Of a stretch of DNA of 64,000 nt, positions 1-64,000 are shown one piece after another. The position numbers and the translations under genes were made by a program. The stretch comes from an uncultured delta proteobacterium (GTDB taxonomy: Bacteria; Myxococcota; Myxococcia; Myxococcales; Anaeromyxobacteraceae). The notes under the pieces were generated by a model. That model did no database searches. It was not told the DNA's origin and saw nothing but the letters and a program-made list of their open reading frames with translations. The stretch is taken from positions 352,001 through 416,000 of the forward strand of contig CAWFDF010000014.1 of NCBI GenBank assembly GCA_963814585.1, written 5' to 3'. Numbering within the stretch: position 1 is the stretch's first letter; the number at the start of each line of letters is the position of its first letter.

Positions 1-3000
1 ATGCGGACGGCCAGTCCGGTGAGGGCGGTCGGAGCCGCCGGCACGCGGAAGTTCACGGTGGCCGTGTTGGACTGTGCCGAGGGGCCGTTGGCGTTGAGCG
101 CGGTCACGTAGTAGGCGTACGTGTTCCCGACGGTGACGCCGTTGCTGCTGAGCGTGACGTTTCCGCCCGTGGCAGCGCCCTGCGCGGCCGACCTGTTGAC
201 GGTGGCGATCTGGGCTGAACGCCCCGCCGTTGGTCGAGCGCCACACGGCGAAGGCGGTCTCGTTGTTCGAGGCATCCGTCCAGGCGAGGTTGATCCGGGT
301 GGTGCTGGCGATGGTGGCCACCAGGTTGGTGGGCGGCATCGGGACCGGCAGCTGGCCGACGGACACGATGTTGGACCCCGACTCACCGGCGGCGTTGAAC
401 GCGACCACCTGGTACTTGTAGAAGCGGTTGGTGACCGCGGTGGCGTCGGTGAAGGTGATCTGGTTGGCCAGGGCCTGGCCGATCACGACGAACGGCCCGG
501 CGTTGTCGGAGCGCAGGATGCGGAAGCCGACCTCGTTGTAGGCGCTGCCGAAGTTGGCCGGGGCGTTCGGATCGACGACCGGGGTGGTGTCGTTCCAGTT
601 CAGGACCGCCGGCGTCACCAGGAGTCCGCCGGCGTCGACGGCCAGCGGCTCCAGGACGGGAGGCGCGATGAGGGCCGGCGGAGGGGCCGGGAAGACCACC
701 ACCGCGCGCATCATGTCCATCTCCTCGTGGCTGAGGATGTGGCAGTGCCAGACGTATTCCCAGCCGAAGTCGGTGACCTGGTTGGTGGGCGCGGGAACCA
801 GCGCCTCGCCGGTCCAGGGGTCGATCCCGGTCAGCCCCATGGTGGAGCCGATGGGCGTCGCCGGGCTCATGGGCCGGCTGCTGTAGGGGATGCCGAACGG
901 GGTCTTCGGGGCCACGAAACGGAGGGCCACGATGGTGTCCTCGAGCGGGCTGATGCGGATGGTGTCCTTCCAGCCGAGCTCGTTGGCGTCCGGGAGGCGG
1001 ATGGCGCCGTCCCAGCCGACGCGGTTGAGGAGCTGGACCTCGAACAGGTGGAAGTGCACGGGGTGCGTGTCCACGCCGTTGTGGGTGATCTTCCAGACCT
1101 GCGCGTCGTTCATGTCGGTCAGCGGGCTGGCCAGCAGCGTGGCGCTGATGACCTCCGTCGGCGCATCCGTGTAGGTCTGCGTGACGAAGTTCTGGTTCTG
1201 GGCGTTGGTGTTGCGGAGCTCGAGGCCAAGCCGGCTGCTCATGCGGCCGTAGTCCGGGTCGAACACCTCGCCCATCTCGTCCTGGATGGCCTTGGGCTCC
1301 ATGGGCTTGGCGTTGGGCACCTGCCCGTTCACCAGCGGCTCGCCGTTGTAGATCGGGTTCCTGGTGCCGTCGATGCCCTGGAAGGCGAGCGACGTGTCAC
1401 CGATGCGCGAGACGCCCCAGTACGGGAAGGCGAAGGGGAACTGGTCGACGCCCTTGGTCTTGCCGTAGGCCGTGTCGTAGGCGGAGAGCCCGGCGCCGCG
1501 GCCGGCGATGTCGCCCTGCGCCACGATGATGGGGTCCTGGGCGCGGGCGAAGGCGCCGTCGCTGGTGCCCGCGGTCGAGGCGAAGGCCGCCTGGAGGGAG
1601 GCCAGGGAGACGTTCCGGTTCGGGTCGACGGGATTGGCCGGGGCCGCCCTCACCACGATCTGCATGATGGTCCGCGTGTTGGGGCCGTAGCCGGCGATGG
1701 TCCCCTCGTGGCCGCCGGCGTCCCGGAGATCCGGGTTGCCGGTGTAGTAGTCGTACCGGTTGTCCAGGGCCGGGAATGCTGCCGGGGCGTCGTTGTAGAG
1801 GATGAGGGTCTTGCCGGCATAGGCCGAGAAGTCCACCACCACGTCGGCGCGCTCGGCCGGGGCAACCAGCAGGGCGTGGGCCGAGACGTTGCCGAAGTTG
1901 AAGGTGGTCGGGTTGGCGTTCCAGACCACCGGCTGGTTCGGCACCACCACCGGGGCCGGCAGGATGCCGCCCTCGGAGGCGAACTGGATGAAGTCCGGGC
2001 CCATGGTGGCCGGGTCGGGGACGCCGCCCTCGCGGCCGTCCACCGGCCAGGTCGGGTAGGCGACGGTGTCGAAGGCGCCGGCCGCGGCCGGGAGCATCTT
2101 CACCTCGGTGCAGTCGGCGGCGGGCACGCCGGTCGTGCCGTCACAGAGCACGGCGCCGGTGGTGCCGGCGGCGGTCGGCGACTTCTTGTCGGCGGCGACG
2201 TAGAGCTGGAGGTTCCAGAACCGGTCGTTGGCGGCGTTGAGGATGCGGAAGCGGACCGCCTTGGGATCCACGGTGACCGACGGATAGGCGGTGCCGTTCA
2301 CCATGGCCACGTCGAAGAAGGACTCGCCGGGCGTCGACGGGTTGGGCACGCCGGGCATCTCGGGCGGCTGCCACGGCTGGTAGTTCGGATCGGTCGAGAT
2401 CGGCGAGTAGTACGGGTTGGTGACCGGCGGCTGGGCGATGCCGGTCGTCGGCGGCCAGAACCACGGCCCGTAGTGCCAGCGGCCGTACGGGTTGGCGCCC
2501 GACAGGTCGTAGGGGTTCTGGGCCGGGACGTAGATGTGCGGGTACCAGAGGTCGCCGGTCTTCGGGGCCGGGACGGCCACGGCAGGACCGGTCCCGTCGG
2601 GATCGGCGGGGATGCCGGTGCCCCAGCGCCAGGTCGGATCGCTGGAGAGGACCGAGGCCGCGTCGACGAAGGTCTTGTCCTGGATGATGAGCGGGATGGT
2701 GTCGGCCGGGGCCGGCAGGACCTTCTTCACGTCGACCAGGTCGGCCTCGACGGCGTCGGTGATGACGTAGCCGGCGGCCTCGCCGGCGTAGACGTTGAGC
2801 CGGGTGATGCCGTACGCGTGGTCGTGGTAGAACATCAGGCGCGCGCTCTGCTGGTTGGTCCAGTAGAAGGTCTGCGAGCCGTCACCCTGGGCGGGCATGT
2901 CGGGGACGTCGAAGACGCTGAGGCCCTTCTTGAACGGCGTCGGCTCGCCGGCCGGCGTGATCCACTGGTGGGGCGTGCCGTCGCTGATCCACGGGGTGTG

Positions 3001-4272
3001 GCCGCCGTGGAGGTGCAGGGTGGCGCGGTTGTGCGTGTACTTGGCGCAGGTGTTGAGCGCGACGGTGTTGTCGCAGGGCGCTCCGCCGAGCGTGAGCGGG
3101 CCGGTGCCGGCCCCCATGACCGACTCGTCGACGGGGAGCCAGAGGTCGCCGGCGGCGCCATTGGGCAGCTTGTTGGTGAACTTGATCCGGACCGGACGGT
3201 CCTTCTGCGCGACGATGACCGGGCCCAGGTAGTGGAACTTGTTCACCGTGGTGTCGGTGGTGTTGGTCTGCCGGTACCCGCGCAGCCTGGTGGGCGGCAG
3301 GTCGCTGTGCATCTTCTCCTCGTACTCGCCCAGCTCGAGCTCGTAGTAGTCGCTGCCCGGGAACGAGGTGAGGTCCGGGATGGCGACCGGGATGTACTGG
3401 CCCAGGTTGTTGATGCCCGCCGCGGTCAGGCCAGGCAGGCCGTCGACGAACTTCTTCATGCCACCGACCAGGGTGGAGGTGGAGCCGGTGACGACGTCGA
3501 CCGAGGCGCCGAAGGCGTAGGTCCGGTCGGTCGAGTAGAGGGGGAAGCCGGGCGTCGTCCCGAACGTGATGGCGTCGTTCAGGATGGGCGCGGCCGGAGA
3601 CGGGTAGCTGAGGATGTCGGCGTTGGCGCCGCCGGTGGCGAGCGGAATGCCCTGGCCGTGGAACGCGATCACGTCGCCCGCGGTCACGGCGCACGGGGTG
3701 GTGACGGGATAGGTGGAGACCTGGCTCGCCGCGACCGTGGGCACGGTCTGCAGGCCGCCGTCGCAGACGACGGTGTAGGCGTTGGCCACGACCGGATCGG
3801 GCCGCAGCACGTACGGACGGAAGGTGTTGCCCGCCGACGGGAACGGGCTCGCGCCGTTCGCGACCTGGTTCCAGGTCCGGAAGGCGGTGAGCGCGCCCGC
3901 CGACGGGATCGCCGACCGGACGACGACGAAGACCGGCGCGTCCGCGCCGACCGCGACCGGGAAGTCGGTCGCGTACGCCTGGTCAGCCGAGGTCGCGTTG
4001 CCCACCGGCGTGGCGGTGATCACCGGGGTGACGACGGTCCTGGGCGACGGGCTGTTGGCCCAGTTGCCGACGCCGAGGTAGTCGACGATGGGGAGGCCGG
4101 TGTTGAGGTCGATGACGAGGCTCTGGGGCTGTCCGTAGACGTCCGTGTAGGGAATCCTCGGGGCCGTCGGGTCCCAGCTGTAGAGGTTGTTGGACTGCAC
4201 CTGGGCCGCGCCCATCAACGGGAGCGCGGCGACCAGCAGGGCCATCAGGGTGAGCAGGCCGCGGCGGATCAT
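1..4272 (-). CDS. Very large secreted multicopper oxidase (CotA/OmpB/MofA-like) with C-terminal fibronectin type III repeats; runs off the window start; +1 frameshift near 213-216
   Basis: Not in the ORF track because no stop occurs in the window. ATG at 4272 follows GAAGGAGG; N-terminus MIRRGLLTLMALLVAALP is Tat-like. All four Cu motifs are readable on the minus strand: TLHLHGG (~3001-3020), MFYHDH (~2817-2835), THPVHFH (~1047-1068), WHCHILSHEEMDMM (~710-750). FN3-like repeats include INLAWTDASNNETAFAVWRS and TYAYYVTALNANG. ORF 121..4839(+) is its antisense shadow. Confidence 0.88.
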   Translation of the reverse strand, partial: MIRRGLLTLMALLVAALPLMGAAQVQSNNLYSWDPTAPRIPYTDVYGQPQSLVIDLNTGLPIVDYLGVGNWANSPSPRTVVTPVITATPVGNATSADQAYATDFPVAVGADAPVFVVVRSAIPSAGALTAFRTWNQVANGASPFPSAGNTFRPYVLRPDPVVANAYTVVCDGGLQTVPTVAASQVSTYPVTTPCAVTAGDVIAFHGQGIPLATGGANADILSYPSPAAPILNDAITFGTTPGFPLYSTDRTYAFGASVDVVTGSTSTLVGGMKKFVDGLPGLTAAGINNLGQYIPVAIPDLTSFPGSDYYELELGEYEEKMHSDLPPTRLRGYRQTNTTDTTVNKFHYLGPVIVAQKDRPVRIKFTNKLPNGAAGDLWLPVDESVMGAGTGPLTLGGAPCDNTVALNTCAKYTHNRATLHLHGGHTPWISDGTPHQWITPAGEPTPFKKGLSVFDVPDMPAQGDGSQTFYWTNQQSARLMFYHDHAYGITRLNVYAGEAAGYVITDAVEADLVDVKKVLPAPADTIPLIIQDKTFVDAASVLSSDPTWRWGTGIPADPDGTGPAVAVPAPKTGDLWYPHIYVPAQNPYDLSGANPYGRWHYGPWFWPPTTGIAQPPVTNPYYSPISTDPNYQPWQPPEMPGVPNPSTPGESFFDVAMVNGTAYPSVTVDPKAVRFRILNAANDRFWNLQLYVAADKKSPTAAGTTGAVLCDGTTGVPAADCTEVKMLPAAAGAFDTVAYPTWPVDGREGGVPDPATMGPDFIQFASEGGILPAPVVVPNQPVVWNANPTTFNFGNVSAHALLVAPAERADVVVDFSAYAGKTLILYNDAPAAFPALDNRYDYYTGNPDLRDAGGHEGTIAGYGPNTRTIMQIVVRAAPANPVDPNRNVSLASLQAAFASTAGTSDGAFARAQDPIIVAQGDIAGRGAGLSAYDTAYGKTKGVDQFPFAFPYWGVSRIGDTSLAFQGIDGTRNPIYNGEPLVNGQVPNAKPMEPKAIQDEMGEVFDPDYGRMSSRLGLELRNTNAQNQNFVTQTYTDAPTEVISATLLASPLTDMNDAQVWKITHNGVDTHPVHFHLFEVQLLNRVGWDGAIRLPDANELGWKDTIRISPLEDTIVALRFVAPKTPFGIPYSSRPMSPATPIGSTMGLTGIDPWTGEALVPAPTNQVTDFGWEYVWHCHILSHEEMDMMRAVVVFPAPPPALIAPPVLEPLAVDAGGLLVTPAVLNWNDTTPVVDPNAPANFGSAYNEVGFRILRSDNAGPFVVIGQALANQITFTDATAVTNRFYKYQVVAFNAAGESGSNIVSVGQLPVPMPPTNLVATIASTTRINLAWTDASNNETAFAVWRSTNGGAFSPDRHRQQVGRAGRCHGRKRHAQQQRRHRREHVRLLRDRAQRQRPLGTVQHGHRELPRAGGSDRPHRTGRPH

Positions 4273-4514
4273 CGCCCACCTCCTTCGGACTTCTTCTCCG
4301 CCTTGGGGGCGTGGGCGTACTTGACGCCCGGGTTCTGCCGCTGCGCCTCGGCCATCTTGGCCTTGCGCGCCTCGGCGGATGCCTTGCGCTCGGCGGCGGT
4401 GATGCGGGTCCGCTGCTTGCGCTCCCTGACCTGGGCATCGGCTCCGACCGGGGCGGAGACGCCCAGGGCGAAGGCCAGCAGGACTGTCGAAACGGATGCC
4501 GTGCGCCACTTCAT
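4269..4514 (-). CDS. Small secreted basic/Ala-rich protein (81 aa), translationally coupled to the oxidase
   Basis: GAGGGGG precedes ATG 4514; signal peptide MKWRTASVSTVLLAFALGVSAPVGADA; its TGA overlaps the oxidase ATG (ATGA at 4269-4272). Confidence 0.6.
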   Translation of the reverse strand: MKWRTASVSTVLLAFALGVSAPVGADAQVRERKQRTRITAAERKASAEARKAKMAEAQRQNPGVKYAHAPKAEKKSEGGGR

Positions 4515-5015
4515 GATGTGCCCCCTCGAGCTTCGATTTGGTTGTTGCTGCTCTCGCCCTTCGGCAGCTGGCTGCGCGTGCGGCACGGACTCCGGTGCAC
4601 CCACCGTCAAGTCAGTTTCCCCACCCGCCCCCACGCCGACCGACGGCGTCCCCTCGTGTGCTTCGCGACAAGTCTTCGCTTGCTCCCCGTCAAGATGTCG
4701 CAAAGAAATGATACTTCCCGCGAGGTTCAACAACCCCACGATCGCGGGACATGAGGATCGGCCCGACTCATTGGGGGAACCAACCTGGGGTGCGCTGCTT
4801 CGCTCACTGAAGGAAACATCACGAAGACCATGTGGATAGTTGTCGCACCATCCGGGGGGGGGCTTGAGGCACCCTTCCTGCCCAGGTCCCTCGAACCGGG
4901 GACGGCCATCCCCGGAAGGGAAAAGACGCGGCCGAGGACTTGTCGTCGTCGGCCGCGTCTCGGGGATCCACAGCGAAGGTGGGGTGACCGCGATGCTCGA
5001 GCCCGGCCAGGCGAG

Positions 5016-5105
5016 CTACTTCGGCACCTCGATCTGCTTCAGGACCTCGATCTGCTTCAGGACCTCGATCTGCTTCAGGACCTCGAGCTACTTCAGCACC
5101 TCGAG
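5016..5105. repeat. Five tandem 18-bp units derived from the 3' end of the FKBP gene
   Basis: Units ctacttcggcacctcgat / ctgcttcaggacctcgat x2 / ctgcttcaggacctcgag / ctacttcagcacctcgag start at 5016, 5034, 5052, 5070 and 5088. Confidence 0.92.
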
Positions 5106-5759
5106 CAGCTCCACCTCGAAGTCGAGCATGGCGCCCGGCGGGATCTCGGCGCCAGCGCCACGATCGCCGTAGGCCAGCGCCGGCGGGCAGACCAGGCGGG
5201 CCTTGCCGCCGACCTTGAGCTTCTGGATCCCCTCGGTCCAGCAGGGGATGACGCCGTTGAGCGGGAAGGTGGCCGGGCCGCCGTGGCGCGACGAGGCGTC
5301 GAAGACCTTGCCGTCGACCAGCTTGCCCTCGTAGTTCACCTTCACCTTCGAGGTGGCGGCCGGCGCCTCCCCCGTCCCCTCCTTGATCGGGATGTAGACC
5401 AGCCCCGAGGCGGTCTTGACCGCGCCCGCCGTCGCCGCGGCCTTCTCCAGGTAACCCTCGCCCTTCTTGGCCAGGGCGGCGCCCTGGGCGGCCCGGCGCG
5501 CGGTGACCAGCTTCTGGATGGAGGCCTGCTGGTCCTCCAGCTTCACCACGGGCTTGCCGGCGGCGGCGTCGCGGATGCCGGCCAGCACCAGCTCCAGCTC
5601 GGCGGGCGCCAGGTTGAACGGCTGGAGGCTCTTCTGGACCGAGACGCCGATGGCGTAGACGGTCTTCTCGTCGTCGGTCCTGGGCGTGGCCCTGGCCGGC
5701 GCCTCGGCGAGGCCGGTGGTGGCGATGACGGTTGCGAAGACGGCGGCGGTGTATCTCAT
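5088..5759 (-). CDS. FKBP-type peptidyl-prolyl cis-trans isomerase (FkpA/Mip-like), exported
   Basis: Signal peptide, FKBP_N region (YAIGVSV), then VKVNYEGKLVDGKVFDAS, VIPCWTEGIQ, LAYGDRG, IPPGAMLDFEVELL. Confidence 0.93.
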   Translation of the reverse strand: MRYTAAVFATVIATTGLAEAPARATPRTDDEKTVYAIGVSVQKSLQPFNLAPAELELVLAGIRDAAAGKPVVKLEDQQASIQKLVTARRAAQGAALAKKGEGYLEKAAATAGAVKTASGLVYIPIKEGTGEAPAATSKVKVNYEGKLVDGKVFDASSRHGGPATFPLNGVIPCWTEGIQKLKVGGKARLVCPPALAYGDRGAGAEIPPGAMLDFEVELLEVLK

Positions 5760-6087
5760 GATGGAGGCATCCTTCTGTCGTGGCCAGGGGCGTGTGGTTG
5801 GGGAACGCATGGCCTCCTATCACTAGTCCCGGGGCATCGACCAGTCCCGCTTCCATCGACCGGCCTCCGTCAACCTCGGCAGGTGGTGGCGCGCCGGAGG
5901 CGCTCGCCCCACCCTCCCCCACAGCACGCGACACCGCCTGACGTGTGACCGTGTACCCGCCTGCAACGACTGAGGTTTTCTGGAGTTCGTGGTCGCCCTC
6001 GGGTATGGAACTGGACACCGACTTCCCGAGCCGCCCAGCGGCCCCGAGGCCCTCATGTCCCTCTCCTCTTGCTGCACTGTGCGTGGA

Positions 6088-9000
6088 ATGGCCCGGGCTG
6101 CCACCATGCTGGCCGCCCTGCTCTCGTCCCCGCCCGCGGGCGCGGCGGTCACGCTCCGTCACCAGCTCGACCTGCGCGGCGACTTCAGGCTCTTCGGCAA
6201 CACCCTGGCGCAGGATTGGGCCAGCGGCGTGGTGCCTCCGGCGGTCGGCTCGCTCTGCACCACCGGGGGAGGCGGCACCTGCGGCGGCAACACCACCGAC
6301 TCGGGCGCCGACGTCTTCTGGCGCGCCGACCCGGCCGCCGGCACGGCCGCCTGCAGCTCGACCATCACCGCGGCGGCGGCCCGCTCGGTCTCGATGCTCC
6401 AGCTTCCGGCCGGCGCGGTCGTGAAGTACGCGCGGCTCTACTGGTCCGGCTACGTCTCCAGCAACGCCTTCGATCCGACGGCCACCCTCACCACGCCGGA
6501 CGGCTCGGCACACCCGGTGGCCGCCGACGTCGGCTGGACCCTCGCCACGGCCGTCGACAACGGCCGCTGGTGGTACCAGTCCAGCGCCGAGGTCACGGCG
6601 CTGCTGCAGGCGCTCCCCGCCGCGCCCGGGGCTTACCTGGTCTCCGACGTCGACTCGATCCCGCTCGCTGGCGTCAACTCCGAGGTCGCCTTCACCGGCT
6701 GGTGGGCGGTGGTCTTCTACGAGGATCCGGCCGAGATCACGCTCCGCAACCTGACGCTCTTCGACGGCTTCGAGGGGGTCTCCAGCGGCGCGGCCGCCAC
6801 GGCGACGCTGGCCGGCTTCCGGGTCCCGGGCGGCGGCTTCGACGCCAAGCTGGGCGTGGTGGCCTGGGAGGGCGACTCGAACGTGACGGGAGACCAGCTC
6901 AAGTTCAAGGGCTACACCGCTCCGGACGCACCACCCGCCACGCTGGTCAACCTCACCGACGCGCTCAACCCGGCCACCAACTTCTTCAACCGATCGCGCA
7001 GCCAGCTGGGCGTGGCCGTGAGCGTGGCGGGCGACCTGCCGCAGACCACCGGCGCGGCCGCCTCCCTGTCGGGGATGGATCTCGACGTGGTGGACCTGAA
7101 GGCCAACGGCGCCATCGTGGCCGGCAACGACTCGGCCACCATCTCCGCCACCTCCAGCGGCGACGTCTACGTGCTGGGCGGCTTCGTCACCTCCGTCTCC
7201 ACGCTCAGGCCCGACTTCGCCGCGACGGTGAAGTCGGTCGCCAACGTCGACCGGACCGGCGCCACGCTGGCCGGGGACCGGCTCGAGTACACCGTCACCG
7301 CGCGCAACGCCGGCAACGACCCCTCGATCCAGACCGTGCTGGTGGACGCGCTGCCGCCGGGCGTGACGCTGGTGCCCGGGTCGATCCGGATCGCCAGCGG
7401 CGCCAACCCCGGAGGGAAGTCCGAGGCGGCCGGCGACGACCAGGCCGACTACGACGACGCCGCTCGCACCCTGACGGTGCGGCTCGGCGCCGGCGCCACC
7501 GCCTTCGTGGGCGGCAGCCTGGCCATCGGCGAGTCGACCGTGGTGGTCTTCCGCGTCACCGTCGACGCCGGCGCCGCCGGGACCATCGACAACCTGGCCT
7601 CGGTGACGGCGGCGGGCCAGAGCGGCGAGCCCAGCGCCGGCTTCCCGACGCAGCCGCCGTCCGGTGGCGGTGGCGCCACCAGCCAGGTGATCGACGCGTG
7701 CATCACCGACGCCTCGTGCGGCGGGGCCACGCCGGCCTGCGACGTGGCGCCGGCGCCCAACCTCTGCGTGGCCTGCACCGCCGACGCCCACTGCGGCGGC
7801 ACGACGCCGGTCTGCGATCTCGCCGGCCGCGCCTGCGTGGGTCGTACCGCGGTGCTGCCAGCGTCCCAGGAGAGGCCCGCCGCACCCGGCCTGGCCGTCC
7901 CCTTCGAGCTGGAGGTGCGGAGCGCCCTCACGGCGTCCGAGCGGTACGACCTCGACGTCCTCGACGGCGGCTGCGCCGCGGCCGTCGAGCTGCGCGACGG
8001 CGCCGGGCAGGTGCTGGCGGCTCGCGACGCCTCGGGGAGCTGGACCATGGCGGCCGGGAACGACACCGACGGCGACGGCCGGCCCGAGCTGGCGGCCCCC
8101 TCCCAGGGGACCGTCCCCTTCACGCTCCGGCTCTCGCAGGCGGCCGGCGCCGCCATGGGAGACCGCTGCCAGGCGCAGGTGGTGGCCACCGGGTTCACCA
8201 CCGGTGCGGCCGATCCGGCCCAGGTCGCCGTGCGCGCCGCCGCCGCCGTCACCTTCACGCCCGATCGGACCGGCCCGGACGCGCTGGCCGTGATCACCGG
8301 CGGCACGGTCGCCTTCGCCGGCGTGATCCGGAACAGCGGCGCCGCCGAGTCCGCCTTCTCGCTCGCCGCCACCGTCACCGCCACCCCCTCGGCCGGCACG
8401 CTGGCCGCCGCCCAGTTCTGGTCGGACCCGGACGGTGACGGCAGCCCGGCGGACGGCGCGCCCATCACCGTGACCGGGCCGGTGGCGCCGTTCGGCGGCG
8501 CCGTCCCCGTGGTGCTGGTGGTCCGGGCCAGCGCGGCCAGCGGCGCGCCGCTGGACAACGGCACGATGCTGGCCACGTCGGCCACCGCCACGGCCTCGGT
8601 CGGCGGCGCCGGCGCGACGCAGCTGGGCCAGGCCTGGGTGGGCTGGATCGCGCCGTCGTCGGAGGCGGCCTTCGCGACCACCAGCCAGGTCTTCGCCCCC
8701 TGCCAGACCGTCCACGTCCGGGCCCAGCGGCTGCCACTCGCCGACGGCTACGCGCTGGAGTGGTACGCGGGCGGCGCGCCGGTCCGAGGCACCGACCAGC
8801 CGCTCCGCGCCGTCGACCCCTGGCCGGTCACCGGAGGGAGCGCCACCGACGCCTACCCCCTTCCGGCCGGGGCGCCGGACGCCATCACCGTCCTCCTGGT
8901 GCAGCGGATCGGCGCCACCACCGCCGTGCTCGATGCCCTCCAGCTCGGCGTGGAGCGGGGCGGCGCCATCGCCGGGCTCGCCGCGCCGGCCCGCATCCCG

Positions 9001-11664
9001 ATGGGCCAGGCGCTCTCCGCCACCGCCACCTTCAGGTCCGACGCGCTGCGGGTCACGCACCGTGACACCCGGCTCGCCTGGACGGTGAGCGGCGGCGGCC
9101 TGGCCATGGACGGCGCCGGGGACTTCCTGCCGCCACCGGCGACGGCGCGGCTGCTGGCCGGACCCGACGCCACCCCGGGCTCGACCCTCGCCGACACGCT
9201 CTCCGCCATTCCGGCCTGGCCGGCCCCCGGGCGGTACCACGTCAACGCGGCGTGGCAGCTCTCCTGCGGCGCGGCCCCGGCGCTGGCCGAGGGCGGCGCC
9301 GACGTCGACGTCGCTCCCACCGCCCCGGTCGTCACCTCCCCGGCGGCCGGGGCGCTGGTCGCCTCGCCCACGCCCGACGTCACCGGCACGGCGCTGCCAG
9401 GGGCCAGCGTGGCGGTCTCCATCGACGGGGCGGCGCTGGCGCCGGTCGTCGCCGACGGCGCCGGCCAGTTCACGGTCAGCGTGCCCGCCTCGTCCCCGCT
9501 CGCCGAGGGGGCCCACCTGCTGGTGGCCGTCCAGACCGCCGGCGGCGTGGCCAGCGACGCCAGCCCGCCGCGGGCCTTCTCCGTCAGCCTGGCGCGGCCC
9601 TCGCTCCAGCTGGCGTCGCCCGAGCCCGGCGCGCTCCTCGACGGCGCCGACGCACCGCTCGGGCAGGTGTCCTTCGCCGGCACCGCAGAGGCCGGCGCCG
9701 AGGTGGTGCTGCTGGTCGACGGCGCGGCCGCGCCGGTGCTCCGGTCCGGCACCGCCTTCAGCGCGGCGGTGACGCTGGCCGACGGACCGCACCTCGCCGT
9801 GGTGACCGCCACCGCCGCCACCGGCCTCCAGACCGTGCTCACGGTCCCGTTCGACCTCGACGTGGCGCCGCCGGCGCCGCCGCAGGTCTCGGCGCCGGCC
9901 GCCAGCCAGCTGCTGGGCGGGGCGCTGGCGCCGGCCGGGCTGGTCGCCTTCACCGGCACGGCCGAGCCGGGGGCCACCGTCACCGTCACCGCCGGCGCCG
10001 CCTCGGCCTCGGCGCTGGCCGGCGCCGACGGCGGCTTCACCGCCTCGCTGCTGCTCGCCGACGGCGATCACCAGGCCTCCCTCACCGCCTCCGACGCGGC
10101 CGGCAACGCCGCGGCGCCCGCCACGATCGCCTTCCGGCTCGATACCCTGCCGCCCGCCACACCGGCGATCGTCACGCCATCGCCCGGAGCCCGGCTGCCG
10201 CCCGCGCCGACCCGGATCGCCGGGACGGCCGAGCCGGGCGCCAGCGTCCGGGTCGCCGCGGGCGCTCTGGCCACCACCGTCACCGCCGACGCCGGCGGCG
10301 CCTTCGAGACCACCTTTCCCCTCCCCGCCGGCTCCTGGTCTGCCGCCGCCGTCGCCACCGACGCGGCCGGTAACGGCTCGCCGGAGGGGCGGGTCGCCTT
10401 CGACGTCGCGCCGCTGGCGCCAGTCGTCGCCTCGCCAGCCGCCGGCGCCCTGCTCGCCTCCGCCACGCCGGCCATCGCCGGCTCGGCCCTTCCTGGGGCC
10501 AGCGTGACGGTCTCCATCGACGGGGCGGCGCTTGCGCCGGTCGTCGCCGACGGCGCCGGCCAGTTCACGGTCAGCGTGCCCGCCTCGTCCCCGCTCGCCG
10601 AGGGGGCCCACCTGCTGGTGGCGGTCCAGACCGCCGGTGGGGTGGCCAGCGACGCGAGCCCGGCGCGTGCCTTCACCACCGACTCCGTGCCGCCCGCGCT
10701 GCAGCTGGCGTCCCCCACGCCGGGCGCGCTCCTCGGCGGCGCCGACGCGCCGCTCGGGCAGGTGGGCTTCACCGGCGCCGCCGAGTCCGGCGCCACGGTG
10801 GCGCTGGTGGTCGACGGCGTCTCCGTGGCGGTCGCGCGGACCGGCAGCGCCTTCAGCGCGGTGGCGACGCTGGCCGACGGCCCGCACGTCGTCGCGGTGA
10901 CCGCCACCGACGCCGCCGGCAATCCGGCCGTGCTCACGGTCCCGTTCGAGCTCGACGTGGCGCCGCCGGCGCCGCCGCAGGTCTCGGCGCCGGCCGCCGG
11001 CCAGCTGCTGGGCGGGGCGCTGGCCCCGGCCGGGCTGGTCGCCTTCACCGGCACGGCCGAGCCGGGCGCCACCGTCACCGTCACCGCCGGCGCCGCCTCG
11101 GCCTCGGCGCTGGCCGGCGCCGACGGCGGCTTCACCGCCTCGCTGCTGCTCGCCGACGGCGATCACCAGGCCTCCCTCACCGCCTCCGACGCGGCCGGCA
11201 ACGCCGCGGCGCCCGCCGCCGTCGCCTTCCGGCTCGACACCTTGCCGCCCGCGGCGCCGGTGATCCACTCGCCGGCCGGAGGGGCGGTCGTGCCGGTGGG
11301 CTCGCTCGCCGTGACCGGCACGGCCGAGCCCGGCGCCGCCGTCCACGTCTTCATCGGCGCGGCCTCCAGCGTCGGGGTGGCAGGCGTCGATGGGACCTTC
11401 TCGGCGCCATTCCAGGTTCCGTCGGCAGGCGCCATGGTGGCGGTGGCCACCGCCACCGACGCCGCCGGCAATGGTTCGGCGCCGGCGCAGGTCGGCTTCG
11501 TGGTGGCCGCCGACGCCGCTCCTGCCGCGCCACCGAAGGCAAGAGGTGGTGGCTGCGGCTGCAGCCAGGGTGCTGGGGCCGCCAGCGGCTCGTCGCTCCT
11601 CCTGCTCGCCCTGGCGGCCTGCTGGCCGAGGCGCCGGGAGACCCGGTCCGGCCGCCGCGGGTGA
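6088..11664 (+). CDS. Large MYXO-CTERM-anchored surface protein with DUF11-type domain, Cys-rich repeats and many Ig-like repeats (AgmC-like adhesin)
   Basis: Signal peptide; LEYTVTARNAGND...DALPPGVTLVPGSI (DUF11); CITDASCGGATPACD/CTADAHCGGTTPVCD; repeated GTAEPGATV...ATDAAGN; C-terminal GGGCGCS + hydrophobic stretch + RRR. Start could be 6055. Confidence 0.85.
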   Translation: MARAATMLAALLSSPPAGAAVTLRHQLDLRGDFRLFGNTLAQDWASGVVPPAVGSLCTTGGGGTCGGNTTDSGADVFWRADPAAGTAACSSTITAAAARSVSMLQLPAGAVVKYARLYWSGYVSSNAFDPTATLTTPDGSAHPVAADVGWTLATAVDNGRWWYQSSAEVTALLQALPAAPGAYLVSDVDSIPLAGVNSEVAFTGWWAVVFYEDPAEITLRNLTLFDGFEGVSSGAAATATLAGFRVPGGGFDAKLGVVAWEGDSNVTGDQLKFKGYTAPDAPPATLVNLTDALNPATNFFNRSRSQLGVAVSVAGDLPQTTGAAASLSGMDLDVVDLKANGAIVAGNDSATISATSSGDVYVLGGFVTSVSTLRPDFAATVKSVANVDRTGATLAGDRLEYTVTARNAGNDPSIQTVLVDALPPGVTLVPGSIRIASGANPGGKSEAAGDDQADYDDAARTLTVRLGAGATAFVGGSLAIGESTVVVFRVTVDAGAAGTIDNLASVTAAGQSGEPSAGFPTQPPSGGGGATSQVIDACITDASCGGATPACDVAPAPNLCVACTADAHCGGTTPVCDLAGRACVGRTAVLPASQERPAAPGLAVPFELEVRSALTASERYDLDVLDGGCAAAVELRDGAGQVLAARDASGSWTMAAGNDTDGDGRPELAAPSQGTVPFTLRLSQAAGAAMGDRCQAQVVATGFTTGAADPAQVAVRAAAAVTFTPDRTGPDALAVITGGTVAFAGVIRNSGAAESAFSLAATVTATPSAGTLAAAQFWSDPDGDGSPADGAPITVTGPVAPFGGAVPVVLVVRASAASGAPLDNGTMLATSATATASVGGAGATQLGQAWVGWIAPSSEAAFATTSQVFAPCQTVHVRAQRLPLADGYALEWYAGGAPVRGTDQPLRAVDPWPVTGGSATDAYPLPAGAPDAITVLLVQRIGATTAVLDALQLGVERGGAIAGLAAPARIPMGQALSATATFRSDALRVTHRDTRLAWTVSGGGLAMDGAGDFLPPPATARLLAGPDATPGSTLADTLSAIPAWPAPGRYHVNAAWQLSCGAAPALAEGGADVDVAPTAPVVTSPAAGALVASPTPDVTGTALPGASVAVSIDGAALAPVVADGAGQFTVSVPASSPLAEGAHLLVAVQTAGGVASDASPPRAFSVSLARPSLQLASPEPGALLDGADAPLGQVSFAGTAEAGAEVVLLVDGAAAPVLRSGTAFSAAVTLADGPHLAVVTATAATGLQTVLTVPFDLDVAPPAPPQVSAPAASQLLGGALAPAGLVAFTGTAEPGATVTVTAGAASASALAGADGGFTASLLLADGDHQASLTASDAAGNAAAPATIAFRLDTLPPATPAIVTPSPGARLPPAPTRIAGTAEPGASVRVAAGALATTVTADAGGAFETTFPLPAGSWSAAAVATDAAGNGSPEGRVAFDVAPLAPVVASPAAGALLASATPAIAGSALPGASVTVSIDGAALAPVVADGAGQFTVSVPASSPLAEGAHLLVAVQTAGGVASDASPARAFTTDSVPPALQLASPTPGALLGGADAPLGQVGFTGAAESGATVALVVDGVSVAVARTGSAFSAVATLADGPHVVAVTATDAAGNPAVLTVPFELDVAPPAPPQVSAPAAGQLLGGALAPAGLVAFTGTAEPGATVTVTAGAASASALAGADGGFTASLLLADGDHQASLTASDAAGNAAAPAAVAFRLDTLPPAAPVIHSPAGGAVVPVGSLAVTGTAEPGAAVHVFIGAASSVGVAGVDGTFSAPFQVPSAGAMVAVATATDAAGNGSAPAQVGFVVAADAAPAAPPKARGGGCGCSQGAGAASGSSLLLLALAACWPRRRETRSGRRG
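9400..11240 (+). repeat. Internal direct duplication with 1095-bp period in the adhesin gene
   Basis: atcgacggggcggcg at 9421 and 10516; acggtcccgttcga at 9841 and 10936; long near-identical blocks follow both. Confidence 0.85.
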
Positions 11665-11696
11665 TGGCCGCCTCCCGGGCGGCGGCCCGGGCTGCC

Positions 11697-12404
11697 CTAG
11701 CGCCTGACGATGGAGCCCGAGCCGCTCACCGAGGCCTGCTCGACCATGGCCTTGCCGTGCCAGACCACGTCGCCGGAGCCGGCGATGCTCACGCTCAGTG
11801 ATCCACCGTCCAGCGTCAGCTCGACGTCTCCCGAGCCGGCCAGCGAGATCACCGCCCCCTTGGCCGTCAGGCCGCCGGCCTTCACGTCGCCCGAGCCGGC
11901 CACCGACAGGCTGGCGTGCTCGGCGGTGCCCTCCAGCTTCATGTCGCCCGAGCCGGAGATCGAGGCGTCGAGCCTGGCCACGCTCCCGCTCCAGCGCAGG
12001 TCGCCCGAGCCCGCGATCTTGAGCTGGAGGTCACCCTGGCCGCCCTCGATGGTGGCGTCGCTGGAGCCCTCGATGGTGAACCCGCGCAGGGCCGGCACGG
12101 TGATCTCGACGACCCCCTTCCCGTCCCAGGAGGCGTCCTTGGTCCGCACCAGCAGCGTGTCGTCGCTGACCTCGGTGAAGACCAGCGGCTGCAGGTTCTG
12201 GTCGATGGTGACGCTGACCGACTGGGCGCCGCCCACCTTGACCGCGGCGTCGAGCGAGCCCACCACCCGGACGGAGGTGAAAGGGGCGACCTGCCGCGGC
12301 TGGGTGACCTTGGTGCCGTCGCCCTTCGTCTCGCCCCCGCTCCAGGCGTGGGCGGCTGCGGGGACCATGGTGAGGAGGGCGGCGGCGAGGGCGAGGCGGC
12401 GCAT
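11697..12404 (-). CDS. Secreted DUF2807 (head GIN / beta-helix) domain protein
   Basis: Signal peptide, IDQNLQPLV motif and repeated I(S/A)GSGD units. Confidence 0.85.
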   Translation of the reverse strand: MRRLALAAALLTMVPAAAHAWSGGETKGDGTKVTQPRQVAPFTSVRVVGSLDAAVKVGGAQSVSVTIDQNLQPLVFTEVSDDTLLVRTKDASWDGKGVVEITVPALRGFTIEGSSDATIEGGQGDLQLKIAGSGDLRWSGSVARLDASISGSGDMKLEGTAEHASLSVAGSGDVKAGGLTAKGAVISLAGSGDVELTLDGGSLSVSIAGSGDVVWHGKAMVEQASVSGSGSIVRR

Positions 12405-12556
12405 GGAGGGCTCCTGGCGGGCAGATCGCGGTGACACCGGACCAGGGCCAACCCCGGTCCGGTGCCTCCCGCTGTCTCTCTCCCCAGAGTGACCTCGAGC
12501 CTACGCGTGACCGGGAGCGGTATTTCAGGGGCCGCGTCCCGTCCGGGGCCCAGCGA

Positions 12557-13444
12557 TCACGCCTGCCGCCCGTCCGGAGGCGCCGGCCGGCGGCCGAGCG
12601 CCGACAGCACCTGCTTCAGGTCCTCCCACGCCTTCGACTTCTCCTGGGGGCTGCGGAGCAGGTAGGCGGGGTGGAAGGTGGGCATCAGCTTCACGCCCTG
12701 GTACTCGCTCCAGGTCCCGCGCAGCCTGGTGATGGGCACGGTGGATCGGAGGAGCGTGTGCGCGGCGAACTTGCCGAGCGCGACGATCACCTTCGGCCTC
12801 ACCGCGGCGATCTGCGCCCTGAGGAACGGCTCGCAGGCCTCGATCTCGTCCGGCTCCGGGTTGCGGTTGCCTGGTGGCCGGCACTTCACGACGTTGGCGA
12901 TGTAGACCTGATCGCGCCGGTAGCCCATCGCCTCGATCATCCTGGTCAGCAGCTGCCCGGCCTTGCCGACGAAGGGCTCACCCTGCAGGTCCTCGTCGGC
13001 CCCCGGTCCCTCGCCGACGAACATCAGCTCGGCGTTCGGCGCGCCGACGCCGAAGACCAGGGTGGTGCGACCACCGGCGAGCTTGCAGCGGCGGCAGTCG
13101 CCGAGGCCGGTGCGGACGGCCAGGAGCTCGGGCGAACCGCAGCCCTTCTCGCCGGCGGCGCCCGCCGGGGCGGCGGGGCGACCAGGAGCGACCACCGCCT
13201 CGCCCGGAGGCTCCGCCCCACGCTCCAGCGCTCTCCCCATCGGACGCTCCGGGCGCTCCACCGGACTCGCCCCCTGGCGCTGCGCCGGCTCGGGGACGGC
13301 GGGTCGAGCCGCGGCGGCCGGCGCGGCCGCTGGCACGGTGATCGGGCCGGGCACCTCGCGCACCCCGGCGTCGCGCAGCCAGGCCAGGTGCCTGGCCACC
13401 TCGCCAGCCACCTGCCGGACCGCTTCCTCGCGCTCGTCGTTCAC
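12557..13444 (-). CDS. Uracil-DNA glycosylase, family 4 (4Fe-4S)
   Basis: [51 protein letters not shown]; start uncertain (13444 GTG or 13474). Confidence 0.93.
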
Positions 13445-13509
13445 GCTCGAGATCCCTTCAGCCAGGGTGGCCATTGCGGCCGGCCCGCGCCGACCCTAGG
13501 ATCACCACG

Positions 13510-14463
13510 ATGTCCGCACCCATGATCCGTCGTCCCGTCTCGGCCGGCCTCGCCGCCGTGGCGCTCCTCATCCTCGCATGGCCCTCCGACGCGCTGGCGT
13601 GGGGCCCGCTGGCCCACCTCTCCTTCTCGGCCCAGGCGCTGGCCGCCACCGGTCCGCTGGCCGGGCCGCTCCGGAACCTGCTGGCCGACTTCGGCAACGA
13701 GTTCCTCTACGGCTCGCTGGCCGCCGACATCGTGGTCGGCAAGAACCTGGCCCGCTTCGTCCACCACGCCCACAACTGGAAGGTGGGCTTCGCCGTGCTC
13801 GACCAGGCGCGCCCCGGCGAGGAGAAGGCGTTCTCGTGGGGCTTCCTGGCGCACCTGGCCGCCGACACCGTGGCGCACAACTACTACGTGCCCTGGAAGA
13901 ACCTCTCCTCCTTCCACAAGGCCCGCACCGGCCACGCCTACTGGGAGCTCCGCTACGACCAGCGGCTCGACCCCTCGCACTCCGAGCTGGCGCGGCGAGT
14001 GGCCACCAGCACCACCATCTCGCACGACAAGTTCCTGCGCCGCACGCTCCGGCGGGCCTCGGTGCTGCCGTTCGGGGTGTCGCGCCACCTCTTCCGTTAC
14101 CTGGTCATGAGCGCCAAGGTGAAGCGGTTCCAGCACGTCTCCCGCCTGGCGCTGGCCCGGTCGCGACGGCTGCCGCTCGAGGACGACCTCATCGAGGAGG
14201 TGAACGAGCTGGCCGTCGAGGCCATCCTCGGCCTGCTCCTGGACGGGCGCCACTGCGAGGCGGCGCGGGCCGACGCCACCGGCGAGCGCAACCTGGCCAT
14301 GTCGGAGAAGGTGCGGCGCATGCTGGCCAGCCAGGTCCGCTCGGGGAGGCTCACGGGCATCGAGGCGCACCAGCTGGTCGGCGAGTCGCGCGACGCCTTC
14401 CGGCGGGCCATCCACGGCCCGCTGGTGCTGCCGGCGCGGGTGGCTCGGATCGCCGGGGCCTGA
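13510..14463 (+). CDS. Zinc-dependent phospholipase C family protein
   Basis: Mature N-terminus AWGPLAH, GSLAAD, HHAHNW, GFLAHLAADTVAHNYYVP, HAYWE. Confidence 0.8.
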   Translation: MSAPMIRRPVSAGLAAVALLILAWPSDALAWGPLAHLSFSAQALAATGPLAGPLRNLLADFGNEFLYGSLAADIVVGKNLARFVHHAHNWKVGFAVLDQARPGEEKAFSWGFLAHLAADTVAHNYYVPWKNLSSFHKARTGHAYWELRYDQRLDPSHSELARRVATSTTISHDKFLRRTLRRASVLPFGVSRHLFRYLVMSAKVKRFQHVSRLALARSRRLPLEDDLIEEVNELAVEAILGLLLDGRHCEAARADATGERNLAMSEKVRRMLASQVRSGRLTGIEAHQLVGESRDAFRRAIHGPLVLPARVARIAGA

Positions 14464-14533
14464 CGGCGCCTCGCGCCCGGCGCGACCTCCGCCGCGGCGC
14501 CCGCTGGCCGGCCGCGCCGGGCGGGCTCCCCGC

Positions 14534-15763
14534 TCAGCGCAGCGGCCTGGCGCGCGGACGGCGGGCGTCGAGCACCGGCAGGATCCAGTCGACGATGGCC
14601 TCGGCCACCCGCTCCTTGGGCCCCTCGATCTCGGCCAGCTCGGAGGCCGAGACCAGCGCCACCCGGTTGGTGTCGGCGCCGAAGCCGGCGCCGGGACCGC
14701 CCACCTTGTTGGCCACCACCAGGTCGCACCGCTTCCCCTTCAGCTTCTCCCGGGCGCGGGTGATGACCTCCTCGGTCTCGGCGGCGAAGCCGACCAGCAC
14801 CGGTGCGTCGGGCTTGCCGGCCAGGCGGGCGCCGAGGCCGGCCAGGATGTCGGGCGTGCGGGTGAGCTTGAGGGTCTCGTCGCCGGACCCCTTCTTCAGC
14901 TTGTGCGGTGCCGACGAGGCGGGCCGGTAGTCGGAGACGGCGGCCGCGCCGATGAAGAGGTCCATGCCACCGGCGACGTCGTCGACCGCGCGCGCCATCT
15001 CCTCGGCGGTCTCGATGCGGATGGTCCGGACGCCGGCAGGGTCCGGCAGGGCGGTCGGGCCGCTCACCAGCACCACCTCGGCGCCCCGCCTCGCCGCCAC
15101 CGCCGCCAGCGCGTAGCCCATCTTCCCGGAGGACGGGTTGGAGATGAAGCGGACCGGGTCGATGGGCTCGCGGGTCGGGCCGGCGGTGACCACCACCCGC
15201 CGGCCGGAGAGGTCGAGGTTGCCGAGCAGCCTCGAGGCGGCCGTGGCGATCTCGTCCGGCTCGGCCAGCCGGCCCTCGCCCACGTCGCCGTCGGCCAGGA
15301 CGCCGGCTCCGGGGCCGACCACGTTCCAGCCGCGCGCCACGAGGGCGGCGAGGTTCTCCTGCACCACCGGGTTCTTCCACATCCGCGTGTTCATGGCCGG
15401 CGCCAGGAGCACCGGGCAGGTCACGGCCAGGGCGGTGGTGGTGACGGCGTCGTCGCCCATCCCGGCGCGCAGCCTGGCGATGAGGTCGGCGGTGGCCGGC
15501 GCGACCAGGAAGAGGTCGGCCTCGCGGGCCAGCTGAAGGTGGCCGTAGCTGCGCTCGGTCTGCTCGTCGAGCAGCTCGACGACGACGGGCGCGCCGCTGA
15601 TGGCCTGGAAGGTGAGCGGCCCGACGAAGTGGGTGGCGGCCCGGGTCATGGCCACGCGGACCTGGCCGCGTCCCTTGACCACCAGCCGAGCCACCTCGCA
15701 GGCCTTGTAGGCGGCGATGCCGCCGCCCACGCCGAGCACCACCGTCCGGTTCGCGAAATCCAT
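14534..15763 (-). CDS. coaBC: Bifunctional phosphopantothenoylcysteine decarboxylase / synthase
   Basis: GVGGGIAAYKA, APATAD, APAMN, VTAGPTREPIDPVRFISNPSSGKMG, AAVSDY, VGFAAET. Confidence 0.96.
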   Translation of the reverse strand: MDFANRTVVLGVGGGIAAYKACEVARLVVKGRGQVRVAMTRAATHFVGPLTFQAISGAPVVVELLDEQTERSYGHLQLAREADLFLVAPATADLIARLRAGMGDDAVTTTALAVTCPVLLAPAMNTRMWKNPVVQENLAALVARGWNVVGPGAGVLADGDVGEGRLAEPDEIATAASRLLGNLDLSGRRVVVTAGPTREPIDPVRFISNPSSGKMGYALAAVAARRGAEVVLVSGPTALPDPAGVRTIRIETAEEMARAVDDVAGGMDLFIGAAAVSDYRPASSAPHKLKKGSGDETLKLTRTPDILAGLGARLAGKPDAPVLVGFAAETEEVITRAREKLKGKRCDLVVANKVGGPGAGFGADTNRVALVSASELAEIEGPKERVAEAIVDWILPVLDARRPRARPLR

Positions 15764-15805
15764 GCCGCGCATCGTAGCCGACCCGGGGCGGGGCCGACAC
15801 GGGCG

Positions 15806-15985
15806 AGTGCCCCGGGCCGGGCCGTCGACGTGACGGGAGCGCCGCGGCCGCGGCTCGGCTGGCGCGCCCGGAAAGGAGCCGCGGAGGCCTGGCGGCGCTA
15901 CAGTGAGCCGCGGACCGACGAGGCCGCCCGCTGCCGTCGAGAGGATCCGCTCTCGCAGCGGGCGACCGGCCTGGGTCGGGGCCCC
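15806..15985 (+). mobile_element. MITE-like element, copy B (degenerate, ~180 bp)
   Basis: Aligns by eye to 16925-17102 (GACGTGA, CCGCGGA, CGACGAG, GAGGATC.GCT.TCGCAG); right end gcctgggtcggggccc. Confidence 0.6.
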
Positions 15986-15988
15986 GAG

Positions 15989-16948
15989 ATGGCGTCGCCC
16001 ATGGAGCCCACCTCCTCCCACCAGCCGGCCCCGCCGGATCCGCCAGCGCCTCCCTCGATGGTCCCCGGAGAGCCACCGCGGCCACCGACGGCCTGGGGCC
16101 TCCTCGGCCACTACCTGGCGGCGTTCCTCCCGCTCGCCCTCCTCACCTCTGGCCTGCTCTTCCCGGTGCGGCGAGGCGGGGGCTCCGTGCTGGTCGGCCT
16201 GGTGGTCGCCCAGGTCTTCTACCTGCTCCCGGCGCTGGCATGGGCCCTGGGCAGCGGCTTCAGGCCGCTGAGGCTGCTGCGCCTGGCTCGCCCCTCCGGC
16301 GCCGCCCTGCTCCTGGGTGCGGGCACTGGCCTGGCCGTGATCCTGGCTGGCGCCGGAGTCATGTCGCTCTGGCGGAGCGTCCTGCCGCCGTCGCTGCTGG
16401 CCCGCTTCGACGTGGCCGGCGACCTGGCGGCCCGCGGGTGGAGCCCGTGGCAGCTCCTCCTGGTCGCGGTGTTCCTCCCGGCGCTCTGCGAGGAGGTGGC
16501 GTTTCGCGGCGGCCTGCAGACGGCGCTGCTCCGGCTCCGCTCGCCGCGGGTGGCCACCTGGGGCTCGGCGCTGGTCTTCGCGGCGGCCCACCTCGACCCG
16601 GTCCGCTTCCCGGGGGTGCTGCTGGTCGGGCTGGCCTTCGGGTGGCTCGCCTGGCGCACCGGGTCGATCTGGCCCGCGGCGCTGGCCCACGCCGTCAACA
16701 ACGGCACCGCCATGCTCGGGCTGCTCTGGCTCGGGAGGAGCGGTCCCGCCGAGCCGCCGGAGCGGCTGGCGCCGGCCGAATCCGGGGTGCTGCTGGCCGC
16801 CGGCCTGCTGGTCTTCCTGGCGCTCCAGGCCGCGGCGAGGCGCTGGCTGCCGCCGGCGCCGGGGGCGGCGACGTTCCTCGTGCCGAGGTCCGGCGCGCGC
16901 CGTGGGGCCGGGCCTCCCGCCGCCAGGGCCCCGACCCAGGCAGGATGA
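15989..16948 (+). CDS. CPBP family (CAAX/Abi) intramembrane glutamic endopeptidase
   Basis: EEVAFRG, FAAAH and HAVNN motifs with multiple TM helices. Confidence 0.88.
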   Translation: MASPMEPTSSHQPAPPDPPAPPSMVPGEPPRPPTAWGLLGHYLAAFLPLALLTSGLLFPVRRGGGSVLVGLVVAQVFYLLPALAWALGSGFRPLRLLRLARPSGAALLLGAGTGLAVILAGAGVMSLWRSVLPPSLLARFDVAGDLAARGWSPWQLLLVAVFLPALCEEVAFRGGLQTALLRLRSPRVATWGSALVFAAAHLDPVRFPGVLLVGLAFGWLAWRTGSIWPAALAHAVNNGTAMLGLLWLGRSGPAEPPERLAPAESGVLLAAGLLVFLALQAAARRWLPPAPGAATFLVPRSGARRGAGPPAARAPTQAG

Positions 16949-17102
16949 CGTGATGAGGGCTCCGAGGCCGCAGCGAGGCCGGCGCCCGAGGAGGGATCCG
17001 CGGAAGGGTCTTGACGGTTCGCCGAGCGGCGCAGCGACGAGCCCTCCTGCCGCAGCGGGAGGATCGGCTGTCGCAGGAGGCCGCTTGCCTGGGTCGGGTC
17101 CT
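16925..17102 (+). mobile_element. MITE-like element, copy A (~178 bp) with terminal inverted repeats
   Basis: Left AGGGCCCCGACCCAGGC (16925-16941), right GCCTGGGTCGGGTCCT (17087-17102); the right end overlaps the rlmI TAG; non-coding interior is homologous to 15806-15985 and 62329-62442. Confidence 0.72.
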
Positions 17103-18300
17103 AGGACAGCCGGCGCAGCACCATCGCCTTGAGGTAGCGCCCCTCGCGGAACTGGAGCGAGATCGGGTGATCGAAGGGCTGGCGCGTCTCGGCGACCAGC
17201 GCCAGCTCGGCCCGGGTCTTGAAGGCCGCCTCCTTGACCGCCTCGGCGAACTGCTCCGCCGAGACGCGGGCGCTGCAGGAGCAGGTCACCAGCAGGCCGC
17301 CGGGCGCCAGCACCTGCAGCGCGGCGCGGTTGAGCGAGGCGTAGCCGGCCAGCGCCCCCTCCACCGCCTTCTGCGACTTGGCGAAGGCGGGTGGATCGCA
17401 GACCACCAGGTCGAAGCGCCGGCCCTGCCGCTTGTAGTTGGCGAGCAGGTCGAAGGCGTCGCCCTGGGCGAAGGCGTGGTCGGCCGGGTCGAGCCCGTTG
17501 GCCCTGAAGGTCTGCCGGGCCAGCGCCAGCGCGTCGGCGTCGAGGTCGTTGGAGACCACGTGCGTCGAGCCGCCCAGGGCCGCGGCCACCGAGAAGCCGC
17601 CGGTGTAGCTGAAGAGGTTGAGCGCCTCGGGCCGGCCGCGGGCCAGGTCTCGGACCAGGCGCCGGTTCTCACGCTGGTCGAGGAAGAGGCCGGTCTTCTG
17701 GCCGCGCCGGACGTCGACCAGGATCTTCATACCGTGCTCGTCGATGGTGATCTGCTCGGGCGGCTCCGCGCCCCACAGCACCCGCCCCTCGGCGGAGCCT
17801 CCCTCGTCGTCGTCGTCGCGCGGGATCTCGTCGCGGCCGTAGACGCCGGCCAGGTCACCGCACTCGGCGCGCAGCGCCTCGACGATGGCGCCGCGCCAGG
17901 GGGTGAGGCCGGCGGAGTAGAGCTTGATGACGGCGAAGCGGTCGTAGCGGTCGGCCACCACGCCGGGGAGGCCGTCCGACTCGCCGTGGAGCAGGCGGTA
18001 GGCGTCGGTGCCGCGCACCAGCTCCCTGCGGAGCGCCAGGGCGCGGGCCACGCGGCGGCGCCAGAAGGCGTCGTCGACGGCCTCGCCCTCCTCGCGGGTC
18101 AGGATGCGGACGGTGATGGCCGAGAGGGGGTCGTAGTAGCCGCGGGCGACGAAGCGGCTCCCCTCCACCACGTCGACGATGGTCCCGGCGGGGATCCCCT
18201 TGGGCGCCCTGGCCAGCGCCTTGCGGAAGACCCACGGGTGGCCGGCGCGCAGGTGGCGCGCCAGGTCCTTCTGCAGCTCCAGCTTCGGCTCACCCGCCAT
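17101..18300 (-). CDS. rlmI: Class I SAM-dependent 23S rRNA methyltransferase (m5C1962, RlmI-like)
   Basis: GHPWVF PUA region, ESDGLPGVVADRY, GQKTGLFLDQRENR, LNLFSYTGGFS, DPPAF, TCSCS, YLK. Confidence 0.9.
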   Translation of the reverse strand: MAGEPKLELQKDLARHLRAGHPWVFRKALARAPKGIPAGTIVDVVEGSRFVARGYYDPLSAITVRILTREEGEAVDDAFWRRRVARALALRRELVRGTDAYRLLHGESDGLPGVVADRYDRFAVIKLYSAGLTPWRGAIVEALRAECGDLAGVYGRDEIPRDDDDEGGSAEGRVLWGAEPPEQITIDEHGMKILVDVRRGQKTGLFLDQRENRRLVRDLARGRPEALNLFSYTGGFSVAAALGGSTHVVSNDLDADALALARQTFRANGLDPADHAFAQGDAFDLLANYKRQGRRFDLVVCDPPAFAKSQKAVEGALAGYASLNRAALQVLAPGGLLVTCSCSARVSAEQFAEAVKEAAFKTRAELALVAETRQPFDHPISLQFREGRYLKAMVLRRLS

Positions 18301-19617
18301 TCAGCGACTCCGCTTCCCTCGGGGCCTGGTCCGCTCGGGCTTGGCCCTCGAGAAGTTGCCCACCACCAGCCCCGGCCGCGCCGCCCGGAGCGCCCTGATC
18401 AGGCGCCGCACCCCGAGCGCAGGCCCCCCCGCGCCGCGCCCGCGGGCGATGGCGAGGTAGACGTCCGGATCGATGGCGAGCGGACGGGTCTGGACCTGGT
18501 CCACCCGGGTGCGCTGCACCAGCCGGGCGAGGGCCCGGACCTCACCTTCACGATCAGTGACTCCAGGGAAGGTGAGCAGGTTGAGGGCGACGTAGGCCCC
18601 CTTCCTCTTCGCGGTCTGGATGGCTCGGATCACGTCGTCGAGCCCGTAGCGCTTGGGCCGGTAGTAGGCGGCGTAGAGGTCGGGCGCGGCGCTGTTGAGC
18701 GAGATGCGGACCGAGTCGAGGCCGGCGTCGCAGAGGGCGCCGAGCGCGCCGGGGATCGAGCCGTTGGTGTTGAGGTGGAGCGAGCCTCGCGTGGTGGCGG
18801 CGCGGATGAGCCGGATGGCCCGCGCGATCTCCTTCCAGCGGAGCAGCGGCTCCCCCTCGCAGCCCTGCCCGAAGCTGACCATGACCTTGCCGCGCGCCGT
18901 GCCGAGGTGGTGGATGGCCACCTCGGCCATCTGCTCGGCCGTGGGCGGGCGGGCGATCCGCTCGTGCGACGAGGGCGGCATGCCGTCGTCCTGCTCCGAG
19001 AGACAACCGATGCAGGCGGCGTTGCAGCGGGCGGACGACGGGATGGCGCCTTCGTCGCGGCCGTAGAAGGTGTTCTGGGCCGTGAAGCAGCGCCACTCGA
19101 GGGCACAGCGGGAGAGCTGGCGGTAGATGGGATTGGGCGTGGCGGCCAGGCGGTCCGCGACCCTGGCCTCCAGGTCGGGCGTGGAGTGCCTGGCCGGGCT
19201 CCAGTGGGCGCGGCGGTCGGTGCGCAGCGCCCAGACCGCGAAGCCGTCGGGGGTCGCGGCGGCGGCGGTGTAGGCCCACTGCGGGAGGATGGGGGCGTCG
19301 GTGGCGATGGCGAGCGGCCTCCTGGCGACGGCCGGGAGGAAGGTCCGGGTGAAGCCCGGGGGAAGCGTGGCGCCGACGGCGTGCGGGACGAAGCGGCGGC
19401 GGCCGATGGTGACCTCGTGGAGTACGGTCAGCCTTCCGGTGGTCGGGTCGACGCCGACCGGGCGGCGGCCAGGGAGCATGGCCAGGGTGGCGCCCTCGGG
19501 GAGGGGGCGAGGGCGCTCGAGGGGGCGGAGCAGCTCGTCGCCCGATCGGACGGCCGCCAGCAGGTCGGGGTGGTCGAAGACCACGCCCTGGTCGTCGGCG
19601 AAGAGGAGGCTCGGCAT
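18301..19617 (-). CDS. Radical SAM protein of unknown function
   Basis: CNAACIGC (CxxxCxxC), SFGQGCEGEPL, LNTNGS, SVRISLNS; stop directly abuts the rlmI ATG. Confidence 0.9.
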   Translation of the reverse strand: MPSLLFADDQGVVFDHPDLLAAVRSGDELLRPLERPRPLPEGATLAMLPGRRPVGVDPTTGRLTVLHEVTIGRRRFVPHAVGATLPPGFTRTFLPAVARRPLAIATDAPILPQWAYTAAAATPDGFAVWALRTDRRAHWSPARHSTPDLEARVADRLAATPNPIYRQLSRCALEWRCFTAQNTFYGRDEGAIPSSARCNAACIGCLSEQDDGMPPSSHERIARPPTAEQMAEVAIHHLGTARGKVMVSFGQGCEGEPLLRWKEIARAIRLIRAATTRGSLHLNTNGSIPGALGALCDAGLDSVRISLNSAAPDLYAAYYRPKRYGLDDVIRAIQTAKRKGAYVALNLLTFPGVTDREGEVRALARLVQRTRVDQVQTRPLAIDPDVYLAIARGRGAGGPALGVRRLIRALRAARPGLVVGNFSRAKPERTRPRGKRSR

Positions 19618-19730
19618 CGGCGGGGCGAGACATAGCACGGGCCACTTGCGGGCCGGCGGGACGGTCGTTGCCGGGCGGCCCCCGGGGCCGGGTGGTGGCA
19701 GGCACGGCGGGCGGCGTCCGAGTCGCCCAC

Positions 19731-19773
19731 CGCGAACTACTCTGGGTCGGGGGTTCGTGAACTACTCTGGGAC
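19731..19773 (+). repeat. Two direct copies of the AACTACTCTGGG motif
   Basis: cgcgaactactctgggtcgggg (19731-19752) and cgtgaactactctgggac (19756-19773). Confidence 0.9.
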
Positions 19774-19899
19774 AGTGAGGCGCTGATGCGCCGCCCACTC
19801 GAACCTGCTAGAAGAACTGGGTATTCCACCGGCGCCCGCCCGGACCGCCGTTCCGAAGGAGATCCGGAGGGCCTCGGCGACGACCATCGTGACCCGCGG

Positions 19900-19926
19900 G
19901 GAATCAGCGACGGCAACGACGGGTTG
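19900..19926 (+). promoter_or_regulatory. Candidate autoregulatory ECF promoter GGAAT-N18-GTT
   Basis: GGAAT 19900-19904 and GTT 19923-19925, 11 nt before the sigma ATG; matches the SigR/SigH-type consensus. Confidence 0.55.
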
Positions 19927-19936
19927 ATGGAGACGA

Positions 19937-20584
19937 ATGGGGCTCTTCGACGACCGCCAGAATGACCTCACCCGCGACGAGTTCGAGGCGCTGGCGCTCC
20001 GCCACCTCGACTCGCTGTACGGCGCCGCCGTCCGGCTCACCCGCAACGAGCGGGACGCCGAAGACCTGGTCCAGGACTCGCTGCTTCGCGCCTACCGCTT
20101 CTTCGATCGGTTCGAGCGAGGCACCAACATCAAGGCGTGGCTGTTCAAGATCCTCACCAACACCTTCATCAACCGCTACCGTCGAAGCGCCAAGGAGCGG
20201 ACCCTGGTCGACGGGCCCGAGCAGGAGGCCGTGCAGGGTCAGCTGGTCTCACGCGACGCCGCCGACGCCGCCGCCGATCCAGAACGCTGGTACTTCGACC
20301 GCGTCCTCTCCCAGGACGTCCTCAAGGCGGTCGACGCCCTCCCCCTCGACTTCCGCATGGTCGTGATCCTCGCCGACCTGCAGGAGTTCTCCTATCGTGA
20401 GATCGCCGACGTGCTCGACGTGCCGGTGGGCACGGTGATGAGCCGGCTCTTCCGCGGCCGCCGGTTGCTGCAGAAGGCCCTGGCCGGGTACGCCGTCGAG
20501 TCGGGCTTCCTCTCCGAGACCTCCGGCGTCGAGGATCTCGCCGAACACCGCCGCCGCCGCGGCCGCACCGGGTCCGAGCCATGA
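19937..20584 (+). CDS. ECF sigma-70 factor (SigH/SigR-like; probable Myxococcus RpoE1 orthologue)
   Basis: [53 protein letters not shown]. Confidence 0.93.
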
Positions 20585-21402
20585 CCTTCGACACGAGCAC
20601 GCTTCGCTCGATGGACTGCTCGGAGTTCGAGCGCTCCGTCGACGCCTTCCTCGACGAGGAGTTCGGGCCGCGAGAGCGCGCCGAGGCCGAGAGCCACCTC
20701 TCCGGTTGTACGCGCTGCGAGGCCCTGGCCGCGACGCAGGGCCGGGTGCACGACGCCCTGCGGACCGCCCTGCGGGAGGCCATGGGTCCGGAGTCGAAGG
20801 CGGGCCGCGCTCCCGAGGCGCTGCGCCGCCGGATCTCGACCGCCCTGGAACGCCAGCGCCGTCCGCTCTGGCGCCGGCTCGTCGCTCCCATCCCGCTGGC
20901 CGCCGCCGCCGCGACCGCCGCGGCCGTGCTGGTGGTCGCGGCCAGCCAGGGCTCCAGTGGGCAGCTGGTGGAGGAAGCGGTGCGCAAGCACCACCGCGAC
21001 CTCCCCCTCGAGGTGACCACCGCCTCGGTGGCACCCGAGGCCATCCCCGGGTGGTTCGCCGGCAAGCTCGACTTCAAGCCGAAGGCGCCCAACTTCGGCA
21101 GCCAGCAGGCCACGGTGGTCGGCGCCCGCATCTCCAACCTGCGCGAGCTCCCGGCGGCCTACATCAGGTACCAGCTGCCCCGCGGTCGGCAGGCCGGGCT
21201 CTTCATCGTCGATGACCCCGAAGGCCGGTTCGACGCCGGTGGCCGCGACGTGGAGGTCGGTCCACGCCACGTTCGGGTCATCAGCTCCCGCGGCTACAAC
21301 ACCGTGGTCTGGAGGCAGGACCACACCGTCTACTCGCTGGTCTCCGACTCGGGCGAGGAGGACCTCATCCAGATGGTCCGCGCCTCGAAGCCCGAGCCGT
21401 AG
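20581..21402 (+). CDS. Zinc-binding anti-sigma factor (zf-HC2) with TM helix
   Basis: HLSGCTRC (HxxxCxxC), TM segment, ATGA overlap with the sigma gene; true start may be 20611. Confidence 0.88.
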
Positions 21403-21488
21403 TCCCTCGCCGCCGGGCCGGGCGCACCTCCCGGATGGTGTGGTCTCCACCCGCTCGCTGCGACGCGGCCGATCGTTTACGGGTGTTT

Positions 21489-21517
21489 TTGACACCCCCG
21501 GCGGCTGCCCGTAGACT
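21489..21517 (+). promoter_or_regulatory. Sigma70-type promoter upstream of the frzS-like gene
   Basis: TTGACA-N17-TAGACT. Confidence 0.7.
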
Positions 21518-21591
21518 TTCTCCAATCTTTCCAGAGCGCTGCGCGCCTGCTGCCGCGGCTACGGGTCACGTTGGCTTGGCCAGGGATGCAC

Positions 21592-23418
21592 ATGTCGAAG
21601 ACCATCCTCCTCATCGAGAACGACGCGCCCTTCGCCGAGGAGATCTCAGGCGGGCTGGAGGCGATGGGCTACCTGGTGCGTGTCGTCGGCGACGGCAAGG
21701 ACGGGCTCGACCTGGCGAAGGACCTGAACCCCGACGCCATCGTGCTCTGCGTCGAGCTCCCGAAGCTGTCCGGCTACTCGATCTGCAACAAGCTCAAGAG
21801 GGACGACGCCCTCAAGGCGATCCCGCTGGTCCTCACCAGCTCGGAGGCCACCGAGGAGGTCTTCGAGGACCACAAGAAGCTGAAGGTCCGGGCCGAGGCC
21901 TACCTGATCAAGCCCTACGTGTCGGCAGCGCTGGTGGAGAAGCTGGCGGCCCTGATCGGCATGCCCGAGGCCGGCGCGGCGGTGGCTCCCGTGGCCCGTG
22001 CCGTGGAGCTGGACCTCGAAGGCGGTGACGAGGAGGTGGTGAGCCTCGAGGAGGAGCTGGCCCTGGAATCGTTCGCCGGCGAGCCGGGACAGGAGCTGCC
22101 AGCGCTCGATCTCGACTCCCTCCCGGACGAGCCAGCCGCGGTCGCGACGGGCGGCGGTCTCGACGACGACCTGAAGCTCCTCGACGACGCCTTCGACGGC
22201 CTCTCGGCACCTCCCGAGGCCCCGCCCCCTCTCCCTTCGGCCCAGGCTCCGGCGCCTCCGGAGGTCGCCACGGGCGTGGATGCCAGGATCGCCGGTGAGG
22301 CGATCGAGAAGGCCCTGGGTGTCGACCGGCCGGTCACGTCCGAGGACCTCGAGGCCGCCTCGGCCTCGCTCCCAGAGGACCACGAGGCCGGCGCGAGCGG
22401 CGACCTGGGCAACCTGGCAGAAGAGGCCGACCTGGCGCTCGGTGCGCTGGAAGACGATCCGCAACGTGCGGCCACGTCGGCGTTCGACGCCCTCGACGCC
22501 CTCGACGAGCCGGTGGAGGCTCCTCCACGGTCCGCTCCGTTCGCTCCAGCCGCCTCGCTGGCCGCAGAAGCGCCTCCGGGCATGGTGACGCTCGCCCCCC
22601 CCGCCGCAGGAGGCCTGGACTCCAGCAGGATGACGGCGGCACCTGGCGTCGGCGTGCACGGGCTGGCGCGGCTGGAGAGCGAGCTGGCCGAGCAGCGCGC
22701 CGCCCTCCTCGCCCGCGACGCCGAGCTGCGCGCCCTGCGGACGAAGCTGGAGGCGTCGGCCCGGCGCGCCGACGAGGCCGCAGCGGCGCTGGACGGGAGA
22801 GAGGCGGAGGCGGCCTCGCTGAAGGCGCGTGTGGAGTCCCTGGCAGCGCAGGTGACCGCGATCGATGCCGAAGCCAAGGCGCTGCGAGAGGAGGCGCGGC
22901 GGGCCACCGAACAGGTCCGCGAGGCCACCTTGCGTGCCGAGAGGGCGGAAGCCAGGCTGACCAGTGCCGAGGGACTGGTCTCGGCGGTCGAGAGCCGCTG
23001 CCGCGCTGCCGAGCAGGAGGCCGCCTCGCAGCGGAAGGCCGCCGAGCAGTCGGCCGTGGCGCTGGCCTCCAGGGCGGCGGAGCTGGCTTCGGCCCAGGCG
23101 TCTGCCGCTCGGCTGGCGGAGGTGGAGCGAGAGGTCGAACGCCTCGAGACCGAGCTGGTCGTCGCTCGCGGCGAGGTGGAAGGAGCCCGCTCGGAGGTGG
23201 AGAGGCGGGCCGTCGACCTGAAGCGCCGCGTCGCTGAGCTCGAGGCGGCCAACTCGAGGAATGAAGAACGGGTCGTCAAGGCGTACTTGAAGATCAAGGG
23301 CGACGAGAAGGTGCGCGACAAGGCCCGGAAGGCATTGGCCATCGCGCTTCAACTGCTGGAGGAGGGGTTGCCGGCGGAGCCGACCGGAGAGAAGCGTCCC
23401 CGCCCCGACCCAGAGTAG
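21592..23418 (+). CDS. frzS: FrzS-like pseudo-receiver / acidic linker / coiled-coil motility regulator
   Basis: Receiver lacks the acceptor Asp (IVLCVEL); GYSICNKLKRDDALK...HKKLKVRAEAYLIKP; long coiled coil; C-terminal IKGDEKVRDKARKALAIA; follows the ECF/anti-sigma pair as recalled for Myxococcus. Confidence 0.7.
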   Translation: MSKTILLIENDAPFAEEISGGLEAMGYLVRVVGDGKDGLDLAKDLNPDAIVLCVELPKLSGYSICNKLKRDDALKAIPLVLTSSEATEEVFEDHKKLKVRAEAYLIKPYVSAALVEKLAALIGMPEAGAAVAPVARAVELDLEGGDEEVVSLEEELALESFAGEPGQELPALDLDSLPDEPAAVATGGGLDDDLKLLDDAFDGLSAPPEAPPPLPSAQAPAPPEVATGVDARIAGEAIEKALGVDRPVTSEDLEAASASLPEDHEAGASGDLGNLAEEADLALGALEDDPQRAATSAFDALDALDEPVEAPPRSAPFAPAASLAAEAPPGMVTLAPPAAGGLDSSRMTAAPGVGVHGLARLESELAEQRAALLARDAELRALRTKLEASARRADEAAAALDGREAEAASLKARVESLAAQVTAIDAEAKALREEARRATEQVREATLRAERAEARLTSAEGLVSAVESRCRAAEQEAASQRKAAEQSAVALASRAAELASAQASAARLAEVEREVERLETELVVARGEVEGARSEVERRAVDLKRRVAELEAANSRNEERVVKAYLKIKGDEKVRDKARKALAIALQLLEEGLPAEPTGEKRPRPDPE

Positions 23419-23501
23419 TTTGGCGGACCAGGGGACGGGGGGCGGACCTGGGCAGGGGCCCGGGGTGGGCGCAAGTGGCTGGAATCCGGTGGTGAGGTGG
23501 G

Positions 23502-23516
23502 TGGCACGGGGCGTGC
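23502..23516 (+). promoter_or_regulatory. Possible sigma54 -24/-12 site before the HUH gene
   Basis: TGGCACGGGGCGTGC (GG-N10-GC), 15 nt before ATG 23532; also forms a GCACG-GGG-CGTGC hairpin. Confidence 0.4.
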
Positions 23517-23531
23517 GATTCAGCCTGGGCC

Positions 23532-24434
23532 ATGACCGCGCCGCGCCAGATCCTTCCGGGAGGTTCCTACCTCGTCTCGCGCCGCTGCACGCAGCGACAG
23601 TTCCTGCTGCGGCCCTGTCAGGACACCACCCAGCTGTTCGGCTACCTCCTCGCGGTCGCCGCCGAGCGCTTCCACGTCGACGTCCACGCCGTCTGCGTGA
23701 TGTCCAATCACGTTCACCTTGTCGTCACCGATCCCGAGGCTCGGCTCCCCGCCTTCACCCGGTACCTCGACTCCCTGGTGGCCCGAGCCATGAACCCTCG
23801 GCTGGGCAGGTCGGAGAGCTTCTGGGCGCCGTCGAGATCCAGCGTGGTGGCGCTGCAGACCCCGGCGGACATCCTCGGCAAGGTCGCCTACGTGCTCGCC
23901 AATCCGGTCGCGGCCGGCCTGGTCCGGCGCGGGCGGCTCTGGCCAGGGCTGTGGTCCGCCCCGGCGCAGCTGGGCGCCGCGGCCATCGAGTTCAGGCGCC
24001 CCGGCTGGTTCTTCAGGAAGAAGGGGAAGACCGCGCTCCCCGGCGTGGCCAGGCTCCGACTCGTGACGCCCCCGGGGCTCGGCTCGGTGGAGGACTTCCG
24101 CCGGGAGGTGGTCTCCGCGCTCCAGGCCATCGAGAGGCAGGCGGCGGCGGACCTGGCCACGGCCCACCGCGAGTTCCTCGGCGTCCGGCGCGTGCAGGCC
24201 CAGTCGCCGTTCGGGACGCCGCCCCGCTCCGAACCCCGGCGGGGGCTCAACCCGCGCATCGCCTGCCGTGACCCCGAGAAGCGCATCCAGGCGCTGCAGC
24301 AGCTTGTGGCCTTCCTTCGGGACTACCGCCGCGCCTTCCAGCGCTGGCGGGAGCGCGCCGCTTCCGTGGTCTTCCCCCACGGCACCTACCTGATGCGCGT
24401 CCTCCACGGCGCCACCTGCGCCGCCCCCGGCTGA
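23532..24434 (+). CDS. HUH (Y1) endonuclease/transposase, REP-associated tyrosine transposase (RAYT)-like, with long C-terminal extension
   Basis: YLVSRRC, HUH motif VMSNHVHLVV, catalytic-Tyr motif AYVLANPVAAGLV; no tnpB nearby. Confidence 0.88.
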   Translation: MTAPRQILPGGSYLVSRRCTQRQFLLRPCQDTTQLFGYLLAVAAERFHVDVHAVCVMSNHVHLVVTDPEARLPAFTRYLDSLVARAMNPRLGRSESFWAPSRSSVVALQTPADILGKVAYVLANPVAAGLVRRGRLWPGLWSAPAQLGAAAIEFRRPGWFFRKKGKTALPGVARLRLVTPPGLGSVEDFRREVVSALQAIERQAAADLATAHREFLGVRRVQAQSPFGTPPRSEPRRGLNPRIACRDPEKRIQALQQLVAFLRDYRRAFQRWRERAASVVFPHGTYLMRVLHGATCAAPG

Positions 24435-24656
24435 GCCGGCACCCGCGCCACTCCTCCCCCTCGATGACCCCCGCGAGTGCGCTGCCTCGCCTCGGCGAAT
24501 CCTCGCCTCCCGCCCCCACTTCGAGCTTCAGCCGGCCCCCGGAACTCCCCGACGATGCCGATCTCCTGGCCTGGTCGCCTCCTCAGGGCGTCCGCGCCAC
24601 CGCCTGGCACGCCCCAGGTGAGCCCATCCGCTTCATGACCGCCACGGGGAGCCGAA

Positions 24657-26225
<1,569 letters not shown>

Positions 26226-26226
<1 letters not shown>

Positions 26227-27365
26227 TACTTCTTGTCCATGTTCGTCCGGGCCGCCTGCTCCTTCTTCATCAGGAAGGCCTTGGCCTGGGACTGGATGGT
26301 CTGCGGGACGTTGCGGTCCCGCGCCAGCTCCTTGATGTCCTTCTCCTGGAGCGTGAACATCATCTTGAGCGCGGTCGGGAGCGGCACCTTGGGGTTCTTC
26401 ACCAGCGAGGCCTTGATCACGTAGGTCCGCGTGAACTCCCGGTTGGAGTAGATGTAGCGCAGCACGTCGGAGTTGACGGTGCGCGAGTTGGCCAGCCCGA
26501 GGATCTCGCCGTCGGTGATGCGCGGGCTGGTGACGGCCGCCATGCAGACCAGCTTGTTGGAGTCGCGCAGCAGCAGGGTGCGGGCTTCCCGGTTGCCCAG
26601 CGTGGCCAGCTTGATCTTCTGCGAGACCGAGATCTGCATGATCCGCTGGGTCATGTTGAGCTTGCGGTTGGCCTCCTCCTTGGACTCCAAGCCGCGCTGG
26701 GCCTCCTCGGCCTTCTCGACCGCCAGCTCGTCCCGATACTCGCTCATCAGCGTCTCGGCGGTCTCCTCCGCGGCGGGCGGGTGCAGCGTGGGATCGACGC
26801 CGTGGACGCGCTTGTGAGCCTCCACCAGCTGCGGCACGTCGAGCAGTAGCAGCCCGTTCCGGACGCAGAAGTCGCAGGCGCCATCGATGGTGGAGGCCAG
26901 CGCGCTCGGGTTGTGGCAGAGCGCCCGGATGATGTCGTCGTGCCGCAGCAGCCGCAGCTCGTTCTGCCGGATGATCTCGGTGAGGGGCTGCGAGACGTTC
27001 GGCGCCAGCCGCGCCAGCGTCTCGTCGAGCGTCGAGGGGTTGAGCAAGATCAGCTCCAGGGCCTGCTCCTTGCCCTGGAACCGATCAGCCAGCCAGTCGA
27101 GCACCGGCCCGCGCAGCCCCTCGGCCCGCAGCGCCACCCCGTAGATCTTGTCGGGCAGCCCGGAGGCGGTGCGCGTCGCCGTCTCGCGCACGTCACCTTC
27201 CGGGTCGAAGGCGAGGACGTAGAGGAGGGTCACCAGGTCCGGCGCGGCCACCGCCGGCACCAGCCCCTTGGCGCCCATGAGCCGCAGCGGAAGCGGCGCC
27301 TTCTCGTCGGCGTGCTTCTGCAGCGGCTTGGGGAGGACGTCGAGGGGCAGCGGGCAGTCGGACAT
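26226..27365 (-). CDS. Conserved alpha-helical (HEAT/LRV-like) hypothetical protein
   Basis: Good codon bias; KIKLATLGNREARTLLLRDSNKLV and LVKNPKVP blocks; TAG/GTG overlap with murJ. Confidence 0.75.
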
Positions 27366-27397
27366 GGTTCAGCTCCGTGGTGCCGCGAACTGGTCGC

Positions 27398-28162
<765 letters not shown>

Positions 28163-28168
28163 GGCGGG

Positions 28169-28197
28169 AGGTTAGCCGCGCCCCCCACGCCGGTCAA
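28169..28197 (-). promoter_or_regulatory. Sigma70 promoter for leaderless coaX
   Basis: TTGACC-N17-TAACCT, then 6 nt to the GTG start. Confidence 0.65.
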
Positions 28198-28233
28198 CGC
28201 GCCGCCGAGGGAGCTTCGCCCTCGACCCACGTG

Positions 28234-29238
28234 TCAGCCGCGCGGACGGAGCAGCGCCACGTCGCCCGAGGTGATCCGCTCGATGCCCACGGCGGTGCGG
28301 ACCAGCAGCGCGCCGGAGTGGTCGAGATCCTCGGCCCGGCCCACCAGCTCGCGGCCGTCGAGCTGCACCATCACCTCCCGCCCCAGCGTCACCGAGCGCT
28401 CCTTCCAGGCGGCGCGGATCGGCTCGAACCCCTCCTCGGCGTGCCGGTCGTACCACTCCTCCAGCAGCGTGAGGCAGGCGGCGAGGAAGAGCGCCCGCGG
28501 TGCCGGCTGGCCGCGCTCCAGGAGCACGCTGGTGGCCAGGTCGCGCAGCTCCGCGGGGAAGTCCTCGGCCTGGGCGTTGACGTTGACGCCCACCCCCACC
28601 ACCACCCACTGGATCTGATCGGGCTCGGCCGCCAGCTCGGTGAGGATGCCGGCGATCTTCCTGCCCTTGACGAGGATGTCGTTGGGCCACTTGATGCCGG
28701 CGTCGACGCCGGCGCGGCGCAGGGCATCGCAGACGGCCAGCGAAGCCACCAGGGTCAGCTCGGGGGCCCGGACGGTGGGGAGGCCGGAGGGTCGGAGCAC
28801 CACCGAGAAGGCGACGTTGCGACCGGGCGCCGTCACCCAGCTGCGGCCGCGCCGGCCTCGCCCGCCGGTCTGGCCCTCGGCCACCACCACCTCGCCGTGA
28901 CCGGCGCCGTCCTCGGCAAGCTCCTTGGCGTGGTCGCTGGTGGAGGCGATCGACTCGAAGCAGTGGAGCACCTGGCCGAAGTCGTGGGTGTTGAGGAGCG
29001 GCCGGAGCTCGAGCGCGCGAAGCCGATCCGGCACGGCCACCAGCCGGTAGCCTCGCGTCGCGATCGCGTCGATCCGGTACCCCTGCCCCCGCAGCGCCTC
29101 GACGTGCTTCCAGACCGCGGCGCGGCTGAGCCCGAGCTTGTCGCTGATGGCCTCGCCGGAGACCACGTCGTCGCCGGCCTCGGCCAGGAAGGCCAGGACC
29201 TGCTCCGCGCTCTCGCTCTGGAACGTCTCGGGGTTCAC
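28234..29238 (-). CDS. birA: Bifunctional biotin ligase / repressor
   Basis: HTH SGEAISDKLGLSRAAVWKHVEALR, QTGGRGRRGRSW, KWPND, KIAGIL. Confidence 0.96.
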   Translation of the reverse strand: MNPETFQSESAEQVLAFLAEAGDDVVSGEAISDKLGLSRAAVWKHVEALRGQGYRIDAIATRGYRLVAVPDRLRALELRPLLNTHDFGQVLHCFESIASTSDHAKELAEDGAGHGEVVVAEGQTGGRGRRGRSWVTAPGRNVAFSVVLRPSGLPTVRAPELTLVASLAVCDALRRAGVDAGIKWPNDILVKGRKIAGILTELAAEPDQIQWVVVGVGVNVNAQAEDFPAELRDLATSVLLERGQPAPRALFLAACLTLLEEWYDRHAEEGFEPIRAAWKERSVTLGREVMVQLDGRELVGRAEDLDHSGALLVRTAVGIERITSGDVALLRPRG

Positions 29239-29247
29239 GCCGGGCCG

Positions 29248-29276
29248 ATCTTGGTGGCCCGGCCCAAGGGTGTCAA
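29248..29276 (-). promoter_or_regulatory. Sigma70 promoter for birA
   Basis: TTGACA-N17-CAAGAT, 9 nt before the GTG. Confidence 0.6.
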
Positions 29277-29306
29277 TCGGCGCCGCCGCTCACGGCGCCC
29301 CTCGCG

Positions 29307-29460
29307 TGGCCTGAGCCCATCGCGAGACACACGATGCCGTCGGCGAGCCGGGTCGCGCGGCGACGGAGCAGCGGAAGCGGGCTGGTGGCCCGGTGAGCAG
29401 CGGTCGGAGGAGTCCGCCCGGCGCGGCCAGGCAGCGTGCGCCGCAGCCGGGATCGGGCCA
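29307..29460. mobile_element. Possible highly degenerate MITE-like copy D
   Basis: Imperfect inverted ends tggcctgagccc / gggatcgggcca; interior weakly resembles copy B. Confidence 0.3.
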
Positions 29461-29474
29461 GGTGACTGGCGCCA

Positions 29475-30311
29475 TCAGGACAGCTCGAGCGAGATGTCCA
29501 CCGCCCTGGCCGAGTGGGTCAGGGCGCCCATCGACACGAAGTCGACACCGGTGGCGGCCACGCGCGGAAGCCGCTCCTGCGTCATGTTGCCCGAGGCCTC
29601 CAGCAGCACCCGTCCGCTGGCCACCTTCACGGCGGCGGCCATGGCCTCGTCGGTCATGTTGTCGAGGAGGACGATGTCGGCCCCGGCGCCGATGGCGGCC
29701 TCCAGCCCAGGCAGGTCCACCACCTCGACCTCGATCTTGAGCATCGCCCCGGCCCGCGCCCGGGCCCGGCGCACCGCCTCGCCGACGCCGCCGCAGGCGG
29801 CCACGTGGTTGTCCTTGATGAGCACGCCGTCCCCGAGGCTGACGCGGTGGTTGCGGCCGCCCCCGGCCCGGACCGCCGCCTTCTCCAGCAGCCGCCACCC
29901 GGGGGTGGTCTTGCGGGTGTCGAGCAGCTGCGTCCTCCCGCCGCCAGCCGCCAGCGCCTCGACGCAGCGGCGCGTCGTGGTGGCCACGCCCGAGAGCCGC
30001 TGCAGGAAGTTGAGCGCGGTCCGCTCGGCGCCGAGCAGCGCCCGGACCGGCCCCTCCGCCTGGCCGAACCAGGCGCCCCGGGCCACCCTCGCGCCGTCCT
30101 CGGCCTCGAACCGGCAGGTGCACCCCAGCCGCTCGAAGACGTGAGCGGCGACGGCGGTGCCGGCGAGGACCAGCTCCTCCTTGGCGAGGAACCGGGCCAC
30201 GCCAAGCGCCGCCGCGTCGATGGTGGCCTCGCTGGTGGCGTCGCCGAGGAGGAGGTCCTCCTCGAGCGCCAGCTCCACCAGGCGCTCGGCGTGGGCGGAG
30301 AGCCGCACCAT
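29475..30311 (-). CDS. nadC: Nicotinate-nucleotide diphosphorylase (QAPRTase)
   Basis: ERTALNFLQRLSGVAT, DTRKTTPG, NHR, LIKDNH, EVEV, LLDNM, EASG. Confidence 0.96.
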   Translation of the reverse strand: MVRLSAHAERLVELALEEDLLLGDATSEATIDAAALGVARFLAKEELVLAGTAVAAHVFERLGCTCRFEAEDGARVARGAWFGQAEGPVRALLGAERTALNFLQRLSGVATTTRRCVEALAAGGGRTQLLDTRKTTPGWRLLEKAAVRAGGGRNHRVSLGDGVLIKDNHVAACGGVGEAVRRARARAGAMLKIEVEVVDLPGLEAAIGAGADIVLLDNMTDEAMAAAVKVASGRVLLEASGNMTQERLPRVAATGVDFVSMGALTHSARAVDISLELS

Positions 30312-30314
30312 CGG

Positions 30315-33300
30315 CTACTTCTTGGCGCCCTTCCTGGTGGCCTTCCTCGCGGCCACCTTCTTGACGGCCTTCCTGGGCGCCTTCCGCGTCGCCTTCCGGG
30401 GCGCCTTCCGGGCCAGCCTCTTCCCGGCCTTCTTGACCGCCTTCCTGGCGCCGGCCACGCCCTTCTTGACCGCCTTCCTGGCGTCGGCCACGCCCTTCCT
30501 GGCCCCGGCCACGGCCTTCTTCACGGCCCGCTGCGCCTTCTTGATGGTCGGCGCCGCCTTCTTCTCCAGCTGGTCCGCCTGGGCCTGGACGGCGTGGACG
30601 GCCTCCTTGGCGGCCTCGACCACCGCGGCGGCGGCGTGCTCCATCTTCTCGGTGACGGGCTGCGACGGGGGGGACTGGTTCGGGGTGTTGGTCTCCATGG
30701 TCTTCTCCTCCAGCGGTTGTCCCGCGCCGGTCATGACGGCGCGGTGGTTGATCAGCTTCTGCCTCGTCGACCGCAGCTCACCTGCGCGGGCGCGATCCTT
30801 CTCGACCACCTCCGCCGGCGCGCGCGCGACGAAGTTGGGGTTCGACAGCTTCTTCTCGATCCCGTCCAGGTCGGCGTCGATCCTGGCCAGCTCCTTGTCG
30901 ATGCGCGCCGTCTCGGCGGCCACGTCGATGACCCCGGCGAGCGGGACCCGGACCTCGAAGCCGCTCCCGACGCCGACGGCCGATTGTGGCACGCGGGGGG
31001 TGGCGGCGGCGAGGTGGAGTTGCAGGTGCTCCACGTTGGTGAGCCGCGCGACCCGTCGGGACTCCCCCGCGCGCAGCAGGGCGTGGGTGGCCGCGTCGGC
31101 CACGGAGACGTGGACCGGAGCGGTCTGGCCGAGCGCCACCTTGAAGGGGATGCTCATCTCGCCACGGATGTTCCTGAGGGCCTCGATGATCCCGAGGATG
31201 GGCGTGAAGGCCTGCTCGGCCGCCTCGTCGACCGGGCCCACGGCCGGGTAGCGTCCCTCCATGATGGAGTCGGGCCAGCCGGTGGCGCCCACGCGGGTCC
31301 TCAGCACGCCCCAGAGCTCCTCGGTGATGAAGGGCATGAAGGGATGGAGCAGCAGGTAGCTGGACTTGAGGCAATGGACCAGCACGGCCTGCGACCCCGC
31401 CTTCTTGGCGGCGTCATCGCCGTAGAGCGCTTCCTTGGCCAGCTCGATGTACCAGTCGCACAGCTCGTGCCAGACGAAGTGGTAGACGGTGTTGGCGGCG
31501 TCGTTGAAGCGGAAGGCCTCCAGCGCCTCGACCGTCTCGTTCACCGACCGCTGCAGCCGGGCCAGGATCCAGCGGTCGGCCGGGGTCTGCGCCGCCTGGC
31601 CGGCGTCCCCCCCCCGGTCGACGTGCCCGTCGAGGTTCATGAGCGCAAAGCGCGAGGCGTTCCAGAGCTTGTTGGCGAAGGAGCGGTACCCCTCGATCCG
31701 CTCGTCGGCCAGCTTGATGTCGCGGCCCTGGGCGGTGAGCGCCGCCAGCGTGAAGCGCAGGGCGTCGGCGCCGTGCTTCTCGGTCACCAGGAGGGGATCG
31801 ATGACGTTCCCCCTGGTCTTGGACATCTTCTGGCCCCTGGAGTCGCGGACCATGGGATGCAGGTAGACGGTCTTGAACGGGACCTCGCCCATGAAGTGGA
31901 TGCCCATCATCATCATCCGGGCCACCCAGAAGAAGATGATGTCGTGGCCGGTCTCCATGACCGAGGTCGGGTAGAAGGTCTTGAGCGTCTCGGTCCGCTC
32001 CGGCCAGCCCATGGTGGAGAAGGGCCACAGGGCGGAGGAGAACCAGGTGTCGAGCACGTCCTCGTCCTGCCGGAGCGTGACGCTGCCGCAGGTCGAGCAG
32101 GCCCCGGGCGTCTCGCGAGCCACCGAGACGTGGCCGTCCGGGCAGTACCAGGCCGGGATCTGGTGGCCCCACCAGAGCTGGCGGCTGATGCACCAGTCGT
32201 GGATGTTGCGCATCCAGGCCATGTAGGTGTTGGTCCACGGCTCGGGGATGAACCTCGTCCTCCCCTGCTCCACCGCCTCGATGGCCGGCTGCGCCAGCGG
32301 CCCGATCCTGACGTACCACTGGTCGGAGAGGAGCGGCTCCAGCACGGTCTGGGAGCGCTGGCAGCGGCCCAGCGCCATGGGGTTCGGCCTCGAGCCGCGC
32401 TCCAGTCCCATCTCGGCGAGCAGGCGCTTCACCTCCTTGCGCGCCTCGAACCGTTCCAGGCCGGCCACCGGCCCGGCCGCGGCGGTCATCCTGCCGTCGA
32501 AGCCGATGACGGTGAGGAACTCGAGGCCGTGGCGGCGGCCCACCTCGAAGTCGTTGAAGTCATGGGCCGGCGTCACCTTGACCGCGCCGGTGCCGAACTT
32601 CGGATCGACGAGGATGGCGTCGGCGACGATGGGGATCTCGCGGCCGGTGAGCGGGTGGCGGACCCGCCGTCCGAGGAGCGCGGCGTAGCGCTCGTCGTCC
32701 GGGTGGACGGCGATGGCGGTGTCGCCGAGCATGGTCTCGGGCCGGGTGGTGGCCACCACGATCTCGGCGACGCCGCCGGCCGGCGTGGCCAGCGGGTAGG
32801 CGAAGCTCCAGAGCTCTCCCGGGTGCCCCTCCTCGTGCTCCACCTCGAGGTCGGAGAGCGCGGTGCGGCAGTCGGGGCACCAGTTGATGAGCTTCTTCTC
32901 GCGGTAGATCAGCCCCTCCTCGTGGAGGCGCACGAAGACCTCGCGCACCGCCCGGGAGAGACCCTCGTCCATGGTGAAGCGCTCCCGCTCCCAGTCGAGG
33001 CAGGCGCCCAGCGCCTCGTGCTGCTGGCCGATCCGCGAGCCGTACTGCTCCTTCCAGGCCCAGACCCGCTCGAGGAACGCCGCGCGGCCGAGGTCGTGAC
33101 GGCTCTTCTTCTCGGTCTTCTTCAGCTCCTTCTCCACCACCATCTGGGTGGCGATGCCGGCGTGGTCGGTGCCGGGGAGCCACATGGTGTTGAAGCCGGA
33201 GAGCCTCTTCCAGCGGATCAGCACGTCCTGCAGCGTGGCCGTGAGGGCGTGGCCGAGGTGGAGCGACCCGGTGACGTTGGGCGGCGGCAGCACGATGGAG

Positions 33301-33449
33301 AAGGCCGGCCGGGTCCGATCGTGCTCGTCGCCGTGGAAGTAGCCGCGCTCCTTCCAGCGCCGGTACCAGCGCGCCTCGACCTCCCGGTGCTCGTATCCCT
33401 TGGCCAGCTCGCCATGGCGCGGCTGCTGCGACTCGCTCTGCTGTTCCAC
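30315..33449 (-). CDS. valS: Valine--tRNA ligase with a histone-H1-like Lys/Ala-rich C-terminal extension
   Basis: PPPNVTGSLHLGH, GTDHAGIATQ, DWCISRQLWWGH, KMSKT, C-terminal coiled coil; GGAG precedes GTG 33449. Confidence 0.96.
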   Translation of the reverse strand: MEQQSESQQPRHGELAKGYEHREVEARWYRRWKERGYFHGDEHDRTRPAFSIVLPPPNVTGSLHLGHALTATLQDVLIRWKRLSGFNTMWLPGTDHAGIATQMVVEKELKKTEKKSRHDLGRAAFLERVWAWKEQYGSRIGQQHEALGACLDWERERFTMDEGLSRAVREVFVRLHEEGLIYREKKLINWCPDCRTALSDLEVEHEEGHPGELWSFAYPLATPAGGVAEIVVATTRPETMLGDTAIAVHPDDERYAALLGRRVRHPLTGREIPIVADAILVDPKFGTGAVKVTPAHDFNDFEVGRRHGLEFLTVIGFDGRMTAAAGPVAGLERFEARKEVKRLLAEMGLERGSRPNPMALGRCQRSQTVLEPLLSDQWYVRIGPLAQPAIEAVEQGRTRFIPEPWTNTYMAWMRNIHDWCISRQLWWGHQIPAWYCPDGHVSVARETPGACSTCGSVTLRQDEDVLDTWFSSALWPFSTMGWPERTETLKTFYPTSVMETGHDIIFFWVARMMMMGIHFMGEVPFKTVYLHPMVRDSRGQKMSKTRGNVIDPLLVTEKHGADALRFTLAALTAQGRDIKLADERIEGYRSFANKLWNASRFALMNLDGHVDRGGDAGQAAQTPADRWILARLQRSVNETVEALEAFRFNDAANTVYHFVWHELCDWYIELAKEALYGDDAAKKAGSQAVLVHCLKSSYLLLHPFMPFITEELWGVLRTRVGATGWPDSIMEGRYPAVGPVDEAAEQAFTPILGIIEALRNIRGEMSIPFKVALGQTAPVHVSVADAATHALLRAGESRRVARLTNVEHLQLHLAAATPRVPQSAVGVGSGFEVRVPLAGVIDVAAETARIDKELARIDADLDGIEKKLSNPNFVARAPAEVVEKDRARAGELRSTRQKLINHRAVMTGAGQPLEEKTMETNTPNQSPPSQPVTEKMEHAAAAVVEAAKEAVHAVQAQADQLEKKAAPTIKKAQRAVKKAVAGARKGVADARKAVKKGVAGARKAVKKAGKRLARKAPRKATRKAPRKAVKKVAARKATRKGAKK

Positions 33450-33532
33450 GTCTGCTCCTGGCGCCACGGGCGCCGGCCCCCGCGGTGAGCGGGGGCCGGG
33501 GTGGCGCGGGTTGGTTCGGGCCATCGGCCCGG

Positions 33533-35143
33533 CTAGCCCTGGCGAGCCCTGGTGAGCCGATCGAGGTTCTCGCGGATGATGGTCTCGGCGAGCTGGGGGA
33601 CCACTTCCCATACCACCCGCTCGATCACGTCGCGCGACGCCCTGGAGAGCGCCTCGCGCAGCGCGGCCTCCCCGCCATCCGCCGGCGTCGCCTGGCCGGC
33701 GGTGATGCCGGGCCCGCCCCGCGGCACCGTCGCGGCCGGCTGGTGGCCGGTGGTCGCCGGCGGCGGGACGAACTCGTGCATGGGCGCCAGCGCCGGCGGC
33801 TCGCCCGGCTCCTCGGCCGGAAGCTCGATCGGCTCGAACCCTCCGGCGGCGGGCTGCAGCTCGTAGGCCCCCTCGGGCTCCAGAGTGGGCTGCGGACGGG
33901 CCGGCGACGGGGCGACGACGGCCCGTGCCGTCGGCGGCGGGGCTTGCGGGGGTGGGGCGGGCGGGGGCACGGCGGCCACCGCCCGTGGCGGCGCGGCCGC
34001 CACCGGGGTGCGCGCGGCGGACGGCTCCGACGGCGCGACCTGGACATCGCTCCAGTCGTCCTCGGCTGCGGTCAGGGGCGGCGGCGCCGCCGGCGGGGAC
34101 CGGGGTGTGGCCACCTCGAAGCCAAAGGGGTCGAGCCTCGCGGCCGGGTGGGCCGGAGCGGGCGGCGTGACGGGGCTGGGCGGCGGGACCGCCGGCCGCG
34201 GCGCGGCGACGGCAGGCGGCGCCACCGGCCGCGCTGCCGGCGGCATCGGAGCGGCTGGCGACGGACGAGCCGCAGGAGCCGGCACGGCGCCTGGCGGCGG
34301 GCGAGCCCCTGGCGGCGGAGCGGCACCCGCCGGAGGGCGCGCGGCGGGCGGTGGGAAGGCGCCAGCGGGCGGGCGAGCGCCCGGGGGCGGCATCGCGCCA
34401 GGCGGAGGGCGGGCGCCCGGTGGCGGCACCGCGCCGGGAGGCGGCCGGGCTCCCGCTGGCGGCACGGCGCCGAGAGGCGGGCGGGCTCCCGGGGGGGGCA
34501 CGGCTCCCGGGGGGGGCAGCGCTCCAGGGGAAGGACGGGCACCAGGGGGAACCGCCCCGGGAGGTGGACGGGCACCGGCCGGTGGTGGCGACCAGGCCGG
34601 CCGAGCCGGGGCCTGCGCCGCAGCGGGCGCAGGAGCAACAGGCGGCGTGAAGGGCCGGGGAGCGGCCGCCGCCGGCGCCGGGACCTGGGCGGGGACCGGG
34701 GGCTGGACCAGGGCCGGCGTGGACACCGGGGTACCGAACGCGAGAGGCGTGGCCCCCGGCGCGGTCACCGGGGCCCTTCCCTCCACCAGCTCGCGGACCT
34801 TGTTGATGAGCGCCTGGCTCTCGAAGGGCTTCTGGACGAAGGCGTCGGCCCCGACCGCCTTGGCGCGCGCCTCGTCGAAGGGCTCGAAGGTGCCGGCCAG
34901 GAGGATGATCGGGACGCCCGCGAGGGCCGGGTCGGCCTTGAGCGCCTCGCAAGCCTCGTAGCCGTTCTTCTTCGGCATCGAAGGGTCGAGCAGGATGACG
35001 TCGGGCCGGGAGGCCTTCGCCTTCGCCACCGCGTCATCGCCGTTGTTGACGACGCTGACGGCGTAGTCCTCGTTGGCGAACGTGATGGCCACCATCTTCT
35101 GGATGGTGACCGAGTCGTCCGCGAGGAGCAGGTTCTTGGGCAT
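33533..35143 (-). CDS. romR: RomR polarity response regulator (receiver, Pro-rich linker, conserved C-terminal helix)
   Basis: MPKNLLLADDSVTIQK receiver; PPPGA repeats; GGEAALREALSRASRDVIERVVWEVVPQLAETIIRE; adjacent to valS. Confidence 0.88.
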   Translation of the reverse strand: MPKNLLLADDSVTIQKMVAITFANEDYAVSVVNNGDDAVAKAKASRPDVILLDPSMPKKNGYEACEALKADPALAGVPIILLAGTFEPFDEARAKAVGADAFVQKPFESQALINKVRELVEGRAPVTAPGATPLAFGTPVSTPALVQPPVPAQVPAPAAAAPRPFTPPVAPAPAAAQAPARPAWSPPPAGARPPPGAVPPGARPSPGALPPPGAVPPPGARPPLGAVPPAGARPPPGAVPPPGARPPPGAMPPPGARPPAGAFPPPAARPPAGAAPPPGARPPPGAVPAPAARPSPAAPMPPAARPVAPPAVAAPRPAVPPPSPVTPPAPAHPAARLDPFGFEVATPRSPPAAPPPLTAAEDDWSDVQVAPSEPSAARTPVAAAPPRAVAAVPPPAPPPQAPPPTARAVVAPSPARPQPTLEPEGAYELQPAAGGFEPIELPAEEPGEPPALAPMHEFVPPPATTGHQPAATVPRGGPGITAGQATPADGGEAALREALSRASRDVIERVVWEVVPQLAETIIRENLDRLTRARQG

Positions 35144-35242
35144 GGAGGGTCCCGAAGGTGGTGAACGTGCAGTCCCTGGAGTACCGCTGCGCTCTCCCGA
35201 GTGTCAAGATTTCCGGGCTCTTACGGGCCTCCGGGCGCCTGA

Positions 35243-36025
35243 TTATCGGCCTCCGAACAGGGTGTCCCACGGAGGCCGCAGCACGTCGTCGCCGTCGCGG
35301 CCGTCGCCGAGCCCGTGCACCTGGTCCGCCGCCACGCCGATGGCGGCCCCGCCAGCGTCGAGCAGCAGCACCTGCGGGGGCCTGGGTGACGGCGCCAGGC
35401 CGAAGAAGACACCCACGTCGATGACCGGGTGGATGGATCGCCCGTGGTAGAGCAGCCCTCGGTGTGAAGGCGGGGCCAGCGGCACCGTCGCCAGCGACGG
35501 GGCGTCGCGCACCGCCACCACCAGCGACACCGGGACGCCAAAGGTCATGTGACCGCGCGTGAACAGAAGCTCCCGCTCGGGCCACGGCCCGAGCGAGAGC
35601 GGCGGCTCCCCCGGATCCTCGGCCGGCGCCAGCGGGGCGAAGCCGAGCGAGGAGACCGCCAGCTCCAGGGCCACCTCCCCCTTCACCACCAGCGCGCCGG
35701 CGAACGGCGACGGCGGAGGCACCAGGGTGTGGGCCGGCAGCTGGAAGACCTCGGCGTCGGCGAGGTCGACGATGCCATGGAGCGCCTCGACCCGCAGCGC
35801 CGTCTGGGGCGTGTCCTGGGTGACCAGCGCGTAGCGCGCCAGCCCGGCCGGCAGGCCCAGCACGGTGGAGACCCACGCGGTCGGCACCGGCTCGCCCCGC
35901 GCCATCACCTCCTCCTCCCCGGGCTGCAGCTCGCGGATCTCCAGCAGCTGGGCCAGCCGCAGGGCCAGCCTGACCCCACCGGCCGAGAACAGCAGCGCCT
36001 TCCGCTCCGAGGGGAGAGAGCTCAC
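35243..36025 (-). CDS. Tandem CheW-like domain protein
   Basis: Two CheW-like halves (LFSAGGVRLAL...; VPLAPPSHRGLLYHGRSIHPVID...IGVAADQV). Confidence 0.75.
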   Translation of the reverse strand: MSSLPSERKALLFSAGGVRLALRLAQLLEIRELQPGEEEVMARGEPVPTAWVSTVLGLPAGLARYALVTQDTPQTALRVEALHGIVDLADAEVFQLPAHTLVPPPSPFAGALVVKGEVALELAVSSLGFAPLAPAEDPGEPPLSLGPWPERELLFTRGHMTFGVPVSLVVAVRDAPSLATVPLAPPSHRGLLYHGRSIHPVIDVGVFFGLAPSPRPPQVLLLDAGGAAIGVAADQVHGLGDGRDGDDVLRPPWDTLFGGR

Positions 36026-36049
36026 CGGGCCATGATATCCTGCCTCCCG
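36026..36049. promoter_or_regulatory. Overlapping divergent -10 elements for two leaderless genes
   Basis: Plus strand TATCCT lies 8 nt before GTG 36050; minus strand TATCAT lies 6 nt before GTG 36025. Confidence 0.55.
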
Positions 36050-37399
36050 GTGGCCCACTCGGTCCTGCTGGTCGATGACGAGCGCTTCGCTCGAACCGTC
36101 TACTCGGACTACCTCCGGGTCGCCAGCTTCGACGTCGAGGTGGCCGCCGACGCCGAGGCCGCCCTCGCCATCCTGCAGGGTCGCCGGTTCGACGTGCTGG
36201 TGGCGGACGTGATGCTCCCCGGCTCGTCCGGCCTCGACCTGCTCAGCGCCGCCAAGCAGCTCGATCCCCACCTCGAGGTGGTGATGATCACCGCGCTCGA
36301 CAAGGTCGACCCGGCGGTGCGGGCCATGAAGTCGGGCGCCTCGGACTACCTGGTCAAGCCGGTCACGCCCGAGGCCCTGCAGCACGCCGTCCACCGCAGC
36401 CTCGCCACCCGCGCCTTGCTGTCCGAGAACAAGGCGCTGCGCGCCCACCTGAAGCTCTTCGAGATCTGCCAGCGGCTCTCGGCCACGCTGGACCGCGACC
36501 GGCTGGTCCCCATGGGGCTGGCCGCGGTGGCGGTCACCAGCGCCGCGCCCTCGGCGCTCCTGGCCGAGGCCGCGGCGGACGGCAGCTGGCGCCTCGCCGG
36601 CGCCCACGGGCTCGAGGACCAGGCGGCGGCCAGGCTCCTCGAGGCAGCGCGCGGCCACCTCGCCGGGATCACTGGCGGCGAGCCGCGCTTCCTCGAGCTG
36701 GGGGCCGAGGCCGAGGCTCCCCTCACCTGGTGCCTGCCGCTCGTCGACGACGCCGGGGTGGTGGGGCTGGCGCTGGCCTTCCCCGGAGAGGCGCCCAGCG
36801 AGGAGACCCGCGAGAGCGCCGCCTTCCTGTCCCGCCACTTCGCGCTGGCGCTGCGCAACCTCGGCCGGCTCAAGCAGGTGGAGCACCTCGCCTACATCGA
36901 CGACCTCACCCACCTCTACAACACCCGCTACCTCGACGTGGTGCTGGATCGCGAGCTGGCCAGCGGTCGACCGTTCACGCTCCTCTTCCTCGACCTCGAC
37001 CGCTTCAAGGACGTCAACGATCAGCACGGCCACCTCTCCGGGTCACGCCTGCTGGTCGAGGTGTCCCGCGTGCTCAGGGCCTGCGTGCGCGACGAGGACG
37101 TCCTGTTCCGCTTCGGTGGCGACGAGTACGTGACGGTCCTGACCGGCATCGATTCGGGCGTCGGCCTCAAGGTCGCCGAGCGGGTGCGCCGCGCCATCGA
37201 GGACCGCCGCTTTCTCTCCCGCGAGGGGACCCCGGTGCACATCACCGCCTCGATCGGCCTGGCCTCCTTCCCGGAGCACGCCAGCGGCAAGACCGAGCTC
37301 ATCGACCTCGCCGACCGGGCCATGTACCGGGGCAAGCGGACCACGCGCAACGTGGTCTACATCGCCTCCCACGACCTGCCGCCGGTCCAGGACCGGTAG
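36050..37399 (+). CDS. Receiver-GGDEF protein with Hypr signature (putative 3',3'-cGAMP synthase, GacA-like)
   Basis: Receiver (VADVMLP), [31 protein letters not shown]-site, RFGGDEY. Confidence 0.85.
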
Positions 37400-37417
37400 C
37401 CGGGGAGCGCCCACGTC

Positions 37418-38254
37418 GTGACCGACCTGCCCGGCGATGCCGATCCCCGCTTCGACGCCGCCGCCGCGGCGTTGCAGGCCGGCGATCCCGATCGGGCGCT
37501 CGTGCTGGCCCGCCAGGGGGCGAGGCAGGCGCGGCGCCAGGGAGACGATCTGCTGGCCGCCGACCTGCGGTGGCTGGAGGGGGCCGCGCTCCTGGACCTG
37601 GAGGACGCCACCGCGGCGCTGGCGGCGCTCGACGAGGCCTTGCGGCTGGCCCCGGACCACCTCGACGCCCTGCTCGAGCGGGCCGAGGCGCTCTTCGAGC
37701 TCTGCCGCTTCGACGCCGCGCTGGCCTCGGCCCAGGCCGTCGCCGAGGCGGAGCCCGACGAGCCCCGCGCCCAGCAGCTGCTGGGCCTGCTGGCGGAGCG
37801 GCGCGGCGATGCCCGTGAGGCCGAGCGCGCCTTCGCCCGGGCCAGGAAGCTCGACCCCGAGGCCTACCCGAGGGCGCACTCCCTCTCGCGCCGCGACTTC
37901 GACGCCGCCGTGGAGCGGGCCCTCCAGGACATTCCCGAGACGGTGCGCCGCTACCTCGCCAACGTCCCCATCACGGTCGAGGACGTCCCGGCCGACCACG
38001 ACCTGCTCGACTCCGACCCGCCCCTCCCCCCGACCATCCTCGGGCTCTTCCGCGGCGCGCCCTACGGGCAGAAGCTCTCGTCCGATCCGTGGAGCCACCT
38101 CCCTTCCTCCATCGTCCTCTTCCAGCGCAACCTGGAGCGGGCCGCCTCGAGCCGCGCCGAGCTGGAGGAGGAGATCGCCACCACGCTGGTCCACGAGGTC
38201 GGCCACTTCCTCGGCCTCGACGAGGACGAGCTCTGGGCGCGCGGGCTGGACTGA
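37418..38254 (+). CDS. TPR-containing minimal zincin (DUF1025-type) metallopeptidase
   Basis: TPR-like helices; [27 protein letters not shown]. Confidence 0.85.
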
Positions 38255-38562
38255 GCGTGGCTGCACCGGCGGCATCGATCGAGAGCGGCCGCGGCCGGAC
38301 CGGGCCGGGCCGGAGAGCGGATTCGCCGGGCTGCGCTGGGTCGGCCCGGGGAGCGGACGCGCCGGGCTGCGCTGGGCGGGGGTGAGCATCGCAGCCTCCG
38401 CAGCGCTTGGCCGAGCGGAACCAGCCCTGGCGAGAGGGCGCGCCGCAGGCGCGACGAGCCCCCGCCAGCGCCAGCCCGGTGCGGACGCGGCCAGGGCGGC
38501 GGGGAGCGGACGCGACAGGGTCGGGCTGGCGAGGCCCCGAATCACCGAGATCAGCCGAAAAA

Positions 38563-38591
38563 TTGACCGGTTGTGACCGATATCGCAACCT
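38563..38591 (+). promoter_or_regulatory. Sigma70 promoter for the Clp ATPase gene
   Basis: TTGACC-N17-CAACCT, 9 nt before ATG 38601. Confidence 0.55.
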
Positions 38592-38600
38592 CGCCGGTAC

Positions 38601-41036
<2,436 letters not shown>

Positions 41037-41066
41037 TCCCGCGGGGGCCGGCGCCTGCCGGCACCC

Positions 41067-41258
41067 TCACCCCGCCCGCCTCCCGAGGGCCGCGGCCGCT
41101 ATCCCGGCCACGCCGGCGAGCGCGGTCAACCCGAGGATGAGCCGCCAGTCGTCGGTCCTCGTCGCCAGCCAGAGGCAGGCGAAGACACCGATTGCCGACG
41201 CGTACATCCCGAAGCGTGCGAGGGGGCGAGGCCTCGTCACCTGGGGATCCGGTTCCAT
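41067..41258 (-). CDS. Small two-TM hypothetical protein
   Basis: 63 aa with two hydrophobic helices, downstream of nadD. Confidence 0.45.
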   Translation of the reverse strand: MEPDPQVTRPRPLARFGMYASAIGVFACLWLATRTDDWRLILGLTALAGVAGIAAAALGRRAG

Positions 41259-41301
41259 ATGCGGCATTTCGCCGCATCCTGCGCCACAACACAAGCGCCC
41301 A

Positions 41302-41868
41302 TCAGGGACGCGACCCGTACAGCCCGCGCTCCCGCAGGTGGGCGAGGACCCGGCGCGGCACCAGCCCGTCCACGGATTCGCCGTGCCCGAGCCGCTCGCG
41401 TATCCCGGTGGAGGAGAGGGCCGGAAGACCCGGCCCCTCTCCGCCCGGGTACCCCTGCCGTCCCACCACCACCACCCGCGCCAGCTCGGTGACCCGGTCC
41501 CAGCGATACCAGTGCGGGGTCTCGGGCAGGATGTCGGCACCCACCAGCAGCGCGAAGCGGCGCTCGGGATGCATCGCCACCAGGTGCTCGAGCGTCCGAG
41601 CGGTCCGTCCGCAGAGCGGATCGTCGCGCAGCGCCTCCTCGGCGGTGCAGACGTGGGCGCCGCGGAGCTCCGCGATGGCCAGCTGGCACATTCGCACCCG
41701 GTCCTGCCAGGGCGCCAGCTCCTTGCCGAACGGGTGGCGCCAGGTGGGGACCAGCCAGACCTCGCGGACGCCTTGCGTCGCCAGCGCCCACCAGGCCGCC
41801 ATCACGTGGGCCACGTGCGGCGGGTTGAAGGAGCCGCCCAGCAGGGCGATCTCGGGTCGGGCGTCCAC
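41302..41868 (-). CDS. nadD: Nicotinate-nucleotide adenylyltransferase
   Basis: LLGGSFNPPHVAH, LLVGAD, W(Y)RW, LSSTGIR; start at GTG 41868 or ATG 41877. Confidence 0.92.
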   Translation of the reverse strand: MDARPEIALLGGSFNPPHVAHVMAAWWALATQGVREVWLVPTWRHPFGKELAPWQDRVRMCQLAIAELRGAHVCTAEEALRDDPLCGRTARTLEHLVAMHPERRFALLVGADILPETPHWYRWDRVTELARVVVVGRQGYPGGEGPGLPALSSTGIRERLGHGESVDGLVPRRVLAHLRERGLYGSRP

Positions 41869-41869
41869 G

Positions 41870-43120
41870 TCAGCCATGATAGGCGAGGAACCGGGCGCGG
41901 CGCCGGGCGAAGGCCCGCTCCTCGGGAGCCATGGCCTCCACCAGGTCCCTGAGCGTCGCCCCGGCCTCGATGGCGGTCCGCTCCCGCGCCGATCCGCAGA
42001 GCAGGTCGAAGGCCGGCACGCCGTCGACGAACTCGTAGGTCTCGGTCCGCCAGCGGAACCGCTCCGGCGCCAGCGCCCGGGCGTGGAGCACGCAGGCCAG
42101 CCCGGTGCGGAAGGGTCGGAAGGCCTCGGCGTCGTGGACGTGCAGCTCGACACCGTGGCAGCGGTCGCCGGCATGCTTGTCCCAGGCCGGCGTGAAGCTG
42201 GCCGGCCGGAACCGGACTCCCGGGAGCCGCTCGCCCGCCAGCGCCTCGGCCAGCCGCCTCGGCTCGATCCAGGGCGCGCCGAAGAGCTCGAACGGCCGGG
42301 TGGTCCCACGCCCCTCGGAGAGGTTGGTCCCCTCCAGGAGGCACATCCCCGGGTAGACCAGCGCCGTCTCCGGCGTGGGCATGTTGGGTGACGGGAGGAC
42401 CCAGGGCAGCCCGGTGGCGCGGTGGCCCTGCTCCCGCCGCCAGCCCTGGCACGGCACCACGGTCAGGTCGAGGTCGAGCTGGCGCTCGGCGACGAAGAGC
42501 CGGGCCAGCTCCCCCACGGTCAGGCCGTGACGGGGCGCGAGGTCGTGCAGCCCGCAGAAGCTCTCGAACCCGGGGCGGAGCGCCGGCCCCTCCACGCGCA
42601 CCCCGCCGATGGGGTTGGGCCAATCCAGCACCACGAAGGCGATCCCGGCCCGGGCCGCCGCCTCCATGCAGAGCAGCATGGTGGCCTGGTAGGTGTAGTA
42701 GCGGGCGCCGACGTCCTGGATGTCGAAGCAGAGGGTGTCGAGCCCGTCCAGCGCCCCGGGGCCGGGCTGGAGCGAGTCGCGTGTCGCTCCATACAAGGAG
42801 TGAACGGCGAGCCCGGTGGCCTCGTCGACCTCGCCCTCCACCGCCGCCATGTACGGCGCATCGCCGCGGACGCCGTGCTCGGGACCGAAGAGCCTGGCGA
42901 GGGTCACGCCCGGCAGGGCGTGGAGCAGGTCGGCGGCATGGCGCAGCCGGCCGTCCACGGCGGTGGGGTTGCAGATCAGCCCGACGCGGCGGCCGCGCAG
43001 CGGTCCGCCCCGCGCGCCGAGCAGGACCTCCAGCCCGGCGCGGACCGGCCGGTCAGCGGCCTGGCCGGAGCGTGAAGCTGTACGAGGCCTGGCCCGGCTT
43101 CTTGGCGGGGGAGGTGGCAT
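41870..43120 (-). CDS. Exo-beta-N-acetylmuramidase NamZ family (DUF1343)
   Basis: GLICNPT, LFGPEHG, SLYG, FDIQDVGARYYTY, RHGLTVGE, PSPNMP, SEGRGTTRPFE; start codon uncertain. Confidence 0.9.
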   Translation of the reverse strand: MPPPPPRSRARPRTASRSGQAADRPVRAGLEVLLGARGGPLRGRRVGLICNPTAVDGRLRHAADLLHALPGVTLARLFGPEHGVRGDAPYMAAVEGEVDEATGLAVHSLYGATRDSLQPGPGALDGLDTLCFDIQDVGARYYTYQATMLLCMEAAARAGIAFVVLDWPNPIGGVRVEGPALRPGFESFCGLHDLAPRHGLTVGELARLFVAERQLDLDLTVVPCQGWRREQGHRATGLPWVLPSPNMPTPETALVYPGMCLLEGTNLSEGRGTTRPFELFGAPWIEPRRLAEALAGERLPGVRFRPASFTPAWDKHAGDRCHGVELHVHDAEAFRPFRTGLACVLHARALAPERFRWRTETYEFVDGVPAFDLLCGSARERTAIEAGATLRDLVEAMAPEERAFARRRARFLAYHG

Positions 43121-44501
43121 CCTTGAGGTTCCAGTAGGCGCAAGCCCGGACGTCGTCGTCGTGGAGGGTGTCCTCGATCACCTCGACGAGCGCGGCGCGC
43201 CCCGAGTCGTCGGTGGTCACCCGGAGGGTCAGCGTGCCCGCGAGGCCGGGCTGCTCCTGGAGCCGCCGGCGATAGGTCGTGTCGATGAGCGCTCCCACCG
43301 CTCGCTTCAGGGTCGGGACCTCGGCGGCGGCCTGGGCGCGGAGGTTGATGCGCTTCTCCGCCGCCGCGCGGTCGGCCTGGCCGGCCTCACCCGCCGCGCG
43401 CAGGTGCTCCAGCCCCTCGGTGAGACGCCCCGAGCCGGCCAGCAGCCGCCCCAGCCCCAGCCGGTTCTGGGGGTCCCGGGGATCCCGGGTGATGGCCTGC
43501 CGCAGGGCCCGCTCGGCCCCGGCGACGTCGCCGGCCTCCAGCCGGATCTCGGCGATTCGCCGCCACTCGGCGCTGGCGGGATCGAGCGCCGAGAGCCGCT
43601 CCAGCGACCGCTGCTCGGTGGCGGCGTCGCCGCAGCGCCGCGCCGCCTCGGCCAGCGCCGTGAGCGTCTCGGCGTCCTCCCGGAGGGCCAGGGCCGCCTG
43701 CCACTGGTCGCGCGCGGCCAGGGCCGCTCCTTGCCGGGCCAGCAGCCTGGCCAGCTTCACCCGAGAGGCCCGATCGCGCGGGCTGGCGGCGACGATCCTG
43801 GCGTGGAGCGCGGCCGTGGAGGCCAGCTCGCCGCGCGCCTCGGCCAGTCCGGCCAGCACCGCCAGCGCCGGCGCATGGCCCGGCGCCTCCCTCAGCGCGG
43901 CGTCGGCCTCGAGGCGGGCCGTCTCCTCGTCGCCGCGCGCCTGCGCCAGCCTGGCCAAGCCGGTGTGGGCCTCGACGCTGCCGGGATCGCTCGCCAGCAC
44001 CACCTGGTAGCCCGCGGTGGCCAGGCCCAGCAGCCCGCGCCGCTCGGCCACCATCGCCTCGGTGAGCCCGATGAGCCAGTTGGCCGGCTCCACCTCGCGG
44101 GCCACCTGCGTGGACCGGTCGATCTGGTCGAGCACGCCCCACTCCAGGTAGATGCGCCACATGGCCACCCAGGGGATGGCCGACTCCCGGAACTGGCCGG
44201 TCAGGAACCTCAGCTCGGCCCAGGTGTCCTCGTGGTGCGGCAGCGCATAGGCGGCCAGGACCTTCGGGCCCGGGTCCCTGGGGCTGGCGCTGGCGGCGGC
44301 CAGCCAGCGGCTCCGCTGCGCCGGGAGCTCGCCCAGCCTCCCGGCGTCGTCCACCAGGGTGAAGCCGCGGCTCACCTCGGCGAGCGTGAGCCTGGCCGCC
44401 TCGGGGCCGGGACCGCCCGCCTCCCCGGGCCCGGCCGCGGCGGCCAGCGGCGCCCCGATGCCGAGGACGAGCAGGAGCGTGGCCGGCAGGACGGCGGGCA
44501 T
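43053..44501 (-). CDS. Exported TPR protein with C-terminal TonB-C/AgmX-like domain
   Basis: Signal peptide, many TPR helices, YRRRLQEQPGLAGTLTLRV...VRAC...YSFTL. Confidence 0.75.
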   Translation of the reverse strand: MPAVLPATLLLVLGIGAPLAAAAGPGEAGGPGPEAARLTLAEVSRGFTLVDDAGRLGELPAQRSRWLAAASASPRDPGPKVLAAYALPHHEDTWAELRFLTGQFRESAIPWVAMWRIYLEWGVLDQIDRSTQVAREVEPANWLIGLTEAMVAERRGLLGLATAGYQVVLASDPGSVEAHTGLARLAQARGDEETARLEADAALREAPGHAPALAVLAGLAEARGELASTAALHARIVAASPRDRASRVKLARLLARQGAALAARDQWQAALALREDAETLTALAEAARRCGDAATEQRSLERLSALDPASAEWRRIAEIRLEAGDVAGAERALRQAITRDPRDPQNRLGLGRLLAGSGRLTEGLEHLRAAGEAGQADRAAAEKRINLRAQAAAEVPTLKRAVGALIDTTYRRRLQEQPGLAGTLTLRVTTDDSGRAALVEVIEDTLHDDDVRACAYWNLKDATSPAKKPGQASYSFTLRPGR

Positions 44502-44620
44502 CAGGTGATCCCCTCGGAGGCGAGCTGCTCCACTCTTACCCCGCTCCAGGACACGGCGCGACGTCGATCGCGCTCGCGCTCGCGCTGGCGTGGGACGCGC
44601 CGCCCTGCTACGACCGGTCC

Positions 44621-45073
44621 ATGCCGCCGTCCGCACCGCCGCGACTGGCTCGGCTCGCGCTCGCAGCGACGCTGGTCCATCTCGCCTTCGACACCGCCGG
44701 GCGCATCCTCACGGCCACCACCCCGCCGTACCTGCTGCTACCGTTCATGAGCGAGCTCTTCCGCGACATGCTCGGCCTGCTGGGAGCCAACGCCATCTCG
44801 GCGGTGACCTGCGCCATCAACGGGCTGGTCGCCGGGGTCTTCGCCACCGCCCTCTTCGAGGTGGAGCGGCGACGGCGCAAGCTCGCCCTGCTGCTGGCCG
44901 GGGTCTGGCTCCTCACCAGCGGCGCCATGTTCACCCTCTACCTCGCGGCGCCGTGGCCCGTGGCGCTCGGCAGCATGGCGTTCGGGCTCCCCCGCGCGGC
45001 GGCGCTCGCGTGGGTGCTGGAGCGGATGATGTCCCGGGTGGCCGAGGCCCCGCCCGGGGCCCCGGCGGCGTAG
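44621..45073 (+). CDS. Hypothetical four-TM membrane protein
   Basis: Hydrophobic 150-aa ORF with GC3 bias. Confidence 0.6.
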   Translation: MPPSAPPRLARLALAATLVHLAFDTAGRILTATTPPYLLLPFMSELFRDMLGLLGANAISAVTCAINGLVAGVFATALFEVERRRRKLALLLAGVWLLTSGAMFTLYLAAPWPVALGSMAFGLPRAAALAWVLERMMSRVAEAPPGAPAA

Positions 45074-45121
45074 GATTTTCGTCGCTGCAAAGTTTTCGCA
45101 AAGGGCATTAAGGTACGCCCG

Positions 45122-45954
45122 ATGACGGTCCCCGCCTCGGAAAGCCAGCGGCACGAGGGCCTCGCCCCCGGCGCGACCCTGGTCCCGAGTCCCCTGGCCC
45201 CGGCCGGCGGGGACTCGCTGGTCCTGGAGACGCGCGGGCTCACCAAGAGCTTCCGAGGCTTCCTGGCCGTGGCCGGCGTGGATCTGAAGGTCCGGCGCGG
45301 CACCATCCACGCCCTCATCGGACCCAACGGCGCCGGCAAGACCACCGTCTTCAACCTGCTCACCAAGTTCATCCAGCCCAGCGCCGGCACCATCCACTAC
45401 CGCGGGCGCGACATCACCCGCTCCCGGCCGGCCGACGTGGCCCGCGAGGGCATGGTCCGCTCCTTCCAGGTCTCGGCGGTCTTCCCCAACCTGACGGTGC
45501 TGGAGAACGTGCGGGTCGCCCTGCAGCGCCCGCTCGGCACCTCCTTCCACTTCTGGAAGAGCGACCACACGCTCCGGGCCTTGCACGGCCGGGTCGAGGA
45601 GCTGCTGGAGTCGGTCGACCTCGCCGCCCACCGCGACGTGGTGGCGGTGGAGCTGCCCTACGGGCGCAAGCGAGCGCTGGAGCTGGCCACCACGCTGGCG
45701 CTCGACCCCGAGCTGCTGCTGCTCGACGAGCCCACCCAGGGCATGGGCCACGAGGACGTGGGCCGGGTGGTGGAGCTGATCCGGCGGGTCGCCGAGCGGC
45801 GCACCGTCCTCATGGTGGAGCACAACCTCTCGGTGGTCGCCGACCTCTGCCACGTCATCACCGTCCTGCAGCGCGGCGCCATCCTCGCCGAGGGGCCCTA
45901 CGCCGAGGTCTCCACCGACCCCCGGGTGCTCGAGGCCTACATCGGGGTGCCGGA

Positions 45955-45958
<4 letters not shown>
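45122..45958 (+). CDS. Liv-type ABC transporter ATPase (LivG-like)
   Basis: [25 protein letters not shown]. Confidence 0.92.
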
Positions 45959-46680
<722 letters not shown>

Positions 46681-46710
46681 TTGCCCCCCCCGATGGAAGA
46701 GAGGTCCGTG

Positions 46711-47937
46711 ATGAGAGCGTTCGCATCCCTCCTGATGGCCATGGCGTTGCTCACCCTCCCCGCCGCCGCAGGCGCCGCCGACAAGGTCTCCGACGGCGTG
46801 GTCAAGCTCGGCGTGCTCAGCGACATGACCGGCTACTACTCCGACCTGGCCGGTCCCGGCTCGGTGCTCGCGGTCAAGATGGCGGTGGCCGACTTCGGCG
46901 GCAAGGTGCTGGGGAAGCCCGTCGAGGTGATCTCCGCCGACCACCAGAACAAGGCCGACATCGCCTCCAACACCGCGCGCAAGTGGTTCGACGAGGAGAA
47001 GGTCGACGCCATCGTCGACCTGGTGTCCTCCTCGACGGCCGGCGCGGTGATGCCGGTCGCGCGCGAGAAGAAGCGCATCACCCTGCTCTCCGGCCCCGCC
47101 ACCACCAAGTTCACCGGGTCGGACTGCACCCCCTACAACGTCCACTACACCTACAACAACTGGGCCCTCGCCAACGGGACCGCCGGCGAGCTGGTGAAGC
47201 AGGGTGGCGACTCCTGGTTCTTCGTCACCGCCGACTACGTCTTCGGCAAGTCGCTGGAGGAGGAGGCCACCAAGGTCGTGAAGGCGGCCGGCGGCAAGGT
47301 GCTCGGCTCGGCCCGCCACCCCTCGCCCGGCAACACCGACTTCTCCAGCTACCTGCTCCAGGCCCAGGCCTCCGGCGCCAAGATCATCGGCATGGCCAAC
47401 GCCGGCGGCGACACCGTGAACACCGTGAAGCAGGCCAAGGAGTTCGGTGTCTACCCCAAGCAGAACCTGGCCGGGCTGCTGGTCTTCATCACCGAGGTCC
47501 ACGCGCTCGGCCTGGAGGCCGCCAAGGGCCTGTACCTGACCGAGGCCTTCTACTGGGACCTGAACGACGCCACCCGGGCCTGGTCGAAGAAGTTCCAGTC
47601 CCACCCCGACAACAAGAAGCAGTACATGCCCACCATGGTCCAGGCCGGCCTCTACTCGGCCGTCACCAACTACCTGAAGGCCATGCAGGCGGCCGGGACC
47701 GACGACGCCGACGCCGTCATCGCCAAGATGAAGGCCACCCCGGTGGACGACTTCTTCGGCAAGGGCGTCATCGGGCCCGACGGGCTCTTCCGCCACGACA
47801 TGTACCTGTTCCAGGTGAAGACCCCGGCGGAGTCGAAGGGCCCCTGGGACTACTACAAGGTGGTGAAGCGGATCCCGGCCGCGGCGGCGTTCCCGTCGGT
47901 CGAGCTGCAGGCCTGCCCGCTGGTCGCCAAGAAGTAG
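46711..47937 (+). CDS. Liv-type ABC substrate-binding protein
   Basis: Signal peptide, VKLGVLSDMTG, ADHQNKAD, WFFVTADY, FYWD. Confidence 0.92.
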   Translation: MRAFASLLMAMALLTLPAAAGAADKVSDGVVKLGVLSDMTGYYSDLAGPGSVLAVKMAVADFGGKVLGKPVEVISADHQNKADIASNTARKWFDEEKVDAIVDLVSSSTAGAVMPVAREKKRITLLSGPATTKFTGSDCTPYNVHYTYNNWALANGTAGELVKQGGDSWFFVTADYVFGKSLEEEATKVVKAAGGKVLGSARHPSPGNTDFSSYLLQAQASGAKIIGMANAGGDTVNTVKQAKEFGVYPKQNLAGLLVFITEVHALGLEAAKGLYLTEAFYWDLNDATRAWSKKFQSHPDNKKQYMPTMVQAGLYSAVTNYLKAMQAAGTDDADAVIAKMKATPVDDFFGKGVIGPDGLFRHDMYLFQVKTPAESKGPWDYYKVVKRIPAAAAFPSVELQACPLVAKK

Positions 47938-47958
47938 CCGATCGAGGGGAGGGGCCGC

Positions 47959-48822
47959 ATGCAGGCGCTCTACGGACAGCTGCTGGTGGGGCTCATCAAC
48001 GGCTCGTTCTACGCCCTGCTCTCGCTGGGGCTGGCCGTCATCTTCGGCCTGGTCAACGTCGTCAACTTCGCCCACGGGGCCCTCTACATGACGGGGGCCT
48101 TCGTGGCCTGGCTGGGGCTGAGCCAGCTGGGGATCGGCTACTGGCCGGCCCTGCTGCTCTCACCGCTGGTGGTCGGCCTGCTCGGCATGGTGGTGGAGCG
48201 CACCATGCTGCGCAGGCTCTACCAGCTCGACAACCTCTACGGCCTCCTCCTCACCTTCGGCCTCACCCTGATCGTGGAGGGGCTCTTCCACCACGCCTAC
48301 GGCAACTCGGGGAGCTCCTACCCGGTGCCGGAGGCGCTGCAGGGCGGCGCCAACCTCGGCTTCATGTACCTGCCCAGGTACCGGGCCTGGGTGCTGCTGG
48401 TCTCGCTGGCGGTCTGCTTCGGAAGCTGGTTCGTCATCGAGCGGACCCGGCTGGGCGCCTACCTGCGGGCCGGCACCGAGAACCCCAGGCTGCTGCAGGC
48501 CTTCGGCGTCAACGTCCCGCTCATGATGACCCTCACCTTCGGGTTCGGCGTGGCCCTGGCCGGGTTCGCGGGGGTGATGGCGGCCCCCATCTACCAGGTG
48601 AGCCCTTCCATGGGCTCCTCGCTGATCATCGTGGTCTTCGCCGTGGTGGTCATCGGCGGCATGGGCTCGATCCTCGGCTCCATCGTCACCGGCCTCGGGC
48701 TGGGGCTGGTGGAGGGGCTGACCAAGTTCGTCTACCCGCCGGCCGCCTCGACGGTGGTCTTCGCCATCATGGCGGTGGTGCTGCTGCTCCGGCCGGCCGG
48801 GCTGTTCGGGAGGGAGACGTGA
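47959..48822 (+). CDS. Liv-type ABC permease (LivH-like)
   Basis: GLAVIFGLVNVVNFAHG, VVVIGGMGS, RPAGLFG. Confidence 0.92.
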   Translation: MQALYGQLLVGLINGSFYALLSLGLAVIFGLVNVVNFAHGALYMTGAFVAWLGLSQLGIGYWPALLLSPLVVGLLGMVVERTMLRRLYQLDNLYGLLLTFGLTLIVEGLFHHAYGNSGSSYPVPEALQGGANLGFMYLPRYRAWVLLVSLAVCFGSWFVIERTRLGAYLRAGTENPRLLQAFGVNVPLMMTLTFGFGVALAGFAGVMAAPIYQVSPSMGSSLIIVVFAVVVIGGMGSILGSIVTGLGLGLVEGLTKFVYPPAASTVVFAIMAVVLLLRPAGLFGRET

Positions 48823-49802
48823 GCGGTCCACCCGGGATCCAGGAGGCCCGCGCCGCCTGGCGGGCCGGCGTCATCACGCCCGGCCGGAAGCGGGCCTTCT
48901 TCGTCGCCATGGGGCTGCTGGGCCTGGTCATGCCGCTGGCCGTCTACCCGGTCTTCCTCATGAACGTGCTCTGCATGGCGCTCTTCGCCAGCGCCTTCAA
49001 CCTGCTGCTCGGCTACACCGGCCTGCTCTCCTTCGGCCACGCCGCCTTCCTGGGGAGCGCCGGCTACGTGACCGGCCACGTGCTCAAGGTGTGGGGCTGG
49101 CCGCCGGAGGCGGGGCTGCTGGCCGGCACCGCGGTGGCCACGCTGCTGGGCGTCTTCATCGGCGGGCTGGCCATCCGCCGCTCCGGCATCTACTTCGCGA
49201 TGATCACCCTGGGCTTCGCCCAGATGATCTACTTCCTCGCCGTCCAGCTCCCATTCACCGGCGGCGAGGACGGCCTGCAGGGGATCCCGCGCGGCACGCT
49301 GCTGGGCCTGGTCCCACTGGATCGACCGCTCCCCCTCTACTACGTGGTCTACGCCATCTTCCTGCTCGGCTTCTTCCTCATCTACCGGACCATCCACTCC
49401 CCCTTCGGGCACGTGCTGCGCTCCATCCGGGAGAACGAGCCGCGCGCCCTCTCGCTCGGCTACGACGTCGACCGCTACAAGCTGGTGGCCTTCGTCATCT
49501 CGGCCGGGCTCTCCGGCCTGGCCGGCGCCACCAAGGCGCTGGTGCTGCAGTTCGCCACGCTCACCGATGCCCACTGGCACAAGTCGGGCGAGGTGGTGCT
49601 GATGACGCTGCTGGGCGGCATGGGCACGGTGATGGGCCCCTCGGTGGGCGCCCTGGTGGTGGTGACCATGGAGAACTACCTCTCCGGGTTCGGAGACTGG
49701 GTGACGGTGATCATCGGCAGCGTCTTCGTGGTGGGCGTGCTGGCCTTCCGGCGCGGCTTCGTCGGCGAGGCCCTCCGCCTGGCCCGCAGCTTCCCCTTCT
49801 AG
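48819..49802 (+). CDS. Liv-type ABC permease (LivM-like)
   Basis: FNLLLGYTGLLSFGHAAF, YFAMITL, TGGEDG, IRENE; GTGA overlap with the upstream gene. Confidence 0.92.
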   Translation: MSGPPGIQEARAAWRAGVITPGRKRAFFVAMGLLGLVMPLAVYPVFLMNVLCMALFASAFNLLLGYTGLLSFGHAAFLGSAGYVTGHVLKVWGWPPEAGLLAGTAVATLLGVFIGGLAIRRSGIYFAMITLGFAQMIYFLAVQLPFTGGEDGLQGIPRGTLLGLVPLDRPLPLYYVVYAIFLLGFFLIYRTIHSPFGHVLRSIRENEPRALSLGYDVDRYKLVAFVISAGLSGLAGATKALVLQFATLTDAHWHKSGEVVLMTLLGGMGTVMGPSVGALVVVTMENYLSGFGDWVTVIIGSVFVVGVLAFRRGFVGEALRLARSFPF

Positions 49803-49820
49803 GACCGCGGAGGCCTCCCC

Positions 49821-50606
49821 GTGAGCAAGCCCCTCGAGCAGCGCGTCGCCTTCCTCACCGGCGCGGCCGGCGGCATCGGGCTGCAGGTGGCCATCGACCT
49901 GGGGCGGCAGGGGGCGCGACTGGCGCTCTCCGACCGCCCCGGCCCGGCGCTCGACGCCGCGGTGGCCCGGCTGACCGGGGACGGGCTGGAGGCGATGGCC
50001 ATCCCCTGCGACGTGACCCGCGAGGCCGAGCTCGACGGCGCCATCGACGCCGCCGCGGCGAGGTGGGGCCGGCTCGACATCCTCGTCAACAACGCCGGCC
50101 TGCAGCACGTCGCTCCCATCGAGGAGTTCCCGGCCGAGCGGTTCGAGCTGCTCCTCAAGGTGATGCTGGTGGCGCCGTTCCTCGCCATCAAGCGGGTCTT
50201 CCCGCTCATGAAGCAGCGGCGCTGGGGGCGCGTCATCAACGTCGCCTCGATCAACGGGCTGGTCGGCTTCGCCGGGAAGGCCGGCTACAACTCCGCCAAG
50301 CACGGACTCCTCGGCCTGACCAAGGTGGCGGCGCTGGAGGGGGCCCCCCACGGCATCGCCGTGAACGCCCTCTGCCCGGGCTACGTCGACACGCCGCTGG
50401 TCCGGAACCAGCTGGGCGACCTGGCCCGCACCCGCGGCGTGGCGCTGGAGAAGGTGCTGGAGGAGGTGATCTACCCGCTGGTGCCGCAGCGCAGGCTGCT
50501 CTCGGTCGAGGAGATCGGCGCGGCGGTGGTCTACCTGACCAGCGAGCTGGCCGGCGGCGTCACCGGCGTACCCTTCATCATCGACGGCGGCTACGTGGCG
50601 CAGTAG
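49821..50606 (+). CDS. 3-hydroxybutyrate dehydrogenase (SDR)
   Basis: TGAAGGIG, NNAGLQHVAPIEEFP, YNSAKHG, CPGYVDTPLVRNQ. Confidence 0.85.
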   Translation: MSKPLEQRVAFLTGAAGGIGLQVAIDLGRQGARLALSDRPGPALDAAVARLTGDGLEAMAIPCDVTREAELDGAIDAAAARWGRLDILVNNAGLQHVAPIEEFPAERFELLLKVMLVAPFLAIKRVFPLMKQRRWGRVINVASINGLVGFAGKAGYNSAKHGLLGLTKVAALEGAPHGIAVNALCPGYVDTPLVRNQLGDLARTRGVALEKVLEEVIYPLVPQRRLLSVEEIGAAVVYLTSELAGGVTGVPFIIDGGYVAQ

Positions 50607-50703
50607 TGACGACCTCCTCTCGCTCCGGCTGGACGGCGATGGTCCCGAGCTTCCACCGCGGGGCCGCCTCCCCGGCGCTCCTGGGCGCGTGATCTGGACC
50701 CCG

Positions 50704-51552
50704 ATGCCTGAGCGCCTGTTCCTCGACCCGGCGCGCCGGCTGCGAAGCGGGTGGTGGATCGCCGTCTTCTTCGTGGCCCTCGCCGGCCTGCTCGTTCCAT
50801 GGCTGCACCTGGCGCGCCGGCGCGGCCATGACGTCTCCCTGTACGAGCAGGCGGCCGTGGTCCTGGCGGCCTCCTTGATCTGCCAGGGACTGCGGCGACG
50901 GCCCCTGGCGGGCCTCCTGGGGCCGATGGACTGGAGCTGGCCGCGGCAGCTGCTCTCGGGCGCGGTGGGCGGTGCCCTGCTGATGGCCGTCCCGGCGCTG
51001 GTGCTCGGCCTGGCCGGCGCGGTGAGCTGGCGGCTCGACGCGGCGGGATCCGCTGCCGTCTGGCCTGCCCTCGGGCTCCTCGCGGCGGCAGCGGCCACGG
51101 AGGAGCTGCTGTTTCGAGGCTTCCTGTTCCAGCGTCTGCTCGACGGCCTGGGCGAGTGGCCGGCGCAGCTGGTCATCGCAGCGCTGTTCGTGCTCACCCA
51201 TTCCGATGCGCTGCGAGCCCACGGTGCCCTGGGCCTGCTCGCCGGCGCGAACATCTTCCTGGCCTCGGTGGCGCTCGGCCTGGCCTACCTCCGCACCCGG
51301 AGCCTGGCCATGCCGCTGGGCCTGCATCTCGCCGCCAACGTCATGCAGGGCCCCGTCCTCGGCTTCGGCGTGAGCGGAGGCGTGGCACCTGGCCTCCTGA
51401 TCGCCATGCCTGGCGGTGCCCCGGACTGGCTGCACGGCGGGACGTTCGGGCTCGAGGCCAGCGTCCCGGGTCTGGTTGGCGTGGTCGCGCTGCTCGCCAT
51501 CCTGTGGCGCCGGCGTCCGTCGCCTGGGGGTGCGGGCCCTCGCGACGGGTGA
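50704..51552 (+). CDS. CPBP family intramembrane endopeptidase
   Basis: EELLFRG, FVLTH, HLAAN, GGTFGLEAS. Confidence 0.87.
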   Translation: MPERLFLDPARRLRSGWWIAVFFVALAGLLVPWLHLARRRGHDVSLYEQAAVVLAASLICQGLRRRPLAGLLGPMDWSWPRQLLSGAVGGALLMAVPALVLGLAGAVSWRLDAAGSAAVWPALGLLAAAAATEELLFRGFLFQRLLDGLGEWPAQLVIAALFVLTHSDALRAHGALGLLAGANIFLASVALGLAYLRTRSLAMPLGLHLAANVMQGPVLGFGVSGGVAPGLLIAMPGGAPDWLHGGTFGLEASVPGLVGVVALLAILWRRRPSPGGAGPRDG

Positions 51553-51631
51553 CCCATCCCGGTGTGGCCCGCCGGTGGCACGAGCGCCTGGCGGTGGCCG
51601 CAGCGCTCGAGGGCCGCCTCGCCAGGCCGAT

Positions 51632-52447
51632 TCAGCGGCCGCTCGGTCGCAGCGGCCGCAGCTCGCGCCTCGGCCTCGCCTCGGCCTCGCGTGCCCGCTC
51701 CTCGGCGCGGCGGGCCTGCTCGGCAAGCCCGTTGCGGCCGCAGAAGGCGGCCAGCCGCCGCCACCCCTCCGGGCGGTCCGGGCTCGCCTCCGCCAGCGCG
51801 CGCAGCTCGGCCTCGGCCTCGGGCAGGCGCCCGACGGCCTCGTAGTGCTCGGCCAGGCGGGCGCGCCCCGCCGCGCTTCCCGGGGTGGCGAGGCGGAGGC
51901 GCTCCAGCTCGTCGATGGCCTCGGCATCCCGCCCGAGCCGCTCCAGCGACAGCGCTCGCCGCAGCCGCAGCTCGGGATCCTCGGCCACCGCGAGCTGGCG
52001 GGCATAGGCCGCCTGGGCCGTCTCGGCATCGCCGCGCAGCTCGGCCAGCCGCCCCAGCGCCCCGTCGCGCCGCGGATGACCGGCGGGGAGGGCCAGCAGC
52101 ATGGCCCCGGCCCGCTCCAGGTCGGCCTGCTCGGCCAGCAGCAGGTCGGCCAGCTCGAAGCAGACCTCGGGGTCGTGCGGCGCCAGCGCCGCGGCCTGCT
52201 CGAGGTGGCGGAGCGCGCTGGCCCGATCCCCCTGGTCCCTGAGCTGCCGGGCGCTGGCCCGCAACCGCTCGGCGCGCGGCCCGGCGTCGGCCGTTCGATC
52301 GAGCCGATCGGCTCCCCTGGCCAGGACCGCGCAGGTGGGCGTCCCGGCCGGGGCACCGACCGGACTCGACGGGGCAGCAGGCGTGCTGGCGCAGCCGGAC
52401 AGGGCGAGGAGCGCGACGGCACCGGCGAGATCGGGGAAGCGGCTCAC
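51632..52447 (-). CDS. TPR lipoprotein
   Basis: GTG start 6 nt after TATCAT; lipobox LALSGC; TPR helices. Confidence 0.75.
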   Translation of the reverse strand: MSRFPDLAGAVALLALSGCASTPAAPSSPVGAPAGTPTCAVLARGADRLDRTADAGPRAERLRASARQLRDQGDRASALRHLEQAAALAPHDPEVCFELADLLLAEQADLERAGAMLLALPAGHPRRDGALGRLAELRGDAETAQAAYARQLAVAEDPELRLRRALSLERLGRDAEAIDELERLRLATPGSAAGRARLAEHYEAVGRLPEAEAELRALAEASPDRPEGWRRLAAFCGRNGLAEQARRAEERAREAEARPRRELRPLRPSGR

Positions 52448-52542
52448 CGGCGCATGATAGCCGCCACCGGGTGGCCCGCCAGCCCCCGGGTCCACCCGGT
52501 GGCGCGGCGCCTCGAGACACGATAGGACCCGGCCCTCACCGC

Positions 52543-54934
52543 ATGAGCCACGACCGCACCTTGGCCCAGCTCGGCTGGCCAGAAGATCCTCGCCGCCCTC
52601 GCCGCGCGCTGCCGGCTCCCCGCAGGCCAGCGCCGCGCCCTGGCCCTTCCCTTCCTCCCCGACGCCGCCGCGGCGCGGGAGGCGCTGGGGCGCGTCGACG
52701 AGGCGAGGCGGCTCTCCGAGACCGGCACGGCGCTGCCGTTCGGAGGCCTCGCCGACGTCGATGGCTCGCTCGACCGGGCCGCCCGGGGCGGCGTGCTCGA
52801 GCCGCTGGCGCTGCGAGAGGTGGCGGCGCTGGCCCGCGCCGTGGCCCGGACCCGGGCGGCGCTGCTGGCCCGCGCCGGGGAGGTGCCCGGCCTGGCGGCC
52901 CTGGCGGAGCCGCTGGAGCCGGACGAGCGGCTGGCCGACCGGATCGAGCGGGCCATCGAGCCCTCCGGGACCGTCTCCGATCGGGCCAGCGCGGAGCTGG
53001 CGGCGGCGAGGGAGCGGAGCCGTGGCCTGCACCGGGCGCTCAAGGCGCGGGTCGAAGGCTACCTCTCCGACCCGGAGATGGAGCGCCACCTGCGCGACCG
53101 CTACTTCACCATCCGCAACGAGCGGTACGTGCTGCCGGTGCTGGCCAGCGCCCGCTCGGCGGTGCCGGGGATCGTCCACAACGCCTCGCAGTCCGGCCAG
53201 ACCCTCTTCGTCGAGCCGGACGGGCTGGTCGAGCTGGGCAACGAGCTGGCCATCGCCAGCGCCACCGCCCTCGAGGAGGAGGCCCGCATCCTGCGCGAGC
53301 TCTCCGGCGCGGTGACGGGGCGGGCCCCGGCGCTCGCCCGCGGCCTGGCCGTGCTGGCGGAGCTGGACGCGCTGGAGGGGGCGGCGCGGCTCGCCTCCGA
53401 TCTCGACGCCCACGCCCCGGAGCTCGGCGCCGAGCGCGACGGCTTCGAGCTGCGCTCGCTGCGCCACCCGCTCCTCTCGCTGCAGGGGAAGAAGGTGGTG
53501 GCCAGCCACGTCGGCCTGGCCCCGCCGGCCCGGGCCCTCATCGTCTCGGGGCCGAACGGCGGCGGCAAGACGGTGGCCATCAGCGCGGTCGGGCTCTCGG
53601 CGCTGATGCTGCGTGCCGGCCTGCCGGTGGCGGCCGCCGCGGGCTCGCGGCTGCCCTTCTTCCTCGAGGTCAAGGCCGCCATCGACGAGCGGGGCGACCT
53701 CCACCAGGACCTCTCCACCTTCACCGCCCACCTCACCGCGGTGAAGGAGATGCTGGCCGGGGCCATCCCCGGGTCGCTGGTGCTGGTCGACGAGATCGCC
53801 GCCGACACCGACCCGCGCGAGGGCGCGGCGCTGGCGGCCGCCATCCTGGAGGCGCTGGTGGCACGCGGCGCGACCGTACTGGTCACCACCCACCTCGACG
53901 AGCTGAAGGCGCTGGCGCTCACCGACGCCACCTACGCCAACGCCCGCGTCGGCTTCGACGCCGAGCGGCTGGCCCCCACCTACCAGCTCCACCTCGGCTC
54001 GCCCGGCAGCTCCTCGGCCATCGAGGTGGCGGCGCGGGTGGGATTGCCCGCGGCGGTGGTGGAGCGGGCCCGGGCGGCGCGCACCGGCCACGGGGGCGCG
54101 CTGGGTGAGGCGCTGGCGGCGCTCGACGCCGAGCGGGGCCGGCTGGGATCGGCCCGCGCGGCGGCGGAGCAGGCGGCCGCGGCGGCGCGCCAGGCCGAGG
54201 CGGCGGCCCGGGCACGCGAGGAGGAGGCGCACCGGGCCGAGCGGGCGGCGGCGGCCCGGGTGGGCGAGGCCATCGCCGACGAGCTGGACGCGGCCCGCGG
54301 GGAGGTGGCGGCGCTGCTGGCCGCGCTGCAGGCCCAGCCCTCGGTCAGGAAGGCCAGCCAGGCGGCGGCGCAGCTGGAGGCCTGGAGGCAGCAGGTGGCC
54401 GGGGCCTCGAAGCGCGCCCTGGCGCAGGCCGAGACCGCCGCCGAGGCGCTCCCCGGAGGCGAGGTCCGTCCCGGGATCCGGGTCCGGATCGCCTCGCTGG
54501 GCCAGGAGGGCGAGGTGCTCTCGGTCGACGGCACGCAGGCGCTGGTGCAGGCGGGGCCCTTGAAGGTGCGCCGCCCGCTCGCCGATCTCGTCGCGCTCAC
54601 CGGGGCCGCCCGGCAGGCCAGGCTCGGCACCAGCGCCGCCGAGAGGCTGGCGCGCGCCGAGGAGGCACGCCCCGAGGCCGTCCGGAGCCTGGAACGCCGG
54701 CTCGACGTGCGCGGCCTGCGGGTGGAAGAGCTGCAGCGCGAAATGGAGCGGTTCCTCGATCGGCTCTACGCCGAGGGAGAACCCCAGTGCGTCATCCTCC
54801 ACGGCCACGGGACCGGCGCCCTCAAGCAGGCGCTGAGAGAGGCGCTCACCTCCTCGCCGTATGTGGCAGAACACCGCAGGGGCGACCAGCACGAAGGGGG
54901 CGACGCGGTCACGGTCGTGACGCTCGCCCGGTAG
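52543..54934 (+). CDS. mutS2: Endonuclease MutS2 with Smr domain; +1 frameshift at ~52581
   Basis: MSHDRTLAQLGWP continues in the next frame as KILAALAARC; SGQTLFVEP, SGPNGGGKT, LSTFTAH, DEIAADTDPREG, LDVRG, ILHGHGTGAL. Confidence 0.93.
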
Positions 54935-54977
54935 TCCGCCCCCTCCACCCACCCCGGAGAAGGCGGCCTGTCCCTCT

Positions 54978-55201
54978 GGACTACTCTGGGACCCGTGTCC
55001 GGCCTGACCTCTCGAACTACTCTGCTCTCGAACTACTCTGGGTCGGTAGGCTGTAGGCTGTAGGTACTCGAAACACTCTGGGTCTGGCAGGCGGGGACTG
55101 GTCAACGCGAATTACTCTGGGCGCGAACTACTCTGGGTCTGGTAGGCGCGAACTACTCTGGGTCTGGCAGGCGGGTAGGCAGGTAGGCAGAACTACTGTG
55201 G
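54978..55201 (+). repeat. Disordered array of about 8 direct copies of CGCGAACTACTCTGGGTCTGG(C/T)AGG plus GTAGG fragments
   Basis: Copies at 54978, 55013, 55029, 55069, 55106, 55122, 55147 and 55190, interspersed with ctgtagg x2 and cgggtagg/caggtagg. Confidence 0.92.
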
Positions 55202-55425
55202 AATTGGCATATGATGGGACCGGTAAGAGGGGACTGGAATGCGGACTGGCATGCGGGGGACGCGCCGGACGGCCCTCGCCGCACCGCGCAATGATTGCCG
55301 CGTCGCGTCGTCAGAATTGCGCGGCCTCAATTGAGTCGTGTGCTACCTTGCCTCCCCCCCCCATCCCGGGGTCCGTATCCGCATTCACCCCGGGACAACC
55401 TGCTCCAAGTTTCCGGAGGAAGTGA

Positions 55426-56778
55426 ATGACCGCATCGAAGACGCTCCTGGCCGGCCTGCTGGCCCTGTCGCTCCCGCTCGCCGCCATCGCCCAGACCGCC
55501 CCCGCAGCAGCCGCCGCGCCCGCCCCGGCTGCGGCCCCGGCCGCTGCCCCCGCAGCCGCTCCGGCCGCCGACGGCGTGAAGTTCACGCCGTACGGCTTCC
55601 TCCTGGCCAACGCCTTCTTCACCGGCAACTCGCTCACCGACCAGGACTACCCGGGCTCGGCCGTGGCCGCGGCCAAGGGCGGCTCGATCCTCTTCAGCGC
55701 CCGCCAGTCGCGCCTCGGCTTCAGGCTCGCCGGCAAGGAGGACCTGACGGGGTCCGACCTGACCGGCGTGGTCGAGTTCGACTTCAGCGCCGGGCACGCT
55801 CCCGGGAACCCGACCTGCACCTACAACCCGGGCCCTCCCGTCTCGATCACCTGCACCCAGGGGGCCGCGGCCTCCACCGGCTGGTACAACGCCCTGGTCC
55901 GGCTCCGGGTGGCCTCGATGACCGCCAGCTGGAAGACCGGCGCCGGCAACTTCTCGGTCCTGGCCGGCCAGGACGTCGGCATCGTCAACACCCTCTTCGC
56001 CGAGAGCATCGCCTGGGTGGCCAAGCCGCTCTTCTGGCAGTCCGGCAACCTCTGGCGCCGCTCGCCGCAGTTCCGGGTGTCCTACGCCAACACCTTCGGT
56101 GACTTCGGCGTGAGCGCGGCCGTGGCCGTGCTCTCGCCGGCCACCACCCAGGTCGGCACCTCGGTCCCGGCCACCGCCCCCAACCCGGACTTCGGCGCCG
56201 GCAACCAGTCGCGCATGCCCAACGTCGAGGCCCGCCTGGCCGGCACCGCCAAGTTCGGCGACGGCCTCACGGCCGCGGTCGGCCTCGGCTACCACCAGAA
56301 CACCCGCCGCCTCGCCTACGGCACCGTCAACCAGCAGGACGTGGACGGCAACCTGTTCGGCGTCGACGTCGACCTCGGCCTGACCAAGTACCTCCAGGTG
56401 AAGGGCGAGTACTACACGGGCAAGGGCTCGGACGACACCTACAACGCCATCGGCGCCTCCACCTACGGCGCCGCCGGCGCCGTCGAGCCGCTCGAGTCGT
56501 CGGGCTACTGGGCCCAGGCGATCATCAAGCCGCTCCCCTGGGTCTGGGTCACCGCGGGGCTCGGCCACGCCGAGGCCGACAAGACCAACTCGGCGGCCAG
56601 CGCCCGCATCGGCAACGACCAGCTGGCCGGCGGCGTGATCATCAACGCCGGCAAGGCCTGGCGCTTCGGCATCGAGTACGCCCAGGTGGAGTCCGAGTAC
56701 CGCGGCGCCACCGCCGCCGCGGCGACCACCAAGCAGGACGCCACCCAGATCGGCGTCTCGTCGATGTTGAGGTTCTAG
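55426..56778 (+). CDS. Outer-membrane beta-barrel porin (DcaP-like)
   Basis: Signal peptide plus Ala/Pro linker, FTPYGF, SARQSRLGF, GVVEFDF, amphipathic strands, terminal Phe. Confidence 0.75.
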   Translation: MTASKTLLAGLLALSLPLAAIAQTAPAAAAAPAPAAAPAAAPAAAPAADGVKFTPYGFLLANAFFTGNSLTDQDYPGSAVAAAKGGSILFSARQSRLGFRLAGKEDLTGSDLTGVVEFDFSAGHAPGNPTCTYNPGPPVSITCTQGAAASTGWYNALVRLRVASMTASWKTGAGNFSVLAGQDVGIVNTLFAESIAWVAKPLFWQSGNLWRRSPQFRVSYANTFGDFGVSAAVAVLSPATTQVGTSVPATAPNPDFGAGNQSRMPNVEARLAGTAKFGDGLTAAVGLGYHQNTRRLAYGTVNQQDVDGNLFGVDVDLGLTKYLQVKGEYYTGKGSDDTYNAIGASTYGAAGAVEPLESSGYWAQAIIKPLPWVWVTAGLGHAEADKTNSAASARIGNDQLAGGVIINAGKAWRFGIEYAQVESEYRGATAAAATTKQDATQIGVSSMLRF

Positions 56779-56795
56779 TCCCGGGCTTCCAGCGC

Positions 56796-56828
56796 GGGGC
56801 GCCCGTGACCTTCGGGTGCGGGCGCCCC
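56796..56828 (+). terminator. GC-rich stem-loop after the porin gene (terminator or mRNA stabiliser)
   Basis: GGGGCGCCCGTGACC-TTCG-GGTGCGGGCGCCCC; weak U tract. Confidence 0.6.
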
Positions 56829-56881
56829 TCGTCGTTCTTATGCTGACCTCGTTGCCTCCACCGACTCGAAGGAGCCCCCGC

Positions 56882-58042
56882 ATGCGCCTCGCCTCCCGTT
56901 TCCTCTCCGTCACCGCCGCCGCCGCCCTCGCCCTGCCCGGCCTGGCCGGCGCCGCGCCCGTCAAGATCGGCTTCATCAACACCATCACCGGCCCGCAGGC
57001 CCCCATCGGCGAGAACCTCACCAACGGCATGGAGCTGGCGGTCGAGGACCTGAAGAAGAAGGGCTTCGACATCCAGGTGATCAAGCAGGACGACACCGGC
57101 AAGCCCGACAAGGCCATCAGCGCCATCGAGCAGCTGGCCACCGGTGACGAGGTCTCGGTGGTGGTCGGCCCGTACACCTCGGCGTGCGCCGCCGCCGTGG
57201 CCAAGCAGGCCGAGCAGTACCAGGTCTCGCAGGTCATCCCGGCCGCCTCCAAGGAGGACATCACCCGGCAGGGCTACAAGTGGGTCTACCGGCTCAACGC
57301 CCCCGGCCACGTCTACGCCAAGTCGCTGATCGACGCGGCCCTCTCCTTCGGCAAGCCCAAGACGGTGGCCTTCATCTACGAGTCGACCGACTTCGGCTCC
57401 TCGCTCTCCAAGGTGGGCAAGGAGTACGCCACCAGCAAGGGGCTCAAGGTGGTGGCCGACGAGGGCTACCAGGCCGGCTCGCCCGACTACCGCTCCACGC
57501 TCTCCAAGGTGAAGGGGCAGAACCCCGACCTGGTCTTCATGGTCTCCTACGTGGCCGACGCCATCCTGCTGATGCGGCAGTCGCGCGAGCTCGGCCTCAA
57601 GCCGCAGGCCTTCCTCGGCGGCGGCGCCGGCTTCGACACCGCCCAGTTCGAGAAGGAGGCCGAGATCTCCACCAACGTCTTCTCGGTGACGCAGTGGACC
57701 CCCGACTCCAGCAAGGCCTCGGAGGAGTTCGCGGCCCGCTACCAGGCCAGGTACAACAAGCGCCCGACCTACCACGCCGCCTGCGCCTACGTGGCCATGC
57801 AGGTGGCCGGCGAGGCGGCCGTGAAGTCGGGCGGCGACCGCGTCAAGACCCGCCAGGCGCTGGCCGACGGCACCTGGAGCACCATCATGGGCACGGTCGA
57901 CTTCAAGGACTGGGAGGGCTTCAACAACCAGAACGTGGTGGTGATGCCGGTGACCCAGTACCAGGGCGGCAAGTCGCTGACCGTCTTCCCGGCCAACCTG
58001 GCCAAGGCCAAGGCCGTCTACCCGTTCCCGGGCTGGAAGTAG
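56882..58042 (+). CDS. Liv-type ABC substrate-binding protein
   Basis: Signal peptide, VKIGFINTITGPQA, DDTGKP, VGPYTS, DYRSTL. Confidence 0.92.
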   Translation: MRLASRFLSVTAAAALALPGLAGAAPVKIGFINTITGPQAPIGENLTNGMELAVEDLKKKGFDIQVIKQDDTGKPDKAISAIEQLATGDEVSVVVGPYTSACAAAVAKQAEQYQVSQVIPAASKEDITRQGYKWVYRLNAPGHVYAKSLIDAALSFGKPKTVAFIYESTDFGSSLSKVGKEYATSKGLKVVADEGYQAGSPDYRSTLSKVKGQNPDLVFMVSYVADAILLMRQSRELGLKPQAFLGGGAGFDTAQFEKEAEISTNVFSVTQWTPDSSKASEEFAARYQARYNKRPTYHAACAYVAMQVAGEAAVKSGGDRVKTRQALADGTWSTIMGTVDFKDWEGFNNQNVVVMPVTQYQGGKSLTVFPANLAKAKAVYPFPGWK

Positions 58043-58068
58043 CGCCGGCGCCGGATCCCGTGCTCACC

Positions 58069-58092
58069 GGGGGCGGCCGCCAGGCCGCCCCC
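58069..58092 (+). terminator. Stem-loop after the SBP gene
   Basis: GGGGGCGGCC-GCCA-GGCCGCCCCC. Confidence 0.55.
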
Positions 58093-58130
58093 ACCTTCCC
58101 CGGCCCGCGACGCGCGCGGACGAGGCCTCG

Positions 58131-58997
58131 ATGACCGTCTTCCTGCAGTCCCTGCTGTCCGGCATCCTGGTGGGAGGGGTCTACGCCCTCATCGGCATCG
58201 GCCTGACCATCATCTTCGGCGTGATGCGGGTCATCAACTTCGCCCACGGCGACCTGCTCATGCTCGGGATGTACGTCACCTGGGGGGTCTTCACGCTCTT
58301 CGACCTCGACCCCTACCTGTCCCTGGTCGTCACCGCGCCCGTGCTGTTCCTCTGGGGCGCCATGCTGCAGAAGATCTTCATCAACCGCGTGCTCAACGCG
58401 CTGCCGCAGAACCAGATCCTGCTCACCATCGGCCTGGGGCTGGTGATGAGCAACGCGGTGATGCTGGGCTTCACCTCCGACTACCGCATCCTCACCACCT
58501 CGTACTCCTCCTCGTCGATCAAGCTCCTCGGCCTCTCGATCTCGCAGCCGCTGCTCTATTCGTTCCTGGTGACGGTGGCCATCACCGCCGTGCTGTTCTG
58601 GTTCCTCCAGACCACCGACACCGGGCAGGCCATCCGCGCCACCGCCCAGGACCGCGACGCCGCCCAGCTCATGGGCATCAACGTCAAGCGGATGTCGGTG
58701 CTGGCCTTCGGCCTGGGCACGGCGCTGGCCGGCATCGCCGGCGCCCTGCTGGCGCCCACCTACTACATCTTCCCCCAGGTGGGCGGCCCCTTCACCCTCA
58801 AGGCCTTCGTGGTGGTGGTGCTGGGCGGCATGGGAAGCATCGTCGGCGCCACCCTGGGGGGCATCCTCATCGGCGTCACCGAGTCGCTCTCGGCCGTCTA
58901 CGTGGCCAGCGGCCTGAAGGAGCTGGTGGTCTACGTCCTCTTCCTCCTCATCCTGCTCTTCCGCCCCTCCGGCCTGCTCGGCAAGTCGAGGACCTGA
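58131..58997 (+). CDS. Liv-type ABC permease (LivH-like)
   Basis: [33 protein letters not shown]. Confidence 0.92.
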
Positions 58998-60109
58998 TGC
59001 GCGCGCTCCTCTCCTCGCTGCGCGCCCCGCGCGGCTACTCGACCCCGGCCTTCCTGGCCTACCTGGCGGTGATCCTGCTGGTGGCCCTGGTCCCGCAGTT
59101 CTCCCGCAAGCCGCTCATCCTCCACATGTGGATCATGGTCTTCCTGGCGGTGGCCCAGGGCTCGGCCTGGAACGTGGTGGGCGGGTACGCCGGCCAGTAC
59201 TCGGTGGGCCACGCCGCCTACTTCGGCGTGGGCGCCTACATCACCATGCTGCTGCTGGAGCTCTACCAGGTGGCGCCCTGGTACGGCATCGCCGTGGCCG
59301 TGGCCGGCTCGGTGGTGCTCTCGGTGATCATCGGCAGCATCACCTTCCGGCTGCGCGGCCCCTACTTCGTGCTGGCCTCGATCTCCATGGCCGAGATCAT
59401 CCGGCTGGCGGCGCTCCACTTCAAGGACGTCACCCGCGGCGCCGAGGGGATCCTGCTCAGCAGCATCCCGCCGCTCGAGACCCCGTGGTTCACGGTGAAG
59501 TTCCTCGGCAAGGTCCCGTTCTTCTACGCCTCGCTGGGGCTGGCGGTGATCATCATCTCGGTGAACTGGTTCGTCCAGCACACCAAGCTCGGCTACACCT
59601 TCCAGGCCATCCGCGAGGATCAGGACGCCGCCCACAGCCTCGGCATCAACCCCACCCTGCACAAGAACCTGGCGCTGATGATCTCGGCCGCCTTCACCGC
59701 CAGCGCCGGCGGCGTCTTCGCCCTCTACGTCCGCTTCATCGATCCCAACATCGCCTTCGGCATCGACGTCTCGGTGCAGATGGTGCTGATCTGCATCATC
59801 GGCGGCATCGGCACCATCCTCGGGCCGGTGGTCGGCTCGGTGGTGCTGGTGCTCCTCTCCGAGACGCTCCGCAACCCCAAGTGGCTGGTGCAGGCCGGCC
59901 TGCTGGGCTCCGAGTCGCCCACCGTGGCCTTCATCGAGGCCCGCCTCTCCAACGCCCACGTGCTCTTCTACGGCGTGCTGGTGGTGGTGGTGGTCCTCTT
60001 CGCCCCCGACGGCTTCCTCGGCCTGCTCCGCGACGCCACCGCCCGGGTGAAGAAGCGGCTGGCCGCCGGGCGCGCTCCCCCCAGCCAGCCCGCGGAGGCG
60101 GCCAAGTAG
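58997..60109 (+). CDS. Liv-type ABC permease (LivM-like)
   Basis: [31 protein letters not shown]. Confidence 0.92.
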
Positions 60110-60122
60110 CCGGACACCACCC

Positions 60123-60848
60123 ATGCCCGCCATCCTCGAGATCAAGAACGTCTCCAAGCACTTCGGCGGTCTCGCCGCCAACTCCGACGTCAGCTTCGAC
60201 GTCGCCCACGGCGAGATCGTCGGCCTGATCGGCCCCAACGGCGCCGGCAAGACCACCCTCTTCAACTGCATCACCGGCTATTACCCGCCCACCAAGGGCG
60301 ACGTGATCTTCAAGGGCGCCCGCCTCAACGGCCTGCAGCCCGACAAGGTCTGCCGGCTCGGCATGGTCCGGACCTGGCAGAAGGTCCGGCCGCTCGCCAA
60401 GATGTCGGTGCTCGACAACGTCATGGTGGGGGCGCTGGTCCGCACCCACTCGCTCCGGGTGGCCCGCGAGGTCGCCAGGGAGAAGATCGGCGTGGTCCGC
60501 CTGGAGCACAAGACCGGCTTCCTGGCCGGCGGCCTGCCCATCGGCGAGCGCAAGAAGCTGGAGGTGGCGCGCGCCCTGGCCACCAAGCCCGAGATGCTGC
60601 TGCTCGACGAGGTGATGGGCGGCCTCAACCAGGCCGAGTCGGAGGAGATCATCCTGCTCATCCTCGAGCTGAAGAGGCTCGGGCTCACCCAGGTGGTGAT
60701 CGAGCACGACATGAAGGCCATCATGAGGCTCTCGGATCGGATCGTGGTGCTCAACTCGGGCGAGAAGCTGGCCGAGGGGACCCCCACCGAGGTGGCCACC
60801 AACAAGGACGTGATCACCGCGTACCTCGGAGAGGCCGTCGATGCTTGA
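60123..60848 (+). CDS. Liv-type ABC ATPase (LivG-like)
   Basis: [19 protein letters not shown]. Confidence 0.92.
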
Positions 60849-61545
60849 GATCAAGCAGCTCACCTACGCCTACGGCGACCTGCAGGTGCTCTGGGGCGTC
60901 GATCTCGAGGTCCGGCAGGGCGAGATCGTCACGGTGGTCGGCGCCAACGGCGCCGGCAAGTCGACCATCCTCCGCAACGTCTCCAGGCTGCTCAGGCCCA
61001 CCGGCGGCTCGATCACCTTCGAGGGGGCCGACCTCGCCAGGCTGCAGCCGCACCAGGTGGTGGCCCAGGGGCTGGTGCAGGTTCCCGAGGCGCGCCGCAT
61101 CTTCCCCGAGCTGACGGTGGTGGAGAACCTGCGGATGGGGTCCTACCTGCCCGCCACCCGTCCCGATCGGGCCCGCAACATGGACCGGGCCTTCTCGCTC
61201 TTTCCCAGGCTGGCCGAGCGGCGCAAGCAGCTGGGCGGCACCATGTCGGGCGGGGAGCAGCAGATGCTGGCCATCGCCCGCGGGCTGATGGCCAATCCCA
61301 AGCTGCTGCTCCTCGACGAGCCCAGCCTGGGGCTGTCTCCGCTCTTCGTGAAGAACATCTTCGACATCATCAAGGAGATCAACAGGCAGGGCACCACCAT
61401 CCTGCTGGTCGAGCAGAACGTCTACCAGTCGCTCAAGATCTCCTCGCGCGCCTACGTGCTGGAGACCGGCCGCGTCGTCCTCACCGGCACCGGCGCCGAG
61501 CTGCTCGGCAACGACCACGTCCGCAAGGCGTTCCTCGGCATCTGA
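60841..61545 (+). CDS. Liv-type ABC ATPase (LivF-like)
   Basis: GANGAGKST, MSGGEQQMLA, DEPSLGL. Confidence 0.92.
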   Translation: MLEIKQLTYAYGDLQVLWGVDLEVRQGEIVTVVGANGAGKSTILRNVSRLLRPTGGSITFEGADLARLQPHQVVAQGLVQVPEARRIFPELTVVENLRMGSYLPATRPDRARNMDRAFSLFPRLAERRKQLGGTMSGGEQQMLAIARGLMANPKLLLLDEPSLGLSPLFVKNIFDIIKEINRQGTTILLVEQNVYQSLKISSRAYVLETGRVVLTGTGAELLGNDHVRKAFLGI

Positions 61546-61572
61546 GCCGGGGCGCCACCGCACCGGCCGGCG

Positions 61573-62316
61573 TCACCAGAGCATGCGCGCCGCGGCGTAG
61601 AGCCCGACGCTGATCGCCACCCAGCGCATGCCGGCCGGCGGGAGCCGCTGGGCGAGGTGCGCGCCGGCCCAGCCCCCCAGCCCTGCCGCCACCGCCATCA
61701 GGGCGGCCTCCGGCAACCGGGCCGCGCCGGCGCCCAGGAAGATCAGCGCCGCCACGCCGTTGATGAGGAACGAGAAGAGCACCTTGAGCCCGTTGGCGTG
61801 CTGCAGGCTGGACTTGAGCAGGATCCCCATCGCCGCCAGCATCAGGATCCCCATGCCGGCGCCGAAGTAGCCGCCGTAGATGGCGACCGCCAGCTGGATG
61901 AACCAGGCCGCCGCCGGATGGTCGCTCCCCGGCACCTTCGCCAGCAGCCGCTTGAGCGGCCCCTGGAACGCCAGCAGCAGGCAGGCGAAGACGATCAGCC
62001 AGGGGACCACCGCCGCGAAGACCTTCTCGGGCAGCCAGAGGACCAGCAGGGATCCCAGCACCCCGCCCACCAGCGACGGCACCGCCAGGGCCACCGCCAT
62101 CTTCCTCTCGTCGGCGAGGTGGCGCCGATAGGCCCAGGCGCCCGAGAGCTGGCCCGGCCAGAGCGCCAGGGTGTTGGTGGCATTGGCGGCCACCGGCCCG
62201 ACGCCGACGGCGAGCAGCGCCGGGAAGGTGAGCAGGGTGCCGCCTCCGGCGATGGCGTTCACGACGCCCGCGCCCGCGGCGGCGGCAGCAAGCAGGACGG
62301 CGTCGGCCAGGTTCAT
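61573..62316 (-). CDS. TSUP (TauE/SafE) family transporter
   Basis: NAIAGGGTLLTFPAL, ANATN, YGGYFGAGMG. Confidence 0.9.
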   Translation of the reverse strand: MNLADAVLLAAAAAGAGVVNAIAGGGTLLTFPALLAVGVGPVAANATNTLALWPGQLSGAWAYRRHLADERKMAVALAVPSLVGGVLGSLLVLWLPEKVFAAVVPWLIVFACLLLAFQGPLKRLLAKVPGSDHPAAAWFIQLAVAIYGGYFGAGMGILMLAAMGILLKSSLQHANGLKVLFSFLINGVAALIFLGAGAARLPEAALMAVAAGLGGWAGAHLAQRLPPAGMRWVAISVGLYAAARMLW

Positions 62317-62328
62317 GCCGAGGCCCTG

Positions 62329-62442
62329 CTGCCTCGACCCCGGCCAGACGCCTGCAGCGAGAGCCGATCCTCTCGCCGTGGCAGGCAGCCTCGCTTCGGT
62401 CTCGGCGCACTCGTCACGTCATCTCGCCTGGGTCGGGGCCCT
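62329..62442 (-). mobile_element. MITE-like element, copy C (internally deleted, ~114 bp)
   Basis: Minus strand reads TAG-GGCCCCGACCCAGGCGAGATGACGTGACGAG...GAGAGGATCGGCTCTCGC, matching both ends of copy A; abuts the rnr stop. Confidence 0.7.
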
Positions 62443-64000
62443 ACCGCCGGCCTCGCCCGCCGCCGCGGCCGGACTTGCCGCCTGACTTGCCCCCGGGCTT
62501 CCGGCCGCCTTGTTGGCCCTGGCGGGCCGGCTTGCCGTGGCCCTTGCCACCGCCGTGGCCCTTGCCGCCGCCCTGGCCCTTGCCACCGCCCTGGCCCCTG
62601 GCCGCCTGGCCCCCGCTGGCCTGCTGCCCGCGGCGCCCGCCCGCCGAGCCGCTCCCGGACCGGGCGGCGCCCGACCTCCCCCGGGGGCTGCCGCGAGCGC
62701 CGCCGTCCAGCAGCCTCCTCGTCCCGTCCGGCCTGGCCGCGCCCTGCAGGGCCGGATCGGCCTCCGGCAGCTCGGAGACCAGCGCCAGGTCGATGCGCCG
62801 CCGCTCGATGCTCACGTCGGCCACCCGCACCTCGACCGGATCACCGACCCGGAAGGCCCGGCCGCTGCCGCGGTCCAGCAGCGCGTGGTGGAGCGGATCG
62901 AGATCGAACCTCCCGGGGAGGGTCTCGGCCCGGACCAGCCCCTCGACGAAGAACGGGGTGAGCTCCACGAAGAGCCCGGGCTCGGCCACCGCCGCCACGC
63001 TCCCGGCGTAGCGCTCCCCGACCTTGTCCCTCATGAAGAGGGCCGCGTAGTAGGAGGCGATCTCGCGCTCCGCCTCCATGGCCGCCCGCTCGCGCTCGCT
63101 GGCGCGCGATGCCAGCTCGGCGAGCTCCTCGCCGGTGGTCCGCTCGACCGCCTGCCGACCGCGCCGCGCCCACTCCTCGCGCAGCAGCCGGTGGACCACC
63201 AGGTCCGGGTAGCGCCGGATGGGCGAGGTGAAGTGGAGGTAGTGGTCGGCGGCGAGGCCGAAGTGACCGGAGTCCTCGGGGGAGTAGACCGCCTGCATCA
63301 TGGCCCGGAGGAGCAGCTGGTTGAGCGCCCGCTGCTGCGGGTGGCCCTGCAGCCGCGTGAGCAGCTCGTCGAGGGCGCGGGGATCGAGCGCGCCGGCCGG
63401 GACGGTGAAGCCGTGGGCCTCGGCCAGCTCGGCGAAGGCGCGCAGCTTCTCGTCGTCGGGGGTGCCGTGGATCCGGTAGATGGTCGGGAGCTCGCGCGCC
63501 GAGAACCAGAGGGCCACCGCCTCGTTGGCGGCCAGCATGAACTCCTCGACGATCCGGTGGGCCCGGTTGCGAGGCCGCTTCTCGATGCCGCTGACGTGCC
63601 CGGCCTCGTCGACGAGGATCTTGGCCTCGGGGAGGTCGAAGTCGATGGCGCCGCGCCGCCGCCGCATGGCGGTGAGCTGCTCCTGGAGCTGGCCCATGAG
63701 CTCGAACTGCGGCCGGAAGCGCTCGCGGTGCGGCACCTGCTGGCCGGCGAGCACCTGGGCCACCTCGGTGTAGGTGCAGCGCGCGGCGCTCCGCATCACC
63801 GCCTGGTAGACCTCGACCCCCTTCGGCTCGCCGCCCGGTCCGATGGTCATGTCGGCGACCATGCAGAGCCGCTCGACGTCGGGGTTGAGCGAGCAGATGC
63901 CGTTGCTGAGCCGCTCCGGGAGCATGGGCAGCACCTGCATGGGGAAGTAGACGCTGGTTCCGCGCCGCAGCGCCTCCTCGTCGAGCGCCGAGCCGCGCCG
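62441..64000 (-). CDS. rnr: Ribonuclease R, 3' part (5' end outside the window)
   Basis: SVYFP, PMLPERLSNGICSL, IVEEFMLAAN, HFTSPIRRYPDL, S1 domain, basic tail with GGGKG(Q/H) repeats. Confidence 0.94.
   Translation of the reverse strand, partial: RRGSALDEEALRRGTSVYFPMQVLPMLPERLSNGICSLNPDVERLCMVADMTIGPGGEPKGVEVYQAVMRSAARCTYTEVAQVLAGQQVPHRERFRPQFELMGQLQEQLTAMRRRRGAIDFDLPEAKILVDEAGHVSGIEKRPRNRAHRIVEEFMLAANEAVALWFSARELPTIYRIHGTPDDEKLRAFAELAEAHGFTVPAGALDPRALDELLTRLQGHPQQRALNQLLLRAMMQAVYSPEDSGHFGLAADHYLHFTSPIRRYPDLVVHRLLREEWARRGRQAVERTTGEELAELASRASERERAAMEAEREIASYYAALFMRDKVGERYAGSVAAVAEPGLFVELTPFFVEGLVRAETLPGRFDLDPLHHALLDRGSGRAFRVGDPVEVRVADVSIERRRIDLALVSELPEADPALQGAARPDGTRRLLDGGARGSPRGRSGAARSGSGSAGGRRGQQASGGQAARGQGGGKGQGGGKGHGGGKGHGKPARQGQQGGRKPGGKSGGKSGRGGGRGRR

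Follow-up and report, generated by a model that had tools for sequence, protein, structure and literature searches.

The 1,276-bp unit at positions 23397..24672 (+) of the window, the 64,000-nucleotide stretch of DNA analysed here, is very probably a mobile element of the RAYT class bounded by terminal inverted repeats (TIRs), and the comparative footprint of its family suggests that its enzyme likely pastes short copies of the element's own ends into the chromosome. The limits of the unit are set by a second copy, 100% identical over 1,276 bp, at G000:C8:452970-454245, where the flanks are unrelated. Together with two G000 paralogues on contigs C9 and C10 (58% and 55% amino acid identity), this copy refutes the description of the gene as stand-alone in an earlier reading made from the letters of the window (the sequence-only reading). 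An assembly artefact as the source of the second copy was ruled out by contigs of run X5, possibly the source sample itself, which contain both left junctions; positions 23397 and 24672 are also break points of contigs in runs X1 and X6.

The element is inserted between a receiver-domain/coiled-coil gene (21571-23418, +; Pfam Response_reg) and a convergent murJ on the - strand (Pfam MurJ, 1e-103). The sequence-only reading had placed it between convergent frzS and murJ; the placement holds, and the name frzS, kept here from that reading as frzS-like, is not backed by a FrzS model among the best 25 NCBIfam matches listed for the gene. The proposed 21-bp inverted repeats bounding the transposase gene are present (23404-23424 and 24651-24671, 18/21 positions matching), within the left end motif (23403..23424, -) and the right end motif (24651..24672, +), which is inverted relative to the left. 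The upstream gene stops at the TAG at 23416-23418 in the left motif, and the stop codon of murJ lies at 24657-24659 in the complement of the right motif. Since both neighbours stop at a TAG within the inverted repeats, the element is joined directly to the ends of their coding sequences and does not stand free between them. Inward of the left motif follow GGAC/GTCC-type boxes (23424..23448, +), degenerate in the window copy and without a stable hairpin, a predicted sigma-54-type promoter (-24/-12 box, 23502..23517, +) located 15 nt before the start codon and 96 bp from the left motif core, the HUH/Y1 transposase ORF (23532..24434, +), and a non-coding right arm (24435..24650, unstranded) that is unconserved between variants. 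Among 51 right arms there was no enriched 6-mer, and the right-end distance had no helical periodicity at 10-10.5 bp. Captured host DNA was rejected as the origin of the right arms, which have no meaningful match to G000 except at insertion L137, where the flank is livF itself.

The ORF encodes the 300-aa Y1/HUH protein that had been read from it, with a TnpA-REP-like core at about residues 1-140 and signature residues H60-V61-H62 (NHVHL), Y120, the catalytic tyrosine, and N124-P125 (YVLANP). H60, Y120 and N124 are unchanged in 119/119 aligned homologues, and the HUH-to-Tyr distance of 60 falls within the 58-67 of TnpA-Y1 class 2 (RAYT-like) proteins with a Y...NP signature. The top match in a fold search is TnpA-REP 4ER8 (Z 14.8, rmsd 2.6, 153 aligned), and the match to IS608 TnpA is weaker (Z 9.0). 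Signature and fold bear out the earlier call of a RAYT-like HUH protein. Profile scores are low: 53 bits for NCBIfam REP_Tyr_transpos, under its cut-off of 80, 21.5 bits against a cut-off of 55 for the NCBIfam-type IS200/IS605 model, and 24.6 bits, barely above the cut-off, for Pfam Y1_Tnp. The C-terminal 155 aa are family-specific, with no Pfam, Foldseek or named Atlas match and, in 119 members at E 0.01, no Pfam match to a helix-turn-helix of the Bac_DnaA_C, HTH_23 or HTH_28-like kind; predicted on its own, this part forms long helices in a model with a pTM of only 0.37. In a tree built without an IS200 outgroup, the family is its own clade (support 100/96), and the support for YIELNP/WSS proteins as its sister is lower (82/64).

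The gene is present in 63 of 92 family genomes, with 1-15 matches each, and missing from 29, including 14/14 of one genus. The hosts of the element are Anaeromyxobacter-like bacteria. G088 carries six copies at 98-99.8% identity. The frzS-like|murJ junction is unoccupied in G080, G086 and G089, and for 7/7 other insertion sites mapped to G000 the motif is missing there. A fixed target-site duplication was not seen across 11 junction comparisons with one exception, insertion L114, which alone is flanked by a 33-bp direct repeat. No full-length relative was found among 72,556 plasmids or 50,697 phages.

The end motif is 17 bp long with a conserved core, ACTCT[CG]GG[AT]CnGG, and was found in 42/45 left and 51/51 right non-redundant arms, the right-arm set omitting L137 and the C9 paralogue of G000, both without a right end. 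It had been read as a GTAG-containing motif, but GTAG is not conserved and stands at only 10/39 left and 14/51 right ends, with GTAA, GTTC, GTAC or GAAG elsewhere. Nor is it tied to a hairpin; the window ends and a solo motif are no more stably folded than shuffled sequence (z +0.6, +1.5, -0.4), and no conserved left-end stem with covariation or a fixed register was detected. An inner-left palindrome occurs in some relatives (39 left ends, median z -1.3), which may form a weak left-end hairpin.

Beyond the element, the motif is dispersed. The ten more copies reported for the window were found (19735, 19760 and eight from 54979 to 55191, allowing 2 mismatches in 10), and a 12-mer within 1 mismatch has 9 window sites versus 0.05 expected from shuffles. 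Two solo motifs in direct repeat (19735..19776, +) are flanked by a radical-SAM gene and an ECF-type sigma gene; at this site G088 and G091 also have the motif and 9 other genus members do not. Downstream of mutS2 lies a mosaic direct array of ~8 copies with small internal duplications (54979..55207, +), matched by 2 copies in G088 and none in G091, G085, G083, G087 or G084. G000 as a whole has 28 sites of at least 21 bits versus 0 in the reversed genome, and 40 sites of at least 17 bits in 32 clusters versus 4, a density of about 40 sites per 4.3 Mb. The mean number of sites is 14.7 in the 63 genomes with the gene and 1.0 in the 29 without it (reversed control 1.0-1.6), the related genomes in all these counts being non-independent samples. 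Thus the motif is enriched genome-wide and co-occurs with the gene, and none of the three outcomes that the sequence-only reading had set against its own proposal, an unenriched motif, homologues bare of it or a motif independent of the gene, was found. The motif also spreads independently of the gene, frequently in direct arrays, as had been proposed; the further claim that it does so rather than as doublets does not stand, inverted doublets 100-200 bp apart being common in G001 and G002.

How the solos arose bears on the main alternative, that this is an ordinary TIRtron moving as a whole unit, with solos as eroded remnants or MITE-like derivatives. Homogenisation, end arrays and in-gene patches would then come about without strand transfer by the enzyme, through recombination of the host, slippage and gene conversion at a site that is fragile and bound by protein. 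We regard this as unlikely, but it has points in its favor. Remnants with one or both ends do occur where relatives keep the full element (contigs C4 and C12 of G000, and G083 at frzS). In contrast, the two window solo sites were compared with 11 relatives per site, none of which carries an element there, so the reading of these solos as scars of lost elements was rejected, and the spacers of the G001/G002 doublets match element arms across the motif alone. Solo motifs match the variant resident in their own genome. In closed genomes, 10/13 (G001) and 11/13 (G002) solo clusters lie at most 50 kb from an element, with about 1 expected, G001 and G002 being close kin, a pattern that speaks for action in cis; the tendency is marginal in G091 (4/11, p about 0.05) and insignificant in G000 (4/24, 2.2 expected), G003 (1/9) and G006 (0/8). 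In G000 the solos lie predominantly on the + strand of the contigs, a bias for which local GC skew gave no consistent account.

Expression of the gene may be under sigma-54-type control. Scored against the general -24/-12 consensus, a box of at least 9/12 is present in 41/45 non-redundant elements versus 41/3,165 host genes, and no sigma-70 promoter match was found within the element. The spacing between left motif and promoter falls into two classes one helical turn apart, 23 elements at 84-88 bp and 16 at 95-98 bp with 0 at 89-94. This is the geometry expected of an enhancer, and it raises the alternative that the motif is the enhancer of a host sigma-54 activator, used by the element for its own promoter, with solos being regulatory sites of that host protein and the HUH enzyme recognising something else. 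We consider this highly improbable given that the same motif closes the right end in 51/51 arms, drops to background level in genomes without the gene and, as a solo, follows the variant of the resident element. The inner GGAC/GTCC boxes, which in relatives lie about one helical turn apart with the same phasing as the promoter spacing, are the better candidates for an enhancer.

The elements also turn over at fixed loci. Sister ORFs within G000, G088 and G091 are 98-100% identical in nucleotides; between these genomes at the same loci, element ORFs share 71-76% and hosts 88-89%. Element dS is 0.49-0.74 versus 0.25-0.36 for the host (crude NG86 values from two host genes at 73% GC), and a dS about twice that of the host argues against the ordinary TIRtron. 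Element dN/dS is 0.36-0.59. The G088 sisters show no difference between the left end and a point 63-85 nt beyond the stop codon and then continue into unrelated right arms of equal length, and all four combinations at two SNP sites are present, a sign of recombination that ordinary homologous gene conversion fits equally well; such mosaic SNPs are in keeping with a whole-unit TIRtron. Stacked at element ends are end-anchored partial copies of 20-490 bp. Those starting at the left outer edge run inward for about 25, 41, 95, 214, 437 and 491 nt, and one 73-nt unit terminates at the right outer edge, the units coming from three loci picked for partial ORFs. The outer breakpoint is imprecise, lying between 3 and 20 nt beyond the core, and the junctions share no cleavage dinucleotide. 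Short microhomologies at the duplication junctions again suit an origin by host recombination.

Motif copies are also present in frame inside host genes. Of five genomes with the element or an end motif directly downstream of livF, four have livF orthologues scoring 22.4, 24.1, 24.3 and 14.3 bits and the fifth, G084, scores 0.3 bits; the remaining 25 of 30 genomes reach at most 7.0 bits. Peptidase orthologues score 17.7 and 15.7 bits in 2/2 genomes with an adjacent element and at most 7.2 bits in the other 10 of 12, against a coding background in which 4/2,141 segments reach at least 15 bits. The patched livF and peptidase orthologues are only those beside the element or its remnant. Patches bring amino-acid changes, leave the length of the gene stretch unchanged and use codons that are rare in the host (AGA, 0.7% of Arg; AGT, 1.1% of Ser; GTA, 1.5% of Val). 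The G091 patch matches G091's own right-end variant, and G085 and G088 have the same livF patch site yet are not sister species. Further in-frame cases are a gene start in G000 and a G088 gene that we take to be thioredoxin/DsbA-like; an in-frame motif is missing from the DsbA-like gene of G091 and from the 3′ part of frzS-like genes (0/12, including four with an element). RecA conversion normally needs longer identity than these ~17-nt patches between near-unrelated sequences would offer, and such patches therefore speak against host recombination as their source. They also bear on the possibility that the family is a domesticated RAYT/REP-like system or DNA-binding regulator, its gene retained for a host function and its binding sites produced close to the gene by point mutations and selection. 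A conserved ABC-ATPase gene has six motif-matching substitutions in a 17-nt stretch, most of them creating rare codons that end in A or T, which is hard to reconcile with that reading, as are recent identical duplication with up to 15 matches per genome, absence of the gene from 29/92 genomes (14/14 in one genus), lack of a conserved GTAG foot or stem, and a total of only about 40 sites in 4.3 Mb. Domestication is improbable on these grounds, even though the same loci have long been occupied in several species, dN/dS is below 1 and the conserved sigma-54-type promoter suggests regulated expression.

The reading we prefer is that HUH strand transfer most likely begins at each end as a one-ended event and halts after a distance that varies, and we lean slightly towards the full one-ended writing mechanism, as reconstructed from comparison of genomes. 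The protein would bind the end motif, its C-terminal part probably helping, and the enzyme likely nicks just outside the 17-bp motif; by analogy with HUH chemistry, nicking would leave a 5′-phosphotyrosine linkage at Y120. The inward-reading strand would then be transferred to other chromosomal sites, with copying proceeding inward over a stretch that differs from event to event. The shortest events, of about 17-25 nt, would leave solos and tandem arrays, and a short event on a near-match within a gene would give an in-register patch tolerated by selection. Longer left-end events may overwrite a resident copy, homogenising copies and letting a new variant take old sites, and complete events would give rise to new insertions, for the most part at the 3′ ends of genes and with no fixed target duplication. 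Expression would be driven from the sigma-54 promoter by an activator that binds the left end. The closest precedent for this mechanism, seen here as a comparative footprint, is the IS91 family. The IS91 transposase is larger and of the Y2 type. According to the part of the source considered, IS91 elements share HUH chemistry, absence of a target-site duplication and one-ended events with failed termination, but have two different ends (oriIS and terIS), no TIRs and a tetranucleotide target (PMC13181058), whereas here the same motif is at both ends and partial products end inside the element.

The closest known kind of element is the TIRtron or TIRYT. In the portions of the literature examined, RAYT-like genes with non-REP terminal inverted repeats and dispersed TIRs were given these names in 2013 (Di Nocera et al., PMC3733652), which leaves the earlier suggestion of an undescribed system unsupported. 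TIRtrons mostly correspond to TnpA-Y1 subclass 2.1 (Quentin et al., 2018, PMC6006769) and to Bertels Group 1, reported to have the highest RAYT duplication rate (6.3%) and about 12 flanking 16-mer copies per replicon (PMC5581495). Shared features are a Y...NP RAYT-like enzyme, non-GTAG terminal inverted repeats at a conserved distance from the gene, and moderately abundant dispersed TIRs as singles, dimers and groups. The present family differs in having the exact GGGGWSAS at 0/90 ends, the family-specific C-terminal part with no Pfam helix-turn-helix match in 119 members, a well-supported clade of its own in the tree built here, and far higher within-genome copy identity; in the L299 TIR a related GG[AT]CnGG core reads inward, and in this family it reads outward. 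In-frame patches with rare codons, variant turnover at fixed loci and end-anchored partial copies appear undescribed in the TIRtron and RAYT literature examined, the consulted parts of the source papers do not mention the sigma-54-type promoter, and a literature search found none for RAYTs. The in-gene copies, the turnover and the promoter, the least expected features of the family, had gone unnoticed in the sequence-only reading. A report of this family in Anaeromyxobacter was not found in the literature searched, and the searched supplements of PMC6006769 and PMC3733652 gave no Anaeromyxobacter/Myxococc match; members may be present in the figures and the.eps and.doc files of PMC3733652 or in the sequence lists of PMC5581495.

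REPtrons (E. coli, 4ER8; subclasses 2.2, 2.4, 2.5, 2.7 and 2.8) provide the closest solved fold. They likewise have a short cognate repeat that is scattered independently of the gene, is concentrated at the 3′ ends of genes and sometimes forms inverted doublets. Unlike them, this family lacks a conserved GTAG foot or hairpin, has tens of copies rather than hundreds and duplicates its own gene, and although intragenic in-frame REPs are described in the part of PMC3733652 examined, its in-gene copies replace a near-match at constant length and are not insertions. IS200/IS605 TnpA (subclass 1.1) shares the Y1 HUH core and multi-copy, near-identical copies, but has a Y...Q signature, a short TnpA limited to the core and subterminal hairpins without TIRs, compared with Y...NP, 300 aa, no tnpB and terminal inverted motifs here. 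Subclass 2.3, as far as the consulted part of Quentin et al. (2018) describes it, is alike in the length of its protein (median 325 aa), in having more than one copy per genome and in lacking REPs, and unlike in its HUH-Tyr distance of 110 with a 55-aa insertion (60 here), in NHYH/YVDLNP signatures that are missing here, and in its hosts.

These findings bear on how RAYT-class enzymes make and spread short repeats. In the literature examined, in vitro cleavage and strand transfer concern REP-associated RAYT groups only, and TIRtrons have been proposed as a window on REP origin (PMC3733652, in part). The family described here offers defined substrates in the 17-bp motif, its orientation and the likely nick zone, with natural products that span every size from a single motif to a whole element and with conversion of near-cognate sites as a readout. 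A possible but tentative extension is that the enzyme is a short-patch DNA writer and homing recombinase that rewrites near-matches to consensus at constant length and uses resident motifs as landing pads. In that case rewriting would reach even inside essential host genes, an incoming variant would overwrite every old copy, and solos and doublets would be REP-like repeats caught at birth. If the patches are made by the enzyme, a 300-aa HUH protein would be carrying out templated short-patch editing, and its transposon would be altering the sequences of host proteins as well as their C-termini, the stop codon of a neighbor being supplied by the element in 17 of 112 ends.

The 300-aa open reading frame at 23532-24434 (+) was initially described, from sequence only, as a stand-alone RAYT-like nuclease with HUH and Y...NP motifs between convergent neighbors, bounded by 21-bp inverted repeats and accompanied by ten extra motif copies. 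All of these features are present in the window, where the inverted repeats match at 18 of 21 positions and the 12-mer within one mismatch occurs at 9 sites (0.05 expected), except that the gene does not stand alone. By its named relatives, the genome belongs with Anaeromyxobacter-like Myxococcota. The 1,276-bp element (23397-24672, +) is duplicated without any difference on contig C8 of the same genome (G000) between other genes, and both left junctions were found in contigs of one public run. In addition, G000 carries two paralogues, along with two remnants that consist of ends only. Relatives of the element occur in 63 of 92 family genomes, with up to 15 matches per genome, and in none of the 14 genomes of one genus. 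The junction between the frzS-like gene and murJ is empty in three relatives (G080, G086, G089), and seven insertion sites of relatives G088 and G091 that could be mapped to G000 are empty and motif-free there.

The transposase scores just above the Pfam Y1_Tnp cut-off and under the NCBIfam RAYT and IS200 cut-offs. Its structure model is confident (pLDDT 96.7, pTM 0.94), with E. coli TnpA-REP as the best fold match (Z 14.8; IS608 TnpA, Z 9.0). No variation was seen at H60, Y120 and N124 among 119 aligned homologues, the full-length ones picked from the 150 best hits plus the query. At E <= 1e-30 there are 686 matching representative proteins. A tree was built from 62 core domains without an IS200 outgroup, and E. 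coli RayT sits on a long branch in it. Myxococcota proteins of ~300 aa group there in a clade of their own (support 100/96); its sister, weakly supported (82/64), consists of YIELNP-type proteins, two of which are flanked by classical GGGG[AT]CAG inverted repeats. For the last 155 residues, neither Pfam nor Foldseek nor the named Atlas clusters gave a match, and their poor folding when modelled alone (pTM 0.37) suggests that they pack against the core. A terminator-like stem on the antisense strand of the ORF (24023-24041, -) could block read-through from murJ. Among other Y1 proteins, a tight clade of ~250-aa cyanobacterial members (NHVH, YIH[AG]NP; L014-L016, L018, L019, L023, L027, L034, L072, L300) has no obvious flanking inverted repeats. 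At four Verrucomicrobiota loci (L043, L047, L067, L073) the RAYT-like domain continues in frame into what we take to resemble the C-terminal part of cobalamin-dependent methionine synthase, the transposase apparently being embedded in a housekeeping gene.

Passages of Di Nocera et al. (2013; PMC3733652) describe RAYT-like genes between non-REP terminal inverted repeats (TIRs), named TIRYTs or TIRtrons, whose TIR families are moderately abundant as singles, dimers and groups. The element falls within this broad definition. Most TIRtrons are placed in subclass 2.1, with a C-terminal HTH and the consensus GGGG[AT][CG]A[CG], in the part of Quentin et al. (2018; PMC6006769) consulted, and Group 1 is given as the most IS-like RAYT group in that of Bertels et al. 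(2017; PMC5581495). The element departs from the narrow, subclass 2.1 definition in its TIR, GGGGWSAS being found at 0 of 90 ends; a C-terminal HTH may or may not be present, Pfam giving no match there. It is TIRtron-like, of RAYT class 2, a real feature whose kind is known but uncharacterised.

Across the family, the left motif lies ~100-115 bp ahead of the start codon and the right motif is inverted 159-261 bp past the stop codon in 50 of 51 arms, with a conserved core, on the outward-reading strand, of ACTCT[CG]GG[AT]CnGG. Inverted motifs thus flank the homologues, in agreement with the sequence-only reading. GTAG, part of the motif in that reading, did not hold up across the family: it is found at no more than 10 of 39 left ends and 14 of 51 right ends. 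Folding of the window ends does not exceed that of shuffled sequences, and the repeat is of TIR type, not REP type. The proposed genome-wide enrichment was borne out, with 40 sites at >=17 bits in G000, grouped in 32 clusters, compared with 4 sites in the reversed genome. Nor is the motif equally common where the gene is missing: the exact 13-mer averages 14.7 per genome in 63 genomes with the gene versus 1.0 in 29 without (reversed controls 1.0 and 1.6), kin genomes not being independent. Solos, that is, end motifs without an element, match the motif variant of their own genome's elements. An element lies <=50 kb from 10 of 13 solo clusters in G001 and from 11 of 13 in G002 (~1 expected), and many of these clusters are inverted doublets with spacers unrelated to the element arms; such proximity to elements was not seen in G000, G003 and G006 and was marginal in G091.

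On G000 contigs C9, C11 and C14 solos are almost all on the + strand, for which local GC skew gives no consistent explanation. At G000:C9:153781-153830 a solo past a peptidase gene is followed ~36 nt on by a partial inverted copy in the next gene's start, and similar short fold-back copies occur at locus L284; these possibly derive from snap-back synthesis and could seed hairpins. The window's motif array is located upstream of a gene (55426-56778) for a conserved 450-aa secreted protein, probably a porin, without a Pfam match and upstream of a branched-chain amino-acid ABC operon.

Using a crude ORF caller and no null model, 73 of 112 ends examined were inside or <=150 bp from the 3' end of a gene pointing toward the element, and at 17 of 112 the element end supplies the neighbor's stop codon. 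In the window this holds for both ends: the stop codons of the frzS-like gene (23416-23418) and murJ (24657-24659) lie within the left and right terminal repeats. Both proteins, that of essential murJ included, therefore finish in codons that come from the element, and selection may hold the ends in place. The stop is preserved by both TAG and TAA motif variants. No fixed target duplication was found at element insertions; one insertion (L114, G088:C18:~151700 and ~153060) lies, unlike others, between 33-bp direct repeats of host sequence. The ends also mark rearrangements, since the frzS-like gene of both G091 and G083 is connected via the element to a gene flanking another element site. The element or remnant there (L161, G091:C4:~136000; L164, G083:C23:~176100) links the frzS-like gene to a non-murJ partner, presumably a thioredoxin/DsbA-like gene, which is a chromosomal rearrangement between two element sites. 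For three elements without a right end (L224, G000:C9:151396-153798; L291; L295), a motif oriented like a right end is located 1.4-1.7 kb off, in the following intergenic gap, so that a host gene is enclosed and could be mobilised.

The motif also appears to have been written in frame into adjoining host genes. Of the 74 genomes that gave a livF match, the best 30 were compared. Five of these have an element or end motif immediately downstream, and in four of the five the coding sequence contains a motif of 14-24 bits, outwardly oriented, at one or both of two positions; the remaining 25 orthologues score <=7.0 bits. A peptidase gene gives 17.7 and 15.7 bits in two genomes with an adjoining element and <=7.2 in the other 10 of 12. 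The patches leave length unchanged, use codons of 0.7-6.7% frequency and include amino-acid replacements; that of G091 matches the right-end variant of its own genome. One livF patch site is common to G085 and G088, which a tree of three host genes does not group as sisters, so this site probably saw two events or more. The same pattern was seen in a third gene in G088 and at a gene start in G000, and was found neither in 12 frzS-like 3' regions, nor in G084 livF, nor in that third gene's G091 orthologue. One livF-site element (L137, G085:C114:~7800-8070) has its first 58 codons replaced by unrelated coding sequence and lacks a right arm.

Other copies appear to be partial and anchored on element ends. 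At three loci, units start at the left outer edge and extend inward ~25 to 491 nt, stacked head-to-tail ahead of an intact copy; right-end units terminate at the right outer edge. The far flanks of 59 elements hold 41 extra motif hits, of which 38 point outward, many in head-to-tail arrays. In 44 of 45 non-redundant elements, a box resembling the sigma-54 consensus, GGCACG-N5-TGC, has its end 13-16 nt ahead of the start codon; it scores >=9/12 in 41 of 45 elements versus 41 of 3,165 host genes, and the predicted promoter would imply a nearly leaderless transcript. Of 42 spacings measured between box and left motif, 23 are 84-88 bp, 16 are 95-98 bp and none is 89-94 bp, a putatively enhancer-like geometry.

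Element variants seem to replace one another at loci that stay fixed. The same sites are occupied by an element or a remnant in G000, G088 and G091; at six G088 sister sites G000 has a full element (2), a clear remnant (2), a degenerate motif (1) or nothing (1), and this vacant site holds a full element in G085. ORF identity is 98-100% in each genome's sister set and 71-76% between the three genomes, whose host genes are 88-89% alike; dS of the element is ~2x that of the host. From the left end until 63-85 nt beyond the stop, the sisters in G088 are identical; the arms that follow are unrelated but equal in length. SNPs among these sisters show recombination. The main rival reading, in which host conversion and slippage act on an ordinary TIRtron, accounts for homogenisation and arrays but fits poorly with 17-nt in-frame patches and element-free solo sites, and we consider it rather unlikely.

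One-ended strand transfer would, as one process, explain the four product classes most simply and is the reading toward which we lean slightly, although we infer every enzymatic step. According to passages of PMC8266576, an HUH enzyme cuts a single strand and keeps the 5' end bound to a tyrosine, and the freed 3'-OH can prime synthesis or attack the link. A nick directly outside either end motif would allow the inward-reading strand to be transferred, with copying halting early or late: ~20 nt would yield solos, arrays and, at near-matches, in-frame patches; hundreds of bases, partial copies; ~1.1 kb, an overwritten resident copy; and a full pass, a new insertion. IS91, with one-ended events, failed termination and no target duplication in the passages seen of PMC13181058, offers a precedent for such transfer. 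The in-frame writing, partial copies, sigma-54-type promoter and variant turnover are absent from the passages of the TIRtron and RAYT literature covered. In-frame motif writing and variant turnover would be surprising to a specialist, and together they make directly testable how RAYT-class enzymes create repeats.
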